Origin: a virus | Taxonomy: Duplodnaviria > Heunggongvirae > Uroviricota > Caudoviricetes | Virus record (IMG/VR): IMGVR_UViG_3300022775_000041 | DNA length: 5,418 nucleotides | Direction: 5' to 3' (one strand) | Shown here: positions 1-5,418 of the stretch, piece by piece | Numbering within the stretch: the stretch's first letter is position 1 | Layout of the letters: each line of letters begins with the position of its first letter | Translations under genes and position numbers: made by a program | Notes under the pieces: model-generated | The model's database searches: none | Seen by the model: only the letters and a program-made list of their open reading frames with translations | Told to the model about the DNA's origin: nothing

Positions 1-113
1 GCTTTCAGTGGATTTTGGATAACAGAAAGGCCGGGAAATACCCAGCCTCGCTTTGTAACGGAGTAGACGAAAGTGATCGCGCCTACCCGGATATTATCGT
101 GAGGATGCGTCAT
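1..113 (-). CDS. Possible 5' part of an unknown ORF downstream of exo, running off the window edge
   Basis: ATG at 113-111 overlaps the exo stop TGA (112-110) in an ATGA arrangement. The frame stays open to position 1 ([37 protein letters not shown]...). No homology recognised and only 37 codons are visible. Confidence 0.2.
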
Positions 114-790
114 CGCCATTGCTCCCCAAATACAAAACCAATTTCAGCCAGTGCCTCGTCCATTTTTTCGATGAACTCCGGCACCATCTCGTCAAAACTC
201 GCCATGTACTTTTCATCCCGCTCAACCACGACATAATGCAGCCTTCACGCTTCATACGCGGGTCATAGTTGGCAAAGTACCAGGCATCTTTTCGCGTCAC
301 CCACATGCTGTACTGCACCTGGGCCATGTAAGCCGACTTTATGGCCTCGAAACCACCGAGCCGGAACTTCATGAAATCCCGGGAGGTAAACGGGCATTTC
401 AGCTCAAGGCCATTGCCGTCACTGCATAAACCATCGGGAGAGCAGGCGGTGCGCATACTTTCGTCGCGATAGATGATCGGGGATTCAGTAACATTCACGC
501 CGGAAGTGAATTTCAAACAGAGTTCTGGCGTCGTTCTCGTACTGTTTTCCCCAGGCCAGTGCTTTAGCGTTAACTTCCGGAGCCACACCGGTGCAAACCT
601 CGGCAAGCAGGGTGTGGAAGTAGGACATTTTCATGTCAGGCCACTTTTTTCCGGAGCGGGGTTTTGCTATCACATTGTGAACTTCTGAAGCGGTGATGAC
701 GCCGAGCCGTAATTTGTGCCACGCATCATCCCCCTGCTCGATAGCTCTCACGTCGATCCCGGTACGCTGCAGGATAATGTCCGGTGTCAT
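110..790 (-). pseudogene. exo: Lambda-type exonuclease (Red-alpha, Exo); reading frame broken twice as sequenced
   Basis: Three consecutive minus-strand frames together reproduce lambda Exo as I recall it: ORF 485..790 ([16 protein letters not shown]...[10 protein letters not shown]), the middle of ORF 94..606 ([27 protein letters not shown]...YDPRMKREG), and a third frame from about 244 to the TGA at 112-110 ([43 protein letters not shown]). Frame changes are at the TTT run 521-523 (lambda has GAATTC, here gaatttc on plus) and at about 241 (plus cagcc where lambda has CAGGCC). Total length of 681 nt equals the 226-codon lambda exo. The start ATG 790-788 overlaps the bet stop. Confidence 0.85.
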
Positions 791-1571
791 GCTGCCACCT
801 TCTGTTCAGTGGCTTTTTGTTTCAGGAATCCAAGAGCTTTCACTGCTTCGTCCTGTGTCAGTTCTGACGATGAACGAATGTCGCGGCGAAATATCTGGGA
901 ACAGAGCGGCAATAAGTCGTCATCCCATGTTTTATCCAGGGCGATCAGCAGAGTGTTAATCTCCTGCATGGTTTCATCGTTAACCGGAGTGATGTCGCGT
1001 TCCGGCTGACGTTCCGCAGTGTATGCGGTATTTTCGACAATGCGCTCGGCTTCATCCTTGTCATAGATACCAGCAAATCCGAAGGACAGACGGGCACACT
1101 GAATCATGGCTTTATGCCGTAACATCCGTTTGGGATGCGACTGCCACGGTCCGGTGATTTCTCTGCCTTCGCGGGTTTTGAATGGTTCGCGGCGGCATTC
1201 ATCCATCCACTCGGTAACGCAGATCGGATGATTGCGGTCTTTGCGGTAAATCCGGCATGTGCAGGATTCGTTGTCCTGTTCAAAGTCCATGCCATCAAAC
1301 TGCTGGTTTTCGTTGATGATGCGGGACCAGCCATCAACGCCCACCACCGGAACGATGCCGTTCTGCTTATCAGGGAAGGCGTAAATTTCTTTCGTCCACG
1401 GATTAAGGCCGTACTGGTTGGCGACGATCAGCAATGCGATGAACTGCGCATCGCTGGCATCGCCTTTAAATGCTGTCTGGCGAAGAGTGGTGATCAGTTC
1501 CTGTGGGTCGACAGAATCCATGCCGACACGTTCAGCCAGCTTCCCAGCAGCGTTGCGAGTGCTGTACTCAT
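787..1571 (-). CDS. bet: Lambda-type Red-beta single-strand annealing protein (Bet); frame disrupted near codon 9 as sequenced
   Basis: ORF 787..1845 contains [51 protein letters not shown]... through ...[15 protein letters not shown], matching lambda Bet from memory. The lambda-type start ATG at 1571-1569 (MSTALATL) has GAGG about 10 nt upstream but is one nucleotide out of frame with the body. Plus 1540-1550 reads cttcccagcag where lambda has CTTCCCAGCCAG, so one C is missing at about 1548. The 352-aa ORF in the track is an artefactual upstream extension. An in-frame ATG at 1521 would give an N-terminally shortened product. Confidence 0.85.
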
Positions 1572-1576
1572 CCGTT

Positions 1577-1873
1577 TTATACCTCTGAATCAATATCAAC
1601 ATGGTGGTGAGCAATGGTTTCAACCATGTACCGGATGTGTTCTGCCATGCGCTCCTGAAACTCAACATCGTCATCAAACGCACGGGTAATGGCTTTTTTG
1701 TTGGCCCCGCAGCGTTGCAAATGATCGATGCAGAGTGATTCAAACAAATGCTGGGGCAGACCTTTTTCCAGGTCGTCTGCCAGTTCTGCCTCTTTCTCTT
1801 CACGGGCGATCTGCTGGTAGTGACGCGCCCAGCTCTGAGCCTCAAGACGATCCTGAATGTAATAAGCGTTCAT
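1577..1873 (-). CDS. gam: Gam, host RecBCD nuclease inhibitor (short GamS-type form)
   Basis: The 98-aa [101 protein letters not shown] matches lambda Gam from memory. ATG 1873-1871 is preceded by AGGAG (plus 1881-1885, 7 nt spacer). Stop TAA is at 1579-1577, 5 nt before the bet ATG. Confidence 0.9.
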
Positions 1874-1948
1874 GGCTGAACTCCTGAAAATGGCTGTGAA
1901 AATATCGCCTGCGAAATGCCGGGCTGATTAGGTAAACAGGAAAGGGGA

Positions 1949-2239
1949 TTAGTGATTCAGGCCGTTACCGCGTCCGTCGAGAAAAACTTCCACGAGCAAA
2001 TCACGGGTATAAGTGCGCTCGATGCCGCGATGCAGATAAAGCCGTCCGCGTAAATTAGCTGATGCAGTCCAGGTACCATCTTTGTGTTTGACCAGCATTC
2101 CTGGCATGACCGCACCGCGATTAACGGTCTGCGTTCCGTAATGTTGATGAACCATAAAAACTCCTGCCCGTAAGCTGGGCTGCTGAACATATAGAGACTT
2201 CTGCGCGTATTCAGGCGGTGGATGGCCGCCGGTTGTCAT
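1949..2239 (-). CDS. Hypothetical protein (96 aa from ATG), the only ORF between the pL-like region and gam
   Basis: Open frame 1949..2359 in the ORF track. The first ATG at 2239-2237 has GAGG about 10 nt upstream, giving [96 protein letters not shown]. No family recognised. It occupies the slot where lambda has N, ral, ea10, cIII and kil. Confidence 0.45.
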
Positions 2240-2432
2240 AACTAAGCCGCCTCGTTGAAGCGACTGAGGTATGAGGTGTTGAGTTGATTTCAGCTGGTCA
2301 CACCGACGTTCACGCGTCCGCTTCACCCCTCGCACTCCCCGGAGCCTGCTGAAATTCAAGCTGCGGATCTAAGCGGTCATCGCAACGGTGAATCAGGTGA
2401 TTGCCGTATCGTTGTGTTGTTGCGATGAACTT

Positions 2433-2461
2433 ATTTAAAACTATAGTTGTTTTACCGTCAA
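2433..2461 (-). promoter_or_regulatory. Candidate leftward (pL-like) sigma70 promoter
   Basis: On the minus strand: -35 TTGACG (2461-2456), 17-nt spacer, -10 TTAAAT (2438-2433). It lies in the AT-rich non-coding region just downstream of the cassette terminator and upstream of the leftward early genes. Confidence 0.3.
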
Positions 2462-2510
2462 CAACAAAAGTTGTTTTATTGGTTGTTTTAGATATAACTG
2501 GTTGTATTTA
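2446..2510. repeat. Direct repeats GTTGTTTTA x3 plus one variant GTTGTATTTA
   Basis: Plus-strand copies at 2446-2454, 2470-2478 and 2482-2490, with the variant at 2501-2510. They overlap the pL-like promoter candidate. An inverted repeat AACAAC-aaaa-GTTGTT (2460-2475) sits among them. Confidence 0.5.
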
Positions 2511-2534
2511 GGATGGATTTATTTTGTGACTTGA

Positions 2535-2547
2535 ATCGCATAGCGAT
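2535..2547. promoter_or_regulatory. Palindrome ATCGC-ATA-GCGAT, candidate operator-like site
   Basis: Inverted 5-bp arms ATCGC/GCGAT around ATA. It shares the CGC-N(2-3)-GCG core with the oR palindrome ATACGC-TT-GCGTAT at 5064-5077. Confidence 0.25.
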
Positions 2548-2598
2548 AACTGAAGCGAGGTTATGGTGGTTTTTTGAGCGGTTTGTGTGATGAGGGGA

Positions 2599-2630
2599 GG
2601 CAAAAGAAAACCCGGCACGGTGGCCGGGTT
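2599..2630 (-). terminator. Rho-independent terminator ending the cI-kinase-DUF3037 transcription unit
   Basis: Perfect 8-bp stem AACCCGGC (2609-2616) / GCCGGGTT (2623-2630) with a 6-nt loop. On the minus-strand transcript it is followed by UUUUCUUUUG (rc of plus 2599-2608). It lies 14 nt downstream of the last cassette stop codon (2647-2645). The plus-strand orientation has no U tract. Confidence 0.65.
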
Positions 2631-2644
2631 ATTAATAAGGAATA

Positions 2645-3034
2645 TCACATACAAAAATAAATTTTAAACTTGGGGAAGTATTTTTTTGCAAAATCAATAG
2701 TTTCTTTGTGGTTGGATGCAGGTATATGATTTATTTTCTTAGCATCCATAGTTCTCTTTATGATGTCAATAACTTTGCTTTGGCCTGAGTTTGGTGATTC
2801 AGGAGTTTCAATTGTGAATAAAATGTCATCAAGTGAAAGCAGGTTTTCTTCTGCTGCTCGAGTTATTCTCATCACCCAAGTATCACTATGCTCCATCATT
2901 TTTCCTGGTTCAGCTTGAGTGAATGCCAGAGGTTTGATGGCACATTGGATCCTGTCATGCTTCTTGGCGACCAATGGCATTGAGAACTTTGCGAAATACC
3001 CATCAATGGTTGCTTGTTTGAAGACGTTCTTCAA
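2645..3034 (-). CDS. Hypothetical protein, probably the C-terminal continuation of the DUF3037-like gene after a frame break
   Basis: ORF-track ORF starting at TTG 3034. The frame is actually open from 3061 (NEVSIELDGLKNVFKQATIDGYFAKFSMPLVAKKHDRIQ...KIYFCM). The first ATG (2980) has no convincing SD. Stop at 2647-2645 is followed by the terminator. It overlaps the end of ORF 3003..3491 by about 30-60 nt in a different frame. Confidence 0.4.
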   Translation of the reverse strand: MKNVFKQATIDGYFAKFSMPLVAKKHDRIQCAIKPLAFTQAEPGKMMEHSDTWVMRITRAAEENLLSLDDILFTIETPESPNSGQSKVIDIIKRTMDAKKINHIPASNHKETIDFAKKYFPKFKIYFCM

Positions 3035-3491
3035 TCCATCTAATTCTATCGATACTTCGTTTTAGCTCTCTGGCTAGAACATCTTCACGGCGCTCTTTTG
3101 TGTAGTCAGAGTGGTTTACATATTTATTGTAAATGCGGGCCAGCTCTTCTTTTGGGTTTTCGCTGAGAATCACTCTCGTAGAACTGAACTGAAAAATTGA
3201 TTCTTTTTTGTTTGTAAAATATCTGAAGAATTGTGCAAGTTGTTGATGTCCAACAATCTGGGTCGCATGCATTTTTGCGAACTGTAGTTCTCTTTGTATT
3301 GAGTCTTTTGCTACAGGGAAAATACAATCATCATGGAAAAAATTCTTTACACGAGAGTCATTTCGCTTTGTGAGCTGGAAATCAAAGTAATTTTCTTTTG
3401 GCGCGCACAGAAGTACGCCTATGTTTGCGAACTCTTCAGTCTCCGCATAAGGCGCATAGCGAACGATGCTATATAGGCATGGAGTTGTCAT
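3003..3491 (-). CDS. DUF3037-like hypothetical protein, partner of the HipA-like kinase (possibly truncated by a frame break at about 3003-3061)
   Basis: ATG at 3491-3489 overlaps the kinase stop TGA (3490-3488) as ATGA. GGAG lies about 11 nt upstream. The N-terminus MTTPCLYSIVRYAPYAETEEFANIGVLLCAP resembles, from memory, the DUF3037 N-terminal signature (Y-x-V-x-R-x-x-P...E-x-x-N-I/V-G-V-L-L). The ORF track start at 3506 is TTG. Confidence 0.55.
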   Translation of the reverse strand: MTTPCLYSIVRYAPYAETEEFANIGVLLCAPKENYFDFQLTKRNDSRVKNFFHDDCIFPVAKDSIQRELQFAKMHATQIVGHQQLAQFFRYFTNKKESIFQFSSTRVILSENPKEELARIYNKYVNHSDYTKERREDVLARELKRSIDRIRWIEERLQTSNH

Positions 3492-4237
3492 TCTATTGCG
3501 CTCCAAAATTCATCACAATCACCTTTGTCTAGCGTAGTGCAGACAAAAGGTAAAAACTCCTCATCTACTATCCACTCTTCTGGAATTTCGTCAAGGATAG
3601 CAGGAAGCTTGTGTAAACTGTTAACGACCCTCTGGCGGTACTCTACGCGATCCACTAAATCATATTGCCATTTGCGGTTACCAGGGCCGTACACGTGCAC
3701 AGAAAAATCTTCAGGTCCAGCATTCTGATCAAATGAGAGATTATGGTCAATCAGATAATACTTATCGTTACTGATGTCATAAAGGATGTTAACGTTTCCA
3801 CCTTTGTCAGTAAGCGTTCTGTCTGCATTTAATATCCATTTATCAAAAACATAGATTAATTTTTGCTGTTCGACTGGGATGATCGTTTCGTTTCTTGACT
3901 GCGTAAACGTTAACGCTATTGCACCGTCAATGAACAATGAAGCAAAGGCATATCCTGTACAAATTTGTTGCTGCAGATCAGGTGAGTACTCTATAAGTTC
4001 CTCTGGCACAAATACGATTTTAAAGTCAGGTAAAGGAAGGCCGATATCATTAGCCAAACACGCCGAAATGAACTCAGCTAAGAGATTTTTCGGGGGCATT
4101 GATGGTTTTGACTTCAAAACATACAACTGCCCATCATCACATTTGCAAAGAAATGGCTGAGTGGAACCTTCATTGATGCGACGTATTACCTCAACGACAT
4201 TAGGTATTGCACTATTGCTGCTCGCTACGCACTCCAT
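3488..4237 (-). CDS. HipA-like (protein-kinase-like fold) putative Ser/Thr kinase, stand-alone catalytic core of about 249 aa
   Basis: ATG at 4237-4235 (the track's M at 4240 is GTG) with AAGGG about 7 nt upstream. The C-terminal half carries WILNADRTLTDKGGNVNILYDISNDKYYLIDHNLSFD, which by eye parallels the HipA catalytic region (...IGNTDDHLKNFSLLYDE...LSPAYDL, recalled from memory): catalytic-loop Asp and Asn plus a downstream metal-binding Asp. An upstream LYVLKSKP may hold the ATP-binding Lys. Confidence 0.55.
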   Translation of the reverse strand: MECVASSNSAIPNVVEVIRRINEGSTQPFLCKCDDGQLYVLKSKPSMPPKNLLAEFISACLANDIGLPLPDFKIVFVPEELIEYSPDLQQQICTGYAFASLFIDGAIALTFTQSRNETIIPVEQQKLIYVFDKWILNADRTLTDKGGNVNILYDISNDKYYLIDHNLSFDQNAGPEDFSVHVYGPGNRKWQYDLVDRVEYRQRVVNSLHKLPAILDEIPEEWIVDEEFLPFVCTTLDKGDCDEFWSAIE

Positions 4238-4359
4238 CACTAACCCTTATGTGATTCAAGTCTTCCATCTCATTACTCCGCATCTCAAAGAGCGGTTTAA
4301 CACTGCGTGTTTAAAGAAAAACAACAGGCCTATTGCTGTAACTGTTTTTTAGCCTCACT

Positions 4360-5051
4360 TTAACCATGCTTCCTATATGTCTGCGGCATGCTCCCAATAA
4401 CCTTACCGAAGATGAACACCCGGTTCATCTCGTCTTTCTCGATCGGGTCCCACGGTGAGTAGCTTTTGTTATCAGAGATGACCAGCAGCTTATCCTTCAT
4501 CATTTGCAGGCGCTTTACATGGGCTGTGTCGTCGTACAGAAACGCATAGATACCATCACCGTCGAAAGATTTAACTGTGATATCAACGAACAGCAGATCA
4601 CCTGGTTCGATCGTTCCTGACATGCTGTCACCGCGACGTTAATGATGCGGATATTTTCTGCCTTCCTACCATCGAACATGTGACGAGCATCGTCAAACGA
4701 GTACTCAACCGAGCGTAGAACTTCTACAAACTCACGGTTGATGACTCCCGGCCCGGCACTCACTTCTATATCAAGAACGTCAATCTTGAAGTATTTGGGA
4801 TGGTTGGCAGTAGGCTTCCCTAATTGTTGACCGTCATTTCTCATCGGGCCTATGCCTGATGAGAGCCACTCTGTTCGAACACCCAATGCATTAGCTATTT
4901 CAACAATTTTTGTTGAGCCGCGCGCGTTGCCGCTTGTCAGTCTCCAGATTGTGGGTTGAGCTACGCCAGACGCCTTTGCAAGAGCGCCTTGAGACATTCC
5001 AGATTGTTCCATCGCTAGGTTTAAGCGATCAGCAAGAGTTTCTTTTTTCAT
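4360..5051 (-). pseudogene. cI: cI-type prophage repressor (N-terminal HTH plus C-terminal S24 LexA-like autopeptidase domain); one nucleotide missing between the two domains as sequenced
   Basis: N-terminal frame (ORF 4515..5087) from ATG 5051: MKKETLADRLNLAMEQSGMSQGALAKASGVAQPTIWRLTSGN... with a putative Ala-Gly cleavage site in DIEVSAGPGV. C-terminal frame (ORF 4360..4623): MSGTIEPGDLLFVD...AHVKRLQ...VFIFGKVIG (S24 Ser and Lys motifs). Restoring one nucleotide near 4633-4638 (plus caccgcgacg, inferred caccgcggacg) yields IINVRGDSMSGTIEPGD, a canonical V-x-G-D-S-M motif. The track's TTG start at 5087 lies inside the operator region. Confidence 0.8.
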
Positions 5052-5060
5052 AAGTTTTAA

Positions 5061-5087
5061 TTTATACGCTTGCGTATTGATGGTCAA
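5061..5087 (-). promoter_or_regulatory. Candidate pRM-like promoter for cI (near-leaderless)
   Basis: On the minus strand: -35 TTGACC (5087-5082), 15-nt spacer (suboptimal), -10 TATAAA (5066-5061), ending 9 nt before the cI ATG at 5051. There is no SD before the ATG, consistent with leaderless cI mRNA as in lambda pRM. Confidence 0.3.
5064..5077. promoter_or_regulatory. Operator-like palindrome ATACGC-TT-GCGTAT (OR3-like position within the pRM candidate)
   Basis: Perfect 6-bp inverted arms. It lies between the -35 and -10 of the pRM candidate. Confidence 0.4.
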
Positions 5088-5098
5088 AACACGTTTTG
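5085..5098. promoter_or_regulatory. Palindrome CAAAAC-AC-GTTTTG in the cI-cro intergenic region
   Basis: 6-bp inverted arms, overlapping the pRM -35 candidate. The sequence differs from the ATACGC-type sites, so it may bind a different factor or be coincidental. Confidence 0.25.
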
Positions 5099-5101
5099 CT
5101 A

Positions 5102-5130
5102 TTGTTATGATTAATACGCATTGCTATTAT
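5102..5130 (+). promoter_or_regulatory. Candidate pR-like promoter for cro
   Basis: -35 TTGTTA (5102-5107), 17-nt spacer, -10 TATTAT (5125-5130), about 30 nt upstream of the cro ATG. The spacer and -10 overlap the degenerate operator copy ATACGCATTGCTAT (5114-5127). Confidence 0.35.
5114..5127. promoter_or_regulatory. Degenerate operator copy ATACGCATTGCTAT (OR1-like position within the pR candidate)
   Basis: Shares the ATACGC half-site and the TAT end with the 5064-5077 palindrome. The two sites are 50 bp apart centre to centre. Confidence 0.3.
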
Positions 5131-5161
5131 TTATTCATTGTAATACCAATAGGAATTAATA

Positions 5162-5389
5162 ATGACAAATCAAACCATTCAACTCGCAATCAGTATTACA
5201 GGTAGTCAAAAACGACTGGCAGATCTATGCGGTGTAGCCCAGCCCACTGTTTGGCGTTGGCTACACGGTGGCGGAATTGATGCCCGCTATGTAATGAAAA
5301 TTGTCTCAGCCACTGGTGGAAAGATTAAACCAGCAGATATTCGTCCCGACCTCGCACCATTGTTTAACGCGAGTAATTCTGCCGCCTAA
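5162..5389 (+). CDS. cro: Cro-like HTH transcriptional regulator (Cro/YdaS-type), divergent from cI
   Basis: ATG 5162 with AGGA at 5151-5154. The 75-aa product MTNQTIQLAISITGSQKRLADLCGVAQPTVWRWLHGGGIDARYVMKIVSATGGKIKPADIRPDLAPLF... has a small Cro-like layout and shares the GVAQPT(I/V)WR helix with cI. Stop TAA at 5387-5389. Confidence 0.7.
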   Translation: MTNQTIQLAISITGSQKRLADLCGVAQPTVWRWLHGGGIDARYVMKIVSATGGKIKPADIRPDLAPLFNASNSAA

Positions 5390-5418
5390 TCTGCGGCGTT
5401 AACTGATAAGGCAATGAC

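What the first reader, a model, noticed from the sequence alone, without database searches (positions are those of the whole stretch)
110..5051. Four single-nucleotide homopolymer indels break exo (twice), bet and cI while the encoded proteins stay otherwise intact
Relative to protein sequences I recognise with high confidence there is an extra T in the TTT run at 521-523 (exo), a missing G at about 241 (exo; the two compensate so exo keeps the 681-nt lambda length), a missing C at about 1548 (bet codon 9), and one missing nucleotide at about 4633-4638 (cI, between the Ala-Gly site and the catalytic Ser). Each segment still encodes the expected residues in its own frame, so the lesions are either very recent or artefacts. 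That is roughly one indel per 500-600 bp, all in 2-3-nt homopolymers, which is typical of long-read or pyrosequencing error. If real, the lysogen would lack Red recombination and would make a cI truncated before its S24 peptidase domain, meaning a DNA-binding domain with no RecA-stimulated autocleavage, which would have consequences for inducibility.
Basis: partly seen in the sequence, partly recalled or inferred. Interest (0 to 1): 0.55.

Follow-up and report, generated by a model that had tools for sequence, protein, structure and literature searches.

The report
Consensus-error frameshifts in lambdoid prophage

Summary
The window is the early-left and immunity region of a lambdoid E. coli prophage: exo, bet, gam, kil, pL/oL, hipD-hipA (in lambda's rexAB position), cI, oR, cro.

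- **Observation.** Alignment to relatives confirms the four reported 1-nt indels. One is placed 10 nt off: the TTT run is 511-513, not 521-523. There are two more indels, both in the DUF3037 gene hipD (T8->T7 at 2681-2687; A->AA at 3042-3043).
- **Rarity.** None of the six occurs in any of the 284-3293 complete E. coli genomes that carry the matching segment, and the patterns tested were absent from IMG/VR, JGI metagenomes and GTDB representatives.
- **Repair.** Correcting six bases restores full-length exo, bet, hipD and cI.
- **Substitutions.** The window has no private substitutions. It is an exact patchwork of two known prophage haplotypes, one like FDAARGOS_1372 and one like LF82/SE15. 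Differences from other alleles are strongly synonymous.
- **Operator mismatch.** The pL operators belong to one immunity type, and cI N-terminus/oR/cro to the other. No relative shows this combination.

Verdict: consensus or assembly artefact, probably from two merged ~97%-identical prophage copies. Not a real feature; low interest.

The parts
1..113 (-). 3' part of the orf60a/DUF1317 gene (runs off the window)
   Evidence: Position matches the annotated DUF1317 CDS in L001 and L003.
110..790 (-). exo (lambda exonuclease, YqaJ family). Broken twice as given; 226 aa after repair.
   Evidence: Pfam PF09588 on the L001 orthologue. From its native start the window product stops after 101 aa. Repair gives 226 aa.
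240..241 (.). Indel 1: one base missing. Relatives read GCAG[G/T]CC; the window reads GCAGCC.
   Evidence: None of 2656 E. coli genomes matching 201-281 has it; the best hits differ only by this gap. Absent from IMG/VR.
511..514 (.). Indel 2: one extra base. The window reads GAATTTCAAAC, against GAATTCAAAC (L009) and GAATTTAAAC (L026), so both alleles of a T/C SNP appear side by side.
   Evidence: None of 3293 genomes matching 472-552 has it. Absent from IMG/VR.
787..1571 (-). bet (RecT-family annealase). Frameshifted at codon 9; 261 aa after repair.
   Evidence: Pfam PF03837 on the L001 orthologue. The window product stops after 25 aa. Repair gives 261 aa.
1547..1549 (.). Indel 3: one base missing. 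The C/T polymorphic base of CCCAGC[C/T]AGCG is dropped.
   Evidence: None of 3176 genomes matching 1508-1588 has it. Absent from IMG/VR. Five metagenome contigs with the same gam allele carry the base.
1577..1873 (-). gam, intact, 98 aa
   Evidence: Pfam PF06064, E=2e-62. The exact protein is encoded on 5 metagenome contigs.
1949..2239 (-). kil (cell-division inhibitor), intact
   Evidence: Annotated as Kil or cell-division inhibitor in L001, L002 and L009. A 96-aa ORF is present.
2400..2520 (-). pL/oL region with 'B-type' operator repeats AAC(T/A)A(T/A)AGTTGTTTTA at 2439-2454 and 2463-2478
   Evidence: the repeat finder family D2. The same motif lies at oL and beside the cI start in PhiR5_1 (L002) and L009. 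This region is 100% identical to L009.
2609..2630 (-). Terminator-like hairpin after hipD, the end of the cI-hipA-hipD transcript
   Evidence: Terminator scan.
2664..3491 (-). hipD (DUF3037 protein of the HipAD defence pair). Broken twice as given; 275 aa after repair.
   Evidence: Pfam PF11236 and PADLOC PDC-M66B on the L001 orthologue. The window product stops after 162 aa. There are 0 substitutions against L001, L003 and L009.
2681..2687 (.). It changes only the last few codons of hipD.
   Evidence: Among 19 other loci only L021 also has T7. None of 284 complete genomes has it.
3042..3043 (.).
   Evidence: Absent from 284 complete genomes, GTDB representatives, JGI metagenomes and IMG/VR. 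The wild-type pattern is found in 15 IMG/VR contigs.
3488..4237 (-). hipA-family kinase (HipA_2), intact, 249 aa
   Evidence: Pfam PF20613, E=1e-76, and PADLOC PDC-M66A.
4360..5051 (-). cI-like repressor (HTH plus S24 peptidase). Frameshifted after residue 139; 230 aa after repair.
   Evidence: Pfam PF00717 and PF01381 on the L001 orthologue. The window product is 178 aa, the last 39 out of frame. Ala99-Gly100, Ser143 and Lys180 are present in the repaired protein.
4635..4636 (.). Indel 6: one base missing. The lone C/T of CCGCG[T/C]ACG is dropped, 3 nt from the switch between the two parental haplotypes (4610-4633).
   Evidence: None of 2114 genomes matching 4596-4675 has it. Absent from IMG/VR, GTDB representatives and JGI metagenomes.
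5063..5128 (.). oR with 'A-type' operators (ATACGCTTGCGTAT at 5064-5077; similar sites at 5088-5103 and 5113-5128)
   Evidence: The same sites occur in L001, L003, L010, L012, L020 and L022.
5162..5389 (+). cro-like HTH gene, intact, 75 aa
   Evidence: Pfam PF15943. 4760-5418 is 100% identical to LF82, SE15 and many other genomes.

Best explanation
The six single-base indels are errors in the sequence record, not mutations in the organism. The locus is a normal lambdoid prophage early-left and immunity region whose genes would all be intact.

The record appears to be a consensus built from two co-assembled lambdoid prophage copies about 97% identical. One copy resembles the FDAARGOS_1372 / PhiR5_1 prophage (B-type immunity, hipAD). 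The other resembles the LF82/SE15 prophage (A-type immunity).

The consensus switches between the two copies. At four sites where they, or alleles in the panel, differ, the base was either dropped (241, 1548, 4636) or written twice (511-514). The two hipD indels lie in sequence that only one copy has, and are ordinary indel-type read errors.

Shown: the indels, their uniqueness, the two-haplotype mosaic and the operator/repressor mismatch. Inferred: the merging mechanism, whether a collapsed repeat, a strain mixture or a reference-guided consensus.
For: 1. **Private indels.** None of 2656, 3293, 3176 and 2114 complete E. coli genomes matching 80-nt probes around the exo, exo, bet and cI indels is identical to the probe. 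The best hits differ only by the one-base gap. None of 284 genomes shares either hipD indel. The indel-bearing patterns tested are absent from IMG/VR, and those for the cI and 3042 sites also from GTDB species representatives and JGI metagenomes. The wild-type pattern is found.
2. **No private substitutions.** 2401-4632 equals L009 and 4610-5418 equals L026 apart from three indels. In 1-2400, at all 80 sites where L009 and L026 differ, the window carries one allele or the other. The only sites unlike both are the three indels.
3. **Outlier among relatives.** Among 24 related loci the window is the outlier, with 5 private 1-nt indels in genes. Most have none; those of L002, L004 and L010 lie outside genes, in a run of N or in divergent stretches.
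4. **Purifying selection.** exo has 18 synonymous and 6 non-synonymous differences, bet 22 and 3, so dN/dS is about 0.04-0.09. hipD has 0 substitutions but 2 indels.
5. **Indels on polymorphic sites.** Chance is about 1e-4 for these four, or 8e-4 for at least 4 of 6.
6. **Operator mismatch.** oL is B-type but the cI N-terminus, oR and cro are A-type. All 18 loci in which both regions could be typed are concordant. No complete genome matches the whole window above 97.2%.
7. **Repair works.** Six single-base repairs restore all ORFs at reference lengths.
Against: - No reads, quality values or flanking chromosome are available, so error was not observed directly.
- The source record was not found in any collection.
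- Lambdoid phages are naturally mosaic with largely biallelic SNPs. A two-parent fit is therefore partly expected; other panel members fit a best pair with 5-23 leftover sites.
- The window's gam allele is a genuine natural haplotype.
- A natural haplotype (L025) equals the window over 110-553 apart from one SNP at 451 and the two exo indels. Against it, both indels are plain run-length changes. This weakens the SNP-coincidence argument, which is also post hoc.
- A real recombinant between two resident prophages would be viable, because both repressors would remain in the cell.
Confidence: 0.85

Rival explanations
1. These are genuine, very recent frameshift mutations. The prophage is real, possibly a true recombinant of two resident lambdoid prophages, and has just started to decay. 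It has lost Red recombination, HipD and the C-terminal domain of its repressor.
For: Prophage genes do decay by frameshifts. The T8->T7 change is a plausible slippage event and recurs in one other locus, L021. All six indels lie in genes that are dispensable for a host carrying a second repressor. A hybrid made by inter-prophage recombination would be viable in a polylysogen (inference).
Against: - Six indels against zero private substitutions. From my recollection of E. coli mutation-accumulation studies, not checked here, spontaneous mutation gives roughly one indel per ten substitutions.
- Five of the six are not in long runs, and eight other runs of 6 or more are untouched, unlike a mismatch-repair mutator spectrum.
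- None is shared with any of thousands of genomes.
- Four sit on polymorphic sites, which real mutation does not predict.
- The toxic genes kil and gam are untouched while harmless ones are hit.
- From general knowledge of lambda repressor, a cI without its C-terminal domain should fail to hold the prophage.
Confidence: 0.08
2. These are plain platform errors (long-read or pyrosequencing homopolymer miscalls) in a single, genuinely mosaic natural prophage. No second template is involved. This is essentially the first reader's version.
For: T8->T7 is a classic homopolymer miscall. Against the natural haplotype L025, both exo indels are run-length changes, GG->G and TT->TTT. Natural mosaics of the same alleles exist.
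Against: - Only one of nine runs of 6 or more is affected, and two indels are at single bases.
- It does not explain why four indels fall on polymorphic columns (about 1e-4 to 1e-3).
- It does not explain why the operator and repressor types are discordant only here.
Confidence: 0.3
3. Programmed ribosomal frameshifting or another recoding event lets the genes be read through as given.
For: None beyond the fact that the frames resume.
Against: - Every relative has the genes in one frame.
- After each shift a stop follows within 8-39 codons.
- The paired +1/-1 shifts in exo and hipD do not rescue translation, because stops intervene at 485 and 3003.
- The sites were not checked for slippery heptamers.
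Confidence: 0.005

Closest known systems
Prophage of E. coli FDAARGOS_1372 (NZ_CP070063, locus L009) and phage PhiR5_1 (PV340545, L002)
   Same: Same gene order: exo-bet-gam-kil-oL-hipD-hipA-cI. Window 2401-4632 is identical to L009 apart from two indels, and 1-4811 is 99.0% identical. The oL operators are the same B type.
   Different: Their cI N-terminal domain, oR and cro are B-type, whereas the window's are A-type. All their genes are intact.
DLP12-site prophage of E. coli LF82 / SE15 (NC_011993, NC_013654; L026, L027)
   Same: Window 4610-5418 (cI N-terminal part, oR, cro) is identical apart from one missing base. These loci supply all 34 non-L009 alleles in 1-2400, including the rare 1015C.
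   Different: They carry other genes instead of hipAD between oL and cI, and they have A-type oL.
Phage lambda Red/immunity region (exo, bet, gam, kil ... rexAB, cI, cro)
   Same: Same order and orientation. Lambda-derived records are about 97.5% identical over 1-1955. exo has the same 681-nt length.
   Different: No N or cIII ORF lies between pL and kil. hipAD replaces rexAB. The repressor, operators and cro are not lambda's.
Consensus errors at sites where collapsed repeat copies or mixed strains differ (general assembly artefact; from my own knowledge, not checked against a paper here)
   Same: Fine-scale switching between two haplotypes, no new substitutions, and 1-nt gaps or duplications at the variable sites.
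   Different: The pipeline and platform are unknown. Two of the six indels are not at variable sites.

Membership tests
Lambda exonuclease (YqaJ, PF09588) | YqaJ-like recombinase domain in one open frame of about 226 aa | tested here: inconclusive
   The domain is found in the L001 orthologue. In the window as given the frame breaks at codons ~93 and ~184 and the product stops at 101 aa. After two single-base repairs it is 226 aa.
Bet / RecT annealase (PF03837) | RecT domain in one open frame of about 261 aa | tested here: inconclusive
   The domain is found in the L001 orthologue. The window product stops after 25 aa. One repair gives 261 aa.
cI/LexA-like S24 repressor | N-terminal HTH, Ala-Gly cleavage site, and Ser and Lys of the S24 dyad in one chain | tested here: inconclusive
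   HTH_3 and Peptidase_S24 are found in the orthologue. The repaired protein has Ala99-Gly100, Ser143 and Lys180. As given, the chain leaves the frame after residue 139. Self-cleavage itself cannot be tested here.
Genuine prophage pseudogenes | Relaxed selection: non-synonymous changes about as frequent as synonymous ones, with substitutions accompanying the indels | tested here: not met
   dN/dS is about 0.04-0.09 in exo and bet. hipD has 0 substitutions with 2 indels. There are no private substitutions.
Genuine prophage pseudogenes | The lesion is seen in independent records or reads | tested here: not met
   Absent from all complete E. coli genomes carrying the segments, and the patterns tested were absent from the public collections scanned. 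Only T8->T7 recurs, once. Reads cannot be tested here.
Homopolymer-type platform error (454 / Ion Torrent / nanopore) | Indels concentrated in long single-base runs | tested here: not met
   One of six indels is in a long run (T8). Eight other runs of 6 or more are clean. Two indels are at single bases.
Merged-template (collapsed repeat or mixed strain) consensus | The sequence is a mosaic of two haplotypes with no alleles of its own | tested here: met
   All 80 variable sites in 1-2400 carry the L009 or the L026 allele, and the rest of the window is identical to one or the other. Caveat: natural mosaics also fit two parents fairly well, with 5-23 leftover sites.
Merged-template (collapsed repeat or mixed strain) consensus | Errors sit at sites where the templates differ | tested here: met
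   Four of six indels do. The chance estimate is 1.3e-4 for those four and 8e-4 for at least 4 of 6. The test is post hoc.
Merged-template (collapsed repeat or mixed strain) consensus | Mixed alleles and raised coverage in the reads | not testable with these tools
   No reads are available and the source record was not found.
HipAD anti-phage system (HipA_2 kinase + DUF3037) | Adjacent HipA-like kinase and DUF3037 protein genes | tested here: met
   PF20613 and PF11236, and PADLOC PDC-M66A/B. Annotated HipA/HipD in PhiR5_1. Described as DS-6/HipAD in PMC13092281. hipD is frameshifted as given.

The most novel reading that the evidence does not exclude
The sequence is correct as written. It would then be a real hybrid prophage, made by recombination inside the cI C-terminal coding region between two resident lambdoid prophages. 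Its pL operators no longer match its own repressor, and it has taken a burst of six frameshifts with no substitutions. That would imply an indel-only mutational process acting at heteroduplex mismatches during inter-prophage recombination.
Probability: 0.06. Interest if true: 0.4.

Novelty: not a real feature. Interest (0 to 1): 0.08.

Why it matters
Taken at face value, the record would be annotated with four pseudogenes. It would suggest a Red-deficient, HipD-less prophage with a truncated repressor and a repressor/operator mismatch. The evidence says these are products of how the sequence was built.

- **Annotation.** Frameshifts in lambdoid prophage modules that occur several times per genome should be checked against co-resident copies before being called pseudogenes. 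One search found up to 7 copies per genome.
- **Diagnostic.** Single-base gaps or duplications that fall exactly on sites variable between paralogous copies point to merged templates.
- **Biology.** No new biology follows.

Tried and rejected
- **Finding the source record.** I looked for the frameshift-specific products (cI 178 aa, exo 101 aa) in the gene-position index and found nothing. Exact indel-spanning patterns gave no hit in IMG/VR, GTDB representatives or JGI metagenomes. So I could not test whether neighbouring chromosomal genes carry indels at the same rate.
- **Programmed frameshifting.** Rejected, because all relatives are in frame and stops follow each shift.
- **Compensating +1/-1 pairs in exo and hipD.** They do not rescue translation, since stops intervene at 485 and 3003. 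I treat the pairing as coincidence.
- **Toxin-antitoxin argument.** A broken hipD beside an intact hipA kinase might be lethal. I did not use this, because HipD as an antitoxin is only a hypothesis in PMC13092281, and the Brenes & Laub paper is not held.
- **Apparent frameshift in metagenome contig L004.** It looked like a parallel case but is a run of N.
- **Rfam scan of the window.** No match.
- **Fold of the pL leader (2270-2430, minus strand).** I looked for an HK022 put-like RNA. The z-score was -0.59, which is nothing.
- **Dam/Dcm motifs.** By eye I found none at the six sites.

Full report
**What the window is.** ORF listing, BLAST and Pfam identify the early-left and immunity region of a lambdoid E. 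coli prophage.
- On the minus strand lie the end of orf60a/DUF1317 (1-113), exo (110-790), bet (787-1571), gam (1577-1873) and kil (1949-2239).
- A pL/oL region follows at about 2400-2520, with a terminator-like hairpin at 2609-2630.
- Next come a DUF3037 gene (2664-3491), a HipA_2 kinase gene (3488-4237) and a cI-like HTH + S24 repressor gene (4360-5051).
- oR lies at 5063-5128, and a cro-like gene (5162-5389) is on the plus strand.
- The kinase/DUF3037 pair occupies the place of lambda rexAB. It is the HipAD defence pair (PADLOC PDC-M66; DS-6/HipAD in PMC13092281; annotated HipA/HipD in phage PhiR5_1).

**Checking the observation.** I aligned the window with three relatives, then with about 25. 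This confirms single-base indels at 240/241 (missing), 511-513 (extra), 1548 (missing, bet codon 9) and 4635/4636 (missing, after cI residue 139, between Ala99-Gly100 and Ser143).
- Two further window-specific indels were missed, both in hipD: T8->T7 at 2681-2687 and A->AA at 3042-3043.
- As given, exo stops after 101 aa, bet after 25, hipD after 162 and cI after 178.
- Six single-base repairs restore 226, 261, 275 and 230 aa, the lengths seen in all relatives.
- The +1/-1 pairs in exo and hipD keep gene length but do not rescue translation, because stops intervene.
- The homopolymer claim is weak. Run lengths in relatives are 2, 2, 2, 8, 1 and 1. 45% of all bases lie in runs of 2 or more. Eight other runs of 6 or more are unaffected.

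**Are the indels seen anywhere else?** No.
- Probes of 80-81 nt centred on the exo, exo, bet and cI indels matched 2656, 3293, 3176 and 2114 complete E. coli genomes. None was identical, and the best hits differed only by the one-base gap.
- For hipD, the best of 284 genomes was 99.6% identical, which is exactly the two gaps.
- Exact indel-spanning patterns were tested for five of the six sites. All were absent from IMG/VR, and the cI and 3042 patterns were also absent from GTDB species representatives and JGI metagenomes.
- The wild-type pattern was found in 15 IMG/VR contigs.
- Only T8->T7 recurs, in one IMG/VR locus.
- The source record itself could not be found.

**Substitutions tell a different story from the indels.** The best full-length match is only 97.2%, but the divergence is ordinary allelic mosaicism.
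- Differences from relatives are strongly synonymous: exo 18 synonymous and 6 non-synonymous, bet 22 and 3, so dN/dS is about 0.04-0.09.
- hipD has no substitutions at all against three relatives, yet carries two indels.
- Window 2401-4632 is identical to the prophage of strain FDAARGOS_1372 (L009) apart from the two hipD indels.
- Window 4610-5418 is identical to the LF82/SE15 prophage (L026, L027) apart from the cI indel.
- In 1-2400 there are 80 sites where L009 and L026 differ. The window carries the L009 allele at 46 and the L026 allele at 34. The only positions unlike both are the three indels.
- So the whole window has six private indels and no private substitution. Among the 24 comparison loci, most have no private 1-nt indels. 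Those of L002, L004 and L010 lie outside genes, in a run of N or in divergent stretches.
- This ratio is the opposite of what spontaneous mutation or pseudogene decay gives. That expectation rests on my own knowledge of E. coli mutation spectra and was not checked here.

| Site | L009 | L026 | Window | Effect |
|---|---|---|---|---|
| 241 | GCAG-G-CC | GCAG-T-CC | GCAGCC | variable base dropped |
| 511-514 | GAATT-C-AAAC | GAATT-T-AAAC | GAATT-TC-AAAC | both alleles in tandem |
| 1548 | CAGC-C-AGCG | CGGC-T-AGCG | CAGC-AGCG | variable base dropped |
| 4636 | CG-C-ACG | CG-T-ACG | CG-ACG | variable base dropped |

- Exact-match tiling shows that the L026-to-L009 switch lies at 513/514.
- The 4636 deletion lies 3 nt from the switch back to the L026 type.
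- A simulation on the panel alignments puts the chance of these four coincidences at about 1.3e-4, and of at least four in six at about 8e-4.
- The test is post hoc and depends on the choice of panel.
- Against the natural haplotype L025, which equals the window over 110-553 apart from one SNP and the two indels, both exo indels are plain run-length changes. I therefore treat this as supporting evidence, not proof.

**Operator and repressor do not match.** The pL region carries two AAC(T/A)A(T/A)AGTTGTTTTA repeats.
- These repeats are also found at oL and beside the cI start of PhiR5_1 and L009. I call them B type.
- The window's cI N-terminal domain, oR (ATACGCTTGCGTAT and related sites) and cro are of a different, A type.
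- Carriers of the A type have A-like sites at their own oL.
- In all 18 panel loci where both regions could be typed, the two regions agree. Only the window is discordant.
- No complete E. coli genome shows this combination.
- A single crossover in the shared cI C-terminal coding region would make such a hybrid, whether in the cell or in an assembler.

**Interpretation.** The best-supported reading is that the indels are artefacts of the record (confidence about 0.85).
- Within that reading, a consensus built over two co-assembled ~97%-identical prophage copies explains most. The copies could come from a collapsed repeat, a strain mixture or a reference-guided consensus.
- It accounts for the switching between two haplotypes, the absence of private substitutions, gaps or duplications at variable sites, and the discordant immunity arms.
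- E. coli genomes commonly hold several such copies, up to 7 matches per genome.
- The two hipD indels lie in sequence that only one copy has. They look like ordinary indel-type read errors, which suggests indel-prone data underneath.
- The simpler version, platform errors in a single naturally mosaic prophage, remains possible. It does not explain the site coincidence or the operator mismatch.
- Real, very recent frameshifts are unlikely (under 0.1). The reasons are the indel-to-substitution ratio, the lack of long-run bias, the uniqueness of the indels and the site coincidence. In addition, a repressor lacking its C-terminal domain resembles the RecA-cleaved inactive form and should not hold a prophage (general knowledge of lambda repressor).
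- Programmed frameshifting is excluded by comparison with relatives.

**Limits.** I had no reads, quality values or flanks. Natural lambdoid mosaicism makes a two-parent fit partly expected: other loci fit their best pair with 5-23 leftover sites, and the window's gam allele is a genuine natural haplotype. The merging mechanism is inferred.

**Verdict.** This is not a real biological feature and the interest is low.

Noticed in passing
window 2400-2520 versus 4812-5161: The pL/oL operators are of one immunity type (as in PhiR5_1 and L009), while the cI N-terminal domain, oR and cro are of another (as in L001 and LF82). All 18 related loci in which both regions could be typed are concordant. 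The switch lies inside cI at 4610-4633.
   Followed up: yes
window 2664-4237 (minus strand): A HipA_2 kinase plus DUF3037 gene pair sits between oL and cI, where lambda has rexAB. This is the HipAD / PDC-M66 / DS-6 anti-phage system. LF82 and SE15 prophages with the same cI carry other, unannotated gene pairs at this spot, so it is a swappable cargo site.
   Followed up: partly
window 2160-2660: No N-like or cIII-like ORF lies between pL and kil, only about 450 nt without an annotated gene in any relative. Rfam finds nothing. The leader 2270-2430 (minus strand) does not fold better than shuffles (z -0.59).
   Followed up: partly
window 1577-1873: The window's exact Gam protein is encoded on five short metagenome contigs (ENA and JGI). 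That fine-scale allele mosaic therefore exists in nature independently of this record.
   Followed up: partly
L021 (IMGVR_UViG_2537561778_000007), at the site matching window 2681-2687: This locus also has T7 instead of T8 at the 3' end of hipD. It is the only recurrence of any of the six indels, and could be slippage or the same kind of miscall.
   Followed up: no
L004 (ENA ERZ28630652 scaffold_597), at the site matching window ~1222-1232: The bet gene of this metagenome scaffold is called as two ORFs because of a run of N, not because of a true frameshift.
   Followed up: yes
window 5162-5389: The cro-position gene matches Pfam 'YdaS_toxin', and its downstream neighbour in relatives is annotated 'toxin YdaT domain-containing'. 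They sit at the cro and cII positions of these phages.
   Followed up: no

What the first reader, a model, noticed from the sequence alone, without database searches (positions are those of the whole stretch)
2645..4237. HipA-like kinase plus DUF3037-like partner cassette in the rexAB slot downstream of cI
The cassette lies between the cI stop (4360) and the pL-like region, on the same strand as cI, and ends in a strong intrinsic terminator. This is exactly where lambda carries rexA-rexB, and where other lambdoid phages carry exclusion genes (sieB in P22 and Rac; the stk kinase in 933W, from memory). The first protein has a HipA-type catalytic signature (NADRT...GNVNILYD...LIDHN) but is only about 249 aa, a stand-alone kinase core. 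Its partner begins with a DUF3037-like signature (YSIVRYAPYAETEEFANIGVLL). Gene order is kinase first, partner second, the reverse of canonical hipBA, so this is not a textbook toxin-antitoxin pair. I know of no characterised prophage exclusion system with this composition, which makes it a candidate new kinase-based abortive-infection or exclusion module expressed from the lysogen.
Basis: partly seen in the sequence, partly recalled or inferred. Interest (0 to 1): 0.85.

Follow-up and report, generated by a model that had tools for sequence, protein, structure and literature searches.

The report
Known HipAD kinase phage-defence cassette

Summary
On the minus strand, downstream of cI, lie a 249-aa kinase (3488-4237; Pfam HipA_2, E 1e-76) and a DUF3037 gene (starts 3491; E 2.6e-24). 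They overlap by 4 nt and end at a real hairpin terminator (2609-2630).

The system is not new. The kinase is 100% identical to WP_000389051.1 and the partner matches WP_000210934.1. These are the two proteins of DS-6, renamed HipAD, validated in DefensePredictor (PMC13092281). There the pair cut phage Bas1 titre by about 5 log10, and the kinase-dead D139A mutant (the Asp of NADRT) by only 0.9. GenBank phage PhiR5_1 annotates the same genes beside cI as "HipA toxin" and "HipD antitoxin". PADLOC lists the pair as candidate PDC-M66.

I found the same pair, order and overlap in Klebsiella, Salmonella and Proteus prophages in the same cI-adjacent slot, and outside prophages in Pseudomonas, Idiomarina and Sphingomonas.

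- hipD is broken here by two 1-nt indels (about 3042 and 2680). cI, exo (twice) and bet also carry private 1-nt indels, which are probably sequence errors.
- The window's oL operators belong to a different immunity type from its cI/oR.

Already known; low interest.

The parts
3488..4237 (-). hipA: 249-aa stand-alone HipA_2-family Ser/Thr-type kinase, the toxin/effector of HipAD (DS-6A). Intact.
   Evidence: Pfam PF20613 at E 9.9e-77. 100% identical to WP_000389051.1 = DS-6A. K42, E55, D139, N148/N150 and D164-H165-N166 are invariant in 42 homologues. AF2 pLDDT is 90; the fold is closest to PI4K-II alpha and CtkA, with HipA and HipT also hit. PHROG phrog_3162.
2664..3491 (-). hipD: DUF3037-family partner (antitoxin, DS-6B), 275 aa in the reference. 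Here it is interrupted by a +1 indel near 3042 and a -1 indel (A8 to A7 on the coding strand) near 2680.
   Evidence: Residues 1-150 and 155-270 are identical to WP_000210934.1. Removing one base at 3041-3043 and adding one at 2680 restores the exact 275-aa protein. Pfam DUF3037 at E 2.6e-24. phrog_5137 at E 3e-125 for the intact form. All 120 homologues are about 270-284 aa single proteins.
3003..3491 (-). hipD N-terminal fragment as written in the window: DUF3037 domain plus helix (aa 1-150), then 12 out-of-frame residues and a stop.
   Evidence: In the AF2 model of the intact protein, the frameshift falls between helix 135-148 and the first strand of the C-terminal domain.
2645..3034 (-). 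hipD C-terminal fragment as written in the window (aa 153-270 of HipD, then an out-of-frame tail YFPKFKIYFCM). It is not a third gene.
   Evidence: No Pfam or PADLOC hit on its own. It corresponds to the restriction-endonuclease-like C-terminal domain of the model.
2599..2630 (-). Intrinsic terminator closing the cI-hipA-hipD transcription unit.
   Evidence: 8-bp stem with 6 G-C pairs, 6-nt loop, tail UUUUCUUUU. Hairpin -14.2 kcal/mol (centroid); z -2.95 for the 61-nt stretch. Conserved in PhiR5_1 and two E. coli prophages.
4238..4359 (-). cI-hipA spacer with the hipA ribosome-binding site (AAGGG, 6 nt before the ATG). No consensus sigma-70 promoter was found on this strand.
   Evidence: Direct reading; promoter scan.
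4360..5051 (-). cI repressor (HTH plus S24 peptidase), upstream neighbour and probable co-transcription partner. Frameshifted by a 1-nt deletion at about 4635.
   Evidence: The HTH_3/Phage_CI_repr part lies in ORF 4515-5087 and the Peptidase_S24 part in ORF 4360-4623. It is a single 693-nt CDS in E. coli STN0717-20. The indel is absent from both references.
2437..2490 (.). oL/pL-type operator cluster just beyond the terminator. It defines the far edge of the rexAB-equivalent slot. The operators are of the PhiR5_1 immunity type, not of this window's cI/oR type.
   Evidence: AAAACAACTATAGTTTT at 2437-2453 matches the PhiR5_1 oR operator with 1 mismatch (0.01 expected by chance).

Best explanation
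This is a copy of HipAD (DS-6), a two-gene, toxin-antitoxin-like anti-phage system carried as a low-GC 'moron' in the rexAB-equivalent slot of lambdoid prophages.

HipA is a minimal 249-aa protein-kinase-fold enzyme of Pfam family HipA_2. HipD has two parts. The first is an N-terminal DUF3037 domain. The second is a C-terminal restriction-endonuclease-like domain that appears catalytically degenerate.

Proposed mechanism:
1. In the lysogen the pair is made with or just after cI. The two genes are translationally coupled through a 4-nt ATGA overlap.
2. HipD holds HipA inactive.
3. Infection by a sensitive phage relieves this inhibition.
4. HipA phosphorylates a target that is not identified in anything I could read, and this stops phage production, probably by abortive infection.

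Shown by sequence, or by published experiments on identical proteins: the identity of the system, the anti-phage phenotype, and the need for catalytic Asp139.

Shown only for a homologous pair: HipD acts as the neutraliser.

Inferred: co-transcription with cI, the trigger, the substrate, abortive versus non-abortive outcome, and DNA binding by the HipD C-terminal domain.

The frameshifts in hipD in this window are most likely sequence errors rather than biology.
For: Identity:
- The kinase is 100% identical to WP_000389051.1 over 249 aa. HipD is identical to WP_000210934.1 apart from two 1-nt indels.
- Both accessions are listed as DS-6 (working name HIPA) in the DefensePredictor supplement.
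- The main text says DS-6 was 'renamed HipAD' and that a catalytic mutant loses defence.
- Supplement data for phage Bas1: titre falls 5.18 log10 with wild type and 0.88 log10 with D139A.
- D139 is the Asp of NADRT and is invariant across 42 homologues.

Annotation and candidate lists:
- GenBank PV340545.1 (phage PhiR5_1) annotates the 99.8%-identical genes as 'HipA toxin' and 'HipD antitoxin' next to cI.
- PADLOC PDC-M66A and PDC-M66B hit at E about 6e-15 each.

Toxin-antitoxin behaviour:
- In a homologous pair in the Retron-Sda1 operon, deleting the kinase abolishes defence and deleting DUF3037 is toxic (PMC12548924).

Conservation:
- The order HipA_2 then DUF3037, with a 4-nt overlap, is kept in Pseudomonas, Idiomarina and Sphingomonas.
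- The cI-adjacent slot is kept in Proteus, Salmonella and Klebsiella prophages.
- 284 of 5,426 complete E. coli genomes carry at least 80% of the cassette.

Structure:
- The kinase model has pLDDT 90 and a PI4K-II/CtkA/HipA-like fold.

Composition:
- GC is 0.36-0.44 in the cassette and 0.50-0.55 in exo-bet-gam.
Against: - As written, hipD is split in this window. If that is real, this copy lacks a full-length antitoxin, so it should be toxic or silent.
- I could not read the primary HipAD paper (Brenes & Laub 2025). What it reports about trigger, target, phage range or abortive infection is unknown to me.
- The abortive-infection and toxin-antitoxin model is stated only as a hypothesis in PMC13092281.
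[quoted passage not shown] Transcription may therefore not depend on pRM alone.
Confidence: 0.85

Rival explanations
1. The copy in this window is a genuinely decayed, non-functional remnant. The private indels in hipD, cI, exo and bet are real mutations in a defective, recombinant prophage, so no working defence system is encoded here.
For: - Six 1-nt indels in coding sequence (240, 511, 1547, 2680, 3042, 4635) are absent from PhiR5_1 and from E. coli STN0717-20.
- The sequence carrying the 3042 indel is found in none of the complete E. coli genomes, GTDB representatives, IMG/VR or JGI metagenomes.
- The oL operators do not match the cI/oR type, as expected of a scrambled prophage.
Against: - Positions 2500-4360 are identical to E. 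coli FDAARGOS_1372 except for the two indels: zero substitutions against two indels. From general knowledge, spontaneous mutations in E. coli are mostly substitutions.
- By my reading of the flanking bases, four of the six indels (511, 1547, 2680, 4635) change the length of a 2-8 nt homopolymer run. The 240 deletion may too, but its placement is ambiguous. This is a typical sequencing-error signature.
- Losing cI would derepress kil, and losing the antitoxin while the toxin stays intact should both be counter-selected (PMC12548924).
Confidence: 0.2
2. The kinase excludes phages without killing the cell. It would directly phosphorylate a phage protein or a host factor the phage needs, as prophage 933W Stk does against HK97 (recalled from memory). 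HipD would be a regulator or sensor rather than an antitoxin.
For: - Defence needs the catalytic Asp.
- Nothing I could read shows culture collapse or cell death for DS-6. [quoted passage not shown]
- The fold is as close to the non-toxin kinases PI4K-II and CtkA as to HipA.
Against: Deleting the DUF3037 gene of a homologous pair made the construct toxic (PMC12548924). This implies the free kinase harms the host, as in toxin-antitoxin abortive systems.
Confidence: 0.15
3. The pair is mainly an addiction or persistence toxin-antitoxin module that stabilises the prophage, as classical HipBA promotes persistence. On this view phage defence is incidental.
For: - Toxin/antitoxin behaviour of a homologous pair.
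- Family-level relation to HipA.
- Occurrence outside prophages in Pseudomonas, Idiomarina and Sphingomonas chromosomes.
Against: - About 5 log10 protection against Bas1 from a low-copy plasmid with the native promoter region.
- Recurrent placement in the classic exclusion-gene slot next to cI in four genera.
- In Idiomarina the pair lies next to KAP/AAA NTPase genes, which looks like a defence island.
Confidence: 0.05

Closest known systems
HipAD = DS-6 (E. coli ECOR prophage; WP_000389051.1 + WP_000210934.1). Sources: DefensePredictor, Science 2026, PMC13092281; Brenes & Laub, Cell Host Microbe 2025, cited there; annotated in phage PhiR5_1, PV340545.1.
   Same: The kinase is 100% identical. 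HipD is identical outside the two indels. Gene order, the 4-nt overlap, the terminator and the position directly downstream of cI are all the same.
   Different: This copy has two 1-nt indels in hipD and one in cI. It is also joined to a different cI/oR immunity type from PhiR5_1 while keeping PhiR5_1-type oL operators.
PADLOC candidate system PDC-M66 (A + B)
   Same: Both proteins hit the two PDC-M66 models, with the same two-gene composition of HipA-like kinase and DUF3037 protein (described as such in PMC12548924).
   Different: The matches are modest (E about 6e-15) and cover only the N-terminal 60% or so of each model. The E. coli prophage pair is therefore a distant subfamily of the sequences behind the PADLOC models.
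HipA/DUF3037 pair embedded in the Retron-Sda1 operon (PMC12548924)
   Same: Same domain pair. It works as a stand-alone defence in which the kinase is needed and deleting the DUF3037 gene is toxic.
   Different: It sits in a retron operon, not a prophage immunity region, and was tested against phage Bas51. I did not measure its sequence identity to the window proteins.
Canonical HipBA (E. coli K-12) and HipBST
   Same: Protein-kinase-like toxin of the HipA superfamily neutralised by a partner protein. Foldseek hits HipA (4pu5, E 2.6e-4) and HipT (8ezr, E 2.4e-3). Like HipT, it is a short kinase lacking the HipA N-terminal subdomain.
   Different: - No HipA_C, HipA_N or Couple_hipA Pfam match.
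- No HipB-type HTH antitoxin.
- The order is toxin first.
- The substrate is unknown here. K-12 HipA phosphorylates GltX, as stated in PMC13092281.
Lambda RexAB; 933W Stk (recalled from memory)
   Same: Lysogen-expressed exclusion genes occupying the slot between cI and oL/pL on the cI strand. Stk is also a kinase.
   Different: There is no homology. RexA/RexB is a sensor plus membrane-channel pair, and Stk is a eukaryote-type Ser/Thr kinase encoded by a single gene. Neither Rex nor Pkinase Pfam families hit the window proteins.

Membership tests
HipAD / DS-6 | Kinase of Pfam HipA_2 type, essentially the DS-6A sequence | tested here: met
   PF20613 at E 9.9e-77. 249 of 249 residues identical to WP_000389051.1.
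HipAD / DS-6 | Single roughly 275-aa partner with an N-terminal DUF3037 domain and a C-terminal (DUF1829-like) domain | tested here: inconclusive
   The sequence is that of WP_000210934.1, but two 1-nt indels split it into two ORFs as written. It is intact in 284 E. coli genomes and all 120 homologues. The indels are probably errors.
HipAD / DS-6 | Operon order kinase then partner, with overlapping stop and start | tested here: met
   ATGA overlap at 3488-3491. The same 4-nt overlap occurs in L004-L017.
HipAD / DS-6 | Catalytic Asp139 required for defence | tested here: met
   D139 (NADRT) is present and invariant. The functional requirement is published and was not re-tested here.
HipAD / DS-6 | Anti-phage phenotype | not testable with these tools
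   Published for the identical proteins: Bas1 titre down 5.18 log10.
PADLOC PDC-M66 | Adjacent genes matching the PDC-M66A and PDC-M66B HMMs | tested here: met
   E 5.8e-15 and 6.4e-15, with partial model coverage.
Canonical HipBA type II TA | Toxin with HipA_C (PF07804) and the N-terminal HipA_N/Couple_hipA domains | tested here: not met
   Only HipA_2 was hit at E <= 1. The protein is 249 aa, against roughly 420-440 aa for the HipA chains. NCBIfam gave no HipA family hit.
Canonical HipBA type II TA | Upstream HipB-type HTH antitoxin | tested here: not met
   The upstream gene is the phage cI repressor. The partner is downstream and is DUF3037 with no HTH Pfam hit.
Canonical HipBA type II TA | Protein-kinase-like fold related to HipA | tested here: met
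   Foldseek: HipA 4pu5 at E 2.6e-4, probability 1.00, TMq 0.44. PI4K-II alpha (TMq 0.60) and CtkA score higher.
Lambda rexAB-slot exclusion moron | Located between the cI stop and oL/pL, on the cI strand, terminator-bounded | tested here: met
   cI stop at 4360, cassette 2664-4237, terminator 2609-2630, operator cluster 2437-2490. The same slot is used in Proteus (cI-HipA-HipD-N), Salmonella and Klebsiella.
Lambda rexAB-slot exclusion moron | Homology to RexA/RexB | tested here: not met
   No Rex family appears among the Pfam hits.

The most novel reading that the evidence does not exclude
The indels and the operator mismatch are real. The window would then be a natural recombinant between two heteroimmune lambdoid prophages that crossed over inside their shared hipAD-cI(C-terminal) segment. 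In it, an intact HipA kinase would be tolerated alongside a truncated HipD consisting only of the DUF3037 domain (aa 1-150).

This would show two things:
- The DUF3037 domain alone is the antitoxin, and the nuclease-like C-terminal domain is dispensable for neutralisation, perhaps acting as the phage sensor.
- A shared defence moron can act as a recombination bridge that splits immunity regions.
Probability: 0.1. Interest if true: 0.35.

Novelty: already known. Interest (0 to 1): 0.12.

Why it matters
As a discovery it adds little.

The value of this check is mostly in settling three points:
- A sequence-only reader correctly inferred the function from motifs and position.
- The 'third ORF' is the tail of hipD, not a separate gene.
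- This window's frameshifts should not be read as biology without the raw reads.

Two open points from what I could access:
- The kinase substrate and the phage trigger.
- The role of the HipD C-terminal domain, which has a restriction-endonuclease-like fold but lacks the catalytic acidic residues.

Tried and rejected
- **Canonical HipA membership.** HipA_C, HipA_N and Couple_hipA gave no Pfam hit at E <= 1, and NCBIfam gave nothing relevant. I filed the kinase under HipA_2/HipAD instead.
- **ORF 2645-3034 as a third gene.** Rejected. It is residues 153-270 of HipD in a shifted frame.
- **Sequence search of PDB with both proteins.** No meaningful hits.
- **Rfam scan of the whole window at E <= 1.** No RNA family.
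- **Promoter in the cI-hipA spacer.** None found by the consensus scan.
- **Primary HipAD paper (Brenes & Laub 2025).** Not held by DOI or PMID. No PMC id was found through citing papers. Text searches for 'HipAD' and 'HipD' returned unrelated papers or nothing.
- **Source of the window or a second instance of the 3042 frameshift.**
  - Exact 34-mer scans of GTDB representatives, IMG/VR and JGI metagenomes found nothing.
  - The truncated 162-aa product is not in the gene index.
  - The best full-length match among complete E. coli genomes is only 97.2%.
Full report
**Anatomy**

The window is a lambdoid early and immunity region. On the minus strand, in + strand coordinate order, it carries:
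- exo (94-790), bet (787-about 1572), gam (1577-1873) and kil (1949-2155);
- an operator/promoter cluster (about 2437-2490);
- a terminator (2609-2630);
- two overlapping genes, hipD (2664-3491) and hipA (3488-4237);
- cI (4360-5051).

cro is on the plus strand (5162-5389). The cassette has 0.36-0.44 GC against 0.50-0.55 for exo-bet-gam, as expected of an acquired moron.

**Check of the observation**

The kinase ORF is 249 aa from the ATG at 4237. It matches Pfam HipA_2 (PF20613) end to end at E 9.9e-77. The next gene starts at 3491, inside the kinase stop codon (ATGA). It matches DUF3037 (PF11236) over the whole profile at E 2.6e-24. It has an 8-bp stem with 6 G-C pairs, followed by UUUUCUUUU on the minus strand. 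The hairpin has centroid energy -14.2 kcal/mol, and the 61-nt stretch folds at z = -2.95. The Pfam family is HipA_2, however, not HipA_C, which gave no hit.

**What it is**

A search of annotated phages found one near-identical cassette (99.8%) in Escherichia phage PhiR5_1. There the two genes, directly downstream of cI, are annotated 'HipA toxin' and 'HipD antitoxin'. RefSeq calls them 'HipA family kinase' (WP_000389051.1) and 'DUF3037 domain-containing protein' (WP_000210934.1, 275 aa).

Both accessions, with their sequences, appear in the supplement of DefensePredictor (PMC13092281) as system DS-6, working name HIPA. The window kinase is identical to DS-6A at all 249 residues. The partner is identical to DS-6B over residues 1-150 and 155-270.

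The paper describes DS-6A as a HipA-related kinase and DS-6B as a DUF3037/DUF1829 protein. It states that the system was independently found and renamed HipAD (Brenes & Laub 2025) and that a catalytic mutant loses defence. [quoted passage not shown] In its plating data, Bas1 titre falls 5.18 log10 with the wild type and 0.88 log10 with D139A. It is invariant in my alignment, together with K42, E55, N148/N150 and D164-H165-N166 (the LIDHN motif).

PADLOC already lists the pair as candidate PDC-M66; both models hit at E about 6e-15. A second paper (PMC12548924) shows that, for a homologous pair in a retron operon, removing the kinase abolishes defence and removing the DUF3037 gene is toxic.

**Conservation**

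- The partner family is uniformly about 270-284 aa across Enterobacterales, Pseudomonas, Idiomarina and sphingomonads.
- In every neighbourhood I opened, a HipA_2 gene precedes the DUF3037 gene with a 4-nt overlap.
  - Outside prophages: Pseudomonas, Idiomarina and Sphingomonas.
  - In prophages, in the same slot after the repressor: Proteus (cI-HipA-HipD-N), Salmonella and Klebsiella.
- Among 5,426 complete E. coli genomes, 284 carry at least 80% of the cassette.
- In E. coli the cassette is attached to at least two different repressor/operator types.

**Structure**

The kinase model (pLDDT 90) is a compact protein-kinase-like fold. Its best solved matches are PI4K-II alpha (TMq 0.60) and H. 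pylori CtkA, with Shewanella HipA (E 2.6e-4) and Legionella HipT also hit. 'HipA-like' is therefore a superfamily statement, and the canonical HipA features are absent: the N-terminal subdomains, the HipB partner and antitoxin-first order.

The HipD model (pLDDT 91, pTM 0.54) has two domains:
- Domain 1, residues 1-124, is DUF3037.
- Residues 135-271 form an alpha-beta-beta-beta-alpha-beta core.

In the family alignment, P172-L/F173 and A184-I185-K186 sit at the positions where I would expect PD and (D/E)xK from the strand order. E136, Q192, H201 and W205 are conserved. I infer a non-catalytic, possibly DNA-binding module. This agrees with the AlphaFold3 DNA-contact prediction reported in PMC13092281.

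**Mechanism**

Shown for these exact proteins, or by direct sequence analysis:
- HipAD protects against phage, and protection needs the kinase catalytic Asp.
- The genes are translationally coupled.
- They lie in a terminator-bounded unit on the cI strand.

Shown only for a homologue:
- The DUF3037 protein neutralises a toxic kinase.

Inferred:
- Expression in the lysogen with cI, by analogy with lambda rexAB (from general knowledge). No promoter-like site is in the spacer, although the published clone worked from its own upstream region.
- Release of HipA on infection.
- A host or phage substrate whose phosphorylation blocks phage production.
- Abortive infection.

**State of this copy**

Relative to both PhiR5_1 and E. 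coli STN0717-20, the window has private 1-nt indels at 240 and 511 (exo), 1547 (bet), 2680 and 3042 (hipD), and 4635 (cI). Repairing the two hipD indels restores the exact reference protein. Positions 2500-4360 otherwise match E. coli FDAARGOS_1372 base for base.

Three points suggest sequence errors rather than decay:
- By my reading of the flanking bases, four of the six indels (511, 1547, 2680, 4635) change the length of a short homopolymer run. The 240 deletion may too, but its placement is ambiguous; 3042 does not.
- There are zero substitutions against two indels across the cassette.
- Both losing cI and losing the antitoxin should be deleterious.

I cannot prove this. The 3042 variant exists in no collection I could scan.

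**Seen in passing**

The window's left operators are of the PhiR5_1 type; AAAACAACTATAGTTTT at 2437-2453 differs by one base from the PhiR5_1 oR operator. Its right operators and cI N-terminal domain are of the STN0717-20 type; ATACGCATTGCTAT occurs only at 5089 and 5114. In the two reference prophage types, oL and oR match each other.

The window is therefore a hybrid. The junction lies somewhere in the segment the two types share, about 2570-4630, covering hipAD and the cI C-terminal domain. It is either a real recombinant or an assembly mis-join between two prophages that both carry hipAD.

**Verdict**

The copy here shows no new feature that survives the likely-artefact explanation.

Noticed in passing
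window 240, 511, 1547, 2680, 3042, 4635: Six private single-base indels, all in coding sequence: exo twice, bet, hipD twice, cI. By my reading of the flanking bases, four (511, 1547, 2680, 4635) change a homopolymer run of 2-8 nt, the 240 deletion is ambiguous, and 3042 does not. They are absent from PhiR5_1 and E. coli STN0717-20. Between 2500 and 4360 they are the only differences from E. coli FDAARGOS_1372. This looks like sequencing or assembly error.
   Followed up: partly
window 2437-2490 versus 5064-5127: Hybrid immunity region. The oL-side operators are of the PhiR5_1/FDAARGOS type (AACAAC..GTTGTT). The cI N-terminal domain and oR operators are of the STN0717-20 type (ATACGC..TTGCTAT). 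In both reference prophage types oL and oR match. The junction must lie in the shared hipAD-cI C-terminal segment. It is either a real recombinant or an assembly chimera.
   Followed up: partly
window 4360-5051 (minus strand), indel at about 4635: cI is split between its HTH part and its S24 peptidase part by a 1-nt deletion (..IINV | RGDSMSGT..). It is intact as a 693-nt CDS in relatives.
   Followed up: yes
window 2156-2436; compare L009-L011 5173-5493: There is no N-like ORF between the pL-side operators and kil in this window or its E. coli relatives. The Proteus prophages with the same cassette have an N_peptide gene right after hipD. The antitermination arrangement of the E. coli phage type was not examined, and Rfam found nothing here.
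   Followed up: no
HipD residues 135-271 (window about 2664-3090, minus strand): The HipD C-terminal domain is predicted to have a restriction-endonuclease-like (PD-(D/E)xK) fold. The acidic catalytic residues are replaced (P172-L173, A184-I185-K186), while E136, K186, Q192, H201 and W205 are invariant or nearly so. It is probably a non-catalytic nucleic-acid-binding or sensing module.
   Followed up: partly
L010 5571-6698, L011 5607-6698, L009 5710-6249: In Proteus prophages, the gene after hipAD-N is a 363-375-aa RelA_SpoT-domain protein in two loci and a ClpP-family protease in a third. These are variable cargo that may be further defence genes (toxSAS-like).
   Followed up: no
L005/L006 4911-8257: In Idiomarina the HipA_2-DUF3037 pair lies next to a 608-aa AAA_22/KAP-like NTPase and a 488-aa unannotated protein. 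This is a defence-island-like neighbourhood outside any prophage.
   Followed up: no
L003 378-1633: In E. coli STN0717-20 the related prophage is integrated at a tRNA-Arg gene next to fimZ, with an intD integrase gene. From memory, this is the DLP12/argU attachment site.
   Followed up: no
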